In this document: positions 1 through 64,000 of the stretch, in pieces
Layout: each line of letters starts with the position of its first letter
Numbering within the stretch: position 1 is the stretch's first letter
Source: an uncultured bacterium
Lineage (GTDB): Bacteria > Planctomycetota > UBA1135 > GCA-002686595
NCBI GenBank assembly: GCA_943787795.1
Contig: CALSNU010000004.1
Coordinates: 320,001-384,000, forward strand
Reading direction: 5' to 3'
Length of the DNA stretch: 64,000 bases
Translations under genes and position numbers: made by a program
Notes under the pieces: generated by a model
Seen by the model: the letters and a program-made list of their open reading frames with translations, nothing else
The model's database searches: none
What the model was told of the DNA's origin: nothing

Positions 1-548
1 CCTTCGGACTGCGGCGTCACCTTCTTGAAGAACTTCGAGAGCCCCCTGGGCGGCTCTGGCGCGATGAAGCGCGGCGTGTGAAGCGGAGCGATGAGCACCA
101 GCGCGCTGACCACCCCCGGCGTCTCGAGCGCGTACATCGCCGCGTAGTTGGCCCCTAACCCGACGCCGACGAGGACCTTGGGGACCTCTGGCATCCGATA
201 GGCCAGGTGATCCTGGATCTCCTGGATGTCGCGCGCCACCTCGCGCAGTCCGTTGGAGTGCCCGCGGGGCCCCTCCGTTCGGCCATGCCCCCGGAGGTCC
301 GGTAGCGCAACCGCCCAGCCTCGCTCGGCGAGATCCGAGGCGAGGGTCCGGTAGCGCTCGCCCGTATCCCCCGCGTCGTGAATGACCGTCACCGCGCCGG
401 TCGGCTCGCCGCGGGCGGCGAGCTCAAGGACCGTCAGCAGGACCATTCCCTTCATGGAATCATGGGAGAGCCCCGAGGCCACCTCTCCCGTCTCGGTGGA
501 GTCCCGCAGCTCGAGGTTCGTCAGGAAGAAATCGTCTTCGATCGCCAT
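1..548 (-). CDS. Alpha/beta-hydrolase fold protein (lysophospholipase-like), runs off the window edge, nucleophile Ser absent
   Basis: Not in ORF track; manual translation MAIEDDFF...VTVIHDAGDTGERY...GWAVALPDLRGHGRTEGPRGH...KVLVGVGLGA...ALVLIAP; DLRGHG motif typical of the family. Confidence 0.85.
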   Translation of the reverse strand, partial: MAIEDDFFLTNLELRDSTETGEVASGLSHDSMKGMVLLTVLELAARGEPTGAVTVIHDAGDTGERYRTLASDLAERGWAVALPDLRGHGRTEGPRGHSNGLREVARDIQEIQDHLAYRMPEVPKVLVGVGLGANYAAMYALETPGVVSALVLIAPLHTPRFIAPEPPRGLSKFFKKVTPQSE

Positions 549-597
549 GGATTCAGCTCGTTGGTCGTTCCGGTCACCCGCAGTCTTGCGCGCGCGA

Positions 598-603
598 TAT
601 CAT
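598..603 (+). promoter_or_regulatory. Possible -10 element for rnpB
   Basis: TATCAT (5/6 match to TATAAT) 7 nt upstream of the P1 helix; no convincing -35. Confidence 0.35.
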
Positions 604-610
604 GCCCGAC

Positions 611-1010
<400 letters not shown>

Positions 1011-1655
1011 ACCTATCACTTTCCGACGACGAGATGAGCGAGCGTGAGGCGAACGCTCTCTCTACCACCGGTGGTGTGGGTCCAGCGTGCAGGCGGATTC
1101 GCGTAACGCATGCGAAGGTCGATGCTTAGTCGACGGGAACCACGACATCTTGCGTGGGCAGGTGATTTCCACGCTCGATCTCGTGCTGCGCACCTTGACG
1201 GATTCCGGGGGCGCCTCCATTCTCGCACTTGTCGGCCCGGAATGAGCCGGTCGCGATTCTGGGGGCAGGTCCTGCTCGACCCACCACCCCCACTGCGCGC
1301 CCGCCGAGCTTCCAACCCGCGTGACGATGGAGGGCTCGCCCCTGCTCTGCCTCGCGGTTGCCACGAGCCGACGCACCGCTCTCGAACCCGCTCCCCTCAC
1401 CTGCCGTCCCTGCGCACATCAGGGGCGCCCGGCGTCTAGGCCCCCTGGGGCCTTGGTCCTCCGGACAACGTCCCGCACTGCCCCCGCACCCAGGCCGGCG
1501 ACGACCAGCAAGGACGTCGCGGACCTTCCGCAATGGCTCGGCTCCGCCGATCAGATGCCCCGGGTCCTCGCGAGGTCAGACCACTTGTCTCAACCGCTGA
1601 CCCGTGTGACCGACCGCGGCACGTCGATCCACCGTCCGGCGGCCCCCTCCCCACC

Positions 1656-2393
1656 ATGGAATTCGTCTTCGTCGTTCCCCGCACCGCGATCTTCCCTGAG
1701 TTCGCACCCCACGGTCTCTCCGCCTTCGGCGAGGAGTTCTCGCACGAGCGCTTTCAGCGCTGCGTCGAGGAGGAAGGCTTCTTCGTGGAGCGGGAATACG
1801 CCGAGAAGACCCCGACGCTGAAGCAAGTCATCCCGTACACCCTGGTGACCCGCGGCGAGGAGATCCTCCTCCTGCAGCGCACGAAGGGCGGCGGAGAGGC
1901 TCGCCTCCACAACAAGTTCACCATCGGCGTCGGCGGTCACGTCAACCCGGTGGACGCGGTCTCCGCGGAGGAGGGAAGCGCCCAGGCGCGACTCCTCGAC
2001 CCGCTCCCCGCGGCCACGCGCCGGGAGGTCATGGAGGAAGAGTTGATCGTTGAAGGCGAGACCCGCCTGACCTCGATCGGTCTCCTCAACGACGACAGCA
2101 ACGCCGTCGGGGCGGTCCACGTCGGACTGGTCCAGACCCTCGAGCTCCTCGGGGGCGACGCGCGCATCCGCGAGGTGGATCAACTCCGCGGCGAATTCGT
2201 CCCCTGGCGACAGCTGCCGCAGCAGCTCGCCGAGGGCGCCAACTTCGAGACGTGGTCCAGCCTGCTGGTCCCCCACCTCGAACAACTCCTCCATCCAAGT
2301 TCATCGGTCGCGGACGAGGTCCGCGAAGCGCCGGAGGGCAACGTGCCCACCGCCACATCCCGCGAGGAAGCGGCGTCCACCGCACAGCCCTGA
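1656..2393 (+). CDS. NUDIX-superfamily phosphoesterase (YmaB/COG4112-like)
   Basis: KQVIPY, GEARLHNK.TIGVGGHVN, REVMEE, DDSNAVGAVHVG, FETWS; start placed at MEFVFVV. Confidence 0.8.
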   Translation: MEFVFVVPRTAIFPEFAPHGLSAFGEEFSHERFQRCVEEEGFFVEREYAEKTPTLKQVIPYTLVTRGEEILLLQRTKGGGEARLHNKFTIGVGGHVNPVDAVSAEEGSAQARLLDPLPAATRREVMEEELIVEGETRLTSIGLLNDDSNAVGAVHVGLVQTLELLGGDARIREVDQLRGEFVPWRQLPQQLAEGANFETWSSLLVPHLEQLLHPSSSVADEVREAPEGNVPTATSREEAASTAQP

Positions 2394-2451
2394 GCTCGCT
2401 CAGGGTCGGACGTCCACCACTCGTATTCACCGCACCCAACCCACAACCACC

Positions 2452-2700
2452 ATGGCATTCACCGCACCCGCACCCGCCTCGGTCCGCAAGGCCCGTCAGA
2501 TGACCCAGGAGAAGATCTACGACGCTCTCCAGGGCGCCCGCACGGCGGACAAGGTCACCGTCTACTTCAAGAACGGGCGCGCAGCGACCGGCGCCCTGAT
2601 CTTCAACCCCTTCAAGGGCAGCGGCCGCGTCATCGACGTGGACAAGGAGTCCTCCATCGACTTCGCCATCGAGGACGTCCGCGAACTCAAGCTCAGCTGA
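2452..2700 (+). CDS. Small protein, possible Sm/Hfq-like fold
   Basis: 82 aa, strongly biased codons, own terminator; helix followed by VTVYFKNGRAATG resembles the Sm1 motif. Confidence 0.7.
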   Translation: MAFTAPAPASVRKARQMTQEKIYDALQGARTADKVTVYFKNGRAATGALIFNPFKGSGRVIDVDKESSIDFAIEDVRELKLS

Positions 2701-2723
2701 GCGCGACCCAACGACACCCTCCT

Positions 2724-2757
2724 GACCCCGTTCGGCCCCGGCCGGACGGGGTCTTTT
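2724..2757 (+). terminator. Intrinsic terminator
   Basis: GACCCCGTTCGGC...GCCGGACGGGGTC stem followed by TTTT. Confidence 0.75.
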
Positions 2758-2805
2758 CGTCCACGCGGACTCACTCGCGCCCTCCTCCTCCCGTAGGTTC
2801 ACGCC

Positions 2806-5436
2806 ATGATCGCAGCAAGCGCCTGGCTCGCCGCTCTCGCGGCCTTCGCCCTCCCCACCTCCGAGGACCCCCTCTTACCGCCCGCAGTCGAGGTCGGCGG
2901 CCCCGACGGGAGCTGGACCTGGCTGTCCGTGCCCCGGGACGGCGACGTGCACGTGCTCGCCCTGACCGCGATCTCACCGCTCATGCCGCGCGCCGAGGTG
3001 AGGCGCGGCGCGACCACGCCGGTGACGCCCGGACCCGCCCTCAGCGCCCAGGTGGAGGTCGCCCTGCGCGCCGGGAACCGTCCCCTGGACTGTGCGCCGC
3101 GTCTGACGGCTGTCGTCCACGGGGTCGACGAGGAGCTGCTCCTCGTGGCGGGGGCGCCGAGGGTGTTCCGCGACGCCCGCCCCCCCGCCGCCGCGGCCTC
3201 CAGCGCCGGCGCAGACCTGGCCCACCTCCTCCGACGGGACGACGAGGTCGTCGCGGGCGGGACCGTCTCGCTCGAGCCGCCGGCGTCCCCCCACTCCCAC
3301 GTCCTCCTGTTCGGCCTCCACCCGGGCGTCGTGCGGGCCGCCCCCTGGCCGATCGAGGTCGACGGCGAGCCGCACCTCCTGCACCCTGGCGCCACCCGCC
3401 CCCTCGTGCTCCCGGCCACCGGCGCCCCCATGGAGGTGAAGCTCGGCGACGCGCTCCTGGACGCCGTGCAGTTCGCGACCCTCGTCCAAGGCGACCTGGC
3501 GGAGTTCGAGGCGTTCCTCCACCAGGTCTCCCAGGCGGACGTACACGTCACCCGCGAGGACGGGTCGAGGTCCTTCAGATGGACCGACGCCGCGGGGCTC
3601 TCCGAGGACCGCCGCGTCGTGCCGGCGGGGCACCGGCGCGCCTACCGCTTCGCCATGGAGCCGCCGGGGCGCCTGCTCGAGGAGGGCGAGACCCTGGGCT
3701 TCGTGCTCCGGCCGGGCGTGCGGGGACGAGCCGCTGATCCCGCCCCCGTCGCGACGGCCCGGTCCCGCGACCACGCCCCGCGAGCCCTGGTCCGCCGTCC
3801 AACGGTCGACCTCACGCGGTTCACCGCGGCCGACTCCCCCGAGTCCCTCGTCGAGGTGACTCGCGGCGCCGGACTCGCCGCGTACACCCACGCCGAGGGG
3901 CCGCGCGAGCAGCTGGACATTCGCCCGACCATGGGCCCTGGCGCCGCCTGGGGCGACGTGAACGAGGACGGGGCCCTGGACCTCGTGCTCCTCCAGGGCG
4001 CGGGCCGCGAGGGCTGCGAACCTCTCTCGGACCGGCTCTTCCTCGGGCGCGGCGACGGGACCTTCGAGGACGGCACCGCGCGCGCGGGCCTCGGCCGCGG
4101 GGACGCGGGCATGGGCGCCCTGCTGGTGGACCTGAACGGGGACGGGCACCTGGACCTCTACTGCGCCAACTATGGTCGGGACCGCCTGTTCCTCGGCGCG
4201 GGGGATGCGACCTTCATTGAGGCGGAGGGCGTGCTCCCCGCGCTCTCCCTGTGGAGCGCCAGCGTCATCGCCGGCGACCCCGACGGGGACGGCGACCTGG
4301 ACCTCTACGTCACGAGCTACCTGGACTACGACCTGGAGAAGATGCCCCCCGCCGATGAGCTGGGTCTCTACCAGCGCGAGGACCCGGTCGAGATGCTGCC
4401 CTTCGCCTTCCCCGGCCAGCGGAACGTCTTCCTCCGCAGCCGGCTGGCGGACACTGGAGCCCTCGGGTTCGAGGACGCCACCGAAGAGCTCGGCCTCGCG
4501 GACGTCCAGGGCCGCGGGATGCAGGCGGTGTTCTGGGACTTCGACCTCGACGGAGACGAGGACCTGTACATCGCGAACGACGTCTCCTTCAACGTGCTCT
4601 TCCGCAACGAAGGGGACGGCACCTTCAAGGACGTCTCGTTCTCGACAGGCCTCGACGACCCGCGGGGCGGGATGGGCCTCGCCATCGGCGACGTGGACAA
4701 CGACGGGGATTCCGACGTCTTCCTGACCAACTGGCAGCTGGAGACCAACGCCCTCTACACGAACTCCGCCATCTCCAGCCTCACCCGAAAGCGGCGCCGC
4801 TCGACATTCCACGACACGACGGTGAAGAGCGGCTTCGGCCCCTCCGGCATCGGCAAGACCTCCTGGGGTGCGGAGTTCTTCGACCTCGAACTCGACGGCG
4901 ATCTCGACCTGTATGTGGCCAACGGTTACACGAGCCCTGACTACGAGAGCACCGGGACCTGCGTGGGCCAGACCGACCAGCTCTTCGTGGGTGACGGCAC
5001 GGGCAAGCTCAGGGAGGCCTGCACCCTCGGGCGCCGCGCCTTCAGCATCTCCCGAGCCTCACGGGGCGCGGTGGGCGCGGACCATGACCGCGACGGCGAC
5101 ATCGACCTGCTGGTGACCGCCAACAACGGCGGCGTCACGCTGCTCCGGAACGACGCGGAGCGCGCCGGACGCTGGCTCGGAGTCCGCCTCCGCCAGCCCG
5201 GCCTCAACCCCCACGCCATCGGCGCCCGGGTGGCCGTGGCCGCCAGCGACGGCTCACGGCGCCAGCAGGCCCTGCGCGCCGGTACCGGCTACCTGACCGG
5301 CAACGCCCCCGAGCTCCACTTCGGGCTAGGGCCCGTGGAAGAGTTCGTGGAGATCCAGGTCACCTGGCCCGACGGCGAGGTGTCGCGGCACATGTACGGC
5401 GCGGACGCGTGGGTGGTCATCGAGCGGGAGGGCTGA
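2806..5436 (+). CDS. Secreted CRTAC1/ASPIC-UnbV family FG-GAP repeat protein
   Basis: Signal peptide, repeated D.(N/D)GDG.LDLY motifs, C-terminal N..AIGARV and GTGYLTGN.PELHFGLG. Confidence 0.9.
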   Translation: MIAASAWLAALAAFALPTSEDPLLPPAVEVGGPDGSWTWLSVPRDGDVHVLALTAISPLMPRAEVRRGATTPVTPGPALSAQVEVALRAGNRPLDCAPRLTAVVHGVDEELLLVAGAPRVFRDARPPAAAASSAGADLAHLLRRDDEVVAGGTVSLEPPASPHSHVLLFGLHPGVVRAAPWPIEVDGEPHLLHPGATRPLVLPATGAPMEVKLGDALLDAVQFATLVQGDLAEFEAFLHQVSQADVHVTREDGSRSFRWTDAAGLSEDRRVVPAGHRRAYRFAMEPPGRLLEEGETLGFVLRPGVRGRAADPAPVATARSRDHAPRALVRRPTVDLTRFTAADSPESLVEVTRGAGLAAYTHAEGPREQLDIRPTMGPGAAWGDVNEDGALDLVLLQGAGREGCEPLSDRLFLGRGDGTFEDGTARAGLGRGDAGMGALLVDLNGDGHLDLYCANYGRDRLFLGAGDATFIEAEGVLPALSLWSASVIAGDPDGDGDLDLYVTSYLDYDLEKMPPADELGLYQREDPVEMLPFAFPGQRNVFLRSRLADTGALGFEDATEELGLADVQGRGMQAVFWDFDLDGDEDLYIANDVSFNVLFRNEGDGTFKDVSFSTGLDDPRGGMGLAIGDVDNDGDSDVFLTNWQLETNALYTNSAISSLTRKRRRSTFHDTTVKSGFGPSGIGKTSWGAEFFDLELDGDLDLYVANGYTSPDYESTGTCVGQTDQLFVGDGTGKLREACTLGRRAFSISRASRGAVGADHDRDGDIDLLVTANNGGVTLLRNDAERAGRWLGVRLRQPGLNPHAIGARVAVAASDGSRRQQALRAGTGYLTGNAPELHFGLGPVEEFVEIQVTWPDGEVSRHMYGADAWVVIEREG

Positions 5437-5461
5437 CCCCTCCCCCCCCGCCCTCCACCGA

Positions 5462-5947
5462 TCAGAGCGCGGCTTCGATCGCCGCGGTCAGCTCGGGCGC
5501 GGCGGGGTCCGTCGTGGGCTCGAAGCGGGCGAGCACCTCGCCGTTCTTGCCGATGAGGAACTTGCCGAAGTTCCACTGGACGTCGCCGGGCCCCTCGGGG
5601 CTTGTGGGCTGCTGGGTGAGCCAGGCATACAGGTCGTGGCGGTCAGGACCGTTCACGTCGATCTTCCCGAAGAGCGGGAAGGTCACCCCGTAGGTCGTGC
5701 TACAGAAGGTCTTGATCTCCTCGGCGGACCCGGGCTCCTGCCCCTTGAACTGGTTACAGGGGAAGCCGAGCACAACGAGGCCACGGTCCCGGTACTGCTC
5801 GGCGAGCTTCTCGAGCCCTGCGTACTGCGGGGTCAAGCCGCAGCGCGAGGCCACGTTCACCACGAGGAGGACCTTGCCGCTGAAGGAGTCGAAGGAGCAG
5901 TCGGCGCCGTCGATGGTCGGCACGCTGAAGTCGTGGAAGGTGGTCAT
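5462..5947 (-). CDS. Glutathione peroxidase family, 2-Cys type
   Basis: VNVASRCGLT (TGC Cys), GFPCNQF, second Cys in TFCSTTY, WNFGKFLI. Confidence 0.95.
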   Translation of the reverse strand: MTTFHDFSVPTIDGADCSFDSFSGKVLLVVNVASRCGLTPQYAGLEKLAEQYRDRGLVVLGFPCNQFKGQEPGSAEEIKTFCSTTYGVTFPLFGKIDVNGPDRHDLYAWLTQQPTSPEGPGDVQWNFGKFLIGKNGEVLARFEPTTDPAAPELTAAIEAAL

Positions 5948-6067
5948 AGGATCGAACTCAACGTGCGGGGAGGGGCCGCCGCTGCGGCCGCGAAGGAGCT
6001 TGAAGGCGAGTTTCTGGATGCGTCCCATGCCAACAGACTGACGTCCGTCCGTCGGGCACACCAGGGT

Positions 6068-7033
6068 TCAACGGGAGGCCAACCAAAGATCCCGGAAGCG
6101 CGCCGCGAAGCGCAGGGGGAAGTCGTCGGCCTGATCCGCGCAGTGCGGGGAGACGAGGATTCGCGGGTGACGCCACAGGGGATTCAACTCCGGCAGGGGC
6201 TCCTCCTCGAACACATCCAGCCAGGCCCCCGCGACGTTCTGGTCCAGCGCCCTCAGCAGCCCCCCCTCCGAGAGGATCGCACCCCTCGCGGCATTCAGCA
6301 CGAGCGCCCCCTCGGGGAGCCACGCGAGCTCCTTGGCGCCGATCCATCCCCGCGTCTCGGGGGTCAGCGGTAGGTGAATCGAGAGGACGTCCGCGCGGGG
6401 CAGGAGTCCGGCGAGCGCCCTCGGCTCGTACATCTCATCCGCCTCCTCGTGGGCGGCTCCCGAGCGGTTCACCCCGAGCACCCCCATCCCCATCGCCCGC
6501 GCCCGCCGCGCGACCTCTGCGCCTGTCCTGCCGAACCCGAGCACCAGCATGGTCCGACCCGCGAGCGGCCGGAACCGCGTCGGGGACCAGCGAGCCTCGC
6601 GCTGCTCACGGAGGTGCTCGTTCAGCCCCGTCCCCAGGGTGAACAGGCCCGCCATGACCCGCTCGGCGAGGAAAGGCGCGAGCACCCCCTTTGAGTCTGT
6701 GACCGTGACCTGCGCGGGATCCCAAGCCGGCAGGTGGTCCCGTCCGGAGCCGCCCACGTGAAACCAACGGACGCTCTTCCAGCGCAGAGCCTCGCCATGG
6801 CTCGGTCCCGAGAAGCTCGCCGTCTTGATGGAGAAGACGACCTGGGGGTCATGCTCCACGAGGCACCGGGCCACCTCGCCCGGCTCACCTGCTGCCGCCC
6901 ACTCGAGGCCAGGGCAGTCGCTCAGCGCCTCCAGCACCTCCCCCGGCTCGGAGTGAAGGAGGAGCGCTCGGAGAGGGCCCTCCCCCTTGGTCGAAGGGGC
7001 GGAGTCGCTGACCGGACCGTGGGCCGCGTTCAT
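6068..7033 (-). CDS. D-isomer-specific 2-hydroxyacid dehydrogenase
   Basis: GFGRTG, HLPLTPETRG, NAARG, LDVFEEEPL, SPHCA; start overlaps the upstream stop (ATGA). Confidence 0.9.
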   Translation of the reverse strand: MNAAHGPVSDSAPSTKGEGPLRALLLHSEPGEVLEALSDCPGLEWAAAGEPGEVARCLVEHDPQVVFSIKTASFSGPSHGEALRWKSVRWFHVGGSGRDHLPAWDPAQVTVTDSKGVLAPFLAERVMAGLFTLGTGLNEHLREQREARWSPTRFRPLAGRTMLVLGFGRTGAEVARRARAMGMGVLGVNRSGAAHEEADEMYEPRALAGLLPRADVLSIHLPLTPETRGWIGAKELAWLPEGALVLNAARGAILSEGGLLRALDQNVAGAWLDVFEEEPLPELNPLWRHPRILVSPHCADQADDFPLRFAARFRDLWLASR

Positions 7034-7617
7034 CGGGCCGGCCTCGGTGGCATCTCAGGTTCGAGCTCGACGTCGACGCCGTCGGCGATCCGGTTGATGT
7101 AGTTGAAGTAGGCCGTCACCTGGATCAGGTCGTGGATCGCCACGTCGTCGAAGCCTGCACGCCTCAGCCCCTCGATGTCGGCCTCCCGCATGGCGCCAGG
7201 GCTCCGCGTGAGCTTCTCTGCGTAGGCCGCGAGCGCGCGATCCGCGGCGTCCAGCTCGCCCTCGCGCCAGTCCGTCGCCACCGCGGTGACAAAGCGCTCC
7301 CGCTGCTCCTCACCCAGCCCCTTCCACTCCTCGTGGACCTCGGCACGGAGGTCCGCCTCATGGCTGAGGGTTCAGTAGTGGCAGTCGTTGGCGCGGCTGA
7401 CAATGGTCGCGACCATCTCTCGCTGGCGCCGGCTGAGCCCCTCCGGCGCATACATGATCTTCTGGTAGAGGCCGAGCGAGGCGTCGAGGACCGCCGGCGC
7501 GAGGCTCTGGGCGCGGACGATGCCGAACACTCGCCCAGCGCGAGCCACGGCGGCCTCGTAGCTCCTGGCGAGACGGCCTGTGGCCTCGGAGATGGAGATG
7601 GTGCGAATCCAGGGCAT
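7030..7617 (-). CDS. AhpD/CMD peroxidase-related protein with probable selenocysteine at in-frame UGA 7372-7374 (195 aa)
   Basis: Track ORFs 7372..7689 and 7030..7281 share a frame; readthrough gives LSRRQREMVATIVSRANDCHY-U-TLSH...YAEKLT...AYFNYINRIADG, the AhpD CxxC-xxx-H signature. Confidence 0.88.
7326..7371 (-). promoter_or_regulatory. Putative bacterial SECIS element
   Basis: mRNA after UGA: ACCCUCAGCCAUGAGGC-GGACCUC-CGUGCC-GAGGUCC-ACGAGG; perfect 7-bp upper stem (7335-7354), GU in the apical loop, 24 nt between UGA and loop. Confidence 0.7.
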
Positions 7618-7725
7618 CTTGGTCTTGGCGTTGGGCCCGGAGATGTGGTCAGGACCGTGAGGAGAGAGCGGAGCCGGACGGAGCGGCACGCTCTGCGAGG
7701 GCCCCGGGCGCCGTGCGCGCGAAGG

Positions 7726-8232
7726 TCAGAGCCTACGGTCCCGTCTGCGGGCGAGGTTATCCACCCAGGCGCCCAGGATCATCGCCCGGCGTTGCTTCAC
7801 CAGCCTCAGCTCCTCGAAGGCAGCCGCGCGCTCATGGTCGCCGAGCCGAACCAGGAACTGCGCGTAGTCCCCATACCACCGGCTGACGGTCTCCTCGGCG
7901 CTCCGGACCAGCCGTAGGGCGGGGCGCGCCCCGGTCACCCAGGTGCTCTGGACCAGGAGGCGCGCCAGGATCCGGCGCCGAAGACTGGTCCGGCGCGGCC
8001 GCCCCCCCATCCCACGCATGAGCTCCTGAACGATCGCCACCAGGTCCACGCCCTCACGATTCAGCTCGGTGGCGAGGCCGGCGAGCTCGGGGTCGCGGGC
8101 ACGTCGAGCGATGTGATCGTAGACCGCCCTCGCGCCAATCTCACTCAGGAGCGTGCGACGGAGATCCTTCAGCAGCGAGCGGTAGGCCCCCTGCTGCTCC
8201 ACTGGAATCACCTTGAGCCCGCGCAGCTCCAA
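7726..8232 (-). CDS. Ferritin-like four-helix protein (Coq7-like) with degenerate metal ligands
   Basis: SEIGARAVY and AEETVSRWY helices match the ferritin-like pattern; ExxH motifs absent. Confidence 0.6.
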   Translation of the reverse strand: MELRGLKVIPVEQQGAYRSLLKDLRRTLLSEIGARAVYDHIARRARDPELAGLATELNREGVDLVAIVQELMRGMGGRPRRTSLRRRILARLLVQSTWVTGARPALRLVRSAEETVSRWYGDYAQFLVRLGDHERAAAFEELRLVKQRRAMILGAWVDNLARRRDRRL

Positions 8233-8236
8233 GCGA

Positions 8237-9451
8237 TCAAGCGTCCCTTGCTGGACGCATCTTCACGAAGCCCTCGAGCGTTCGTTCGGGGTCGAACTCC
8301 ACCTCGCTGGTCAGGCCCTCGCTGGTCAGGCCCTCGACGGGCACCTGAAAGAGCTCCCTGCGCCGGGTGACCTCCAGCGTCCGCTTCAGCAGCTCGCCGC
8401 CCTCGACCTTGATGGTCACCGGGAGCGTGAACGCGTAGGCCGGGGCCGCGCCCGGCGCCACGCGCTGCAGCTGATCCACGCGGAGGAGCAATCGACCTCG
8501 CGCGGCGTCAACCCTCCACGAGGTCTCCACGAGGGGGCCGCCGGGGCCCCTCAGCCAGCTACGAACGAACGCCTCCCCCTGACCCCCGAAGGCCGTCGCG
8601 ACCTCGTCGATGCCCTGCGGCTCGCCCCCGACCCCCGCGTCCACCACGGCATGGAGGGCGCTTGTGAAGTCGAGCTCCCCGAGCACGTCCCGGAGGCGCA
8701 GCCAGCGAGGTACTGCCCAGGCCGCGTCCGGAGAAGGCCGATACCACCCCTCCGCCTCGAGCTCCGAGGCACCTTCCGCGTCCTGCTCCCGGAACATCTC
8801 AAAGAGGAGGTCGGCGAGGGTTGGGATCACCGGGTGCTCTTCATCCATCCGCGGCGTCACGAGCAGGCCGAACCAGGCGCGCGCGCAGGCTCCGGCCAGC
8901 GGCTGGCCTGCAAGCGGGTCCCGATGAAGCAGCTGCTGTTCGGCAAACGCGATGAAGGACGCCCTCGCGGCAGCTCCCACTCCCTCATCTGCCACCAGCC
9001 CGAGGGCAACGTCCCGCGGATCAATGGCCTGGAGCGGGAAGGCCCGAGGGGTCTGCCACGCGAAGGCGCGGTCTGCCGTCTCCACTTCAGCGACGATGCG
9101 AGCCCGGCTAGAGGGGTCGAGAGGCCTGGGTAGCCAGGTCTCGCCCTCGACCAGTACCAGGTCGCGCGCCGAGAGCCGACGCAGGTCACCGGAGGGCCTC
9201 GCCGGGTCGACCACCGCCACGGCGATGGACCCGGCCACGTTCTGCGCGCTGTCCACTCCGAGCGAGTAGCGCGCCTCCGCCACCACGACGCTACGGCCGC
9301 CAGCCTCTCGAGGCGACGGTTCGAATTCCACGCCGGGGGACGATGCGCACCCGACCAGGATCAGGCCAGGAAGAGACCGGCTGCCCCGGAGTACGGCGAT
9401 CGCTAGAATCCTCGCTCGCGAGGCATTGGGTTGGCCTTGGTTCTGCTCCAT
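8237..9451 (-). CDS. Compact M1 aminopeptidase-like protein lacking HExxH, possible lipoprotein
   Basis: WLPRPLDPSSRA, ARAWFGLLVT, LRDVLGELDF, FVRSWLRGPGGP, VEFDPE; lipobox-like LILVGC; start uncertain. Confidence 0.65.
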   Translation of the reverse strand: MEQNQGQPNASRARILAIAVLRGSRSLPGLILVGCASSPGVEFEPSPREAGGRSVVVAEARYSLGVDSAQNVAGSIAVAVVDPARPSGDLRRLSARDLVLVEGETWLPRPLDPSSRARIVAEVETADRAFAWQTPRAFPLQAIDPRDVALGLVADEGVGAAARASFIAFAEQQLLHRDPLAGQPLAGACARAWFGLLVTPRMDEEHPVIPTLADLLFEMFREQDAEGASELEAEGWYRPSPDAAWAVPRWLRLRDVLGELDFTSALHAVVDAGVGGEPQGIDEVATAFGGQGEAFVRSWLRGPGGPLVETSWRVDAARGRLLLRVDQLQRVAPGAAPAYAFTLPVTIKVEGGELLKRTLEVTRRRELFQVPVEGLTSEGLTSEVEFDPERTLEGFVKMRPARDA

Positions 9452-9505
9452 CGGATTGGCCCGAGGCGTGAACCGCGGGGCCCAGATCGTAGCGTCGCGC
9501 GCCCC

Positions 9506-10279
9506 ATGGACTTCCTCCTCGAATGCATCGGTTTCCCGCCATCGGTCACCGAGGACGAGATCGTCGCCCTCGCACGTGAACGTGGAGAGCCGACGCCGTG
9601 GCGGGGAAGCGCCGATGACCATCGGATGCTCCCCCTCGGCGGTGGGCTTCAGGTCCGTGCCGATAGAGATACTGCGCGCGGGTACTGGACCCTGGCGCCG
9701 TTCTACGACGTCCCCCATCGCCTGAGGCTCTCGGTGGAGACGGTCGTCAGGCCCCCGGAGTCCCCGCACGACGCGCTGCTCACCGGATGGGCTGCTCCCC
9801 CGCCGCCTTGGTCCGAAGAGACGGAGCCCGGCGCGTACCGTCTATCGGCCTGGATCTCCGACGCCAGGCGGCTGGGACGGCGCGTGGAGGCCGGAAGGGT
9901 CCTTGCCGTCTCCGTGGCCGGCTTCGCGCTGACCGTGGACCGAATCACCCCGCCAGAGCGCCTCCCGGGGGAGCGTGAGCCGGAGGCCTCGACCACCGCA
10001 GACATCCGACCGATCGGGGGCGCCGGGTCGCCGGGAGGGTGCTGTGACGTCTCCCTGCGCGTCCAGATGGTCCGACGCATCGCCAACGAGGTGACCGGTG
10101 AGCCGGTCGAGATGGTGGTCTGCGCAGCCCCGGAGCGACCCCTGGTGCTCTTCCTCTCACGCTGGCAACTCGAGCGTGACGGGCTGCCAGCGCCACGGGC
10201 CGGCTCGTGGATCGAGGGGACTTTCCTGATCAGCGGGCGCCTCTCCGGCGGGCTGCAGCCCGCCCGCCCCCGGCCCTGA
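9506..10279 (+). CDS. Hypothetical protein
   Basis: 257-aa ORF MDFLLECIGF with globular composition, divergent from the previous gene. Confidence 0.7.
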   Translation: MDFLLECIGFPPSVTEDEIVALARERGEPTPWRGSADDHRMLPLGGGLQVRADRDTARGYWTLAPFYDVPHRLRLSVETVVRPPESPHDALLTGWAAPPPPWSEETEPGAYRLSAWISDARRLGRRVEAGRVLAVSVAGFALTVDRITPPERLPGEREPEASTTADIRPIGGAGSPGGCCDVSLRVQMVRRIANEVTGEPVEMVVCAAPERPLVLFLSRWQLERDGLPAPRAGSWIEGTFLISGRLSGGLQPARPRP

Positions 10280-10398
10280 GCATCGAAGGGGCGACGAATA
10301 GTCCGGCTCCAACCCGCCCATGTGGCAAACTCCCCTGCGCCCGGGCGCTCCCCGCACGCTGCCCGAGGCCGTTCGTCCCGCATCCCCCCAGGAAGTTC

Positions 10399-12087
10399 AT
10401 GCGTCATCTCCTCCGCCTGACCCTCGTCGCCCTCGCTGTTGCCGGGCTGCTCTTCTCCCCTGCGACCGCCCAGGATGCCGCCCCCGAGGGCGAACTGCAG
10501 AGCGGGGCCGCGATGGAAGCTCCGCCGGAGAACCCGCCTACAGACGAGGCGCACGACTGGCAGGCCTCGATCGACCAGCGCATGAAGTCGGTGAACAAGG
10601 CGGTCGGGAGCGTCTTCTTCTTCCCGATCCCCGTGCCCGGTACGGTCAACACGGACGCGGAGGGAAACTCCGTCACGACCACGCTGCCCTTCATCGAGAG
10701 CGATGTCACCACGCTGACGATCCCCTTTGCGGTGCTGTGGCTGGTCCTCGGCGCGGTGTTCTTCACCTTCCGAATGGGCTTCGTTCAGTTCAAGCTCGTC
10801 TGGCACGCTATCCAGGTCACCCGCGGCAAGTACGACGACCCGGACGACGAGGGTGAGGTCTCCCACTTCGAGGCCCTCACCGCCGCCCTCTCCGCGACGG
10901 TCGGGCTCGGCAACATCGCCGGGGTGGCCATCGCCATCTCGATCGGCGGACCCGGCGCCACCTTCTGGATGATCCTCGCGGGCGTCCTGGGCATGGCCTC
11001 CAAGTTCACGGAGTGCTCCCTCGGCCAGATGTACCGCCACGAGCGCTCGGACGGCAGCGTCATGGGCGGCGCCATGTACTACCTCTCGGACGGGCTCCGC
11101 GACCGCGGCCCGTTCCTGGCCACCCTCGGCAAGGTCCTGGCGGTCATGTTCGCCATCCTCTGCATCGGCGGCTCCCTCGCGGGCGGCAACAGCTTCCAGG
11201 TCAATCAGTCCAAGGACGCCCTCGCCGAGGTGGTCCCCTTCCTGAAGGACAACGGCTGGGCCTATGGCGCGGTCATGACCCTCGCAGCGGGCGGCGTCAT
11301 CCTCGGCGGCCTGCGGCGCATCGCCGACGTGGCCTCGAAGATCGTCCCCGCCATGTGCGGCCTCTACGTCGCCGCCTGCCTGTTCGTGATCCTCTCCAAC
11401 GCCGACCAGGTGGTCGGCGCCTTCGGGACGATCATCGAGGGCGCGTTCAACCCCCAGGCAGGGCTCGGCGGCATCGTCGGCGTCCTGATCGTCGGCTTCA
11501 AGCGCGCCGCCTTCTCCAACGAGGCGGGCGTCGGCTCGGCGGCCATCGCGCACTCGGCGGCCAAGTCCCACTACGCCGTCCGCGAGGGCATCGTCGCGCT
11601 GCTCGAGCCCCTGATCGACACGGTCATCGTCTGCACCATGACCGCGCTCGTCATCGTGATCACCGGCGCGTACGTCGCGGTGGACCCGGTCACCGGGACG
11701 GAGACGGTCTTCAACGAGTACATCGCCGGCGGCAACGGCGCCGGGCTGACCTCGATGGCCTTCTCCACGGTCATCCCCTGGTTCAAGTACGTGCTCGCCG
11801 TCGCGGTCGTCCTCTTCGCCTTCTCCACGATGATCTCGTGGTCGTACTACGGCGAGCGCTGCTTCTCGTGGCTCTTCGGTGATGGCTACAGCATCGTCTA
11901 CAAGGTGCTGTTCCTCTCCTTCAGCTTCCTCGGGTCGGTCATCACGGCGACCGCGGTCCTCGACTTCGGTGACCTGATGATCCTCGGCATGGCCATCCCG
12001 AACGTGCTCGGCGTCTTCCTGCTGAGCGGGAAGGTCAAGGTGAAGCTCGACGAGTACATGGAGCTCAAGCGCTCCGGCCAGATGTGA
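10399..12087 (+). CDS. Alanine/glycine:cation symporter (AGCS family)
   Basis: ATVGLGNIAGVA, GGPGATFWM, GGAMYY, RAAFSNEAGVGSAAIAH, LEPLIDT. Confidence 0.95.
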   Translation: MRHLLRLTLVALAVAGLLFSPATAQDAAPEGELQSGAAMEAPPENPPTDEAHDWQASIDQRMKSVNKAVGSVFFFPIPVPGTVNTDAEGNSVTTTLPFIESDVTTLTIPFAVLWLVLGAVFFTFRMGFVQFKLVWHAIQVTRGKYDDPDDEGEVSHFEALTAALSATVGLGNIAGVAIAISIGGPGATFWMILAGVLGMASKFTECSLGQMYRHERSDGSVMGGAMYYLSDGLRDRGPFLATLGKVLAVMFAILCIGGSLAGGNSFQVNQSKDALAEVVPFLKDNGWAYGAVMTLAAGGVILGGLRRIADVASKIVPAMCGLYVAACLFVILSNADQVVGAFGTIIEGAFNPQAGLGGIVGVLIVGFKRAAFSNEAGVGSAAIAHSAAKSHYAVREGIVALLEPLIDTVIVCTMTALVIVITGAYVAVDPVTGTETVFNEYIAGGNGAGLTSMAFSTVIPWFKYVLAVAVVLFAFSTMISWSYYGERCFSWLFGDGYSIVYKVLFLSFSFLGSVITATAVLDFGDLMILGMAIPNVLGVFLLSGKVKVKLDEYMELKRSGQM

Positions 12088-12274
12088 GTGGAGCGGGACC
12101 GGACGGGGGCCTCCTGGCCCCGCCGGCCCCTCATCCTCCTCCCTCGAGAGTTGAGCCACCGCCCATGGCTCGGCCTCTCTTCCCGGTCGGCGGGGCCCTC
12201 CCCGGTCGGCTGGCTCATCCGGCTCGGCCCTCCAGAACAGGTGCCTCCGCTCGGCCGGATGACCCGGCTCCTCA

Positions 12275-12325
12275 GCCCTGGCCTCAGCGGAGCCCTGGCC
12301 TCAGCGGAGACCTGGCCTCAGCGGG
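12275..12325. repeat. Intergenic 17-nt tandem repeat x3
   Basis: GCCCTGGCCTCAGCGGA units. Confidence 0.85.
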
Positions 12326-12462
12326 GCTCTGGTCCAGGCCGAGCCCCCGCGATGGCCCCCGTGATAGCCCCAGGACCGTCCCGGTGCCCCGATCGGAGTG
12401 ATGGCTCGGGATTTATGCTCGGTGCCATCCAACGAAGCCCGTCCACGTCCGATAGATCCCCC

Positions 12463-13521
12463 ATGAAGCTCTCTTCGCTGATCCTGCCCCTCGCGATCTC
12501 CGGGCTCGCTGCGGCCTCGGCTGGAGCCACCCTGGTTCAGGAAGGCCGGGGCTCGCGGAGCCAATCCGCGGCGCGTCAGACCCCGAGACGCACGCCTGCT
12601 GCGCGCAGTGCCCCTGCACGCAGTGCCCCTGCACGCAGTGCTCAAGAACGAAGCGCGACGGAGCGCAGCGTCACGGAGCGCGGACCGGCAGGAGGCAGGA
12701 CCAGCGGCGACGGGGCCGCGGACGCCGTCCCCGCGGACGACGGCGTCGTCCAGCGAGCCATCGGCGCCCTCCCGCCCCAAACGCAGCGCCAGTACTTCTC
12801 CATGGCCGACGCGAACGGGTCGGGGTGGATCTCATTCTCTGAGGCCGACGCGACCATGCGCTTCGATGCCGCGCGCTACCGCATCTTCGACACGGACAAC
12901 GACGGCCGCCTCACCCTCGCGGAGTTCAGCGAGTTCGTGAACATCGAGGCCACCGCCGGGCGGATCGTCGGGGAGCCGAACGTGCCTGCGGGCATGGTCA
13001 AGCCGCCGGCCCGCAACGCGGAGCAGCTCCGGACCGCCTATGACATCGACCTGGACGGCGCGATCAGCGCCCTCGAGCTGGAGCGACTCCTGATCGACTA
13101 CCAGGGGAGCTCCCCCGACAGGCTCGACTCGGCGACAACCCTGGATCGCCACGACTCTGATGGATCGGGCCTCTTGGAGCCCGATGAGCTCGATCGGATT
13201 GCGACCCTGCTCAACCCCCGCCAGGTGGGTGAGCGCCCGGCCGAGATGGAGCCTGCCGGGCGATCGGTGATCGACATGTTCGGGCGCCCGATCGAGCGGG
13301 GGGAGAGCCTCCCGCCTCGGATCAAGGGCCCGGTCCCGCCGTTCCACCGTCTCGACCTCGACCGCGATGGTTTCGTCAGCCTCCGGGACCTGGAACGGCT
13401 GGAGGGGACGACCTTCGCGCCCGTGCGGCTCTCGAGCGTGCTCGCGACCCTTGACCTCGACGGAGACGGACGGATGAGCGAATCAGAGTTCGTCTCCTCG
13501 ATGTCTGCGCCGACCAGGTAG
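12463..13521 (+). CDS. Secreted multi-EF-hand protein
   Basis: Signal peptide; six loops DANGSGWISFSE, DTDNDGRLTLAE, DIDLDGAISALE, DSDGSGLLEPDE, DLDRDGFVSLRD, DLDGDGRMSESE. Confidence 0.85.
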   Translation: MKLSSLILPLAISGLAAASAGATLVQEGRGSRSQSAARQTPRRTPAARSAPARSAPARSAQERSATERSVTERGPAGGRTSGDGAADAVPADDGVVQRAIGALPPQTQRQYFSMADANGSGWISFSEADATMRFDAARYRIFDTDNDGRLTLAEFSEFVNIEATAGRIVGEPNVPAGMVKPPARNAEQLRTAYDIDLDGAISALELERLLIDYQGSSPDRLDSATTLDRHDSDGSGLLEPDELDRIATLLNPRQVGERPAEMEPAGRSVIDMFGRPIERGESLPPRIKGPVPPFHRLDLDRDGFVSLRDLERLEGTTFAPVRLSSVLATLDLDGDGRMSESEFVSSMSAPTR

Positions 13522-13583
13522 GGCCGACCAGGTAGGGCCGACCAGGTAGGGCCGACCAGGTAGGTCCGACCAGGTAGGGCCGA
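13509..13583. repeat. 14-nt tandem repeat x5 spanning the EF-hand gene stop codon
   Basis: GCCGACCAGGTAGG units, no spacers. Confidence 0.95.
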
Positions 13584-13726
13584 AGCGCGCCAAGGCGATC
13601 GCGCCGCCCCGCCGCCAGCGGCGTCCTCGGATCGTCATGGCCTGCGCCGGGTGAGATGGCAACCGCTGGCTAGGACGCCGGAGTCTGCCCTCTCGCTGGC
13701 TCCGGTCGCCCGCCCTTCCAGGGAGA

Positions 13727-15529
13727 TCACCCCTCGGGGTTCGCGGCGCCTTCAGGCGTCGGCGCCACCGGGACCACAAGCGGCTCAACCTCGGGCAGCG
13801 CCTCACCCGCGGTGAGCGCCTTCAGCCAGAAGCGCGCTCCACGGAACCACGCCTTCCAGAGCTCCTCCGCCTCAGGTCCTGCCTCCTCCCGAACGACGGC
13901 GTCGAGGCGCACGCGGCGCTCCAGGTTGAGCGTGTCGAGGTGTCGCTCGAGGTCGACCGGACGGGCGTCCGCCACGGCCAGGGCCGCGGCCCCGACGGCG
14001 ACTGCGGTGCGCCTGAGCTCGTCGGGGTCCACCATGTCCATCCGGTCGAGGCTCGTATGAAAGGTGAAGTCCGTGAAGTGCCAGAAGAGCGAGGAGGCGA
14101 CCCCCTCGACCAGAAAGCTCCCCTGGTCTCCCCCACCCTCCCAAGGGTGCTCACCGGTCGTCCATGCCTCTCCACCGCGCGCTAGCTCGGCGTAGCTCAC
14201 GTCGATCAGCGCCTCACGGCAGATGATCGACAGCCCGTGGGGCACGATCGAGCCGTCAGGCACGGTCATCCCTGTGCTCCACGGCGTGTGCTTGTCTGGC
14301 GGGAGCGGGAAGAGGCTCGCCGGATCCCACCCGCGCTCCAGGAGGCACATCGCACCGGTCTCATCGGCGTCAGCCGCGATCATGTCCGCGACAATCGCGG
14401 CGACCGGCGCTCCGCGGCTCTCCTCCATCGCCGTCACGCCCGCGCCCGTCTCGGTCCCGAAGACGAAGCAGATCGATCGGCGCGGCCGATCCAGGGCCCC
14501 TCCATCGATCAGGCGCTTCATCGACAGCGCGAGCTCGACCACGCCCGCGGCGCCTGCGGCGTTGTCATTGGCGCCGGCACCGTCCACGTGCCCGAGGATG
14601 AAGACGACCTCGTCCTTGAGCTCAGCGCCCTCGATCGTTGCGAGGACCGTTCGCAGCGGGCGCTCCTCCCGCCGCACCTCGGCCTCGAGCTTGACGCGAG
14701 TCCCCACCTGGGCCGCCGTCCGGAGCGAGGCGCCGATCCGCTGCGACACCTGGAAGCTCGGGATGGACGAGCCTGGCCTGACCTCGTCGTAGAAGACCGC
14801 GTCGTAGTCGCGCTTGTCCCCCGTTGGGTCCACGCAGTACGGGAAGACGTAGTCCGAGATGATCCCTATCGCGCCAGCCTCGGCGGCCGCCTGCTCGACC
14901 GCCTTCAGCGGGCGGTCGGTCAGCAGCACGCGGCCCGGCTCCAGCTGCTCAAGGCCGAGCCCGAGGGGCCCCTCCACGCTGCAGCTTGGCGCACCCAGCG
15001 GGAGCATGACCCGGTGGAGGTCGCGCTCGCGGTCAAAGCGCATGAGCTCCACCTCTCGACCGGACCCTGCACGGCGCTTCACGCCCCGCTTGCTGGCCTC
15101 CTGGATCGCACGGTCGCCGGCAACAGCGGCGAGCCTCGCCGAGACCGGGGTCCAGGCCGGGGCGCCCATCGAGCGCCTGGGGGTCGAGAGCTCGTAGCCC
15201 TCCGTCGCCCCGAAGCCCGCCCCATAGAGGGCGGCGAGGACGCGCTCGATGGACTCCTCGTAGCCCTCGCTCGCGGGTGCCCGATAGAAGCCGTCCAGGA
15301 AGGTCGCGACGCCCATGGCCGCCTCGGCGTCATACACGTCCAGCAGTCCGTGGACGAACCGCGCGCTGCCCGTCTGCCCCTGATCCACGGGGGGGCCGTC
15401 ATGGGCCCCGGCGACGGGTGAGCGCTGCTCGAACTTCTCGGGGAGCGGCGGCCCAGAGGAGGAGGCGCACCCCCCGAGGTAGACCGTCGGCGCGCCCGCA
15501 AGGAGACAGAGGACGGGGGTGAGCCTCAT
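13727..15529 (-). CDS. M28 family metallopeptidase, lipoprotein
   Basis: Lipobox LGGC; GHVDG, GANDNAAG, ADMI, FHTSLD. Confidence 0.85.
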   Translation of the reverse strand: MRLTPVLCLLAGAPTVYLGGCASSSGPPLPEKFEQRSPVAGAHDGPPVDQGQTGSARFVHGLLDVYDAEAAMGVATFLDGFYRAPASEGYEESIERVLAALYGAGFGATEGYELSTPRRSMGAPAWTPVSARLAAVAGDRAIQEASKRGVKRRAGSGREVELMRFDRERDLHRVMLPLGAPSCSVEGPLGLGLEQLEPGRVLLTDRPLKAVEQAAAEAGAIGIISDYVFPYCVDPTGDKRDYDAVFYDEVRPGSSIPSFQVSQRIGASLRTAAQVGTRVKLEAEVRREERPLRTVLATIEGAELKDEVVFILGHVDGAGANDNAAGAAGVVELALSMKRLIDGGALDRPRRSICFVFGTETGAGVTAMEESRGAPVAAIVADMIAADADETGAMCLLERGWDPASLFPLPPDKHTPWSTGMTVPDGSIVPHGLSIICREALIDVSYAELARGGEAWTTGEHPWEGGGDQGSFLVEGVASSLFWHFTDFTFHTSLDRMDMVDPDELRRTAVAVGAAALAVADARPVDLERHLDTLNLERRVRLDAVVREEAGPEAEELWKAWFRGARFWLKALTAGEALPEVEPLVVPVAPTPEGAANPEG

Positions 15530-16434
15530 CAGGCGTCCCCCGACTGCCCCAGGGGCCGCTCGAGCAACAGGCCGAGGCGGAGGCGGGCCTCCTCACTGAT
15601 GGCCGAGGGCGCCGTGAGGATCGCAGTCTGAAGCGCCGTATGGCAAGCGCAGGGGCCGAGCCCAGCCACCCTTGGCGCCGCCAACCGGACCGCCTCGCGG
15701 GCGTGCCCGACGTTCTTCGACATGACCTCGAGGATCGCCTCGACGGTCACGTCGTCGTGGAGCGGGTGCCAGCAGTCGTAGTCCGTGGACATGGCGAGCG
15801 TGGCGTAGCAGAGCTCCGCCTCCCGGGCGAGCTTCGCCTCCTGGAGGTTGGTCATGCCGATGACGTGAGCGCCGAGCCCGCGGTACATGTGCGATTCCTC
15901 GCGGGTGGAGAACTGCGGGCCCTCCATGCAGACGTAGGTCCCTCCGTCGTGAACCCTCACCCCGGCCTCCGCGGCGGCGTCATGCAGCACGCCGCGCACT
16001 CCGCCGCAGACCGGATCTCCAAACATGACGTGCGCCACGACCCCGCCCTCAAAGAAGGTGTCGGCCCGGTGGCGCGTCCGATCGATGAACTGATCCACGG
16101 CGACGAAGTCACCCGGAGGAATGTCCTCCCGGAGCGACCCCACGGCTCCGATGGCCAGGATGCGGTTCACACCCAGCCGCTTCATGCCCCAGATGTTCGC
16201 CCGGTAATTGATCTCCGACGGGTTGATCCGGTGGCCGCGCCCGTGCCTGGGGAGGAAGACCATGCGGACGCCGTCGAGGCATCCCACCACGAAGGCGTCG
16301 CTGGGGTCACCGAAGGGGGTGGAGAGCACCACCTCCTCGATCTCAGTGATGCCGTCGATTTCGTAGAGGCCGGAGCCGCCGATGACCCCGACAGCGGGCT
16401 CCTCGGCAACGGATTCAGAGGGGAGGTCAGACAT
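15529..16434 (-). CDS. mtnP: S-methyl-5'-thioadenosine phosphorylase
   Basis: GVIGGSGLY, TPFGDPS, RHGRGH, NYRANI, EGPQFST, GMTN, TDYDCWH. Confidence 0.96.
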   Translation of the reverse strand: MSDLPSESVAEEPAVGVIGGSGLYEIDGITEIEEVVLSTPFGDPSDAFVVGCLDGVRMVFLPRHGRGHRINPSEINYRANIWGMKRLGVNRILAIGAVGSLREDIPPGDFVAVDQFIDRTRHRADTFFEGGVVAHVMFGDPVCGGVRGVLHDAAAEAGVRVHDGGTYVCMEGPQFSTREESHMYRGLGAHVIGMTNLQEAKLAREAELCYATLAMSTDYDCWHPLHDDVTVEAILEVMSKNVGHAREAVRLAAPRVAGLGPCACHTALQTAILTAPSAISEEARLRLGLLLERPLGQSGDA

Positions 16435-16510
16435 GCGTCGGATCATACGACGCGGGCCGTCTCGACGTCATGAGCACTCTGTGCCTCGACCCCTCAAGGC
16501 CGCACAGACG

Positions 16511-18328
16511 TCAGCGACGACGGGCGCCGCCGCCGCGACGAGAGCCGCCTCTCCCACCGCCGCCGCGCGCCCCGCGCCTCGTGCCGCCGCCGCGTCGCCT
16601 GCCGCCACCGCGTCGGGTGCCGCCCTGGTCGCCTCCGCCGTGGTCTCCACCGTAGCCTCGACCTGAGCCGCCACCTGAGCCGCCGCCCCCGTACCCACCA
16701 TCGCCGCTCTCCCGACGAGTCCAGGATCCGCCTCCGGACTCCTCTCGGTCGCCCTGGCGCACAAACCCGCCGCTGCGACGAGCGCCGCGTCCGCCCCGCC
16801 GACTCCCGCCGCCGCGTCCGCTGCCCCGTCGACTTCCACCGCCGCCGCCGTAACCATCACCGCCAAAATCACCGCGGCCCTCTCGGCCGCCGTAGCCCTC
16901 GCCGTGGCCCTCGCCGTGGCCCTGGCCACGGCCCTCGCCGTAGCTCTCGCCACGGTCGTCACGGCTGAAGCCTCGACCCGCGCCGCGCCGGCCGCCCCGC
17001 CGCGAGCCTCGCCGGCCGCCACCACGGCGGCCACCGCCACCCCGGTCGTCTCCGTATCCCTGGCGCTCGTCCCTGCCCGTGAACCCGCGTCCACGGCCTC
17101 CCCGACGACTCCCCCTACGCGGCGCATCGTCCTCGTGGGCGTGGTGCCGTTCGACCCCGCGGCTCTCCGGCCCCACGAGGCGCCGCAGGACCATGGTCGC
17201 GTAAGCGCCCCTCGGGAGCCCAAAGGAGAGCCGCAGCATCTTCCGACCGCGGAACTCGTTGTCTTGCTCGGCAGGCCGGACCCGAAGGTCCATGGGCCGC
17301 ACGATCACGGGGCGCGGCTCTGGCTTCAGCTGGAAGCCAGGGACGTCGGGCAGCTGGAGGTCCTCTGGGCGCAGCTCCATCCCCTCGAGGACGCGCTCGA
17401 AGAGCGCTCTCTGCTCGGGATCCTCCACACCGTCGAGTCGCTCACCCGGCAGAACCAGCGACTCGTGCCAGTGCGCGGGCAGCGGGAGCTCTCCCTTGGG
17501 CAGCGACAGCCTCCCCTCGATGCCCGGAAGGCCGAAGCGATCGGCGCAGTGCTCGTCGATCCAAAGGGCGAGGGCCCGGTTCCAGAGGTGAGACTGGAAG
17601 GCGTACAGGTGGATCAGGCGCTCGCGTGTCCCCACCCGGCCGAAGGCGCCGGCGAAGTCGTCGCCGTAGCGCTTGAGATGCTCGAAGACCGAGTGGTAGC
17701 GGCCCAGCTTGCCCGCGATCGAACGGCACGCGGACCAGTTGCCCCAGCTGCGCCAGAGGGCGTCCTTGAGCCCCCTCTTGGCGGGCGGCTCGTAGGGTGA
17801 TGGGCTCGCGATGAGCCGCTGCAGGGCGCCGCTCACGTCACCCTGGACGAGGTCGAGGACGATCCACCCCTGTCCATGCCTGACGTTTCCGAAGCGCTGC
17901 TCATCGAAGTAGTTCGGCAGCCCGTGCTCACGGACGGGATCGAGGGCGTCACGAACCCTGTCGCAGTCCGCCCCGTCGAGGTCACGCACCACGATGCCGA
18001 ACTCGTTCCCGATGGAGGCGCTGGAGTCCAGCGGCGCCGCCGTCCACCCGACCGTCTGGATTCCCAGGGCCCTCTGCTGAACGCTGACCGAGGGGCCGCG
18101 CTCGATGCTCATGTACTGGGTCGTCACGCCCTGGCGGTCCTTGAGGCCCGCCATGGAGATGTCCGCCGGGGTCACGCCCACGAGGTTCGCCAGCTCGGTG
18201 GCGGCCTCCATCGAGGTCAGCTTCTCCTTGCGCACACGGTAGAGCCGATGCGGGCCGGAAGACTCGAGCACCTCGGGGAGGAGGCGTTCAGTGACCTTGA
18301 AATCTGTGGGGCGGACTTTGAGCTTCAC
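16511..18328 (-). CDS. truD: tRNA pseudouridine(13) synthase with long Gly/Arg-rich C-terminal tail
   Basis: DFKVTE, AGLKDRQGVTTQ, GNEF, PNYFDEQRFG, AFQSHLWN, FGLPRGAYAT. Confidence 0.92.
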   Translation of the reverse strand: MKLKVRPTDFKVTERLLPEVLESSGPHRLYRVRKEKLTSMEAATELANLVGVTPADISMAGLKDRQGVTTQYMSIERGPSVSVQQRALGIQTVGWTAAPLDSSASIGNEFGIVVRDLDGADCDRVRDALDPVREHGLPNYFDEQRFGNVRHGQGWIVLDLVQGDVSGALQRLIASPSPYEPPAKRGLKDALWRSWGNWSACRSIAGKLGRYHSVFEHLKRYGDDFAGAFGRVGTRERLIHLYAFQSHLWNRALALWIDEHCADRFGLPGIEGRLSLPKGELPLPAHWHESLVLPGERLDGVEDPEQRALFERVLEGMELRPEDLQLPDVPGFQLKPEPRPVIVRPMDLRVRPAEQDNEFRGRKMLRLSFGLPRGAYATMVLRRLVGPESRGVERHHAHEDDAPRRGSRRGGRGRGFTGRDERQGYGDDRGGGGRRGGGRRGSRRGGRRGAGRGFSRDDRGESYGEGRGQGHGEGHGEGYGGREGRGDFGGDGYGGGGGSRRGSGRGGGSRRGGRGARRSGGFVRQGDREESGGGSWTRRESGDGGYGGGGSGGGSGRGYGGDHGGGDQGGTRRGGGRRRGGGTRRGARGGGGRGGSRRGGGARRR

Positions 18329-18336
18329 GGGCGCGA

Positions 18337-19338
18337 TCAGTGGCGGGAGGGGCGGACCTTGCGCAGCTGCTTCAGGACACGCTCGAGGTCGCGCGGCACG
18401 GGGGCCACGATCTCGAGCGGTTCTGTCCGCGCGCCGAGGGGAGGCAGCACGACCTCGTGGGCGTGCAGCGTGAGACGATCGATCAGCGGGCGCTCGGGCA
18501 GGCCACGCTTGGGTCGGTAGCCGGCCTTGAACTCGGAGAGCTTGAACTCCGAGCGGCGACCGTAGAAGCGATCCACGACGAGGGGGAACCCGTCGTGGCT
18601 CAGGTGGACCCGGATCTGGTGCGTGCGTCCGGTGATCGGCTCGCAGCGCAGGAGGGTGTAGCCGTCGAACCGCTCGGCGATGCTCACCCGGGTCTTCGAG
18701 GGCTTGCCGTCGTTGGCGACCTGCATCCGGCCGCTCTTGCGCAAGACAGGGCCGATCGGGTGCTCGATCAGCATGGTCTCGCCGTCCGAGAGGTACGGCT
18801 CCCCCTCCACGAGCGCCAGATAGGACTTTCTGATGGTGCCCGCCTCGAAGGCCTGGCGCAGGGCGCGCTCGGCCTCCAGGTTCTTCGCGACGACGACCGC
18901 GCCCGTGGTGTCCTTGTCGATCCGGTGCACCAGCCGCGGGCGGAAGCTCAGCCCCCCGTCACCCGCATCCTCACGCTCCTCGACGATGTGCAGCAGGGCA
19001 CCCGCGAGGGACCCCAGCTCTCGCATCCATCGCTCCGGCTCGACCGCGAGGTTGTGGGGCTTGTTGACGATCAGCACGTCCTCGTCCTCATGGAGGACCG
19101 GGATCTCGACCCCGGGAGCCACCGGCCTCTTCGGAGCGCGCTCCCAGTCGATCGTGGCGATCACAACCTGGTTGGGCCGCAGGCGCTTGCCCGGGACCAC
19201 GTCCATTCCATCCAGGAGGATGTTGCCCGCGGCGATCTCCTGCCTCAGGAAACCCTTCGAGAGGCCGGGGTACTGCAGGCAGAGGAACTCGTCGAGCTCC
19301 AGCCCAGCCCGCTCGCCCGCGACGACGAACGTGTCCAT
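18337..19338 (-). CDS. rluD: RluA/RluD family pseudouridine synthase
   Basis: S4-like N terminus, NKP, VHRIDKDTTG, TGRTHQIRVH, LHA. Confidence 0.9.
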   Translation of the reverse strand: MDTFVVAGERAGLELDEFLCLQYPGLSKGFLRQEIAAGNILLDGMDVVPGKRLRPNQVVIATIDWERAPKRPVAPGVEIPVLHEDEDVLIVNKPHNLAVEPERWMRELGSLAGALLHIVEEREDAGDGGLSFRPRLVHRIDKDTTGAVVVAKNLEAERALRQAFEAGTIRKSYLALVEGEPYLSDGETMLIEHPIGPVLRKSGRMQVANDGKPSKTRVSIAERFDGYTLLRCEPITGRTHQIRVHLSHDGFPLVVDRFYGRRSEFKLSEFKAGYRPKRGLPERPLIDRLTLHAHEVVLPPLGARTEPLEIVAPVPRDLERVLKQLRKVRPSRH

Positions 19339-19342
19339 GGCT

Positions 19343-19924
19343 TCAGCTCGCCGTTGGGAGGGAAGAATCCGAGCCGCTGGCGGCCGCGTAGATCTCGGGC
19401 TTGAGGACGCCCACGTAGGGCAGGTTCCTGTAGCGGCCAGCGAAGTCGAGCCCGTAGCCCACCACGAAGAGGTCATCGACCTCATGCACCCGGAAGTCTG
19501 GGTCGAGGTCGACGCTACGGCGGCTCGGCTTGTCGAGGAACACGCACGTTCCGACCTCCGCCGCTCCCCGCTCGAGGAACTCGGCCTTGAGCCGACTCAT
19601 CGTCTTCCCGGTGTCAAGGATGTCGTCGACGAGCAGCAGGCGACGCCCTTCGATCTCTCCCGTGGGAAAAAAGCTGATCTCCAGCTCCCCGGAGGTCGTC
19701 CGATCGCCGTAAGACGACGCCGAGACGAAGGCGAGCTCGAGGGGGATCGGGATCCGGCGGATGAGGTCCGAGGCGAAGATACACGACCCCTTCAGGATCG
19801 AGACCACGGTCAGATCTCCTCCCTCGAAGCGCTCGGTGATCGCCGCGGCGACCCGCTCGATCCCCTCGACGATGGAGGCCTCGTCGAAGAGGACGCTGTC
19901 GATGTCTTGGTGCACGCTGGTCAT
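19343..19924 (-). CDS. hpt: Hypoxanthine phosphoribosyltransferase
   Basis: ILKGS, SSYG, LLVDDILDTGKT, FVVGYGLDF, YRNLPY. Confidence 0.96.
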   Translation of the reverse strand: MTSVHQDIDSVLFDEASIVEGIERVAAAITERFEGGDLTVVSILKGSCIFASDLIRRIPIPLELAFVSASSYGDRTTSGELEISFFPTGEIEGRRLLLVDDILDTGKTMSRLKAEFLERGAAEVGTCVFLDKPSRRSVDLDPDFRVHEVDDLFVVGYGLDFAGRYRNLPYVGVLKPEIYAAASGSDSSLPTAS

Positions 19925-20235
19925 TTGGGCCGAAGAGGGTAGATCAGCGGGGGCCCCCGCGGCGGACGCCTCGGCCGAATTTGCCCCTGCGCCTCGACCG
20001 GCACGCATCCTGAGGCAACCCTGGGCCGCCTGCGGCCTGGCGATGGTCGGGATAGCTTCCCAAGCCGAGGGCGGCTGGTAACCTGTCCCGCTCGCCCCGG
20101 ATCCCCCCGGAGCGGCCCCCCGCCGGCACGAGGCCGGCCGGAGAGCCCACCCTGGGCCTCCACGGGCCTCCCCAGGCACTCTCCGATCACCGATCAGCCG
20201 CCGCGCGTCCCATGAGCGCGCCATGCCCCCCGAAG

Positions 20236-20493
20236 ATGTCGAGCACCAAAGCTAGCCGCGCCCGCCGGTCGGAGGACGAGATGATCTCCGACCTCGAGGC
20301 CAAGATCCGCGAGGTCGAGTCCCGCATGAAGCGCAAGGAGCAGCGGGACCAGCCCGTTCACCGCAGCTTCACGAAGTTCAAGAAGCAGGCGGCCGCCTTC
20401 GCGCAGACCGCGCTCGACGACCAGCGCACCGACGTCGCCAACACGGTCATCGGCATGCTCGGCGTCGTCCAGCGCCAGCTCGGGGACGACTGA
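20236..20493 (+). CDS. Small basic helical hypothetical protein
   Basis: 85 aa, strong codon bias, coiled-coil-like ISDLEAKIREVESR. Confidence 0.7.
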   Translation: MSSTKASRARRSEDEMISDLEAKIREVESRMKRKEQRDQPVHRSFTKFKKQAAAFAQTALDDQRTDVANTVIGMLGVVQRQLGDD

Positions 20494-20578
20494 GTCTGCT
20501 CCGGGGGCAACTGGGTCTGCTCGGGGCAACTGGGCCTGCTCGGGGCAACTGGGCCTGCTCGGGCAACTGGGTCAGCTC
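20479..20578. repeat. About 19-nt tandem repeat x4-5 between convergent genes
   Basis: CTGCTCGGGGCAACTGGG units with variable G-run length. Confidence 0.9.
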
Positions 20579-21552
20579 CCGAACGACTGAGGGCCTGCCG
20601 CGAGGGAGACCAGGTGGGCGAAGCCCCCTTGCCCGGGCTGCCGATGGCCCCTTACGTCGAGTCTCACCAGGGCGCCGCAGGCCGCCAGCCATACCCCGCC
20701 TCCCATGGTCTTGGGTATGGCCAGAGCGTCCTCCACGCCGTCGGCCCCCTCGAGCGTCACGTCACGGAGAACGGCGCCAGACCGGGCGACCAACCGTGCC
20801 TGCGCGACTCGGTCTCCAGCGATCCAGACGGCGCCCTCCACAGGTGCGAGCGCTCTCGCTGTGAAGGGGAGCGGCGAGGACATCCTCAGCACCCAGTCGC
20901 CTCGGCCTCGCCCCTGCTGCCCCTTCCCGATCCCTCGACTCCTCCCCTCTCGCGGCTCGGGCAAGTCCTCTCGGTCGGGCAAGGCTACACGGTCGGGTGA
21001 GGTCAATCGGTCCGGCAGGGTGACTCGGTCCGGCAGGGTGACTCGCTCCCACCGCTCGATAGCGATGGGCGCGGAGCCGCCCCGCAGGACCCAGGCTTCA
21101 TCACCGCCCGCCGATCGCCGGATCGTGAGGGTCTCGTCAGGCTCCCGCCGAAAGGGGGCGCTCGCCTCGACCCCAGGGAGGCGGAGGCCCTCGGGGACCT
21201 CTCGGAGCCCTGACCCCGTCCACTCCAACCACCTGGCAGGGCCCGCGCAGCACCGGTCCAGCGCAGAGAGCACGAGACAGCCCCCGCCGCGTGAGGTCCT
21301 CACCTCCAGGGGCGCATCGACCTCGATCCGCCGGAGCACGGCGCCGTCTGCCGCCAGTGCGTAGAGGGCGTGCCCGGCGCGGTCCGCCGCCCAGAGCGCC
21401 GGGCGCTCCGACTCGCGGCCCAGGAGACCCCAGCCACGATTGGCCCGGCCAGCCCTGGGAGTGCCCCCCAATCCCACCAGCCCCGCCGTGAATCCAGCGC
21501 CGAGGGCACCCAGGCCGAGACCCATCTCGGCCAGCCGGCGTCGGTTCAGCAT
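20572..21552 (-). CDS. Hypothetical exported protein, possible Tat signal and beta-propeller-like
   Basis: MLNRRRL plus hydrophobic stretch; LWAAD, VWIA, VWLA strands; internal 18-nt repeat (VTLPDR). Confidence 0.55.
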   Translation of the reverse strand: MLNRRRLAEMGLGLGALGAGFTAGLVGLGGTPRAGRANRGWGLLGRESERPALWAADRAGHALYALAADGAVLRRIEVDAPLEVRTSRGGGCLVLSALDRCCAGPARWLEWTGSGLREVPEGLRLPGVEASAPFRREPDETLTIRRSAGGDEAWVLRGGSAPIAIERWERVTLPDRVTLPDRLTSPDRVALPDREDLPEPREGRSRGIGKGQQGRGRGDWVLRMSSPLPFTARALAPVEGAVWIAGDRVAQARLVARSGAVLRDVTLEGADGVEDALAIPKTMGGGVWLAACGALVRLDVRGHRQPGQGGFAHLVSLAAGPQSFGS

Positions 21553-21701
21553 CACAGGCCGCACGTCCACGTGAACGGACGGCGCACCGACAGGTGTCGG
21601 CCACCCGGGCCTGTCACCAGCGCGCCATCGCCCTCCCCTGGGGTCCGAGGCCCGAGAGCCGCCCCTGCGCCGACCTCAGACTCGCCCCCCCACCCCGGGC
21701 T

Positions 21702-21742
21702 CCCCTGCCGCGGTCACCCCTGCCGCGGTCACCCCTGCCGCG
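21702..21742. repeat. Intergenic 15-nt tandem repeat x3
   Basis: CCCCTGCCGCGGTCA units. Confidence 0.9.
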
Positions 21743-21822
21743 ACGCCTCGAGGGGAGCTTGCGGGCGGACGACGGGACACGCCGGCCCTCCGCCGACTCG
21801 CCTGTCGACCCGCCCGACGTTC

Positions 21823-22947
21823 CTAGGCGGGCGGCGGATTGAAGGGGTAGAGCACCAGGTAGACCAGGACACCCGTCAGGGACACGTACATCCAGATGGG
21901 AAGCGTCCAGCGCGCGAGGCGGCGGTGGCGATCCCAGTCCTGCTTGTGGGCGAGCCAGAAGACGCGCAGCACCATCGGGAGGTTCACCACCGCAAGGACG
22001 ACGTGGGTGAGCAGCATCAGCAGGTAGGCCACCTTCACGGCTCCCTCCCCGTTGAACTTGGTCGGTCCGCCGCTGATCGGCAGCACGGCGAAGTGGTAGT
22101 AGAGGTAGCAACTGAGGAACGCCGCGCTCACCACGAAGGCCGACTTCATCAGCGCCTCATGGAGCTTCTTGCGTCCGCTGAGGATCGCCACCAGCCCGGC
22201 CAGGAGCAGCGTGAAGGCCACCCCATTCAGGCTTGCGTTGACCAGCGGCAGGACCGACCGGCCGGGGAGCGGCCACTGATAGTCCAGGCCAGCGATCGCG
22301 CGGGCCCGGGCCACGATGAGCCCGTAGCGACTCGCGAGGATCCGCTCGGCCTCGACCAGCTCTTCACCGTTCTCTCCCTGCGCCGGGTCACGCAGCTCGT
22401 ACCAGCCGGCGACCTTACCGTCGCCGTCGATGACCGGCATGCGGGTCCCGTGGGTGATCGCGAGCCCCGGCGCAGCCTCGGCCTCGTCCCTCACAACGGG
22501 GACCAAGAGGCCCTCGTTCATGAAGCGGTGCATGGCCTCCTCGCTCTCGGAGCGCACGAACAGCCAGCGGGCGGGGTCCGCCTCGAAGAGGTCCGCGTAC
22601 TCCTGGAGCGCTGCGGCGGTATCGACCTCGGGATCGAGGGAGAAGGAAACCACGCGAACGGGCGTCCCTTCGAGCGCCGGGATCAACCGCTCGGCGATGT
22701 CCCGAGAGACGCTGGGGCAAGGCCCCATGCAGCGCACGAAGAACGGGACGGCGATCCACGGCGCACCGAGCAGGTCCGCGCGGGTCACTGGACGCCCCTG
22801 GCTGTCCTCGAAGCTGAAGTCCGGGACGTCGGCGAAGCGCTCCAATGACTCGGGCGGCGGCTCTCCCTGAAGCCCCTGGGCGGCGGCGCTCGCGGGTACC
22901 GCGAGGGCCAGGAGCAGGCCAAAGAGCAGGGCGGCGACTCGGGTCAT
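21823..22947 (-). CDS. SCO1/SenC copper chaperone fused to DUF420 (CtaM/YozB-like) membrane domain
   Basis: CMGPC CxxxC, SLDPEVDT, ITH; C-terminal NASLN, HEALM, FLSCYLYYH, HRRLARWTLPIWMYVSLTG. Confidence 0.9.
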   Translation of the reverse strand: MTRVAALLFGLLLALAVPASAAAQGLQGEPPPESLERFADVPDFSFEDSQGRPVTRADLLGAPWIAVPFFVRCMGPCPSVSRDIAERLIPALEGTPVRVVSFSLDPEVDTAAALQEYADLFEADPARWLFVRSESEEAMHRFMNEGLLVPVVRDEAEAAPGLAITHGTRMPVIDGDGKVAGWYELRDPAQGENGEELVEAERILASRYGLIVARARAIAGLDYQWPLPGRSVLPLVNASLNGVAFTLLLAGLVAILSGRKKLHEALMKSAFVVSAAFLSCYLYYHFAVLPISGGPTKFNGEGAVKVAYLLMLLTHVVLAVVNLPMVLRVFWLAHKQDWDRHRRLARWTLPIWMYVSLTGVLVYLVLYPFNPPPA

Positions 22948-22993
22948 GGTGCGGTGCTTGAGTGGGCGGTGATTCCGTGGAAGCGGCGCCCGG

Positions 22994-23935
22994 TCAGACC
23001 CCGCGGAGCACGGGGTCGACGAAGAGCAGCGCCATCAGCGCGGGGAGGTAGATGATCGACGCGAGCAGGAGCCGCCGCGCGGTCTCGTGGGACTCCTCCC
23101 GAGCGAAGGCAATCGACGGGATGATGTAGAGCGCCCCGAGCAGGAGCGCGCCCACCACGTACACCGGGCCAGCGAGCCCGCTCATGGCCGGCATGAGGGT
23201 CACGGGCACGATGCTCAGCGAGTAGATCACCGCGTACCTGCCGGCGACCCCTTCGGAGTCCGGCTGGTTGGGGACCATCCGGTGTCCCGCGCGCGCGTAG
23301 TCCTCACGGTAGAGCCAGGCGATCGCCATGAAGTGCGGGAACTGCCAGGCGAAGATGGTCGCGAACAGCGCCCAACCCAGGGGACCGATCTCACCCGCGA
23401 GGGCGGCGTATCCAATCAGCACAGGCGCTGCGCCAGGCACCGCGCCGATCACGGTGTTCAGCGTGCTCACCCGCTTGAGCGGGGTGTAGATGCAGACGTA
23501 GACCACCAACGTCGCGAGGACCAGGACCGCCGAGAGCAGGTTGAACGACAGCGCCAACCCTGCGGTCCCTCCGGCCCCCAGGACCACAGCGAACACCACG
23601 GCCTGGAGCACCGTGAGCTCCCCTGTCACCAGCGGCCGATGGCGGGTCCGCTCCATGAGGCCGTCGGTCTCACGCTCCACCACCTGGTTGATGATGCTGG
23701 CCGCACCCGTCACGAGGAGGATGTAGAGGCCGGCCTCGGCGCACCGAAGGAGGTTCAGGATGGCCAGGTCACGCGTGGCCAGCCACCCACCCAGCGCGGC
23801 GGTGAGGAACACCATCGACGCGACTCGCAGCCGAAGGAGCTCGAGCCAGGGCGCCAGGGGGCTGCGCCCCAACTCGGGTGCCAACTGGGGTGCCAACTCG
23901 GGTGCCACGGCGTCCGGCTTGTCGGGCCCGCTCAC
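22994..23935 (-). CDS. ctaB: Protoheme IX farnesyltransferase (heme O synthase)
   Basis: DGLMERTRHRPL, YTPLKR, GAVPGA, WQFPHF, YREDY; GTG start overlaps the ctaA stop. Confidence 0.95.
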   Translation of the reverse strand: MSGPDKPDAVAPELAPQLAPELGRSPLAPWLELLRLRVASMVFLTAALGGWLATRDLAILNLLRCAEAGLYILLVTGAASIINQVVERETDGLMERTRHRPLVTGELTVLQAVVFAVVLGAGGTAGLALSFNLLSAVLVLATLVVYVCIYTPLKRVSTLNTVIGAVPGAAPVLIGYAALAGEIGPLGWALFATIFAWQFPHFMAIAWLYREDYARAGHRMVPNQPDSEGVAGRYAVIYSLSIVPVTLMPAMSGLAGPVYVVGALLLGALYIIPSIAFAREESHETARRLLLASIIYLPALMALLFVDPVLRGV

Positions 23936-25050
23936 GCCGACACCTCCTCGGCGACGAGGGCGCGGCGCGAGAACATGGCGCCTACGACCACGGAAGAGAG
24001 CAGGACCGCACCCACGAAGACATGGGCCGTTGCGAAGGCCACCTCGCCCACGGACACCTCGGCCTCCATCCCGCCCGAGATGAAGTAGATCGCGATGGTC
24101 GCGAGTACACCGAGGGTGAACTGGGCGATCAGCGACCAGAGCTGGAGCCGTGAGAGGAATCGAAGGGAGGCGCGATCCGCACCCCGCTCGGCCCCCTCGC
24201 TCGCCGCGTCGCCGAGGATCTTGGAGAAGGTCAGGACGAGGGCGACCACCGCGAGGGCCAGGGTGCCGTGAACCAGCAGCGCCGACGTCTGCCCCTGGTG
24301 TCGCAGCCAGGCGCCCAGCGCAATCTGGCCGTACACCGCGCCCGCGGTGAGGCCGCCGAGGACCCGGAGGCCGCCAGCGAAGCGCGAGGGCGACGGGGTC
24401 AGGTTGCTCCAGGTCCGGCTCGCGGTGACAGAGAGCGCCACGATCAGGGCCACCACCAGCTGGGCGAAGGCGCCGTGGAGGAACGCGAGGTTCTGGCTGT
24501 TCTCGAGGACCCTTGTCCCGCCCAGGAGGCCCTGCCCGATAATGGCCATGAGCACGACCCAGGACATGACCGTGACGCCGCGGCCTGCCCGCTGGATGTA
24601 ACAGGTGAGGAGCACACAGATGGCCACGAGCCCCAGGGCGGTGGCCCACACCCGGTGAGCGTGTTCGAGGGTCACACCGTGGCCCTCGGACAGCATCTCG
24701 CTGAACGGATAGGTCCACATGTTCTGCTGGAACGTCGCAGGCCAGTCAGGGACGGCCATGCCCACGCGGTAGGTCGTCACGCCCCCGCCGATGACGACGA
24801 GGACGGCCACGAACCCCACAAGCACCCGGCTCGCGCCGCGCGGGGTCAGGAACAGAAGCGGGATCGGCAGCAGTGGCTGCCAGACGAGCTGCGGGTCCCT
24901 CGACCACGCGAGAGGCACGCCCACCGCCAGCAGGAGCAGGAGAGCATTGCGGAGCAAGACTCGCGGGCCGGCGGCGGCCGACGCCGGCACCGGAGGTGCC
25001 TGCGTCGGAGCGTCCCCGGTGAGGGAATCGGCTGTGGTGGTGGAGACCAT
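23932..25050 (-). CDS. ctaA: Heme A synthase (COX15/CtaA)
   Basis: GMAVPDWP, EHAHR, QGLLGG, LHG, GAWLRH, AH; lacks the N-terminal Cys pair. Confidence 0.88.
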   Translation of the reverse strand: MVSTTTADSLTGDAPTQAPPVPASAAAGPRVLLRNALLLLLAVGVPLAWSRDPQLVWQPLLPIPLLFLTPRGASRVLVGFVAVLVVIGGGVTTYRVGMAVPDWPATFQQNMWTYPFSEMLSEGHGVTLEHAHRVWATALGLVAICVLLTCYIQRAGRGVTVMSWVVLMAIIGQGLLGGTRVLENSQNLAFLHGAFAQLVVALIVALSVTASRTWSNLTPSPSRFAGGLRVLGGLTAGAVYGQIALGAWLRHQGQTSALLVHGTLALAVVALVLTFSKILGDAASEGAERGADRASLRFLSRLQLWSLIAQFTLGVLATIAIYFISGGMEAEVSVGEVAFATAHVFVGAVLLSSVVVGAMFSRRALVAEEVSA

Positions 25051-25449
25051 GCGCTGGAGATGGGGCGTCGCCCGCAGGTTATTAGGCACCGGCGGCGCGA
25101 GGTGGAAGCGTCGAATTCGACCTAGCCTTCAAGACGGGCGACTCGTCGCACCTTTCGGGCGAACAAGATACTCGCGCGCTTCGAGGCGGCGCGCGTTGAG
25201 ACACGGGAACTTGGTCTCCGCCCCTCCTCCTGCCCCTTCCCGGCCTCCCTGCCCGAGACCCCTCTCCAGGATCCCCCTCTGGCCCCCAGATCGCCCGTTC
25301 CATCGCCCTTCGAGACAGCGACCGCTGCGCGACGTTGCGCCCCGACGGCTGGGGCCTAGGATTCGGCTGCTGACTGGATCCCGAGCTCATGCGACCCGAC
25401 CTCGGGTTGGAGCTGCTCCGACAACACCCGCCCCGCCCAGGCCCACCCC

Positions 25450-26514
25450 GTGCGCTCCTCTCCCCTCCTCCCCTCCCACCAGAAGTCCGGCGCCAGGCTC
25501 ACCTCAGCCGAGGCGGGAGGCGAGGTCATCACCTACGGCGCCGCTCCGGCGGAGTACGCCGCGGCCGCAGAAGAAGGGTCGCTGCTCCTCGATCGCACGA
25601 CCCGCGGGCTCATCACGGTGACGGGAGGCGACGCGCCCGACTTCCTGCACCGCATCCTCGCCAACGACGTCAAGGGGCTCGCCCCTGGGCAGGGCAACCG
25701 CAACCTCCTGCTCACGGGCAAGGGCAAGGTCGTCCACGTGTTCGACCTCGCCGCGCTGGGCGAAGGGTTCCTCATCTCCACCGAGCCGGGTGAGGCTCCG
25801 GCGCTGATGCAGGCGCTCGACATGTACCTGTTCACTGAGGACGTCGAGCTCACCGACGAGACCGAGCTGCACGCTCCCATCGAAGTGGTTGGCCCCGGCG
25901 CGGCAGACCACCTTGCCGCGGTGGTCGGGGAGCTCGAGACGGAGGGCGTCGCGGCCCACTCCTTCCAGCTCTGCCCCTTCGGCGAGGCGGTGACCCGTAT
26001 CACGCACCTCGCGGTCGCAGGCAAGCCGGGTTGGCGTCTGGAGACCGAACCCGGGCAAGCCACCGCGCTGTGGAGTGCGCTGGTCGAGGCCGGCGCGACG
26101 CCGGGCGGCCTCGTGGCCCTGGACAGCCTCCGCGCGGAGACCCTCTGCGCGGCCGTGGGTCGCGAGGTGACCGAAGAGATCTACCCCCAGGAGGCCCGGT
26201 TGGACGACGCCTTCTCGCTCACGAAGGGCTGCTACATCGGTCAGGAGGTGGTCGCGAAGATCGACACCTACGGCGGCCTCAACAAGCAGCTCTTCCGCCT
26301 CCGGGTCTCCCACGATGAACCCGTCGCGCCCGGCACCCGGCTCACGCGCGAGCTGGATGGAGAGGTCCGAGACCTCGGCGTCGTGACGAGCTGGGCGTAC
26401 TCGTTCGCAGCAGATGGCGGCGTCGTCCTCGCCTACGTGAAGCGCAAGCACCAAGAGCCAGGCACCGAGTTCCGGCTCGGCGACTCCGATGCCACAGCCA
26501 CCCTCGAGGGATGA
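25450..26514 (+). CDS. ygfZ: YgfZ/GcvT family folate-binding protein
   Basis: Signature KGCYIGQE; GGDAPDFLH. Confidence 0.92.
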   Translation: MRSSPLLPSHQKSGARLTSAEAGGEVITYGAAPAEYAAAAEEGSLLLDRTTRGLITVTGGDAPDFLHRILANDVKGLAPGQGNRNLLLTGKGKVVHVFDLAALGEGFLISTEPGEAPALMQALDMYLFTEDVELTDETELHAPIEVVGPGAADHLAAVVGELETEGVAAHSFQLCPFGEAVTRITHLAVAGKPGWRLETEPGQATALWSALVEAGATPGGLVALDSLRAETLCAAVGREVTEEIYPQEARLDDAFSLTKGCYIGQEVVAKIDTYGGLNKQLFRLRVSHDEPVAPGTRLTRELDGEVRDLGVVTSWAYSFAADGGVVLAYVKRKHQEPGTEFRLGDSDATATLEG

Positions 26515-27014
26515 GTCGCCCGCGCGGCCCAGAGGGCGGCCCAAAGGACGCGGCCCCAATGGACGGCGACGACCGCTACGTCTCGCGTCCAGGGGATGAG
26601 GTGGTCGAGCCCCTGTTCGGGGCCCTCCGCTCGGATCCGGATCCAGGCGCCGAACCACGCCAGGGGCCCTCGCCCGGCCTCCTCGCCCGTCTACGCCAGA
26701 TGCTCCGCGGAAAGCCCGCCGCAGGGCGCCGCGACTGGTTCGTTTGCCCCGTCTGCGGTGCGGAGGTTGAGGTGAGAGCCCCCTCCTGCCGGGAGTGCGG
26801 CTCGGACGAGCGCACCGGCTGGTCCGAGGCCACGGCCTACGATGACCTCGACCTGCCCACGCCGGAGGGTCCGGAGATCCCCGACACCTTCGAGGAGTTC
26901 ACGCAGGCCTCGTCTCCCCGCCGCGGGGTGCCGCCTCGACTCCTGCTCGGCTTGCTCGCCGTCGCGCTCTCGCTCATCGTCGCGCGAGCCGCGCAGCTGA
27001 TCTTCGCGAGCTAG
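26511..27014 (+). CDS. Zinc-ribbon protein with C-terminal membrane anchor
   Basis: CPVCG...CRECGSDERTGW; hydrophobic C terminus; ATGA overlap with ygfZ. Confidence 0.7.
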   Translation: MSRPRGPEGGPKDAAPMDGDDRYVSRPGDEVVEPLFGALRSDPDPGAEPRQGPSPGLLARLRQMLRGKPAAGRRDWFVCPVCGAEVEVRAPSCRECGSDERTGWSEATAYDDLDLPTPEGPEIPDTFEEFTQASSPRRGVPPRLLLGLLAVALSLIVARAAQLIFAS

Positions 27015-28054
27015 TCGCGCCACTCGGCGATTTGCGCCTCGGCGAGGCGGATCGCGACCCGCGCAGGCGCGTCATCTTCCTCGAGGGCGCAATCGAGAAT
27101 GCGCTCAGCCACCGCGCCGATGCGCTTGCCGATGGCCTCGACCGGCTCACGACGGCGCTCGAGGTGGAAGATGGTCCCACGCACCAGCGCCCCCGCGTTG
27201 ATGACGAAGTCCGGTGTGTATAGCACCCCCATGTCGTGCAACTCATCCCCCACGAGCATTCGCGCCAGCTGGTTGTTGGCGCCCCCCGCGACGATCTTGC
27301 ATCGCAGCCGGCTAAGGGACAGGTCGTGAAAGAGCCCGCCCAGCGCGTTCGGGCTGAACACGTCACAGGGAATCTCCAAGGCGCTGCCCGGGTCCACGAT
27401 CTCGATGTCGAGCTCGTCGGAGACGGCGAGCGCGCGAGCCTCGACCACGTCGCAGCCCAGGACCCGCGCGCGGAGCCGTCTCGCGCGCCGCGCCACCCCG
27501 CTCCCCACGGCGCCGAGCCCCTGCACGACGATGGTCCGTGACTCCCACTCCTCGGCCCCGAAGCGCGAGCGGAGCGCGGCGGCCATGCCTTGAAAGACGC
27601 CCTCTGCGGTCGCCTCGGCGAGCTCCCCTGGGCCAGCGTCTCCAGGGTCCGTCACGTAGGTGGTCTGCTCCGCGACCGAGGCCAACTCCTCGGCCCCCGT
27701 ATTCACATCGGGGCCGGTGTAGAAGGTGCCCCCGAGCGTCTGCACCACGTCTCCGATATGGCGATAGGCGCGGGGCCAGTCCACCCGCTCATCGTCCATG
27801 AGGACGATCTTCCCGCCACCAGCCGGGAGGTCGAGGAGCGCCGCCTTGTGGGTCATGGCCCGGGACAGCCTCAGGCAGTCGAACAGGGCCTCACGCTCAT
27901 CCCGGTACTCCCGACGGCGAATCCCCCCGAAGGCGGGGCCACGGACCGTGTCATGGATCCCGAGGAAAGCCCGAAGCCCAGACCTCCGGTCATGGATCGC
28001 TGAGACCTGCTCGAAGCCCTCCCGGGCCATGGCATCAAGGACGTGGACAGACAT
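27011..28054 (-). CDS. ldh: Leu/Phe/Val dehydrogenase
   Basis: GPAFGGIR, MTHKAA, GGGK, TGPDVNT, VQGLGAVG, GGANNQL, PDFVINAG. Confidence 0.92.
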   Translation of the reverse strand: MSVHVLDAMAREGFEQVSAIHDRRSGLRAFLGIHDTVRGPAFGGIRRREYRDEREALFDCLRLSRAMTHKAALLDLPAGGGKIVLMDDERVDWPRAYRHIGDVVQTLGGTFYTGPDVNTGAEELASVAEQTTYVTDPGDAGPGELAEATAEGVFQGMAAALRSRFGAEEWESRTIVVQGLGAVGSGVARRARRLRARVLGCDVVEARALAVSDELDIEIVDPGSALEIPCDVFSPNALGGLFHDLSLSRLRCKIVAGGANNQLARMLVGDELHDMGVLYTPDFVINAGALVRGTIFHLERRREPVEAIGKRIGAVAERILDCALEEDDAPARVAIRLAEAQIAEWRD

Positions 28055-28180
28055 TGGCGCGTGTGAGGTTAGCGGCGGCGGGCAACGTGCGGCCCCGTAT
28101 CATCCGGGAAGCTATGGTTGCCGGGAAGAAGCCCCGGGAAGCGTCGTCCTGCCCTCCCCCGCCCCCCCCGATCTCCGACC

Positions 28181-29140
28181 ATGCGATTCCTCCTCAATGG
28201 CGCCCTGTGCGCCGCTGCCGCCGCGCTCGCCGCGTGCAACTCCCCCGGTGAACAGCAGACACCTGCCACCGGTCAAGAGGTCGAGTGGATCGGACCGGAG
28301 GGTCCCGAGCCCTACGACCCCAACCTCACCAAGGACCGGCGCTTGGCCGGCGACATCCTGGCGGACATCGACAAGTCCCTGCAGATCTGGGTCAACATCA
28401 CGCTGACCGGGAACCCGGCGAAGGACGGATCGACGCTCAACATTGTCGAGGCAGATCTCCGTCGAAAGGTCAGAGCCAAGCTCCCCGTGATCGTGGAGCA
28501 GCTCGAGACCGGCCCCCCGATCAACCGTCAGATCTCGGCCGCAGCCCTCGGATTCAGTGGGAACCCGGAGGCCCTGGGCCCCCTGCTCGCCGCACTCGAC
28601 GATGACTCCGCCGACGTCGTCGCCAACGCGCTCCTCGGCCTGTCGATCCTCGCCGACCCTGAGACCCCGAGGATCCTCCTGGCGGCCGAGTTGGAGAACG
28701 TGGACCAGCCCTTCAACGTCCGGAGTCAGGCCGGTCGTGCGCTGCGAGCTGTGGGCCTCTACGACCTCGGTGAGGCAGACCGCGCAGCCGTGATCCGCGC
28801 GGCGAGGGCCGCGCTCGGTGACGCGAACGAGGGCCTCCGCCCCAGCGGAGCGATCATCCTCGCCGAGGTGGTCGACACCGACTCCGTCCCGGAGCTCGCC
28901 AGGGCGCTGATGGACCCTACCCCGCTCGTGGCGCGGGCGGCCTCCCGTGCCCTCGCGCGGATCGGTAGCGTGGATCGCAAGTTCGAGGGACAGGCCGCTC
29001 GCGCGCTCACCGCAGCCCTCGAGGTCGTCGATCAGGACACCGTTCGGCCCGCGATTCTCAGGGATCTCCAGGCCCTCGCCGGGAAGAACTACGGGGACGA
29101 TGTGGAAGAGTGGGTCAGGTACTCCCAGAAGCTTCCCTGA
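28181..29140 (+). CDS. HEAT-repeat lipoprotein
   Basis: Lipobox LAAC; repeated AAALG / ANALLGL / AASRALARIG helices. Confidence 0.8.
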   Translation: MRFLLNGALCAAAAALAACNSPGEQQTPATGQEVEWIGPEGPEPYDPNLTKDRRLAGDILADIDKSLQIWVNITLTGNPAKDGSTLNIVEADLRRKVRAKLPVIVEQLETGPPINRQISAAALGFSGNPEALGPLLAALDDDSADVVANALLGLSILADPETPRILLAAELENVDQPFNVRSQAGRALRAVGLYDLGEADRAAVIRAARAALGDANEGLRPSGAIILAEVVDTDSVPELARALMDPTPLVARAASRALARIGSVDRKFEGQAARALTAALEVVDQDTVRPAILRDLQALAGKNYGDDVEEWVRYSQKLP

Positions 29141-29199
29141 TCGACCCTGCCCGCCGGCTCGATCGAAACCTCACCGGAGTCGGGAGGTACGTCCCCAAG

Positions 29200-30771
29200 A
29201 TGCGACCCCTGACGCGCGAGAGGAGACGAGAGCCACGCACGCTCCAGCACGGCCCAGCACGCCTGCCTGCGATCATCTTGGTCGGGCTGCTGGCTGCCGG
29301 GAGCGCCGCGCGCGGGAGTGACCCAGTCGAGATGGGCCCAGGCAAGATGGGCCCAGTCGAGATGGGCCCAGTCGAGATGGGCCCAGTCGAGATGGGCCCA
29401 GTCGAGATGGGCCCAGCCGAGATGAACCCAGCTGAGATGGACTCAGCCGGGAGTTCGGCAAGCGGCAGCGATCCCAGCGGCAGTCATCCCAGCGGCAGTC
29501 ATCCGGGCGGCGGTGATCTGGGCGGCGGTGATCCGGGCGGCGGTGATCCGGGCGGTAGTGATCTGGGCGGTAGTGATCTGGGCGGCAGTGCCGCCCCCCC
29601 CCACCAGGCGGCATCGACAGAGGACCCGCTGGACAAGGCTGCGGCCCGAGCGCTGCGTGAGGCGCCGCCTCGCGCGCGGATCGGGAAGATCCGCGGTGCG
29701 AGGTTCCTGTCCCGGATCGACTTCGACGATCCCGAGGCCGGCCCGCACGAATTGAGCTTCAGCGCGGCCTTCCCTGGACGCTCAAGGCTGGTGCTCTCCC
29801 GCGACAGGTGGAGCGTCGAGCGCTTCCAACTCGGCGACGCGTGGTTCGGGCTGGATCGCTCGAACGAGAGATCGGAGTCCGAGCCGAAGAGCGTCCTCCT
29901 CACCGGATCGACCCTCGACTCCGCACGCTTCGACGTCGCCATGAGGAGGACCCTCTTCTTCTGGCCAGACGCGGGCGGCCTCACCGGAGAGGGCTTCACC
30001 AGGACCGCGAAGGTCGCGGACAACGGGATCCTCATCGCCACCCTGGACCGGGAGAGCGGCCGACCCAGTGGCCTGAAGGCCTTCGGCAAGGATGGATCCG
30101 CCCAGGCCGAGTTCCGCTCGATCACCTGGCGTGAGGCCAGGGGCCGTTGGTGGCCATCACAGTTCGAGCTCCACGTGGACGGGCGGCGAGTCTGGCAAGA
30201 GACCGTGGAGAAGGTCGAGGACGGCTGGAACTTCACCGACCTGTGGTTCCTGCCCGTGGATCGCTCCAGGGGCCTCACCGGCCAGCCCAATGACGCGCGG
30301 CTTCGGATGATCCCCTCGCCGCCGGCCTGGGTCCGCGAGTCTCCCGTCTCGGCGGGCGCTGACCTCGCGGCGTGCCGCCGAGCGGGGCAAGAGGCGCTCG
30401 CCAAGGCCAAGCTCGAGCTCGGCGAACTGGGGCTCAAGGTCAGCCCTCGGTTCATCGTGATCCTGGACGACGAGCGCCGTCCAAGCGGGCTGCTGATTCA
30501 GGCGATCCGCCCCCAGGCAGGAGAGGAGCGCATCCGGGAGCTGGAGGGCTGGAGGCCGTCTGCCGCCGCCCTGACGTGGACGTTTGCTGCGGGGAGCACC
30601 CTCCCCGAGGGCGCGACCTTCGAGGCCGTGGAGAGCGCTGTCGCTTCGAGCGGCGACCCGCTGGGCCGTCCCGGCCTGGTCCTCGAAGCTGACCCGCTCA
30701 CCCCCATCACCGTCTTCCAGGCGTTCCGGGTGCCAGAGTCTGAGCTTCCCCCGTCGCCGCGGACCCCTTGA
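29200..30771 (+). CDS. Exported hypothetical protein with N-terminal pentapeptide repeats, possibly LolA-like core
   Basis: Signal-like stretch, repeats, then a beta-rich domain ending GRWWPSQF..ETVEKV. Confidence 0.6.
   Translation: MRPLTRERRREPRTLQHGPARLPAIILVGLLAAGSAARGSDPVEMGPGKMGPVEMGPVEMGPVEMGPVEMGPAEMNPAEMDSAGSSASGSDPSGSHPSGSHPGGGDLGGGDPGGGDPGGSDLGGSDLGGSAAPPHQAASTEDPLDKAAARALREAPPRARIGKIRGARFLSRIDFDDPEAGPHELSFSAAFPGRSRLVLSRDRWSVERFQLGDAWFGLDRSNERSESEPKSVLLTGSTLDSARFDVAMRRTLFFWPDAGGLTGEGFTRTAKVADNGILIATLDRESGRPSGLKAFGKDGSAQAEFRSITWREARGRWWPSQFELHVDGRRVWQETVEKVEDGWNFTDLWFLPVDRSRGLTGQPNDARLRMIPSPPAWVRESPVSAGADLAACRRAGQEALAKAKLELGELGLKVSPRFIVILDDERRPSGLLIQAIRPQAGEERIRELEGWRPSAAALTWTFAAGSTLPEGATFEAVESAVASSGDPLGRPGLVLEADPLTPITVFQAFRVPESELPPSPRTP
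29323..29589. repeat. Two in-frame 15-nt tandem arrays (PVEMG x8; DPGGG-like x8)
   Basis: CCAGTCGAGATGGGC units 29323-29442; GATCCGGGCGGCGGT-like units 29470-29589. Confidence 0.95.
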
Positions 30772-31000
30772 GAGGTCATGTGAAGCGTCCTCCTGAGTGG
30801 ACGCACGACGACCCTCCTCCGACCTGCCCGGCCTCATATGACTCACTATGAGACACTTCGTCGATCCCTTGCCCGCCTAGGATGCCGTTAGAGGACCGCG
30901 AGAGCCGTTAGGCTGCCACTCTGGACCCACGGGCGAGGGTCCGGCACGCCATTTGTTCCTCCTTGGCGTCCCCATACCTCCTCCCCCAATGGAGAAGCCC

Positions 31001-33301
31001 ATGACCTGCCGACCCAGCCGCCTGAACCGCTCCCCCCTTCGCCGAGCCCTTCGCCTCGTTGCCCTCAGCGCCGCGGGCACCCTTCTCGGACTGAGCGGGT
31101 CGCCTGCCCTCGCGGCCACGATGGAGCCAGCCTCGGTGGAGCCTGCCATGGTGGAGCCAGCCACGGTGGAGATCGCCCAGCCTGATCCTGCCCAGCGAAC
31201 GACCCAAAGATCCGCCACGTCCAGGACTTCGAGCTCCCGCTCTGCCTCCCAACGGACCACCACGCAGCGAAGCAGCCCCCAGCGGTCCCAGCGCTCGACG
31301 CCGCAGCGCACGAGCAGCCCCCGACGGACCTCCTCCTCCACGCGCTCCACGCCTTCGCGCGGGAGCTCTTCACCCACACGGACGACCTCGAGGCCCTCCA
31401 CCTCCCGACCGTCCGCGACGCCCTCACGGCCCACCTACACCCCCACCCGCACGTCCACCCCGTCCCGGACCTCCGGCTCGAACTCCGTCATCAGCGGACG
31501 GCCCGCGCCGACGCCGACGCGCACCTCCACTCCGCCTTTGAGCCGGCCCAGCTCCAGCCAGCCGCAGCCCATCGGATCCCCGGCCACGGGCTGGTCGACT
31601 CCCGGCCGCTCGAGCTCATCGGGGAGCCCCGCCACCGTCTCGACGCCGAACCGGAGCGTGCCGACGGTGATCGACTTCGGAGAGGCCGTGGTGCCCGCCC
31701 GACGTCCCTTCCCGACGCCGAGCGCATCGCCGACGCGGGCGACTGGCAGCGCTGGTCGGGGCCGTTCGCTGAACCAGCGGGTCCGGGGCCTCAGCTCGGA
31801 TGTGGACCTCGCCCGCGTTCGCGAGACCGCCGCCTCCACGCCGCGGTCGAAGGGACAGCTGAGCCACTCGGACGTGCTCTCCCGCTATCGCCCGAGCGCT
31901 GCCGCCGCGGCGCCCGCGCCGCGCTCCTCAACCTCTGGCGCCAGCACGGAGGGTTCCACCGCAGACCGGATCTCTGCGGCACGCCGCCAGGCTGCTGCTG
32001 AGTCGGCCGCCGCGCGCACCCAAGCAGCCAGGCAGCAGCAGGCGAGCCAGAACGCCGCTCGGACGCAGGCGGCGAGGACCGAGGCCGCCAATGGGGCCGC
32101 CATAGGGACCGCAGTCGACGCCGACCGGGCCACCGACCAGGCCACCGAGCAACGGATCAGAGAAGCTCGTGAGAAGGGCGCGGCCGAAGACGCCGCCGAG
32201 GACGCCGCCACCCGGGCTCGGATCGAGGCGGCTCGAAGAGATAAGGCCGCGTCCAACGAGGCGCGGACCCAGAGCGCACGCAACCAGTACAACGAACGGG
32301 TGCGAGCCGCACGGGAGTCCTCGACCGCCACCGGCGGCGGGCTCGTGGTGGACGGCGCCGGGACCGCCGCCGCCGGCGGCCAGGTCTGGGGAACCGGCTA
32401 CGGCGACACGTACTCAGGCAGCTACTACAACAACTGCTACTGGAACACCTGGGGCTCCTGCTGGTCCTTGGGGTGGTGCAACTGGTGGTGCGCCCCCACC
32501 TACTGCTGCGGCCTCTGGTGGCACTCCTACTGGTGGTCCGGCGGCTCCTGGTGCTACCCCTGGAGCTTCTACTGGTACGGCCCCTTCATCCCGAGCACCT
32601 ACTCCGTCGTGTACCAGGAGGTTGAGCCTGAGATCATCTACGTCGAGGTGCCCGCCGCCGACGAGGGGGAGGCGCTGGTTCCCGAGGCGGCGACCGTCTT
32701 CATGCCCCCGGCCAAGCCTGACCCCGCCGTGGAGCGCGAGCTCAACCGCGCCACGGGCTACTACCTGACCCAGGGTGACCGCGCCTTCCGTGACGGGCGG
32801 TACGGAGACGCCGCGCACTTCTATGCGAAGGCGCTGGAGTACTCACCGGACAGCGGGATTCTCTACCTCGTGCTCGCGGACGCTCTCTTCGCCACCGGTG
32901 ACTACCGATACGCCGCCTTCGCGATCCGCAAGGCCCTCGAGCTCGAGCCGGAGCTGGCGACCAACGTCATCGATAAGCGTGACTTCTACGCGGCCCCCGG
33001 GGACTTCGACCGTCAACTGGCCACCCTCGAGCGCTTCGTCGCGGACCATGTGATCGACGATGACGCCAGACTGGTCCTCGCTGCGAACTACCTGTTCGGG
33101 GGCCGCCCCGCCGCGGCCGTCGACCTGTTCAAGTCGCCCTTCAGCGAGAGCCTCGGGAAGAGCCGAGCCGGATCTCTCATCTTCCAGGCCGCCGAGGCCG
33201 CACAGTTCGGCGCGGTCGACGCCGCGCCCGAGGGGCTTGTGCCGGCAGAGGGTGACGCCTCCACCGCGACCCCCGCGGGGGCGCCCGAGGCGAAGGACTG
33301 A
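31001..33301 (+). CDS. Exported protein: S/T/P/R disordered region, Ala-rich helix, Trp/Cys/Tyr-rich segment, C-terminal TPR
   Basis: Signal peptide; GDRAFRDGRYGDAAHFYAKALE and LADALFATGDY TPR motifs; start could be 30989. Confidence 0.8.
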   Translation: MTCRPSRLNRSPLRRALRLVALSAAGTLLGLSGSPALAATMEPASVEPAMVEPATVEIAQPDPAQRTTQRSATSRTSSSRSASQRTTTQRSSPQRSQRSTPQRTSSPRRTSSSTRSTPSRGSSSPTRTTSRPSTSRPSATPSRPTYTPTRTSTPSRTSGSNSVISGRPAPTPTRTSTPPLSRPSSSQPQPIGSPATGWSTPGRSSSSGSPATVSTPNRSVPTVIDFGEAVVPARRPFPTPSASPTRATGSAGRGRSLNQRVRGLSSDVDLARVRETAASTPRSKGQLSHSDVLSRYRPSAAAAAPAPRSSTSGASTEGSTADRISAARRQAAAESAAARTQAARQQQASQNAARTQAARTEAANGAAIGTAVDADRATDQATEQRIREAREKGAAEDAAEDAATRARIEAARRDKAASNEARTQSARNQYNERVRAARESSTATGGGLVVDGAGTAAAGGQVWGTGYGDTYSGSYYNNCYWNTWGSCWSLGWCNWWCAPTYCCGLWWHSYWWSGGSWCYPWSFYWYGPFIPSTYSVVYQEVEPEIIYVEVPAADEGEALVPEAATVFMPPAKPDPAVERELNRATGYYLTQGDRAFRDGRYGDAAHFYAKALEYSPDSGILYLVLADALFATGDYRYAAFAIRKALELEPELATNVIDKRDFYAAPGDFDRQLATLERFVADHVIDDDARLVLAANYLFGGRPAAAVDLFKSPFSESLGKSRAGSLIFQAAEAAQFGAVDAAPEGLVPAEGDASTATPAGAPEAKD

Positions 33302-33394
33302 CCCCCAAGGCGCTCCTGCCCAGCTGAGTCCCGCCCGCTGCCGAATCCCGCCCGCTGCCGTGCCCACCAAGGCTCTACAGCGGCGAGCCCCCGC

Positions 33395-33454
33395 GGCTCA
33401 GTGCCCCCCGAGGCTCAGTGCCCCCCGAGGCTCAGCCCCTGCCGCGGCTCAGTG
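33395..33454. repeat. 17-nt tandem repeat x3.5 overlapping the galK stop
   Basis: GGCTCAGTGCCCCCCGA units. Confidence 0.9.
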
Positions 33455-34684
33455 AATCTCCCGCGGGCCCTCGTCGCCCTGGAAGAATGCGATCGGCGGG
33501 CGGCGCCCGTAGCGGCGCTCGAAGTCGCCGACAACCGCCTCCGAGACGCGCTGCTCGTCACCCGCGGCGATGAGCATGACGGCGCACCCTCCGAAGCCCG
33601 CGCCGGTGAGGCGAGCTCCAAGCGCGCCCCCCTTCGTCGCGGCCTCCACCAGCGCGTCCAGCTCCTCGCAGGAGCAGTCGTAGCGATCCCTCAGTGAGGC
33701 GTGGGTCTCGGTCATGCAGCGACCCAGCGTCTCCAGGTCACCCGAGAGGAGCGCCTCGCGCGCCACGAAGGTGCGCTCCACTTCCTCCACCACGTGCGTT
33801 GCTCGGCGCAGCAGGTCGGCGTCAAGCTCGTGACCGTTCTCCGTCAGCACCGTGCGGCTGATGTCGCGGAGGACTCGAGCGTCCGGCGCGTGGATGCGGA
33901 GCGCCTCGAACGCCGCGGCGCACTCGGTGACCCGCCGGTTGAACTCACCCCGCGCCAACAGGCGCTGGATTCCGGTATCCACGACGCCGATCGAGAGGCG
34001 CTCGAAGTCCATCGGCAAGTGCTCGAAGGTCTCATCCTTGCAGTCAAGCCAGAGCACGTGCTTGGGGCGAGCGAACCCCACCGCGTAGGGGTCCATGATC
34101 CCACACTTGACGCCCACGAAACCTCGCTCCGCGTCGAGGGCAGCCTCAACTCGCTGGACCGGATCCAGGCCGAGCCCGAGGAGCGCGTTGAGCGCGAAGG
34201 TCGTCCCGACGCAGATTGAGGCCGACGAGGAGAGGCCCGCCCCCACAGGGAGGTTGCCGCCGAACAGCACGTCGAAGCCCCCCGCGAGCTTCGCGGCCAT
34301 CGAGTCCTCGAGGCGAACCAGCGCGAGGAGAACGCCGAGCGGGTAGTCGAACCACTCGCCCCGTGGGCTCACCGGGAGCGCGGCCGCCTTGAAGCTCCCC
34401 TGGACCTCGGCAAAACGAGAAGCCATGCGGATCTCACCGTCCCCGCGCGGCCGGATCGCCACGAACGTTCCGCGGTCGATCGCGGTCGGGAGGACCGGGC
34501 CCCCGTTGTAGTCGAGGTGGCCTCCGAAGAGGTTGACTCGACCCGGGGAGAAGAACGTCCGGACCCCCTCAGTCACCCCGAAGTGCTGCTCGAACGCGGC
34601 ACGGTGGGCCCCGAGCGACTCGCCCAGGTCCGAGGCAACGGATTCCCCGAGGGAGGGGGCGGAAAGCGTGGGCAGGGTCGACAT
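33449..34684 (-). CDS. galK: Galactokinase
   Basis: PGRVNLFGGHLDYNGG, PVGAGLSSSAS, CGIMD, GARLTGAGFGGC. Confidence 0.95.
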   Translation of the reverse strand: MSTLPTLSAPSLGESVASDLGESLGAHRAAFEQHFGVTEGVRTFFSPGRVNLFGGHLDYNGGPVLPTAIDRGTFVAIRPRGDGEIRMASRFAEVQGSFKAAALPVSPRGEWFDYPLGVLLALVRLEDSMAAKLAGGFDVLFGGNLPVGAGLSSSASICVGTTFALNALLGLGLDPVQRVEAALDAERGFVGVKCGIMDPYAVGFARPKHVLWLDCKDETFEHLPMDFERLSIGVVDTGIQRLLARGEFNRRVTECAAAFEALRIHAPDARVLRDISRTVLTENGHELDADLLRRATHVVEEVERTFVAREALLSGDLETLGRCMTETHASLRDRYDCSCEELDALVEAATKGGALGARLTGAGFGGCAVMLIAAGDEQRVSEAVVGDFERRYGRRPPIAFFQGDEGPREIH

Positions 34685-34914
34685 GGCGGCAATGGGGAGA
34701 CTAACCCGCCCCCCGCCTCTGGCCGCCGATTATCTTCGGGGCGCCGCGGCGCCCATCTGTATCTTCGAGGCCCCACAGCGCCCACCTGAGGCCGCTCAGC
34801 GCGGGCCTGGACCCTGGGGGTAAGGTCAGGGGACCGATTGCGCCGAAGAACTCCCTGGAGGGGTTCACTCCTCCCACCGCCATGTCCCAAGCGCCCAAGA
34901 ACCGAGACCACGAG

Positions 34915-35253
34915 ATGACCCGCCCCCGACTCCGAGTCGCCCTCGCCGGCGTCCTCCTCGCTTCGGTCACCGCTTGCTCCTCGCTCGAGATCAACCGCAC
35001 GACGGAGACCTCTGGGTCGTTCAATTCGTCGGCGCGGACGTGGGTCTTCCTGGGCTGGAACATGCCGCGCCCTGCGATCCAGATCGCCCACGAGAACATC
35101 TCGGACGCAGGCCTCCCCAACACCCGCGAGACCGAGGTCTACCGGACGGATTGGGGATGGTTCAACTGGGTCCTCGAGATCTTCTCGACCCGCACCGCGT
35201 ACGTGAAGGGCACCTGGGGCTATTCGGGCGCCGAGATCCCCCCCGACCGCTGA
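34915..35253 (+). CDS. Small lipoprotein
   Basis: MTRPRLR..LASVTAC lipobox; alternative start 34882. Confidence 0.7.
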   Translation: MTRPRLRVALAGVLLASVTACSSLEINRTTETSGSFNSSARTWVFLGWNMPRPAIQIAHENISDAGLPNTRETEVYRTDWGWFNWVLEIFSTRTAYVKGTWGYSGAEIPPDR

Positions 35254-35310
35254 TCGGGCGCGACGCCGCGAACCGCCGAGGGATCGGCGGATGACCCGCA
35301 GGCGCCCCGA

Positions 35311-36462
35311 TCACTCCTTCGAGCTTGGCCCCTGAACGCGCTCCATGAGCGCCTTGGTGAAGCGTCGACTCGCTGCCCAGGTCAGGTGAGAGCCATCCCG
35401 GGTCTCGTACCGGCTCAGGTCCTCGGACGGCGCCACGCCCGCGGGCAGGCCCTCCGCCTGAAACTGGTAGTAAGGGACACCCGCGGCGGCGGCGATCGCC
35501 TCGAGCCGCGCGTCAGGCACAAACTCGCGCTCCACCGCGAGCACGCTGGGCGACACCGGGAAGCGGACGCAGCGCACGTCGACGCCGCGCGCGACGAGCT
35601 CGCGGAGCTTCTCCACGACGATCGCCTCGGCGGCCGCGCGCTCCTCCTCGGTGATGACCTCGAGGGTGATCCGGCACGCGTTCACCAGCTTGTCCGCGTC
35701 GGCGACCTCGAACCACTCCCTGTGCCAGCGGCGCGTCGCCAGCGTCCGGATGCTCTCCGTCCTGAAGTAGTTCAGCCGTTCGCGAACAACGCGGTCGAGC
35801 TGATGCGTCCCCCCCTCGCTCCGCCGCGTCGTCTCCCGGAGGACCTTGCGGAAGCTGGAGAGGTGCGTGTCCACGATGAACGGTGCGTACCCCTCCTCGA
35901 TGAGCCGCGCCCTCTCCTCATCCACCCAGATCCCGAGGGCGCTCTCCAGGGAGAGGGGCTCGAAGACCGGCGGGGGGGTCATGAGCGACGCGCGCATGAC
36001 CGGGTTGGTCTTGGCGCCGAGGGTCGAGGGTGAGAGCGCCACGACCAGCCGCTCCGCGGGGAGGTCCATGATCGCAGGGAGCAGAATGGAGAGGTCCGCG
36101 TTGGGGCCCCAGATCAACCCGACGCTGTCCTCTCCCGCCCGCCGAACGACGTCGAGATCCGTGTCGTCGTAGACGCGGCTATCCCCCACGAATAGCAGCT
36201 CGGCCGACTGAACGTCCTGCTTGGCGTAGAAGGGGCCCAGGTTAGGCCCAGCCCAGTAGATGACCCCGTCGAAGCGGTTGGGGTGCATGATCGGCTCGGG
36301 GAGTCGAGACACCGCGAGGGCCTGCCAGCCGATCAGCCCCAGGGCCGCCAGCACGATCGTCGCGATGAGCGGGGCCCAGGACTGCGCCTGCCTCACCCGC
36401 GCGACAGTGCCGTCTGGATCCATGCCAGGCCAGACGCTCTCTTCCATGTCATGCCCCGCCAT
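35311..36462 (-). CDS. SGNH-like membrane-anchored O-acyltransferase partner (AlgJ/PatB/DltD-like)
   Basis: N-terminal TM; LFVGDSR and RDGSHL motifs; coupled to the MBOAT gene. Confidence 0.7.
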   Translation of the reverse strand: MAGHDMEESVWPGMDPDGTVARVRQAQSWAPLIATIVLAALGLIGWQALAVSRLPEPIMHPNRFDGVIYWAGPNLGPFYAKQDVQSAELLFVGDSRVYDDTDLDVVRRAGEDSVGLIWGPNADLSILLPAIMDLPAERLVVALSPSTLGAKTNPVMRASLMTPPPVFEPLSLESALGIWVDEERARLIEEGYAPFIVDTHLSSFRKVLRETTRRSEGGTHQLDRVVRERLNYFRTESIRTLATRRWHREWFEVADADKLVNACRITLEVITEEERAAAEAIVVEKLRELVARGVDVRCVRFPVSPSVLAVEREFVPDARLEAIAAAAGVPYYQFQAEGLPAGVAPSEDLSRYETRDGSHLTWAASRRFTKALMERVQGPSSKE

Positions 36463-37913
36463 CAGAACTGGAAGTAGAAGAAGTCCGCGGTGTCGGTCCG
36501 GCGCACGACAACGAGCGCCACGATCATCACCGCAGCAGCGAGCACCCGGTGCCAGGGCCGCTCACGCCAGGCGAACCACTCCCGAAGGAGCTGGGTCACG
36601 TGCATGAGCACGATCGGCAGCACCAGCAGCAGATGGCGGGCCTCCGCGAAGACCTCCCACCCCATCCCCTCCTGGAAGGGGACGATGTAGGCGATCCGCC
36701 AGACCTCGAACACCGACGCCACGTCCGGGGCGCGGAAGAAGACCCAGTTCGACTGCATGAAGACGTTCATCAGGAGGATGATCCAGATGCGCTTCGTGAT
36801 GGCCGCGGGCCCCTTCGGCCGGTCGAATGGCCACCCGCGGGCGCGCCGCCCGCCGTTGAAGGTGTTGACCCACCATCGGTTCACCACCACCCCGATGCCG
36901 TGGTAGAGCCCGAACATCACGAACGTCCAGGCTGCACCGTGCCACACGCCGGCCAGGACCATGGTCGTGAGCATGGCCGTGTACTGACGGCCACCGCCGC
37001 CCTTCTTCGCCCAGAGGGGCAGGTAGACGTAGTCGCGCAGCCAGCTCGACAGGGTCATGTGCCAGCGCACCCAGAGCTCCTGGGGGCCGCGCGAGATATA
37101 CGGATAGAGGAAGTTCCTCGGGAAGCGCATGCCCAGCAGGCACGCCAGGCCGATCGCCAGACACGAGTACCCGGCGAAGTCCGCGAAGACCATGCAGCCC
37201 AGGTAGACCAGCGACAGCCAGACGTGGGCGGGCGTCGCCTGGCCCGACGGGATCATCGCGAAGATCCGGTCGATCTCCGGCGCCAGGTTGTCGGCGACGA
37301 CGATCTTCGTGAAGAGGCCCCAGACGATCAGGTAGAGGCCGTTCTGGATCCGCCAAGGGGAGGGCCAGTGACGCCGCTGGAACTGCGGGAGGAGCTCCTG
37401 GGCCCGCACGATCGGACCGGCGACCAGCTGCGGGAAGAACGCCACGAACAGAAAGAAGTCGCGGAAGGACTTCGCCGGCGCGAGCCGCCCTCGATAGATG
37501 TCGATCGAGTAGCTGAGCGTCTGGAAGGTGTAGAAGCTGATCCCCACCGGCACGACCCAGGGGATCGCGGTGTTGATCCCCTGCACGCCCAGCGCGTCCG
37601 CGATCGTGTCGAGGTTCTCCAGCGCGAAGTGGCCGTACTTGAAGTACCCGAGGAGCCCCAGATTCGTGCACAGGCTGACCAGGAGCCACCGGGTACGCGC
37701 GCCGTCGCTCTTGGCCGCGTGAATCCGCCCGCCGGCGGCGTAGTCCACGACCGCAGAGATCAGGATCAGCGGCAGGTAATACGGGCTCCACCAGGCATAG
37801 AAGACGAGGCTCGAGACGAGCGCGGCGGTCTTCGCCCAGGAGAATGGCAGCCTCCACCAGAGGAGCCACGAGAGCCCGAAGAGGAGCCAGAAGGTGCCGG
37901 AGTCAAATGACAT
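36462..37913 (-). CDS. MBOAT O-acyltransferase (AlgI/PatA-like)
   Basis: PVGISFYTFQ, FFPQLVAGPI, DFAGYS, WHMTLSSWLRDYVY, GVWHGA, FFYFQF. Confidence 0.95.
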   Translation of the reverse strand: MSFDSGTFWLLFGLSWLLWWRLPFSWAKTAALVSSLVFYAWWSPYYLPLILISAVVDYAAGGRIHAAKSDGARTRWLLVSLCTNLGLLGYFKYGHFALENLDTIADALGVQGINTAIPWVVPVGISFYTFQTLSYSIDIYRGRLAPAKSFRDFFLFVAFFPQLVAGPIVRAQELLPQFQRRHWPSPWRIQNGLYLIVWGLFTKIVVADNLAPEIDRIFAMIPSGQATPAHVWLSLVYLGCMVFADFAGYSCLAIGLACLLGMRFPRNFLYPYISRGPQELWVRWHMTLSSWLRDYVYLPLWAKKGGGGRQYTAMLTTMVLAGVWHGAAWTFVMFGLYHGIGVVVNRWWVNTFNGGRRARGWPFDRPKGPAAITKRIWIILLMNVFMQSNWVFFRAPDVASVFEVWRIAYIVPFQEGMGWEVFAEARHLLLVLPIVLMHVTQLLREWFAWRERPWHRVLAAAVMIVALVVVRRTDTADFFYFQF

Positions 37914-38011
37914 GGGAGGTGTCGCCTCAAGAGCCTACCCCGCGGTGGGACCAGAGGAACGCGCGCGGCGGCAGAGTCTGACGGGCCAGGTGGGATCCCG
38001 CCCGGAGACGA

Positions 38012-39991
38012 TCAGCCTGGGTTCTTGGCTGGGACGTTCTCGTGCTGGGGCAACCGGATCGTGGCCCGCGCCCCAGGTCCGTCTGCGCGATTGCTAACGG
38101 AGACGGTCCCGCCGAGGTCCTCGACAATCCGCCGGACGATGGCGAGCCCGAGCCCGGTCCCGCTCGAGCGGGTGGTGAAGTAGGGCTCGAAGAGCCGTGA
38201 CTCCGCCTCGTCATCGATGCCCCGCCCCGAGTCGAGGACGGTGATATGAACCATCCCACCCTCGGCGTACACCTCGCCGCGGATGACTCCCCCCTCAACT
38301 GAAGCCTCGATCGCGTTGCTGACCAGGTTCACCAACGCTCGCTGCAGCTCGTCCGGGTCGGCCTCCACCATGAGCTTGCTCCCCAGGCTCACGTCCATGT
38401 CGAGGCGGACCCCGCCGTCCGAAGCCCAGGCCTCATTGAGGTCAAAGACCCCCGCGAGGGTCTCCCCCGGGTCGACCGGGACCGGATCCCTGTGCTCACC
38501 CGCAAAGGTGTAGAAGTCTCGCGCGATCTCCCGCATGTTTCCCACCTGTCGCTGGACGATCTCGATGGTTCGCTCGAGGATCGCAGGGAACTCCGGAGAG
38601 CCCTCATCGTGGGCCCGCTTCAGGAGCGAGGCCGAGAGCTGGATCGGCGTCAGGGGGTTCTTGATCTCGTGGGCCACCTGGCGGGCCATCTCACGCCAGG
38701 CCGCGTCCTTCTCCGCTTCGACGAGCTGGGCGCGGTTCTCCTTGAGCTCACGGGTCATGCGGTTGAAGGATCGAGCCAGGTCCGCCAGCTCGTCGTGCCC
38801 ATGGACCGTCACCTGGGCGTCGAGATCTCCGCTGGCCACCCGCCTCGTGAAGGCCTCGAGGTCCTGCACCGGGCGCGTCGTCCGCCGTGCGACCACGACG
38901 GTCACGAGGATGGCCAGGAGCAGCACGATCGCGCTCGCCTTGGCGATGGTCGCCGTGATCTCTGCCACGGGGCCATAGATGTCCGGATAGTCCACGCCGA
39001 CCCCGACGACCCAGCCCAGGCCCTGCGGACTCTGGCGCCTGGTCCGCCCCTGCTTGAAGGCCGCCTTCTTGCGAGTCCCAAGGTACTCGTAGTCCGGGAA
39101 CATCCCTGACCCGCTCGAACGACGGACCGCCTCTCCCATCACAGAGAGGTTCAAGCGTCGGCCAGAGACCCGCTCCCCGTAGAGGGACCGATTGGGGTGC
39201 GCGAGGATCGTGTCCGCATCCGACGCCCAGAGCCAGGCATAGCTCGAGTCATAGAGGTCTGCGGAGCGGGCGCCCGATGAAATCGCTCCAGCGCGCCGCA
39301 CTCCGTAGGTCTCAATCTCGCTCTGCACGATGGACCAGGGCACAAGCGTGACCACGGCCCCCAGGGGCTCTGCCTGCGGGCCGCTCCCCCGGACGGGCTC
39401 GGCGAACCCAAAGTGCCTCCCGACCTCCGGGCGCGCGGCCTCGTCCACGTCGTCCGCGAGCTGAAACCGAGTCTGGTCAAAGGTCACGGACTCTCCTGCC
39501 ATGACGGGTGCGAACCACGGCTGCTCAGACCACGGGAAGATCGAGAGCCGCTCCAGCACTGCCGGCTGGAGCATGACGCTGCTCGCGCCCTTCGAATTGG
39601 TCGCGACGACCTCGCCACCCCGGCCCAGCACGACCACGAACTCCGCGGCGCGGCCCTGGCGCACCAGGCGGTCGAGCAAGTAGAGAGACTCTTCTGGCCG
39701 GCCGGATCGGTCATCGGCGAGCTCGGCCACGTCGCGCTCGCTCGCGCGGAGCAGAGCCCTCTTCACGGTCGGCGCGGCGGCGAGGAGCACGGCGTCCTCC
39801 CGGCGCTCGTCCACGAGGCGGTCGAGGCGGTCCGACAGCTCCGCCGCGTGACCGAGCAGGTGATAGCGCACCACGTCGTCCGCGAAGCGCTCCGAGACGA
39901 AGTCGTGGACGTACCAGGCGAAGCCCAGGAACGGCATGACGACGACAGCGAGCACCGCGAGCACCCACTTGGTGGAGATCCGCCTGATCAT
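38012..39991 (-). CDS. Membrane sensor histidine kinase (Cache-like, HAMP, HisKA, HATPase; NtrY-like)
   Basis: AWREMARQVAHEIKNPLTPIQL, NLVSNA, DSGRG, FEPYFTT, GTGLGL. Confidence 0.93.
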   Translation of the reverse strand: MIRRISTKWVLAVLAVVVMPFLGFAWYVHDFVSERFADDVVRYHLLGHAAELSDRLDRLVDERREDAVLLAAAPTVKRALLRASERDVAELADDRSGRPEESLYLLDRLVRQGRAAEFVVVLGRGGEVVATNSKGASSVMLQPAVLERLSIFPWSEQPWFAPVMAGESVTFDQTRFQLADDVDEAARPEVGRHFGFAEPVRGSGPQAEPLGAVVTLVPWSIVQSEIETYGVRRAGAISSGARSADLYDSSYAWLWASDADTILAHPNRSLYGERVSGRRLNLSVMGEAVRRSSGSGMFPDYEYLGTRKKAAFKQGRTRRQSPQGLGWVVGVGVDYPDIYGPVAEITATIAKASAIVLLLAILVTVVVARRTTRPVQDLEAFTRRVASGDLDAQVTVHGHDELADLARSFNRMTRELKENRAQLVEAEKDAAWREMARQVAHEIKNPLTPIQLSASLLKRAHDEGSPEFPAILERTIEIVQRQVGNMREIARDFYTFAGEHRDPVPVDPGETLAGVFDLNEAWASDGGVRLDMDVSLGSKLMVEADPDELQRALVNLVSNAIEASVEGGVIRGEVYAEGGMVHITVLDSGRGIDDEAESRLFEPYFTTRSSGTGLGLAIVRRIVEDLGGTVSVSNRADGPGARATIRLPQHENVPAKNPG

Positions 39992-40078
39992 TGCCCCCAG
40001 TGTAGGGGGTCGTCCCCCGTCATCATTGCTCCCACTTGACATGCTGGGACATGGCACAACAACCTTCGTGCCGTCCCC

Positions 40079-41113
40079 ATGCCGCCCACCAGCTCCCCTG
40101 AACGCATCCTCGTGGTCCGGCTGTCCCACCTGGGGGACATCGCCCAGGCGATTCCGCTCGTCCACGCCCTCCGTGACCGTTGGCCGACCGCTGAGATCGG
40201 ATGGGCAGCCCAGCCAGAGTTCGCGGCCCTGATCGAGCCCCTCGCCACCGTCCTTCCTTTCGAGCGCGAGGGCGGGCTCCGCGCGTGGCTCGCGTTCCGG
40301 GCCGCGGCGCGGCGATTCAAGGCTGACCTCGTGATCGACGCTCAAGGGAACTGGAAGAGCGCCTTCGCCGCGTGGGTCGCTGCTCGAGGCTCGGGGCCTT
40401 GCCGCCGCGTGGGCTTCGCCCTGGAGCATTGGCAAGAACCCCTGGCGGCGCGCATCACGCGGCCACAGCTGGCTCCGCCCGCCGACGGCCCCCACCTCGT
40501 CCAGCGCGCCCTCGGACTCGCGCGCCATTTGACGGGCGTGGCCCCGCGCCCAAGGCTGGACCCCGAGCTCACGCCAGAGGAGCGAGAGGGCGGGGCCCAG
40601 CTCCTCCCAGGGGCGGGGCCAGCCGCCCCTGTCCTCCTGCACCCCGGGGTTCCCGGCGATCCACGTTCATGGCCCTCAGACGCCTTCCGGCAGCTCGCCG
40701 GCGAGCTGATCGAGCGCGGCTTTGAGGTCACCGTGATCACGGGTCCCAAGGAGCAAGCCGTCGGGCTCGAACTGGAGCGTGCGTTGCCCGAGGCCCACCA
40801 CGTGGTCGGCCAGCGCGGCCTCCGGCTCCTCGCCGCCGCGCTCGAAGCGGCCGCGCGCAGGGGCGGCTGCCTGGTCTCGGGGGACTCCGGTCCTGCCCAC
40901 GTCGCCGCATCCGTGGGGCTCCCCGTGGTCCTGATCGCAGGACCTGAGGACCCGGCCCGCACCGGCCCCTGGCCCACAGCCGCGCCCGCGGCGCCAGCCC
41001 GGACTCACCGCGTCCCCGGGCCTCGTTGGGAGGTTCGAGAGATCACGACGGTCACCGTCCCGGACGTCCGCGACGCGGTCCTTGAGCTGCTCACTCCCCG
41101 TCGAGCGCTCTGA
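40079..41113 (+). CDS. Glycosyltransferase family 9 (LPS heptosyltransferase)
   Basis: ILVVRLSHLGD, DAQGNWKSA, HPG, SGDSGPAHVA, RTGP. Confidence 0.9.
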   Translation: MPPTSSPERILVVRLSHLGDIAQAIPLVHALRDRWPTAEIGWAAQPEFAALIEPLATVLPFEREGGLRAWLAFRAAARRFKADLVIDAQGNWKSAFAAWVAARGSGPCRRVGFALEHWQEPLAARITRPQLAPPADGPHLVQRALGLARHLTGVAPRPRLDPELTPEEREGGAQLLPGAGPAAPVLLHPGVPGDPRSWPSDAFRQLAGELIERGFEVTVITGPKEQAVGLELERALPEAHHVVGQRGLRLLAAALEAAARRGGCLVSGDSGPAHVAASVGLPVVLIAGPEDPARTGPWPTAAPAAPARTHRVPGPRWEVREITTVTVPDVRDAVLELLTPRRAL

Positions 41114-42329
41114 TCTGATCGAGGATGTCCTCGTACTCCGGCCAGAACGTCTCGATCTGACGGAGCTTCTCGAGCTTGGCGGCCGGGGCCTCGGCCGCCT
41201 GCGCCTCGGTGTAAAGGCGGGCAGCCTCGGACACGTACGTCTCGAGCGCCTCCATGCGGGCGCGGGCGTCTTCGTAGAAGTCCCGACCGTCGAGGACCTC
41301 GCCGTAGAGCGCGATCGCCTCGCCGAAGAGGAAGTCGTGCTCCAGGTCCAGGGCGCGTTGATACAGCAGGTCCACTTGAGTTGAGCTGATCCGGCCTCGA
41401 GTCGCCTCGACCACGTCCGCCTGGAGGACCGTCCGCTCGCCAGCCTCGGAGATGAGGAGTTCGGCCTCATCGAACTCCGAACGGAGCACGAAGGACTCCG
41501 CCTCGCTCAACAGCGCCGCGACCTCTGCCTCCACCCGCATGGCCGCCAGGGCCTCGGCGATGGCCTCGGATCCGGGATCAAGGCGGTACGCCGCGGCGTA
41601 CTCGGCGCGCGCGGCGGCGTAGCGCCGATCCGCGACGAGCAGCTCGGCGTACTCGACCCGCCCTTGGGCCTTCTCCCGCCGCACCTCCGCGATGCGGCGC
41701 CGCGTCCGCTCCGATTCGGCGTCGTAGCGACGCGACTTCTCGAAGCTGTTCTCAGACTCGTTGAGCCGCTGCTCGGTCAGGTCTCGCACGCCGCTGAAGT
41801 AGTAGTCCTTGGCGAGCCCCGCCCGATAGTCCTCCAGCAGCTGGACTCGCGCCAGTCCGGCCGGCGCGAGGGTGTGATCTGGCTCGAACTCCATGGCGCG
41901 CTCGTAGGCGAGACGCGCCGCCTCGAATTGGCCGGTGGCCATGGCGCCACGGGCGACCTCGAACCAAAGGTCCGCTTGCTTGCGCTGAATGAGGCGCCGC
42001 CAAGCTTCCAGCATCGGCTCCCCGGGGAACCGCTCCTCCAGCTCGCTGAGGACGACGAGCGCCTCGTCGTCCTGATCCGCGAAGGACAGGGACCTCACGA
42101 CATCGAGGCCCGAGGCGATCGACACCTCGACGGCTGCCCGGTTCAACTGGTCCTGCAGGGGGCTGTCCGCGGGGATCTGAGCCTGCGCGGCCTCAGCGGC
42201 TCGAGCGGCGGCCTGGTAGTCGCCGCTCCTCGTCAGGATCTGGACCTCGAGCAGGAGCTGCTCGTCGGTCGAATTGGAGCTCGCGCAGGCGCTGAGGAGG
42301 AGGGCCGCGGCGGTGAGGGGACGGGTCAT
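41091..42329 (-). CDS. TPR-repeat lipoprotein
   Basis: Lipobox LSAC; repeated helical TPR-like motifs. Confidence 0.8.
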   Translation of the reverse strand: MTRPLTAAALLLSACASSNSTDEQLLLEVQILTRSGDYQAAARAAEAAQAQIPADSPLQDQLNRAAVEVSIASGLDVVRSLSFADQDDEALVVLSELEERFPGEPMLEAWRRLIQRKQADLWFEVARGAMATGQFEAARLAYERAMEFEPDHTLAPAGLARVQLLEDYRAGLAKDYYFSGVRDLTEQRLNESENSFEKSRRYDAESERTRRRIAEVRREKAQGRVEYAELLVADRRYAAARAEYAAAYRLDPGSEAIAEALAAMRVEAEVAALLSEAESFVLRSEFDEAELLISEAGERTVLQADVVEATRGRISSTQVDLLYQRALDLEHDFLFGEAIALYGEVLDGRDFYEDARARMEALETYVSEAARLYTEAQAAEAPAAKLEKLRQIETFWPEYEDILDQIRALDGE

Positions 42330-42427
42330 GTGGGTCCGGGACGAACAGGCCCACCGGATCTTCCCCGGGAGCACAGAAATGGGACCTGAGGGCAAGGCGA
42401 GCCCCCAGGAGCCGGCGCGGGACCGGC

Positions 42428-43600
42428 TTAGCTTCGCAGGGAATCGTAGAGCATGATCCCGAGACTCCCGAAGACCAGAACGGGGATCCATGCCGAGAGC
42501 AGCGGAGATAACTGACCTTTGACCCCCAGCGTGCGGAAGACGAAGTCGGCGGAGTAATAGAACACGCACAGGAGCCCCCCCAGGGCGATCCGGTCCGTAC
42601 TGCGTCCCCGCTCGTAGTTGAACATCAGCGGGATCCCCACCAAGAGGAGCAGCAGGTTCGCCAGCGGAAAGGTCAGGTGGTAGTGCCAGAGGGTCTGGTA
42701 CGAGTTGTCGTCGGGGTCCCGCGCCATGAGCTCCCGGACCTCGGAGAAGGAGAGCTCCAGGGGGGCCTCCTTCGCCCGCCGATAGGTGAGCGCCAGCTCG
42801 GGCGTGAACGCATACCCCTCGAGCGTGTCCACCGCCTCGTCCTGCGAGGCCCCGTCGCCGTCGGGGTCAATGGTCGCTCGCACCCCGCCCTCGAGGTCCC
42901 ACCCCGACCCGTTCCAGATGGCGCGGTCCGCGTCAACGCGGACGTACCGCCCCGAGCCCATCTGACCCGACGTCCGCCGGATCGCGGTGAGCCGCTCGAC
43001 CCGGGGCGGGCTCCCATCAGCCGGACTTGGGACAAACTCATTCAGGAAGACGAGGCTCCCCGAGTCCTCGATCACGGCCACGTCTTCGTAGTGCTCCTCG
43101 AAGCGGTGTTCGACGAGGACGTCCCGCGCCGCGTCCCGGTCCCTGGCGATCCCGAGCCCCACCGCCTCACGCAGGAAGAACATCCCCACCGCGAGCAGGA
43201 GGCCAGCCAGGAAGACCGGCAGCAGCATCCTCCGCGCGCTGATCCCCGCGCCGAGCACGGCCGTCACCTCGCGCGCCTTGAGCAGCTTGGCCACGGTGAA
43301 CATCCCCGCGAGCAGCGTGATGAAGGGCGCGACCTGGAGGAACAGGTAGGGCAGATTCAGCCCGTAGTAGACCGCGAGGACCGAGCCCGGAGCGCTGGAT
43401 CCGTCCTCCCAGCTCTCCAGGTAGTCGTCCAGGTTCGACGCCATGTCGATGACCATGAACAGCCCCGTCATGAGCAGCATGGCCAGCAGGTAAGACCTGA
43501 AGAAGTGGGACGCCACGTACCGGTCGAGCCGACACCCCAGGCGCAACCGGCGCGCGGACATCCGGCTGCGGCCGGCGGGCTTCTTGGGACTCGCGCTCAT
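42428..43600 (-). CDS. lptG: LPS export permease LptG-like
   Basis: LDRYV, EVTAVLGAGIS, PLELSFSE, LSAWIP; 3+3 TM layout. Confidence 0.85.
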   Translation of the reverse strand: MSASPKKPAGRSRMSARRLRLGCRLDRYVASHFFRSYLLAMLLMTGLFMVIDMASNLDDYLESWEDGSSAPGSVLAVYYGLNLPYLFLQVAPFITLLAGMFTVAKLLKAREVTAVLGAGISARRMLLPVFLAGLLLAVGMFFLREAVGLGIARDRDAARDVLVEHRFEEHYEDVAVIEDSGSLVFLNEFVPSPADGSPPRVERLTAIRRTSGQMGSGRYVRVDADRAIWNGSGWDLEGGVRATIDPDGDGASQDEAVDTLEGYAFTPELALTYRRAKEAPLELSFSEVRELMARDPDDNSYQTLWHYHLTFPLANLLLLLVGIPLMFNYERGRSTDRIALGGLLCVFYYSADFVFRTLGVKGQLSPLLSAWIPVLVFGSLGIMLYDSLRS

Positions 43601-44673
43601 CGCCGTATGGCCCTCCGTATCAAGGCGACGGCGATCGCGCCGCCGACGATGGTCGTGAGCCACGCGCCCAGCCAAGGCGGGAGATCCGAGGACTGACCGA
43701 GCTCCTTGCCTAGCCGCATGTTCAGCACGTAGTAGAGGATGCCGTAACCCGCCGAGACCGCGAGGGCACCAAGCTGCGTGCCCCTCCGCATGAGGAGTCC
43801 CGTCGAAGCACCGAGCAGCAGGAAGAGGAAGTAGATGGCGAACATGGTCGCGCGGTAGTGGAGCATGAACCGGTACTCCCGCACGCGCTCCGGCTGCACC
43901 TCACCGGTGTCGAGGCGGCGCCTGATCTCCGAAGAGACGAGGTACTTCGCGCGCTGGTAGCTCTGCTCCTTGCGCTCCACGCGCCCCGCAAGGTTGATCT
44001 GTGCCTCGAACTCCTCGGACCGCCGATCCACCTTGCTCTCGGGGTCGAAGAGCTCGAAGTCGTACGCCTTGAAGTGCAGGAAGTCGCCGTCGATCCACAG
44101 GTCGACCGCGCCGGCGAAGGCATCCATGAGGCGTCGCTCGTCCTCATCCTCGTCGAGGTAGCGGATGTAGGCGTTGTAGAACGTCCCGTCCTCCCGGGCC
44201 CCCGCCTTCAGGAGGAAGTCGCCGATCTGGAGGCTCGTGCGACCTGGCTGGAGGTTCTCGACCACGGAGGCCGTGGCGTCGACCATGAAGCGCTTCTGGC
44301 GCTTCTTCAGCTGCGGCAGCTCGTTGGAGACCATCCAGAAGGTAAGGAGCCCCAGGAGGCCCGCCAAGATCGCCGGCGAGACCAGGGTCTTGAGGGGATG
44401 AATGCCCGCCATGTGGATCCCGATCCACTCCTTGTCCGCGGCCAGCCTCCCGAAGACCGCCACCGTGCTCAGCATGAAGCACAGAGGGAGGACGTAGGGG
44501 GCCAGAGACTGCAGCACGATGGGCAGGAACCGGAGCAGGATGCCCGCGTCCACGTTGGGGAGCTTGTGGACGGTGTTCACCGCGATCCCAGGCAACGCGA
44601 CGAAGAGCAGCGCGGCGACGGCGAAGACGAACGCGACGAGGAGCTGCCGGAGGATGTAGGTGTGGAGCTTCAA
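43597..44673 (-). CDS. lptF: LPS export permease LptF-like
   Basis: TTG start LKLHTYILRQL, GRLAADKE..MAGI, GAWLT; tandem with lptG. Confidence 0.85.
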   Translation of the reverse strand: MKLHTYILRQLLVAFVFAVAALLFVALPGIAVNTVHKLPNVDAGILLRFLPIVLQSLAPYVLPLCFMLSTVAVFGRLAADKEWIGIHMAGIHPLKTLVSPAILAGLLGLLTFWMVSNELPQLKKRQKRFMVDATASVVENLQPGRTSLQIGDFLLKAGAREDGTFYNAYIRYLDEDEDERRLMDAFAGAVDLWIDGDFLHFKAYDFELFDPESKVDRRSEEFEAQINLAGRVERKEQSYQRAKYLVSSEIRRRLDTGEVQPERVREYRFMLHYRATMFAIYFLFLLLGASTGLLMRRGTQLGALAVSAGYGILYYVLNMRLGKELGQSSDLPPWLGAWLTTIVGGAIAVALIRRAIRR

Positions 44674-44894
44674 GGTCTCGTCCCTGGGTGCCCCCGGACG
44701 GCCTGCGCTGAACCCGGGCGGCGGAGTGTAGCGGGCCGGGCCCCCGAGTTCCCCAGGGACCACGGCTCCACAGGCCCAGTCCCGTAGACTCCAGGGGCTC
44801 CGCGGGCCTGGCCGGCCCCACCGAAGTCCGGTGAGAGCCCCAAGAGCCCGTGACCCCAGATCGATCCGACTCCACGCCCGGGTCGCCCCCGACC

Positions 44895-46184
44895 ATGCGC
44901 AGCGAGGACCTGAAGTCAAACTTCAAGCGGACGGTCCGACTCGACCTGGCGGGCGACGGCTCCGCCTCGCTCTCCAAGCACTTCCACGCGCCTGGCCTCG
45001 GGCGGCTGCGCGACGGCTGGCGCGCACGCTCCGAGGCCTCTGCCCTGCGTGAGGCCGCGCGCCGGGGGCTGCCGGTCCCAGAGGTCCTGGCGCTCGAGCG
45101 CAATGGGCCATCCTGGATACTCCGCCTCCGGTGGATTCAAGGTGCCCGCCCCCTGGGAGATCACTTGGCTGCGCTGAAAGGCCTCCGCGAACTGGCGACC
45201 GAGCGATCCGCTCCTCAGACCGTGGCAGGACCCACAGCGACAGGACAGGCCGAGGCCCAGCCGGCGGAACTCACGGCACCGGAGTTCACCCCAGCAGAGT
45301 CCTCCGCCACAGAGTCCTCCGCCACAGAGTCCTCCGCCACAGAGTCCTCCGCCACAGAGTCCTCCGCCACAGAGTCCTCCGCAGCAGCCGCTGCGCCTGT
45401 GGGAGCGAGGGCACCCGGCCCGTGCCCGATCTCCGCCCCTGCGCTGGCTCGATCTGTGGGTCGGCTGCTCGCCATCGTCGAGGCCGCCGGGCTGCGGTAT
45501 CCCGACCCCCACCCGCACAACGTGCTGGTCGATGGGGAGGGCGCCCTGTGGCTCGTTGACCTCGCAAGAACACGGTTCGCTCCCCATACACCGGCCAGCT
45601 TCGAGCGCACCCTGATCCTCGCCTGCGCGCGGCTACGCGACCTCAGCACGCCGGCCTTCAGGGCGCTGGTCTTTCGCGCGTACCTGGGTGCCCGCCCCGC
45701 TCTCCACCGCGCCCCCGACCCCCTGGAGATCGAACGGAGGGCCACGATCCGGCAGCGCCGGGACGTCAACCGAAGGGTGAACGTTTGGCGCCGGAACAGC
45801 TCCGCGACGATCGTCGAGCGGGACCCGGAGCAGGTCGTGAGGGCCCGGCACGTGGGCGACGGGCCCGCTGCCGGCTGGCGCACCGAGCGCGTCAACTGCT
45901 CACGGAGGGAAGCTGACGCGATATGGGCTCACCTCGTGCGGGCCGAGCTGCATCGGCTGCCGAGCGCCCGGCCCCGTCGGTTGGCCCTGGCTCCGCCTTA
46001 CTTCGTTGAGTTTGACGTTCCAGTGGCGAGCGACGCGGTCCTCGGGTCCGCGGCACGCGCGGCCCTCGAGGCACGGCTCGCGGACCGGGGCCTCGAGCTT
46101 GTCGGCTCCCCCCTCTCCACCGATGGCGGCGTCGCGATCATCCCCCCCCTCGGCCACCTCCGGAACAAGAGGCTCCCATCGTGA
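44895..46184 (+). CDS. LPS kinase (Kdo/WaaP/InaA family) with repeat insertion
   Basis: RARSEA..L, GLPVPEVL, YPDPHPHNVLV, LVDL. Confidence 0.75.
   Translation: MRSEDLKSNFKRTVRLDLAGDGSASLSKHFHAPGLGRLRDGWRARSEASALREAARRGLPVPEVLALERNGPSWILRLRWIQGARPLGDHLAALKGLRELATERSAPQTVAGPTATGQAEAQPAELTAPEFTPAESSATESSATESSATESSATESSATESSAAAAAPVGARAPGPCPISAPALARSVGRLLAIVEAAGLRYPDPHPHNVLVDGEGALWLVDLARTRFAPHTPASFERTLILACARLRDLSTPAFRALVFRAYLGARPALHRAPDPLEIERRATIRQRRDVNRRVNVWRRNSSATIVERDPEQVVRARHVGDGPAAGWRTERVNCSRREADAIWAHLVRAELHRLPSARPRRLALAPPYFVEFDVPVASDAVLGSAARAALEARLADRGLELVGSPLSTDGGVAIIPPLGHLRNKRLPS
45295..45383. repeat. In-frame 15-nt tandem repeat x6 (TESSA)
   Basis: CAGAGTCCTCCGCCA units, near perfect. 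Confidence 0.95.
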
Positions 46185-47131
46185 CCTCCGGAGGCCCCAA
46201 CCACCCCGAACCCCTCCGTCGCCGAGCGCGCGCCGCCGGGCTACGCGCGCTGGCTCGCGCCGCGGGCGCAGCGCCCCCGTCGGTCGTTCAGGCATGCCTG
46301 GGCCAGGTGGCGCCCCTCGCCCTGCGCCGAAGGCAGCACGAGGCGGTGGATCAAAACCTCACCGCAGCCGCCGCGTGGCTGGACGGGCTGGAGCCAGGAC
46401 TGGGCCGTCGGCTCGCCAGCGATCCAGCGTCCCTGACGCGCCAATGTGGGCGCTTTGCTGCGGAGCAATTCGCCCACTGGATTCGCCTGGCCCGAGGGGC
46501 CGGACCCGGGGACCCACGAGGCGAGTGGGTCGATGAGCTCGTCCACCTTGACGAGTCCATCGAGATCCTCGACCGCACCCTCGCCGGGGGACGTGGCGCG
46601 ATCATCGTGACCGCCCACCTGGGCGATTGGGAGCTCCTGTGCGCGCGGCTTCGCCGCCGAGGCCACGAAGGAGCTGTGGTCGGGAGGGTCCGCCGGCGAG
46701 ACTCCAGTCACCGCTGGCTCGTGGACATGCGCCGGGCGTACGGGGTCGAGACGATCCCCCAGGACGCCGGGGCCAGAGAAGCCCTGGGCGTCCTCAAGCG
46801 CGGCGGGGTCCTCGGGCTCTTGACCGACCTGCACGTCCCGCGCCTCGACAATCGCCAGGTCCCCTTCCTCGGCGCCCCCGCCCCCACGATGACGGCGCCT
46901 GCGAGCTTCGCCCGAGCCTGGCGGGCCCCCCTCGTTCCGGTGCGTTGCGTTCGAACCGGCAGCCGCTACGCCCTCTCGGTCGAAGAGCCGCTGGAGCTCC
47001 GAAGAGACCTCGGTCGAAAGGACGCCGAGCTGGACCTGCTCCGCCGACAGAACGAAGTCTTCGGTCGGTGGATTGCCGCGACGCCTGAGCAGTGGGCGTG
47101 GTACCTACCGCGCTTCTCCGCTCCCGGTTGA
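46181..47131 (+). CDS. Lipid A late acyltransferase (LpxL/HtrB family)
   Basis: TAHLGDWE, LGLLTD, VPFLG, PEQWAW. Confidence 0.88.
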   Translation: MTSGGPNHPEPLRRRARAAGLRALARAAGAAPPSVVQACLGQVAPLALRRRQHEAVDQNLTAAAAWLDGLEPGLGRRLASDPASLTRQCGRFAAEQFAHWIRLARGAGPGDPRGEWVDELVHLDESIEILDRTLAGGRGAIIVTAHLGDWELLCARLRRRGHEGAVVGRVRRRDSSHRWLVDMRRAYGVETIPQDAGAREALGVLKRGGVLGLLTDLHVPRLDNRQVPFLGAPAPTMTAPASFARAWRAPLVPVRCVRTGSRYALSVEEPLELRRDLGRKDAELDLLRRQNEVFGRWIAATPEQWAWYLPRFSAPG

Positions 47132-47575
47132 TCAGCAGCTCCGCTCGTCCACCGGCGGACGTGTATCCCGCTCCGGCCCCGAGCCGAGGGTGATTCGGCC
47201 CAGGTGCTTGATATTGCCGCAGGCGTCGGATGCGCCGGGGATGAAGAGCCTGAATGGCCCACCGCGCGCCTCGACCAGCAGCCCCTCAGCGTCCGCATGC
47301 ACGACGATCGCGGACTCGAGATCGCCGAGCTTGAGGCTCGCCGCGAAGGCGCCGTCCATCGACTCGAGACACGCCCAGCCTGCGCTGCGGCCCGGGTGCG
47401 CCTCTCCCACCAGCCAGCGCAGGAAGACGCCCCGGCCTTGCCGGCCCGGGACGAGCTCCGAGAGGTCATCCACGCGCGCGCTCGCTGGCGCTCGGTCCAG
47501 GTCTGCCTGCTCCCAGCGATGCCGACCGCTCGGCCCCACGTCCCCGAAGATCTGAAGCTCGTCCATGCCCCCCAT
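47132..47575 (-). CDS. Small molybdopterin-oxidoreductase-like domain protein
   Basis: GVFLRWL, SMDGAFAASL, GGPFRLFIPG..CGNIKHLGRI resembles the Oxidored_molyb GGPLRLVVP..K.L pattern. Confidence 0.65.
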   Translation of the reverse strand: MGGMDELQIFGDVGPSGRHRWEQADLDRAPASARVDDLSELVPGRQGRGVFLRWLVGEAHPGRSAGWACLESMDGAFAASLKLGDLESAIVVHADAEGLLVEARGGPFRLFIPGASDACGNIKHLGRITLGSGPERDTRPPVDERSC

Positions 47576-47594
47576 GGTAGGGCGGCGATCAGGC

Positions 47595-48023
47595 TCACGC
47601 AGGACCGACCAGGCGCCGCGCGGCCTCGGCCAGATAGAGGGTCAGCCCGGGGACATGCTCCCAGAGGACCGCCACCCGCGACCCCGCACCCAGCGGCTCA
47701 ATGCCGATCCGAACCGATCGATCGTCGACCTCAAGCACGGCGTGCGGAACCGCCACGAGCTCGCGGCTCGACCACTCGGCGATCAACTCCCGGCGGGTCT
47801 CGTGGTCAGAGTATTGGAGCGCGACCTTGAGGATCTCGGAGAGCCGGTGCGCAATCACCGGCGTCAGGGCGACCTGAACGGGCATCTCGTCGAGAGCTCC
47901 GCACGCGACCGAGCCCGTGGTGAGGAAGACCAGGCCCCCCGTCTCCCCGATCACGGCGTCGGTGGCGACCCGGTGCGGGAACGCCTCGACGAGGGCGAGC
48001 GACCTGTTGGGCTGGGTATCCAT
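47595..48023 (-). CDS. Hypothetical protein
   Basis: 142-aa ORF with globular composition, co-oriented with the downstream gene. Confidence 0.55.
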   Translation of the reverse strand: MDTQPNRSLALVEAFPHRVATDAVIGETGGLVFLTTGSVACGALDEMPVQVALTPVIAHRLSEILKVALQYSDHETRRELIAEWSSRELVAVPHAVLEVDDRSVRIGIEPLGAGSRVAVLWEHVPGLTLYLAEAARRLVGPA

Positions 48024-48239
48024 ACCCGTTAGAGATCGGCTCTCGGAGCCTCCGGACTTAGCTCACAGACGCACGGACCGCCCCCTCGCCTCGGATCGAG
48101 ACTCCCTGCCGCTTTGCCCGCGGCGGACAGGCCCCTGGGCACGTCCAGCTTCGCGAGCGACGGAGATTAATCCGGTCGCGGGCTTGACGACCATTGGGCG
48201 GTAGCGCCAAGTCAGTGCGTTCCTTTTACAAATTCAGCC

Positions 48240-48486
48240 AAGGCAGCGGTGCTCCTCCAGCAAGGAGGAGTGAAACGGGAAGTACGGCGGACCCCTCCAG
48301 GGTCCATGACCGACGCGGCCCCCGCCACTGTAGACACGCCTCGGCCATCGCGATGAACCACTGACCCTGAGCGCTCCGCGCTCACCAAGGGATCGGGAAG
48401 GTGCGACGGCCACGGACGCCCTGCGTTCCCCTCCCGGGGGACCCAGGAAACCCTGACGTGCCAGCCAGGAGACCGGCCACTGCCTT
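48240..48486 (+). promoter_or_regulatory. Cobalamin riboswitch
   Basis: CGGTGC..AAACGGGAAG, GCGGCCCCCGCCACTGTA, CCACTG..GGGAAGG B12 box, AGCCAGGAGACCGGCC; AAGGCAG/CTGCCTT closes P1. Confidence 0.95.
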
Positions 48487-48512
48487 CCATTGATCGTGCT
48501 TCGGAGGGAAGT

Positions 48513-48710
48513 ATGTCCATCAGTCGCCTTATACCCATCGGAGCGCTTCCAAGAGGCAGCTCCCCCCAGGGGCATCAGTGCCCCCATCGCGCCCCGGCGC
48601 CAGCTTCTCCAGCGGGATCTTCCCGCCCGTCTCTCACGCCCGAGGCCGCGCCCCCGCCCGCGCTGCCCCACGGTCGAAGAGGCTCACGGAGCAAGCTGAG
48701 GTCTCAGTGA
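48513..48710 (+). CDS. Putative 65-aa leader ORF coupled to btuC
   Basis: GGAGG 5 nt before ATG; TGA overlaps the btuC GTG (GTGA). Confidence 0.45.
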   Translation: MSISRLIPIGALPRGSSPQGHQCPHRAPAPASPAGSSRPSLTPEAAPPPALPHGRRGSRSKLRSQ

Positions 48711-49696
48711 GCCGCCTGAAGGCCACCTGGATCGTCCTGGTCCTCGCGCTCGGTGTCGCCGTCGCGCTCTCGTTTGTCGTCGGTGAGGGAGACCTCTCCA
48801 ACGATGCGCTGAGGAGCACGTTGCTGCGGCTGCGTGCGTGGAGAGTCGCAAACACCCTGTTGGCCGGGGCCGCCCTCGCCGGCGCGGGTGTGCTCGTACA
48901 GGGCTTGTTCCGCAACCCCCTCGCCAGCCCGTCCATCCTGGGAACCAGCGCCGGCGCGACCCTGGGAGGGGTGCTCGTCCTCGTCCTCTGGAACGCCCTC
49001 CTGGCCGCTCGCCTCGACTGGGTCCCGCCCGAGCTCATCCTCCCCGTGGGCTGCCTCGTTGGCGCCTGGGTCTCCCTCTCGATCCTGCTCGCGGTGACCG
49101 GACGGGGCGCCAGCATCGTCACGGTCCTGCTGACAGGGTTCATCCTCTCCAGCCTGTTCCTCAGCCTCGGGAGCCTGCTCATGAGCCTGGCCCAAAACAC
49201 GTGGGAGATGGGCCGCGCGGTGGTCGCCTTCACCCTCGGCGGCGTCGACGCAAAGGGCCCGAGGCACGCCGCCCTCGCGCTCCCGCTCGTCGCGGTCACC
49301 TCCTTCGTCGCCATGGGCTGGAGCCGCCACCTCGACCTGCTCCTCTCCGGTGAGGAGGAGGCCCAGTCCCTCGGCGTCGACGTCAACGCCGCGCGGCGCT
49401 GGGTCATCGTCTGGGCCTCCACCCTCACCGCCGCCGCCGTCGCCATCGGCGGCAACGTGGCCTTCGTCGGGCTCGTGGTCCCCCACGCCCTCCGCCCATT
49501 CACAGGACCCGAGCACCGGGTCCTCATTCCCGCCTCGCTGGTTGGCGGAGCCGCGTTCCTGACCGCGGCCGACGTGCTCACGCGCGTCCTCCCCACCGAG
49601 GGGACGATTCCGCTCGGCGTGGTGACCGGCCTCGTCGGGGCGCCGCTCTTCCTCATCCTCCTCGCCCGCGCCAGCCGCGAGGGGAGGATCGCGTGA
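48707..49696 (+). CDS. btuC: Cobalamin ABC transporter permease (FecCD family)
   Basis: QGLFRNPLASPSILG, GEEEAQSLGV, FVGLVVPH; downstream of the B12 riboswitch. Confidence 0.9.
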   Translation: MSRLKATWIVLVLALGVAVALSFVVGEGDLSNDALRSTLLRLRAWRVANTLLAGAALAGAGVLVQGLFRNPLASPSILGTSAGATLGGVLVLVLWNALLAARLDWVPPELILPVGCLVGAWVSLSILLAVTGRGASIVTVLLTGFILSSLFLSLGSLLMSLAQNTWEMGRAVVAFTLGGVDAKGPRHAALALPLVAVTSFVAMGWSRHLDLLLSGEEEAQSLGVDVNAARRWVIVWASTLTAAAVAIGGNVAFVGLVVPHALRPFTGPEHRVLIPASLVGGAAFLTAADVLTRVLPTEGTIPLGVVTGLVGAPLFLILLARASREGRIA

Positions 49697-50466
49697 GCGA
49701 AGGTCTTCAGGTACGTGGCCTCTGGGCCAGCTATCGGCGCGGTCCGGACGTGGTCCGTGGGATCGACCTCGACGCAGCGCGTGGTTCGATCACCGCGCTC
49801 CTCGGGCCCAACGGGTCCGGCAAGAGCACGCTGCTCAAGGCGGTGGTTGGCCTCGTCGAGTCCCGGGGCGAGGTGTCCCTCGACGGCGAAGATCTCCGCT
49901 CGATCGCCCCCGAGCAACGCGCCCAGCGCGTCGCCTACGTGCCCCAGCGTTCACTGCTCACCGCACCGCTCCTCGTCCATGCGGTCGTCGCGCAGGGCCG
50001 CTTCTCCCACCGCCGGGCGCTCGGGCGCCTCGGCATCGAAGACCGCGAGATCGTGGACCGCGCCCTCGAGGATGCCGATATCACTCACCTGGCGTGTCGT
50101 CCGTTCACGGAGCTCTCAGGAGGCGAGCAGCAGCGCGTCCTGCTCGCGCGGGCGCTCGCGACGGGCGCAGGCGTCCTGCTGATGGATGAGCCCACGAGCG
50201 CCCAGGATGTGCGGCACGCCCTCGAGCTGCACGCGATCCTGAGGCGCCTCAGGGAGCGCGGCGCCGCCATCCTCGTCTGCCTCCACGACCTCTCCGAGGT
50301 GCGCGCCATCGCTGACCGCGCGGTCCTGCTCGAGTGCGGCGCGGTCCACGCGGACGGCCCCACGGACCAGATCGTCCATGACCGTCACATCACGCCCGTG
50401 TACGGCGTCGAGCTGATCGAGGGCGGCGGCCTCGGATTCAGGTTGGCGCAGGGAGGAGAGACCTAG
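49693..50466 (+). CDS. btuD: Cobalamin ABC transporter ATPase
   Basis: GPNGSGKST, LSGGEQQR, LMDEPT, HD. Confidence 0.9.
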   Translation: MSEGLQVRGLWASYRRGPDVVRGIDLDAARGSITALLGPNGSGKSTLLKAVVGLVESRGEVSLDGEDLRSIAPEQRAQRVAYVPQRSLLTAPLLVHAVVAQGRFSHRRALGRLGIEDREIVDRALEDADITHLACRPFTELSGGEQQRVLLARALATGAGVLLMDEPTSAQDVRHALELHAILRRLRERGAAILVCLHDLSEVRAIADRAVLLECGAVHADGPTDQIVHDRHITPVYGVELIEGGGLGFRLAQGGET

Positions 50467-51474
50467 ATGAAGACGGACATCCTCAACGGCGCGCTGCTGA
50501 TCGCGACGCTCTCCGTTTCCATGTGGGCGGCGACCCTCCCAGGCAGCGCACGGACCGTCGTCCCGATGAATGGCGGGGCGGCTGACGCGCCCGACATCGA
50601 AGCGACCGAGGTGGTGGACGCCCGCGGGGTCGCCGTCCCCATCGCAAACTACCAGCGGATCGTCTCGCTCAGCACGATCTCCGACCACGTGCTGCTCGAA
50701 CTCGTCGAGCCCGAGCGAGTCGTCGCCATCACGGAGTACACCTCACGTCACCCGGTCGCGTGGCGCTTCGGCGACCGCCCCACGATCTCGAGTTCAGGCG
50801 CGCTGGAGTCGGTCCTTTCCCTCCGGCCGGACCTCGTGACCGTGACCCTGTATGCCGACGAGGCCTACCTCGCCCGCCTGCGTGAGAACGGGGTCCAGGT
50901 GTTCGACCTCGGAGACATGCGCGGCGTCGGGACGACGCGCGCCAGTATCCGCGCGCTCGGGGCCCTCCTCGACGTCCGCGACCGCGCCGCGGCGCTGGAG
51001 CGAAGCTACGACCGCGAGCTGGCGGCGCTGGATGCGATGGTCCCCGACGACGAGCTCGTCCCCGGCATCTACCTGTCGGTCTACGGCGACACGTTCTTCG
51101 GCGCCACGGCGAACACAAGCTACGCAGACACCCTTCACCTCGGCGGGGTCCGGGACATGGCCGCCGAGCGCGGCTTCGAGGACTGGCCTCAGTACACGGC
51201 CGAGCAGCTCCTCGCGCTGGACCCGCCGCTCATCGTCACGCTCGAGGGGATGGGCAGCGTCATCCGCAGCCACGCGCTCCTCTCCACGCTCAAGGCCTGC
51301 GGCTCCAAGGGCCGGATCGTCGAGATCGACGGTGCCTTCAACGGAGACGCGGGGCTTGGGATCGTCGAGGCGGCCCACCAGGTTCTCTCCCGAGTCCACC
51401 CTGCGCGGGTCTCGCCTCCAGGCACGAACACGGCGGCCCCGACCGGGGCTGCTCCAGCCAAGGACGGCCGCTGA
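50467..51474 (+). CDS. btuF: Cobalamin ABC transporter substrate-binding protein
   Basis: VVDARG..RIVSLS, ESVLSLRPDLV, EQLLALDP; preceded by GGAG RBS. Confidence 0.85.
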   Translation: MKTDILNGALLIATLSVSMWAATLPGSARTVVPMNGGAADAPDIEATEVVDARGVAVPIANYQRIVSLSTISDHVLLELVEPERVVAITEYTSRHPVAWRFGDRPTISSSGALESVLSLRPDLVTVTLYADEAYLARLRENGVQVFDLGDMRGVGTTRASIRALGALLDVRDRAAALERSYDRELAALDAMVPDDELVPGIYLSVYGDTFFGATANTSYADTLHLGGVRDMAAERGFEDWPQYTAEQLLALDPPLIVTLEGMGSVIRSHALLSTLKACGSKGRIVEIDGAFNGDAGLGIVEAAHQVLSRVHPARVSPPGTNTAAPTGAAPAKDGR

Positions 51475-51545
51475 CTCACGGAACAAGACTAGACACTCTC
51501 CTCCGCTGCCTCAGCTTTCCGGGGCAGCTCAACCCACTGATACCA

Positions 51546-52874
51546 ATGAAGACCTTCTCGACTCTCGTCGCCGCAGCCCTTGTGGGAACGGCTCTCACCT
51601 CCACGACCCAGGCCCAGGTCGTTGCCAACGCCGGATATTCGGTCGCTGGTTCGATCGACCTGTCCCCCTACTGCGGGACGTTTCCCGCAGTTCACGTCTT
51701 CACCGACGGCTCCGTCCTGATCTTCGACGGCTCGAACACGTCACACCGCTCCGCGGACGGGACCATCCTCCGCGACTATGGCACGCGGCCCTCCTCGGTC
51801 TTCGCCAGCTTCGTGCGGGTGAACGAGGCGGACAGGCTCGCGTACATCGGAGAGTCCTCGTTCGGCACGATCTCGGAGCTCGACCTCGACACGGGGACCT
51901 CGCGCATCCTGAACACCCTCGTGTTCAACTTCGATCTCGCCTTCGACGTTGTCCCCGGGCTCGCTTACGTCACCGGCTCACCTGGCGGATTCGGGGCGAA
52001 CGCTCTGTACCGACTCGACCTGGTAAGCGGCGACCTGTCCCAGGTGGCCCAGCTGGATGGGTTCTCAGGGCCCGTGGAGGTGGACTCGCTCGGCAACGTC
52101 GTGGTGTCCGTCGACCCTGGCCTCTTCCCCATCCCCGCGGACTCGGTCAAGCTCGTCCGATTCGACAGCGTTGAGGTCACGCTCGGCACCGTGCTGACCG
52201 ACGAGGCCGACGGTGAGGACTTCTCCGTCGCCTACGACGGGATCTCCTCCATGGACTACGACGCCCAAACGGACCGCTATTCGGTGATCGAGGTCAACTC
52301 AGGGCCCACGGCCTCCACGAGCTACGCGTGGAGCGTGAACAGCCTGGGCGACCGCGTCGACCTGGTGGCTAGCGTCCCCGGCTTCGCCGGGGGCGCCCAG
52401 CTAGTCCAGTCCGGCCTCGGCACCGCCTTCGCTGGGTACCAGCCGGAGTACAGCTCGCTTCGGATCTCCTACTCCCAGTGCTTTGGCAACGGTTCGGCGG
52501 ACATTTTCAACGTCGTTCCCCAGCAGGCGACGGCGGTCTTCTCGGGCCCCGGCCCGATGATGACCGGGCCTGCCTTCATCGACGTCGAAGGTGGGGTCCC
52601 GAACGGCTTCGCCTCCCTCTGGGTCGCGCGCTCGTCGGCCTGGGAATCGATCCCGCTGATCGATGACATCGGCGGACTCTACCCCGTCGCGCTGCAGGCC
52701 TCTTCAGCCGCCTTCGGACGCCGCTTCTCGCCCATCCTGCTCAACAGCAGCGGCGCCGGGGGTCTTCTCTTCACCCAGACACCTGCGATCGAAGGAGGCT
52801 TCTTGTTCCAGTGGATCATCCAGGACACCTCGCTTCAGGTCATCTCAACGTCCACAGCGACGATCAACCAGTAG
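51546..52874 (+). CDS. Secreted beta-rich protein with C-terminal module, last gene of the B12 operon
   Basis: Sec signal ending AQA; propeller-like strands; 71 nt after btuF; terminator follows. Confidence 0.85.
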   Translation: MKTFSTLVAAALVGTALTSTTQAQVVANAGYSVAGSIDLSPYCGTFPAVHVFTDGSVLIFDGSNTSHRSADGTILRDYGTRPSSVFASFVRVNEADRLAYIGESSFGTISELDLDTGTSRILNTLVFNFDLAFDVVPGLAYVTGSPGGFGANALYRLDLVSGDLSQVAQLDGFSGPVEVDSLGNVVVSVDPGLFPIPADSVKLVRFDSVEVTLGTVLTDEADGEDFSVAYDGISSMDYDAQTDRYSVIEVNSGPTASTSYAWSVNSLGDRVDLVASVPGFAGGAQLVQSGLGTAFAGYQPEYSSLRISYSQCFGNGSADIFNVVPQQATAVFSGPGPMMTGPAFIDVEGGVPNGFASLWVARSSAWESIPLIDDIGGLYPVALQASSAAFGRRFSPILLNSSGAGGLLFTQTPAIEGGFLFQWIIQDTSLQVISTSTATINQ

Positions 52875-52905
52875 CAGGACAGCGTCTGAAGCGCCACAAC
52901 GGCGC

Positions 52906-52953
52906 GAGACGACCCGTGCTGACCTCCCGGGCCAGCACGGGTCGTTCTCGTTT
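52906..52953 (+). terminator. Probable terminator hairpin
   Basis: ACGACCCGTGCTG...CAGCACGGGTCGT 13-bp stem then TCTCGTTT. Confidence 0.7.
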
Positions 52954-53061
52954 GCAGTCCAGACCCGCCGGTCACTTATAGTCCGATAGGTTGCCCGACC
53001 CTCAACGAGCCAGGATGGCCCTCGTTGAACGGCCTCACTCCCATCCTGCCGAGACACAAGC

Positions 53062-56000
53062 ATGGCGCTCCCCCGACTGATGGCCCTCGCGGCCGTCGCC
53101 CTTGCCCTCACTCCGGCCGTCACGGCGCAGGTCAGGGAGGACCACTACTTCGAGCTTCAGTTCTCCACCAAGGACGGCCTCCCATCGAACTCGATCCGCG
53201 CCCTGGAGTTTGATGCCGACGGCCAGCTCTGGATCGGGACCCTCGCCGGACTGACCATGTTTGACGGGAACGTGTTCACGGACATTCCCGTCACGAACGG
53301 AGGTCCGTCCCTTGCACATCGGATCACCGCGCTCCAATTCGATGCAAACGGCGAACTCCTGATCGGTTCGATGAGCGGCGACTTGCTCCGATACTCGAAT
53401 GGGGCCTTCGAGCGGCTCCTCCCCGGCGGCTCGGGTGCTATTCGCCAGATCAGAGTTCGCTCGGACGGATCAATTGTGACGGCAGGCACCGACCTGCTGG
53501 TCCTGCGGGGCGGGAAGGTGGAGACGCTCGCCTCGTCCAGCAGTAAGCAGCAGGCCACGGGGCTCGAGGAGCACGAGGGCGTCCTGTACGCCGCCGGCCC
53601 TTGGGGCCTCTGGAGGATGAGCGGGGACGATCACGTTCTGCTGGACGAGGGCGAGTATCACTCGCTGTTCTTTGCTCCGGATGGGGACCTCTACTCCGGC
53701 AAGCGCGGCCTGGCCGCCCCCGTCAGAGCCCCGAGCGAGGCCATTGAACTGGACCTCCCGGTCGTCTACGCCTCGAAGAAGGTCAGCGACAAGATGACGA
53801 TGCTCGCGTGCGAGAAGTCGACCCAACTCCTCTTCGCCACGCCGGGCGCGCCGGGCCGCTTCCAACTGCTCGCCGACAAGACAGCGAGAAGGCCGCGGGC
53901 GATCGCGGTCCGAGGGAGCGGGTCATGGATCGGTTCGGATCGCGACGGCCTGCTCTATATCGAACGGACACCTGCATTCCAGTTTGTCAATCGAGCGGGA
54001 GAGCCCTACGTCTATGCGCGCAGCGTCATCGAGCTAGGGCCCGACTCGGCCATCATCCAGCCCCAGAATGGACCGGCTGCACTCTACTCCCAACCCTCTG
54101 CCCAGGCCTTCGGCACCATGGCGGAGATCCCGTTCACAGGCATGGCACCGAAGCGCATCTTCGACTGCACGCGCCTGCGAGACGGGACGGCCTGGATGGC
54201 CTCGCCGGCCGGCGTCCTCCGGTACGAGGGGGGGGCGATCCGTCCAACGCGGTGCGCCACCGGTCCAGTCCGCGCCATCGTCGAGACCCTTGAGGGTGAG
54301 GTCTGGGCCACGGAACCGGGGAGCTTCTTCCGCGTGCTCCCTGACGGAGAGCGTGGCCGTTCCCTGCCTGGACCCTCGGAGGCCCCCACCGTCGTCGCGG
54401 GCAGCCAGGGGGGCATCTTCTACGTCGGGGCCGAGGGCATCTATCACATCAACACGACGGCTGAGGGCGGCCCCATCGAACGAGTCCTCGAACTCAGCGG
54501 GGCTGTGGAGCCTCGCCAACTGAAGATCGGGCCCCGAGGAGACCTCTGGCTGACCACTTACGGCGACGGGCTCTTCAACATCCGCGACCGTGAAGTGAGA
54601 CAGTTCACGGCCGCCTCGGGCCTGAACTGCAATTACCTCGGGTGGATTGACTTCCTCGAGGTCGAGGATATCGACCGCACCTCGATCCTCCTGAACTCGA
54701 ACAGGGGCCTGATCTCCGTTGCCCTCGATGAGTTCGAGGATGAGTCGACCACCTGGTTGGACTCCCTTCAGGTGCTATCCGCCGAGGAGAGCGAGGGCCC
54801 CACCGGCGCCCGACTCGCGTGCGGCACCATTCTGCTCCCGACGCTGGGTGGCCTCTTCGGCTACAGCCTCTACCAGCCGAGCAGCGCAAAGCAGGCGCCA
54901 CGGCCAATGATCGATGCCGTCGTCGTGAACGGCAAGGACCGAGACACCCCCACCGGCGTGCAAGTCACCGAGGTGTTTGGCAAAGCAGATGTCGACATTG
55001 GCTTCACCGCCATCGCGCTGCCCAGCACCGCGGAAGCCACGTTCTCCTACCGCCTGCTGAACACACGCGAGGCAGATGGCTCAGACGTCGCGTGGGTCGA
55101 CAGTTTCTCGGCCAGGTCCGTGCAGTACTTCAACCTGCCCCCAGGCGACTACTCCTTCCAGGTACGGTCGAGATTCCCCGGCACCAACTGGTCAGCCCCG
55201 GAGACGATCAAGGTGGCGAGCGTTCTCCCGTACCTCTACCAGCGCCCTGAGGCCCAGATCGCGCTCCTCCTAGGTCTCTTGATGATGACCGTCTACAGCT
55301 TCGCTCGCTTCCTGCGCGCTGAGGGGACCTCTCAAAAGCTCTCATCACAGGTCGAGCAGACCAAGACACTCGCGGCCCAGGCTGCGCTACGGGAGGACCG
55401 CTACGCTCGGCTTCTGGACTCCTCCCATGACGGAATCGTGCTGATCGAACTCGACGAGCAGATCTCGTTCGCGAACGACGCGGTGACCCGCAGCTTCGGA
55501 TTCGATCGAGCGGAGCTGCTGAAGAAGGACGCCTCATGGCTCGGCATCACGGACACCAAGTCCATCCTCGCAGCCGCCGAGGGAAGTGGGTCTGCCCCCT
55601 TGTTCTCACGCAACGTCCAGGTCACCGACAAGTTCGGCATCCCCCATGAGGCGGACATCATCGCCGCGCGGACCGAGCTCGATGGGAAGGGCTGCCTCCT
55701 CGTGGTCATCCGAGATCTCACCGCGGACAACCTGCTGCTCGACCGCCTGAACACCAGCGAGCGGCGCTTCCAGGCGCTCTTCCAGGGGGCACCTGCCGCC
55801 CTCATCACCTTCGCTCCCGACCTCCGGATCATTGATTGGAACCGGCGCGCTGAAGCGCTGCTCGGCCCGATCGAAGGGGTTGACGCCCAGCTCTCCAGCG
55901 CCTTTGAGTTTGGCCCCGCCCAGCTGAGCTTCGTGGACCAGGTTCATCGGACCACCGAGGCGCGGTCTGAGACCCAGGCGATTCACATGACGAGGGGTCC

Positions 56001-56799
56001 AGCCGGTGAGTCGCTCCGGGTCGCCTGGACCATCTCCCCCCTCACCACGGTACAGGGTGAGGTGACGGTCCTGATGGCTGTCGCCAAGGACCTACGCGAA
56101 GAGGAGCAGGCGCAGGCTCGCCTCGTCGACCTTCAACGCCGGCTCGCCAAGGCCCAGGAGTCAGAGCGGAGCCGGATCGCGCGCGAGATCCACGACGACC
56201 TCTCCCAGCGCCTCGCCGCAACCACCATGAACGCGGCGACGATCCGCGCCCGCCTGCCCAGGACGGACGATGAGGAGGTGCCGCTGATGCTCGACGGCCT
56301 CCACGATGACCTCGACCGCCTGACCACTGACATTCACGCCCTCTCCCGCCAGCTCCACCCGACCGTCCTGGATGACCTGGGGCTCGTACGGGCCATCGAC
56401 TCCGAGTGCGTGCGCCAGAACAGTCTCACCCAGGCCAACATCCTCTTTGATGGCCCGGGCGTGAAGCTCGAGCTCCCCTCGGACGTTGGCTTGACCTACT
56501 TCCGAATCGCCCAGGAGTCGATTCGGAACGCCATCAAGCACGGGAGCCCAGAGTCCATCAACGTGGGGCTCGAGCTTGCCGATCATCACCTCCGCCTCTC
56601 GGTCCACGACGACGGAGTGGGGTTCGAGCTCATCAACGATCGCCCAGAAGCCCACTCGGGGCTCGGGCTCATCAGCATGGGAGAGCGCGCTCGACTCATC
56701 GGGGCCAACTTCTCCATGGACAGCACGCCAGGCGAGGGCACCGAGGTCGTGGTGGAGCTCATGCTCGAGGACGACCAGGCCTTCAGAGCCACCCCCTGA
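53062..56799 (+). CDS. Sensor kinase: beta-propeller, Y_Y_Y, TM, two PAS, HisKA_3, HATPase
   Basis: DGLPSNSI..DADGQLWIGT, YFNLPPGDYSFQVR, ERSRIAREIHDDLSQ, QESIRNAIKH, DDGVGF, GLGL. Confidence 0.93.
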   Translation: MALPRLMALAAVALALTPAVTAQVREDHYFELQFSTKDGLPSNSIRALEFDADGQLWIGTLAGLTMFDGNVFTDIPVTNGGPSLAHRITALQFDANGELLIGSMSGDLLRYSNGAFERLLPGGSGAIRQIRVRSDGSIVTAGTDLLVLRGGKVETLASSSSKQQATGLEEHEGVLYAAGPWGLWRMSGDDHVLLDEGEYHSLFFAPDGDLYSGKRGLAAPVRAPSEAIELDLPVVYASKKVSDKMTMLACEKSTQLLFATPGAPGRFQLLADKTARRPRAIAVRGSGSWIGSDRDGLLYIERTPAFQFVNRAGEPYVYARSVIELGPDSAIIQPQNGPAALYSQPSAQAFGTMAEIPFTGMAPKRIFDCTRLRDGTAWMASPAGVLRYEGGAIRPTRCATGPVRAIVETLEGEVWATEPGSFFRVLPDGERGRSLPGPSEAPTVVAGSQGGIFYVGAEGIYHINTTAEGGPIERVLELSGAVEPRQLKIGPRGDLWLTTYGDGLFNIRDREVRQFTAASGLNCNYLGWIDFLEVEDIDRTSILLNSNRGLISVALDEFEDESTTWLDSLQVLSAEESEGPTGARLACGTILLPTLGGLFGYSLYQPSSAKQAPRPMIDAVVVNGKDRDTPTGVQVTEVFGKADVDIGFTAIALPSTAEATFSYRLLNTREADGSDVAWVDSFSARSVQYFNLPPGDYSFQVRSRFPGTNWSAPETIKVASVLPYLYQRPEAQIALLLGLLMMTVYSFARFLRAEGTSQKLSSQVEQTKTLAAQAALREDRYARLLDSSHDGIVLIELDEQISFANDAVTRSFGFDRAELLKKDASWLGITDTKSILAAAEGSGSAPLFSRNVQVTDKFGIPHEADIIAARTELDGKGCLLVVIRDLTADNLLLDRLNTSERRFQALFQGAPAALITFAPDLRIIDWNRRAEALLGPIEGVDAQLSSAFEFGPAQLSFVDQVHRTTEARSETQAIHMTRGPAGESLRVAWTISPLTTVQGEVTVLMAVAKDLREEEQAQARLVDLQRRLAKAQESERSRIAREIHDDLSQRLAATTMNAATIRARLPRTDDEEVPLMLDGLHDDLDRLTTDIHALSRQLHPTVLDDLGLVRAIDSECVRQNSLTQANILFDGPGVKLELPSDVGLTYFRIAQESIRNAIKHGSPESINVGLELADHHLRLSVHDDGVGFELINDRPEAHSGLGLISMGERARLIGANFSMDSTPGEGTEVVVELMLEDDQAFRATP

Positions 56800-57713
56800 T
56801 GCCCGGAACGGAGCTGCTTCGCCGCCGACTCTCCGGCCCAGAGCCTCTCATCCTGGACGGCGCGACCGCGACAGGGCTGTGCGCGATCCGGCCGGAGGTG
56901 CACCCCGGAGGCGGGCTTGAGCGGCTGAGTCTCGACCAGCCTGACGCCGTGGTCGAGCTGTACACCGAATTCCTGAGCGCCGGGGCCCAGGTCCTGCGGA
57001 CGAACACGTTCTGCGCGAGCGAGCGCGAGCTGAGACGGCTCGGCCTCACCCATCAGGCAGAAGATCTCTCGCGTCGAGCCGCTGAGCTGGCTCGCGAGGC
57101 AGCCGACCGCTGCGACCTCGACCCGCTCTGCCTGGGGGTCATCGGACCAGGTACGACCTCGGCCCATGAGGGCGGCGAAGCGGGCACCGACCCGGGCCGA
57201 ATCCGAGGGCTCCTGGATGGAGGGGTGGACGGGATCCTCGCAGAGACGCTGCCCTCTCTCCGCGTCGCCCGGCGCATCGCCGACGCGGTCCGGCAGGTCA
57301 GCCGGGAGGTCAGCCGGGAGGTGCCGTTCCTGGCCAGCTTCAGCCTCACGGCGGACGGCGAGCTGCCGGGGGGCGGCGACGCCGGAGACCTCGCCCGCCT
57401 GGCCGAGGAGCTGGACCTGGATTTGCTGGGACTCAACTGCGCCTTTGGGCCCGAGCCCATGGACGCTCCCCTCGCCGCGGTACGCGCCGCCTGGCGAGGG
57501 CCGCTCGGCGCCTGGCCGAACGCCGGGCTACCCGACACCTCCGGGGATCACCCGGTCTGGCCCATTGACCCAGACGCCCTCGCCGCGTGGTGCAGCCGCG
57601 CGGCCAGGTCCCACGACCTGCGGGTGGTCGGAGGCTGCTGTGGCACCTCGGCGGCGCACGTCGCGGCCATCGCCCACGCCCTCGGTCAGTCCGGCGGCGC
57701 GACCTGCCCCTGA
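56799..57713 (+). CDS. Stand-alone homocysteine S-methyltransferase domain (MetH N-terminal-like)
   Basis: LILDGA, TNTF, AET, GLNC, PNAG, GGCCGT (Zn-ligating Cys intact). Confidence 0.9.
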   Translation: MPGTELLRRRLSGPEPLILDGATATGLCAIRPEVHPGGGLERLSLDQPDAVVELYTEFLSAGAQVLRTNTFCASERELRRLGLTHQAEDLSRRAAELAREAADRCDLDPLCLGVIGPGTTSAHEGGEAGTDPGRIRGLLDGGVDGILAETLPSLRVARRIADAVRQVSREVSREVPFLASFSLTADGELPGGGDAGDLARLAEELDLDLLGLNCAFGPEPMDAPLAAVRAAWRGPLGAWPNAGLPDTSGDHPVWPIDPDALAAWCSRAARSHDLRVVGGCCGTSAAHVAAIAHALGQSGGATCP

Positions 57714-58591
57714 TCGGAAGCTGAGATCCCTGCGCCGACGAGGAGCAGCGCCGCCCCGAGCACCTCCTCGAGGCCGAAGGACTGACCGAGCGCGACCCAG
57801 GCCAGCGCCGCGGCCCCCGCAGGCTCGAGCAGCACCGTCAGCGAGACCACGTGCACGGGCAAGGACCTCGCCGCCCAGTTCATGGATCCGTGCCCGATCA
57901 GCCCCGGGCCAAGGCCGAGCCAGAGGATCGCGATCACCTCGACCCCACCGGCCTCCGGAACCCAGACCTCTCCGCCGCTGAGCAGGACCCATCCGCCAAT
58001 CGTCAGGGCTGCGACCCCGTTGACCCAGGCCAGCAACGTCGGGAGGGGCAGCGCGTGCCCGACGCCCCGGTTCACCACGAGGTAAGCCGCGCTGCAGGCC
58101 CCCGCGAGGACCGCGAGACCGTCCCCTAGCAGCGTCGCGGTCCCTGCATCCGATCCCGTCAGGATGGCCGTCCCGAACAACGCTACCGCCACGCCGAAGG
58201 CCAGGCGCCAGGAGACTCGATCACCAAGGAAGAGACCGAAGAGGCCGGCGAAGAGCGTCTGCAACCCCACCAAGACCGCCCCGTGGGCGACGGAGGTGAG
58301 CGTCAGGCTGAGGATCCACAGGGAAAAATGCGCGCCGAGGAGCGCGCCGGAGATCCAAATCCGCCGCCGGGTCGCCCTGTCGACCTGCGCCAACAGGAGC
58401 CCGGCTCCGCGCAGGCGGGCAATCAACGCCCAGGCGAGAGCCGTGATCGCAACCCTCGACGCCGCCACGGTCGCGGGCGGCGCCGGCGCGGCGATCACGA
58501 TCACGACCGCGGCGCTGGAGAAGAGGAGCCAGCTGACCAGGAGGCTCAAGCCGAGCCGGCGGCGACGTTGTGAGGAGGGGGTCAAGGGCAC
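57686..58591 (-). CDS. EamA/DMT family transporter
   Basis: About 10 TM; LGAHF..W..SL..TSVA, GDGLA, GH..MNWA, LLEP. Confidence 0.88.
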   Translation of the reverse strand: MPLTPSSQRRRRLGLSLLVSWLLFSSAAVVIVIAAPAPPATVAASRVAITALAWALIARLRGAGLLLAQVDRATRRRIWISGALLGAHFSLWILSLTLTSVAHGAVLVGLQTLFAGLFGLFLGDRVSWRLAFGVAVALFGTAILTGSDAGTATLLGDGLAVLAGACSAAYLVVNRGVGHALPLPTLLAWVNGVAALTIGGWVLLSGGEVWVPEAGGVEVIAILWLGLGPGLIGHGSMNWAARSLPVHVVSLTVLLEPAGAAALAWVALGQSFGLEEVLGAALLLVGAGISASDQGQVAPPD

Positions 58592-58756
58592 CTCGCCGCG
58601 ACCCAGCCAGGAAGGCTCGCCCGCCCAGCGGCCGAACCGGTGGCCCGCCCAGCGGCTGATCCAGCGACTGATCCAGCCCCTGGATCGGCGACTGACCCGC
58701 TCACCTGTGCAAGAGCCGCCCCTTGGCGCTCCTGATCCTCCAACCGCGAGTTCATC

Positions 58757-59902
58757 TCATCGCCTCCCGCTCGAGCGCTCGATGAAGTCGATTCCCTCGC
58801 GTGCGATAGCCGCGGCCTCGCTCTGTGGCTCGAGATCGATGACGTCGAGGAAGTGCTGGTAGGCGGACGTGGGGCGCTCGAGGTTGCGGAGCTGCACGAG
58901 CCCAGCGCCGAGGTGTGCGTCGGCCGCCAGGACGCCGCTCGGGTGGCTCGCGAGCACTCGCCTGAAGGCCGAGAGCGCGGCGCGCGCATTGCCCTCCTCG
59001 GAGAGCCATCGACCGAGGACCAGCACCTCTCGCGGCGACTCTCGGTCGAGGATGTGGTCCGACGTCGCGAAGTAGGTGTCTGCTGCGTCACTCAACCGAC
59101 CTGAGGCGACGAGGTCCGCGAACGACGGTCGCCGCGCCGCCGCGGGCCGGTGCCCCCTCGCCTCTCGGAACTCCCGCGGACGCGACTCGCGCTCCCGGCG
59201 GTCAACGAGGAACGCGGCGCCGAGCCCCGCGAAGAACCCGCCGATGTGGGCCCCGTACGCCACCCCGGACGGGCCGGCGTTTCCCTGCGCCAGCGCCGGG
59301 AGGATGTTGCTCAGGATGATGTAGCCCCCGAGCACCACCCTGGCCGGAACCCGAATCACCTGGATGAAGACGAAGAAGAGCACGAAGACGTTCACCACGT
59401 TCCTCGGGAAGAGGAGGAAGTAGAACCCCATCACCCCGGAGATCGCACCGCTGGCCCCGACGAGCGGGATGTCTGATCCGCGTGACATCGCCGCGAAGAA
59501 CAGCGTCGCCGCGGCGCCGGTCCCCAGGTAGGCCGCCAGGTAACCGAGGCGACCGAGCCGGTGCTCGACGTTGTCGCCGAAGATCCACAGGAACAACATG
59601 TTCCCCGCGAGGTGGAGCAGGCCGCCATGCAAGAACATGGAGGTGAAGAGGGTCAAGAGCGACGCGTGCGCCGGCCTGAACCCGTACTCGAAGACGAGCA
59701 CGTCGTAGTTGGACAGCCCCGGCGCGAGCACGCTGCGTCCAGCCTCCCGCATGTACTCCTGGACGAGCGGGTGCGAGGGGTCTGCCGCGCCGTGGAGCGC
59801 CGCCGTCGCGAGGAGATAGACCGCCACGTTGAGCCCGATCAGGGCCCAGGTGACCAGGGGCCGACCGGGCGGGTTAGGCGCGTCGCTGATGGGCAGGAAC
59901 AA
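58757..59902 (-). CDS. Rhomboid intramembrane protease with C-terminal TPR-like domain
   Basis: SMFLHGGLLHLAGNMLFLWIFGDNVE, GASGA, AHIGG. Confidence 0.95.
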   Translation of the reverse strand: MFLPISDAPNPPGRPLVTWALIGLNVAVYLLATAALHGAADPSHPLVQEYMREAGRSVLAPGLSNYDVLVFEYGFRPAHASLLTLFTSMFLHGGLLHLAGNMLFLWIFGDNVEHRLGRLGYLAAYLGTGAAATLFFAAMSRGSDIPLVGASGAISGVMGFYFLLFPRNVVNVFVLFFVFIQVIRVPARVVLGGYIILSNILPALAQGNAGPSGVAYGAHIGGFFAGLGAAFLVDRRERESRPREFREARGHRPAAARRPSFADLVASGRLSDAADTYFATSDHILDRESPREVLVLGRWLSEEGNARAALSAFRRVLASHPSGVLAADAHLGAGLVQLRNLERPTSAYQHFLDVIDLEPQSEAAAIAREGIDFIERSSGRR

Positions 59903-60099
59903 TGGTCTCTCCAGGCTCTGGTGCGCCGCTGTTGCGCCGCATGAGCCGCGCGATCATAGGGCCCTGACACCCGCCTGCAGAGCCCCTCCGTCCCACCAAT
60001 GGAGCGGCCCCGCTCCGCCAGGTGGCGCGAGCGGGGCCGCGGGTCCAGGGGGGAGCATCCCACCTGGAGGCCAGGGTCCTCCATCGAGGACCCCTTGGC

Positions 60100-62625
60100 T
60101 CAGGGGCAGAAGGTGACGCTGAGACCGTCCGTCAGGTTGAACAGCGCGCCGCCGCCAGCGAGGTCGCGGTACAAGAACTGGAAGTTCCAGGTCTCGCCCA
60201 CCGCGACCTGTCCGCTCGGGTTGGGCGGCGCCGTGTTGTCGAAGGGGAAGACCGCAGTCCCGAAGAAGTCCGCCGAGGCGACCCCCAGTCGGATCACCGA
60301 ACCAAGGCAGAGCGTCCCGTTGCCGACCGGCGCGGTGGCACGGTCCGGCGCGTACGCGAAGATGCCAATCGTCCCACCGGGGCAGCCGGACGCCACGAGG
60401 AGGAGATCGTTCGCGCCAATGCTCGCGCTACCGCCGGGGAACATGACCGCGGAGAGGCCGGACGAGTTTGGAGACGAGGTGCAGTAGGACTGGAATCCGC
60501 AGTTCGCGGGGCACAGCTCGAAGACCTCGAGGTCGTCCACCGCGGCCTCGACGATCGAGCCGCTCCCCAGATCCGCCGCGATGAAACGCAGGGTCACCGA
60601 GCCCGTCGTAGGGACGAGGTCGCTGACGCGGAACGTCGTCCGCGCCCACCCGCCGGCCTCGGCTGCCGGTCCGAGGGTCTCGACGTTCACCCAGGTGGAG
60701 CCGCCGTCCGCCGAGACGTCCACCGTGAAGACGTCGTCGGTGTTGGAGCCCGCCGAGTTGTTGTACGAGCGCCAGTAGCCGATGTAGGGGTCGGCTGAGG
60801 TCGACACATCGATGGCCGGAGACAGCAGCGTGGTGAAGCCGCCGTCCACGTCATTCTCGCCCAGCGAGCCGCCGGGGCTTCCCTGCCCCGTGACGAAGCA
60901 GAGCGAGCCGCCGAGGGTGTGGTCGTCCTCGGGCTGCGCCGCCGTGCCAATCGGATCCACGAGCACCCACACACCGGTGGTCGCCGTGTCGCCCGCGAGG
61001 CCCGCGGTCCAGCCGCTGGTCGCCTCGAGGTCATCGGTGAAGACGATGTTCCGCTCGATGGCCTGGGCGGAGTACGCCGCGGCGGCTCCCGATGCCGGGG
61101 CCAGCGCGGTGCTGCCGCTCACGAGGGGGAACTCGAAGTAGTAGTCGATCTGCGACGGGCAAGCCGCCGCGGGGAAGGTGGCCCGGAAGGTGTCGTTCCC
61201 GATGAAGGGGAGCGGCTCCGAGACGAAGCCCGCACCGGTGTCGAACCAGACGAGGGCGGCGGCGGTGTCCGCCGCGTCGGTCCCGGGGGTGACGATCACG
61301 TCCAGGATATCTCCCCCAGCCGGGCTGACCTCATCCGGACGCGCCACGGGGAAGGAGATCCCCACCGACGTCGCCGGCGTCATCTGCATCGCGATGTCCG
61401 AGTTGATCCGGCCGAAGCCGAAGTTGTCGTCGACGCCAGCGGCGCCGAGGTCGTCGCAGGACATGCGGAGCACGTCCTCCACCTGCTGCGGGGTCAGGCT
61501 CGGGTTCTTCGACCAGATCAGCGCGCAGAGCCCGGCCGTCATGGGGCAAGCGAAGCTCGTGCCGCTCACGTTGCTGTAGCCGCCGCTGTCATTGGTGGTC
61601 CGGACGCCCTGACCGGGCGCGGTGAGGTCCACGAACGAACCGCGGTTCGAGAAGGAGGCGAGCGCATCCGAGGAGGTCGTGGCGCCGACGACGATCACGT
61701 CGTCATCCCGGCTCCCTGAGAGGACGTCCGATGAGTTGCCTGCCGCCCAGACGAGGAGGGCGCCGAGGCCGCGGACGTAGGTGCCGGTCGAGTTCACCGA
61801 GCCGGACTGAACGCCGCTGTAGCTCACGCTGGCCACCTTGTCGCCGACCTCCGCAGCGGAGCGAGCCGCGCGGGTGAGGTTAGAGAGTGACGCGCCGCCG
61901 TTCGTGGAGTCGGTCACCCGCATGGTGCGGTGCCCGAGGTTCCAACCGACACCGGAGACCCCGATACCGTTGTCACCGTTGGCGGCGGAGGTGCCCACGC
62001 ACAGCGTGCCGTGGCCGTTGATGTCCTCGATCGGACCGCCCTGGCTCTCCCAGGTGTCCGAGGGCGCGTGGTAGCCCTCCTGACGGTGCAGCTGCAGGTC
62101 CGCGTGCGACAGCAGGATGCCCGTATCGCAGATCGCGACGACGATCGAGGGATCGCCGGTCTCTTGGTCCCAGGCCGCGCAGGAGGCCATGCGGTTCGCC
62201 TGGTGATGCCACTGCTGATTGAACTGACTGTCGTCAGGGCAAGCGATCGGATAGACGGTCCAGTCCGGCTCGACGTACTGGAACGCGCCGGTCACGAGCA
62301 GGTCGTTCGCGACGCTGGTCTCGGTGGCACCCGAGGGGACGAAGAACAGGTACTCGTCGGTCGCCCCCACGTACTCCTTCAGCTCGAAGGACTCCAGCGC
62401 CCGACGAGCGAGCTCCTGGAGGCGGCGCGCCTCTTCCGGGGTCTGACCACGCTCAGCGGCGTTCGAGACCTGAAGCGGCCGGGCGCACATGACGCCCGAA
62501 AACTCAAGCTGCCCCTCGACCTCCTCGAATTCCACGAACGTGGTGGGGCTCGAGAGCTCCTGGGCGTGGGCGAGCGGCGCTGCCAGAAGAAGGGCAGCGG
62601 GAATCAAGCGCGGGAGACGTGTCAT
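60100..62625 (-). CDS. Secreted S8 subtilase with carbohydrate-binding-like and C-terminal Cys-containing modules
   Basis: Triad VAICDTG, NGHGT, SGTSFACP; WAAGN; signal peptide ending AHA. Confidence 0.93.
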   Translation of the reverse strand: MTRLPRLIPAALLLAAPLAHAQELSSPTTFVEFEEVEGQLEFSGVMCARPLQVSNAAERGQTPEEARRLQELARRALESFELKEYVGATDEYLFFVPSGATETSVANDLLVTGAFQYVEPDWTVYPIACPDDSQFNQQWHHQANRMASCAAWDQETGDPSIVVAICDTGILLSHADLQLHRQEGYHAPSDTWESQGGPIEDINGHGTLCVGTSAANGDNGIGVSGVGWNLGHRTMRVTDSTNGGASLSNLTRAARSAAEVGDKVASVSYSGVQSGSVNSTGTYVRGLGALLVWAAGNSSDVLSGSRDDDVIVVGATTSSDALASFSNRGSFVDLTAPGQGVRTTNDSGGYSNVSGTSFACPMTAGLCALIWSKNPSLTPQQVEDVLRMSCDDLGAAGVDDNFGFGRINSDIAMQMTPATSVGISFPVARPDEVSPAGGDILDVIVTPGTDAADTAAALVWFDTGAGFVSEPLPFIGNDTFRATFPAAACPSQIDYYFEFPLVSGSTALAPASGAAAAYSAQAIERNIVFTDDLEATSGWTAGLAGDTATTGVWVLVDPIGTAAQPEDDHTLGGSLCFVTGQGSPGGSLGENDVDGGFTTLLSPAIDVSTSADPYIGYWRSYNNSAGSNTDDVFTVDVSADGGSTWVNVETLGPAAEAGGWARTTFRVSDLVPTTGSVTLRFIAADLGSGSIVEAAVDDLEVFELCPANCGFQSYCTSSPNSSGLSAVMFPGGSASIGANDLLLVASGCPGGTIGIFAYAPDRATAPVGNGTLCLGSVIRLGVASADFFGTAVFPFDNTAPPNPSGQVAVGETWNFQFLYRDLAGGGALFNLTDGLSVTFCP

Positions 62626-62725
62626 CGAGTTGGGGGTTGGGGGATCGTGAGGGGCCATGGGAGGGACGGCCCGCGTCCAAAAGATGTTCCAGCAGTCCTC
62701 GAACCGCGTCGAACGAAAATGTGTC

Positions 62726-64000
62726 TCAGTTCCTGACCAGCACCACGTCGTCCACAAAGAGGACCTGGCCGCCAGAGGCGGTGGCCGTGAGGCGGAGCGT
62801 CTGAGCTCCGGCGGGAATGGACAGGCTGGCCCGCACGCACGCATAGGCCGAGGTTGCCGCCACGGGCACTGTGGTGGCGGCCAGGACCGCCTGGGTCGCG
62901 TCCAGGGCCTCTACGGAGAGGCTGGACGCCCCGCTCCCGCTGGCTCGGAGGAGGGCGTTCAGCTCGCAGCTGGTGGCCCCAGAGACCCCAGTGATCGCCC
63001 AAAGGGATGAGTCATCGAGCCGCACCGCGGGCGCCGCGACGCCTCCCGCCGACACAAGCTCGGCGAGCCCGGTGGACTGCCACCCGGTGAGTCCCTCATC
63101 GAAGGAACCGTTCTCCAGCCCGTTCGGGTCGGCCAACTCGACTGCCGCCACGCCGTCGATGACCTCGAGGGTGTCGAGCTCCGGCGAGCCGCCCCGCCGC
63201 CCGGCACCGGAGGCCACGTAGATGCGGCCATCAACGGCTCCGATGCCGCCGCTGTGCCGCCCGTCCACGAGCGGCGGCAAGGTCGTCCACCGTTCGGCGA
63301 TGACGTCCAAGGCCTCACACTCGTCGTGCGCGTCCAGCTGCGAGGTGCTCTCTCCCCCGATGACCACCGCGAAGCGACCCACCGACGTCGCCAGGGCGCC
63401 GGCCCTCGGGGTCGGAAGGTCGCGGGCAATGGTCGACCACTGCCCGGAGCTGAAGTCGTAGACATCAACCGCGCCGATCGTGTTCGCAAAGGGGTTGGGC
63501 TGCGTGGTCGTACGGCCGCCAGCCGCGACGAGGCGATTCCCGATCACGACGGTGCTGAAGTGGTCGCGGGCCCGCGGCGCGTCGGGGAGCACCTGCCACG
63601 ACTGGGTCGCGGGGTCGTACTCATCGAACCAGGCGCGCGCGCCGCCGTTGTGCCCTTGGTTGTTGCCTCCGAGGAGGTAGATCTTCCCGTCGCGCACGAA
63701 CACGCCGTTCGCGCCGCGGCGACGCGCAGCGGGGATCAGCGGCCCCTGCGTCCACTGATCTGTGGAGGGGTCCCAGGTCCAGATGTTGGGGACGCTCGTC
63801 TCATTCGGATAGGACCCGGTGAATGCGCCGACGACATAGACCAGCCCACCGAGGACGACCGGCTGGAAGTGGTTGATCTCGAACGGCGGGAGCCCCATGG
63901 AGGTCCACTCGCCCGTGGTCGTGTCGAAGGACTCGGTCGGGCGATTGCCCCGCCCCCCCATCAGGTAGAGCCTGCCGTTGACCGTGACCATCGCCGATTC
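62726..64000 (-). CDS. Kelch-repeat protein with C-terminal CBM-like domain, 5' end outside the window
   Basis: Six Kelch blades (e.g. GRLYLMGG, GKIYLLGG, YDPATQSW); LENGSFDEGLTGW. Confidence 0.9.
   Translation of the reverse strand, partial: ESAMVTVNGRLYLMGGRGNRPTESFDTTTGEWTSMGLPPFEINHFQPVVLGGLVYVVGAFTGSYPNETSVPNIWTWDPSTDQWTQGPLIPAARRRGANGVFVRDGKIYLLGGNNQGHNGGARAWFDEYDPATQSWQVLPDAPRARDHFSTVVIGNRLVAAGGRTTTQPNPFANTIGAVDVYDFSSGQWSTIARDLPTPRAGALATSVGRFAVVIGGESTSQLDAHDECEALDVIAERWTTLPPLVDGRHSGGIGAVDGRIYVASGAGRRGGSPELDTLEVIDGVAAVELADPNGLENGSFDEGLTGWQSTGLAELVSAGGVAAPAVRLDDSSLWAITGVSGATSCELNALLRASGSGASSLSVEALDATQAVLAATTVPVAATSAYACVRASLSIPAGAQTLRLTATASGGQVLFVDDVVLVRN

Follow-up and report, generated by a model that had tools for sequence, protein, structure and literature searches.

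An in-frame UGA predicted to encode selenocysteine in an AhpD-like gene of an uncultured planctomycete

The 64,000-nucleotide stretch of an uncultured planctomycete genome analysed here (hereafter the window) contains an AhpD-like gene interrupted by a single in-frame TGA, which raises the question of whether this codon encodes selenocysteine (Sec), ends a shorter protein, is read as another amino acid, or marks a pseudogene or a sequencing error. The gene (7030..7617, minus strand) opens with an ATG at 7617, runs through 81 codons to a TGA at 7374-7372 (7372..7374 on the forward strand), continues for 113 codons and ends at a final TGA at 7032-7030, and homologs align with its translation from residue 1. 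Read-through of these 195 codons plus stop yields the 195-residue product proposed in a first-pass annotation of this DNA. The translation around the only internal stop is NDCHY*TLSH, which places the TGA at codon 82, within a predicted C79-H-Y-U82 motif and in the position that the second Cys takes in the AhpD motif; the first-pass annotation had recognized this position without giving the strand. Its expectation that gene callers would split the gene is borne out by public catalogues, in which the gene is stored as separate pieces of 81 and 83 amino acids.

The AhpD-like reading frame and its conservation

With U at codon 82, residues 2-187 of the protein match the AhpD-like model TIGR01926 with 135.2 bits (cut-off 81.8), and a TIGR01926 search of the genome that allows read-through of the stop gives 126.8 bits at this gene. 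The AhpD core model TIGR00778 (39.9 bits, cut-off 27.8) and Pfam CMD (46.9 bits) match as well. Of the initial family call, AhpD/CMD, the AhpD part stands, as TIGR01926 is exceeded, while the CMD part does not, TIGR01926 being an AhpD-like model and not that of the CMD decarboxylase.

A contig from a separate study that spans positions 7081-8300 differs from the window in four letters, none of them at 7372-7374, and two RNA-library contigs cross the TGA site without a differing letter; the latter are assembled, are patchy over the AhpD-like gene and also over its flanks, and confirm the letters rather than transcription. Because these contigs carry the same TGA, a sequencing error at 7372-7374 is excluded. 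The wider proposal of a pseudogene, with the TGA arising by nonsense mutation or error, has nothing in its favour beyond the stop codon itself and was rejected: the TGA is found in an independent DNA run, in the two RNA-library contigs and in relatives as distant as 31% identity, and the frames on both sides of it are intact. We consider the probability of this proposal negligible, and with the Sec machinery also found in the genome (see below), the error or nonsense alternative raised at first pass is ruled out.

A match to the AhpD-like gene was identified in 36 of 41 related genomes, and all 30 of the top loci retrieved from these 41 genomes carry TGA at codon 82. In a sample of the phylum, 79 of 201 genomes contain matches at E <= 1e-15; every one of the 101 matches contains a TGA, and in 28 further loci examined for its placement the TGA lay at codon 82 every time. 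Of a combined set of 115 loci, which is partly duplicated (some genomes occur twice) and reduces to 46 at <=65% mutual identity, 113 cover the site, with 99 TGA, 13 Cys codons and one Ala. The 14 loci with a codon other than TGA are 19-35% identical. Wherever a stop occupies codon 82 it is TGA (99/99 loci), never TAA or TAG. Furthermore, Glu67, Cys79, Tyr81 and His86, the last of which lies downstream of the TGA, are each kept in all 46 diverse TGA-bearing relatives. Eight same-genus genomes encode an extra Cys two residues after the putative Sec (C-H-Y-U-T-C-S-H), a position held by Leu in the AhpD-like gene of the window.

The predicted SECIS hairpin and the selenocysteine machinery

Downstream of the TGA, codons 88-95 contain a predicted bacterial SECIS hairpin (7335..7354, minus strand) with a 7-bp stem (GGACCUC, 7354-7348, and GAGGUCC, 7341-7335) and a 6-nt loop (CGUGCC, 7347-7342) with G at loop position 2 followed by U, 24 nt separating UGA and loop. 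The perfect hairpin, its loop GU and its spacing are thus as first described, and the structure is conserved across relatives. Criteria for bacterial SECIS elements given in a 2026 review (PMC13188914) comprise a loop of 3-9 nt, a stem of 4-16 bp, a distance of 16-37 nt from the UGA, a G at the first or second loop position and an MFE <= -7.5 kcal/mol. The AhpD-like hairpin lies within all of these limits, with the loop, stem, G and spacing given above and an MFE of -11.4 kcal/mol. It appears in the fold of 47 nt (z -2.45; 5 of 200 shuffles equally good) and in those of 65 and 116 nt (z -0.19 and -0.73), and is missing from the best structure at 85 nt (z -0.99). A simple hairpin model is passed by 14,721 of the 107,851 TGA triplets in the six frames of the genome (13.6%). 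Taken alone, the hairpin is weak evidence for Sec, and neither folding nor the simple model was used as main evidence for a SECIS element; it is raised above chance because it is conserved and codon-constrained in relatives.

As the hairpin encodes a conserved D-L-R-x-E-V stretch, a synonymous test was used to ask whether the RNA is conserved more than the protein requires, based on 46 relatives with a mutual identity of at most 65%. Arg91 is encoded by CGT in 21, CGG in 19 and CGC in one of 41 of these relatives, whereas at comparison Arg codons outside the hairpin CGC accounts for 27 of 46 (Arg176) and 23 of 44 (Arg152). Leu90 is CTC in 40 of 42, and GTG is used for Val94 in none of 25, against a background of about 45%. 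When amino acids were held and codons redrawn 1000 times, the complete six-pair core stem, present in 27 of 46 relatives, was expected in a mean of 5.5 (maximum 12), and a G[G/U] loop, present in 40 of 46, in a mean of 14.5 (maximum 24). An earlier pass over 56 distinct loci had the same outcome (42/56, null 8.3). Across 40 aligned sequences, 90.8% of the cells of the six core pairs are paired, compared with 24-51% in slid registers, and in 13 cells both sides have changed (2.2 on average after shuffling); this pairing test uses the structure from the AhpD-like gene itself, which favours that structure. Eight of the 46 diverse relatives retain four or fewer of the six core pairs. Judged by this codon usage, the codons of the predicted hairpin are under synonymous constraint, and a signal this clean could provide a usable SECIS profile for Planctomycetota.

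The source genome (4.7 Mb, 85% complete) encodes the Sec machinery for which a search had been proposed at first pass. SelA (456.6 bits), selB (327.9 bits) and selD (327.2 bits) all exceed their cut-offs, selD carrying one in-frame TGA of its own, and a tRNA-Sec (selC; 69 bits) with a UCA anticodon completes the set. Sec use in Planctomycetes has been described before (PMC4807772). Within the phylum, selA is present in 77 of the 79 genomes carrying the AhpD-like gene, which occurs in only 2 of 49 selA-less genomes (Fisher p 3e-10, a value overstated by kinship). One of the two exceptions (G089) encodes selB over cut-off and has tRNA-Sec matches, because of which its selA is probably just unassembled. 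The other (G131, 90% complete) has two TGA-bearing AhpD-like matches, neither selA nor selB over cut-off, and no more than a marginal tRNA-Sec match (50.6 bits), at a cut-off that 5 of 14 control genomes also pass. In a further phylum relative (G132, C15:64551-66451), the AhpD-like gene directly adjoins selA, tail to tail.

These data also bear on the view that the UGA is a true stop in a conserved split gene encoding two polypeptides of 81 and about 83-110 amino acids. Catalogues do hold the pieces as separate proteins, and among the 120 homologs listed 90 are C-terminal halves only, next to 18 with Cys and 8 with Trp at the site. Against this, the nearest in-frame start beyond the TGA is a GTG at 7281, 31 codons on, the restart distance ranges from 1 to 75 codons in 45 of 46 relatives, which indicates no conserved restart, and restarting would lose the invariant His86. 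Together with the exclusive use of TGA as the stop and the tracking of selA by the gene, this makes a split gene very unlikely. Reassignment of TGA to Trp (or Gly) throughout the genome, or read-through as Trp at codon 82, might be suggested by the eight listed homologs with Trp at the site, which most simply reflect gene calling under a TGA=W code and were set aside. TGA ends 889 of the 1,086 long ORFs of the genome, including selB and the AhpD-like gene itself, and genome-wide reassignment is excluded because TGA is the normal stop; moreover, Trp at the catalytic Cys position would abolish the redox pair. A Trp reading in either form is therefore extremely improbable.

Insertion of Sec at codon 82 is, by contrast with these rivals, very likely, because the frame, the hairpin, the Sec machinery, the conservation of residues, the synonymous constraint and the co-occurrence with selA all point to it. 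SelB carrying Sec-tRNA would bind the hairpin loop and deliver Sec at the UGA, as in the bacterial Sec pathway.

Predicted function and relation to known proteins

An AlphaFold model of the AhpD-like protein, built from 44 sequences, has a pLDDT of 96.8. Its best fold match is AhpD of D. radiodurans (6k40, TM 0.83), followed by other peroxidase-related proteins, with the debrominase-type protein Bmp8 lower, and the closest studied homolog is just 35% identical. In line with the pairing check suggested at first pass, the solved Cys homologs 2oyo, 6k40 and 2pfx have the second Cys of their CxYC motif aligned to the TGA codon. DR1765 of D. radiodurans (6k40) and 2oyo of D. geothermalis share the fold (TM 0.83, rmsd 2.3-2.5 A) and the E...CxYC...H motif at 33-35% identity, but have Cys where the gene of the window has TGA; the AhpD-like protein of the window also carries, unlike the solved homologs, a short inserted helical segment following residue 94. 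The predicted model and the alignment place a Glu...Cys-x-x-Cys-x-x-x-His relay on an all-helical fold, with Sec replacing the second Cys. The predicted proton-relay residues Glu67, Cys79, Tyr81, Sec82 and His86 (7360..7419, minus strand), assigned from relatives and from spacing, are spaced as in the relays of M. tuberculosis AhpD (Glu118/Cys130/His132/Cys133/His137), which matches in the core only (E 1.4e-4), and P. aeruginosa PA0269 (Glu36/Cys48/Tyr50/Cys51/His55; PMC3141380).

The reading we hold with high confidence is that of an intact 195-codon AhpD-like gene whose UGA codon 82 likely encodes Sec and whose product is a predicted Cys79-x-x-Sec82 thiol/selenol reductase in oxidative-stress defence. 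By analogy with Cys homologs, Sec82 would substitute for the second member of the AhpD Cys pair and, assisted by the Glu67/His86 relay, could cycle with Cys79 via a selenenyl-sulfide while reducing peroxide or an oxidised partner protein. The Cys homolog DR_1765 protects against H2O2 through its CxxC, according to a review (PMC8945050). The same source describes the re-reduction of AhpD by lipoyl proteins with NADH, and the AhpD-like protein would be recycled in this way, through a lipoyl protein and lipoamide dehydrogenase. A lipoamide dehydrogenase over cut-off is encoded in the source genome, which, this being a common enzyme, proves no link. The best TIGR03137 score for AhpC in the 85%-complete genome is 142 bits against a cut-off of 272, and a role of the protein as AhpC adaptor is without direct support because no AhpC exceeds that cut-off. 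Eleven AhpC/TSA-family matches were identified in the genome, four of which hold a TGA.

Thyroid deiodinases use Sec, and Bmp8 is reportedly a debrominase on the AhpD fold. Sec could thus be inserted into an enzyme acting on a different substrate, for example an organohalide as in Bmp8, an alternative that concerns function only, shares the Sec reading and seems unlikely to us. The Sec form would then, with similarly low probability, not be a general peroxidase but a Bmp8-like reductive dehalogenase of AhpD fold that depends on selenium, using Sec as the deiodinases do, and, no less doubtfully, one kept as a selenoprotein only across marine Planctomycetota, in which all 101 phylum matches carry the TGA. 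Bmp8 structures do match the model (6ohi and 6ohj, TM 0.71-0.72, E about 2e-5), as does the profile (E 3e-5), DNA of this stretch is found in marine metagenome runs, and the genome shows no AhpC over cut-off. Bmp8, a Cys enzyme that has the fold in common, is just 20-21% identical and ranks well under the peroxidase-related proteins (27 vs 168 bits). Nothing here points to a shared substrate, and the annotated neighbours include no halogen-related gene but a glutathione peroxidase and a ferritin-like gene.

AhpD-like selenoproteins form a known class, as stated in the first-pass annotation, and one that has been listed as a predicted family since 2005. AhpD-like CxxU selenoproteins (COG2128 / TIGR01926) were represented by 27 sequences in the Sargasso Sea survey of that year (PMC1088965), and 'AhpD-like 1' by 299 sequences in the GOS survey (PMC2398784). 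Table 1 of the 2026 review (PMC13188914) classes the TIGR01926 AhpD-like family as 'predicted with high confidence' rather than as experimentally verified, and BSepDB includes an AhpD-like family (PMC13326102). The gene of the window shares with this family the same model over cut-off, the CxxU motif, the coding-region SECIS and the marine source, and shows no difference of kind. The AhpD-related CFYUT selenoprotein (NF041238) and the CMD-like selenoprotein of PF02627 are related CxxU proteins of the same superfamily; scoring 65.6 bits where the 357-position NF041238 model requires 175, the protein of the window is not a member of the former. It is an ordinary member of a known selenoprotein family and amounts to little as a discovery. 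Its annotation can be corrected to one gene where public catalogues show two fragments. The 81-aa RefSeq record WP_419191136.1 is a piece of this kind from a named cultured relative, whose AhpD-like protein is 66% identical and shares both TGA and hairpin; this relative would permit a first experimental check of the still-predicted family.

Gene neighbourhood and further candidate selenoproteins

Neighbouring genes were compared in flanks of 1.5-3 kb. Directly downstream of the AhpD-like gene lies a D-2-hydroxyacid dehydrogenase family gene (6068..7033, minus strand), the ATG of which overlaps the AhpD-like stop (ATGA) and which, among 18 same-genus loci, adjoins the AhpD-like gene in 15, and in no locus outside the genus. 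It is followed on the same strand by a glutathione peroxidase family gene (5462..6061) of the Cys form without TGA, found inside the 1.5-kb flank in 12 of the 18 same-genus loci; the order AhpD-like / 2-hydroxyacid dehydrogenase / glutathione peroxidase is kept within the genus only. Upstream, a 168-aa gene (7726..8232, minus strand) has no Pfam or NCBIfam match and appears ferritin-like / COQ7-like from language-model features only, COQ7 making up 25-77% and rubrerythrin 12-26% of the members of its Atlas clusters. It adjoins the AhpD-like gene in 17 of 18 same-genus loci, and the pairing is found mostly within the family. A sigma-70 promoter scan returned no sites, and one terminator-like site was found, which is chance level.

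Further along, ORFs at 8237-9769 (minus strand) and 9431-10279 (plus strand), both without a Pfam match, share about 340 nt in antisense orientation as called. Each is conserved among loci of the genus, and their true starts probably lie further inside. The window also contains an RNase P RNA (615-1010, plus strand, 270 bits) and a cobalamin riboswitch (48230-48495, plus strand, 72.5 bits), both identified with Rfam.

Elsewhere in the source genome, likely selenoproteins include an adjacent pair of thioredoxin-like UxxC proteins (C6:69376 and C6:70103). Another group of likely selenoprotein loci (C2:479457, C1:189924, C7:99960, C4:645494, C8:38656, C2:109390 and C5:186287) includes thioredoxin-like UxxC proteins, a DsbD-thioredoxin fusion and SelD, as well as what we take, from their motifs, to be a formate dehydrogenase, a PrdB-like protein and a metal-binding protein. 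The genome appears rich in selenoproteins.

Outside the window, FG-GAP/ASPIC-UnbV (CRTAC1-like) proteins of about 1,000 amino acids contain an in-frame TGA. The source genome encodes three such paralogs with TGA (C8:5572, C3:277088 and C1:1248419-1248982) and two with CAG. Of 29 loci from relatives, 25 carry the TGA at the aligned codon; in one it is displaced by two codons, and three lack it. The genes share a conserved hairpin about 18 nt downstream of the TGA, and forms without TGA have Gln or Asp at the codon, not Cys. A selenoprotein family of this kind is absent from the 119-family table of the 2026 review (PMC13188914), and none appeared among the papers listed in one literature search. 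From their sequences, these proteins are a candidate undescribed selenoprotein family, which looks more novel than the AhpD-like gene. An 876-aa ORF in the window (2806-5436, plus strand), which lacks an in-frame TGA, is a weak match (26%) to the FG-GAP/ASPIC-UnbV query.

In-frame TGAs near a Cys and accompanied by a hairpin also occur at C6:581711, which has a weak DsbD_N match, at C2:620327, which encodes FG-GAP repeats, and at C2:428135 and C2:247580, which match no family. Finally, a minus-strand frame on C4 without a Pfam or NCBIfam match contains two in-frame TGAs in a repeated context (C4:265626 and C4:265386), each with a hairpin whose loop starts with CGUG, as in the AhpD-like gene.
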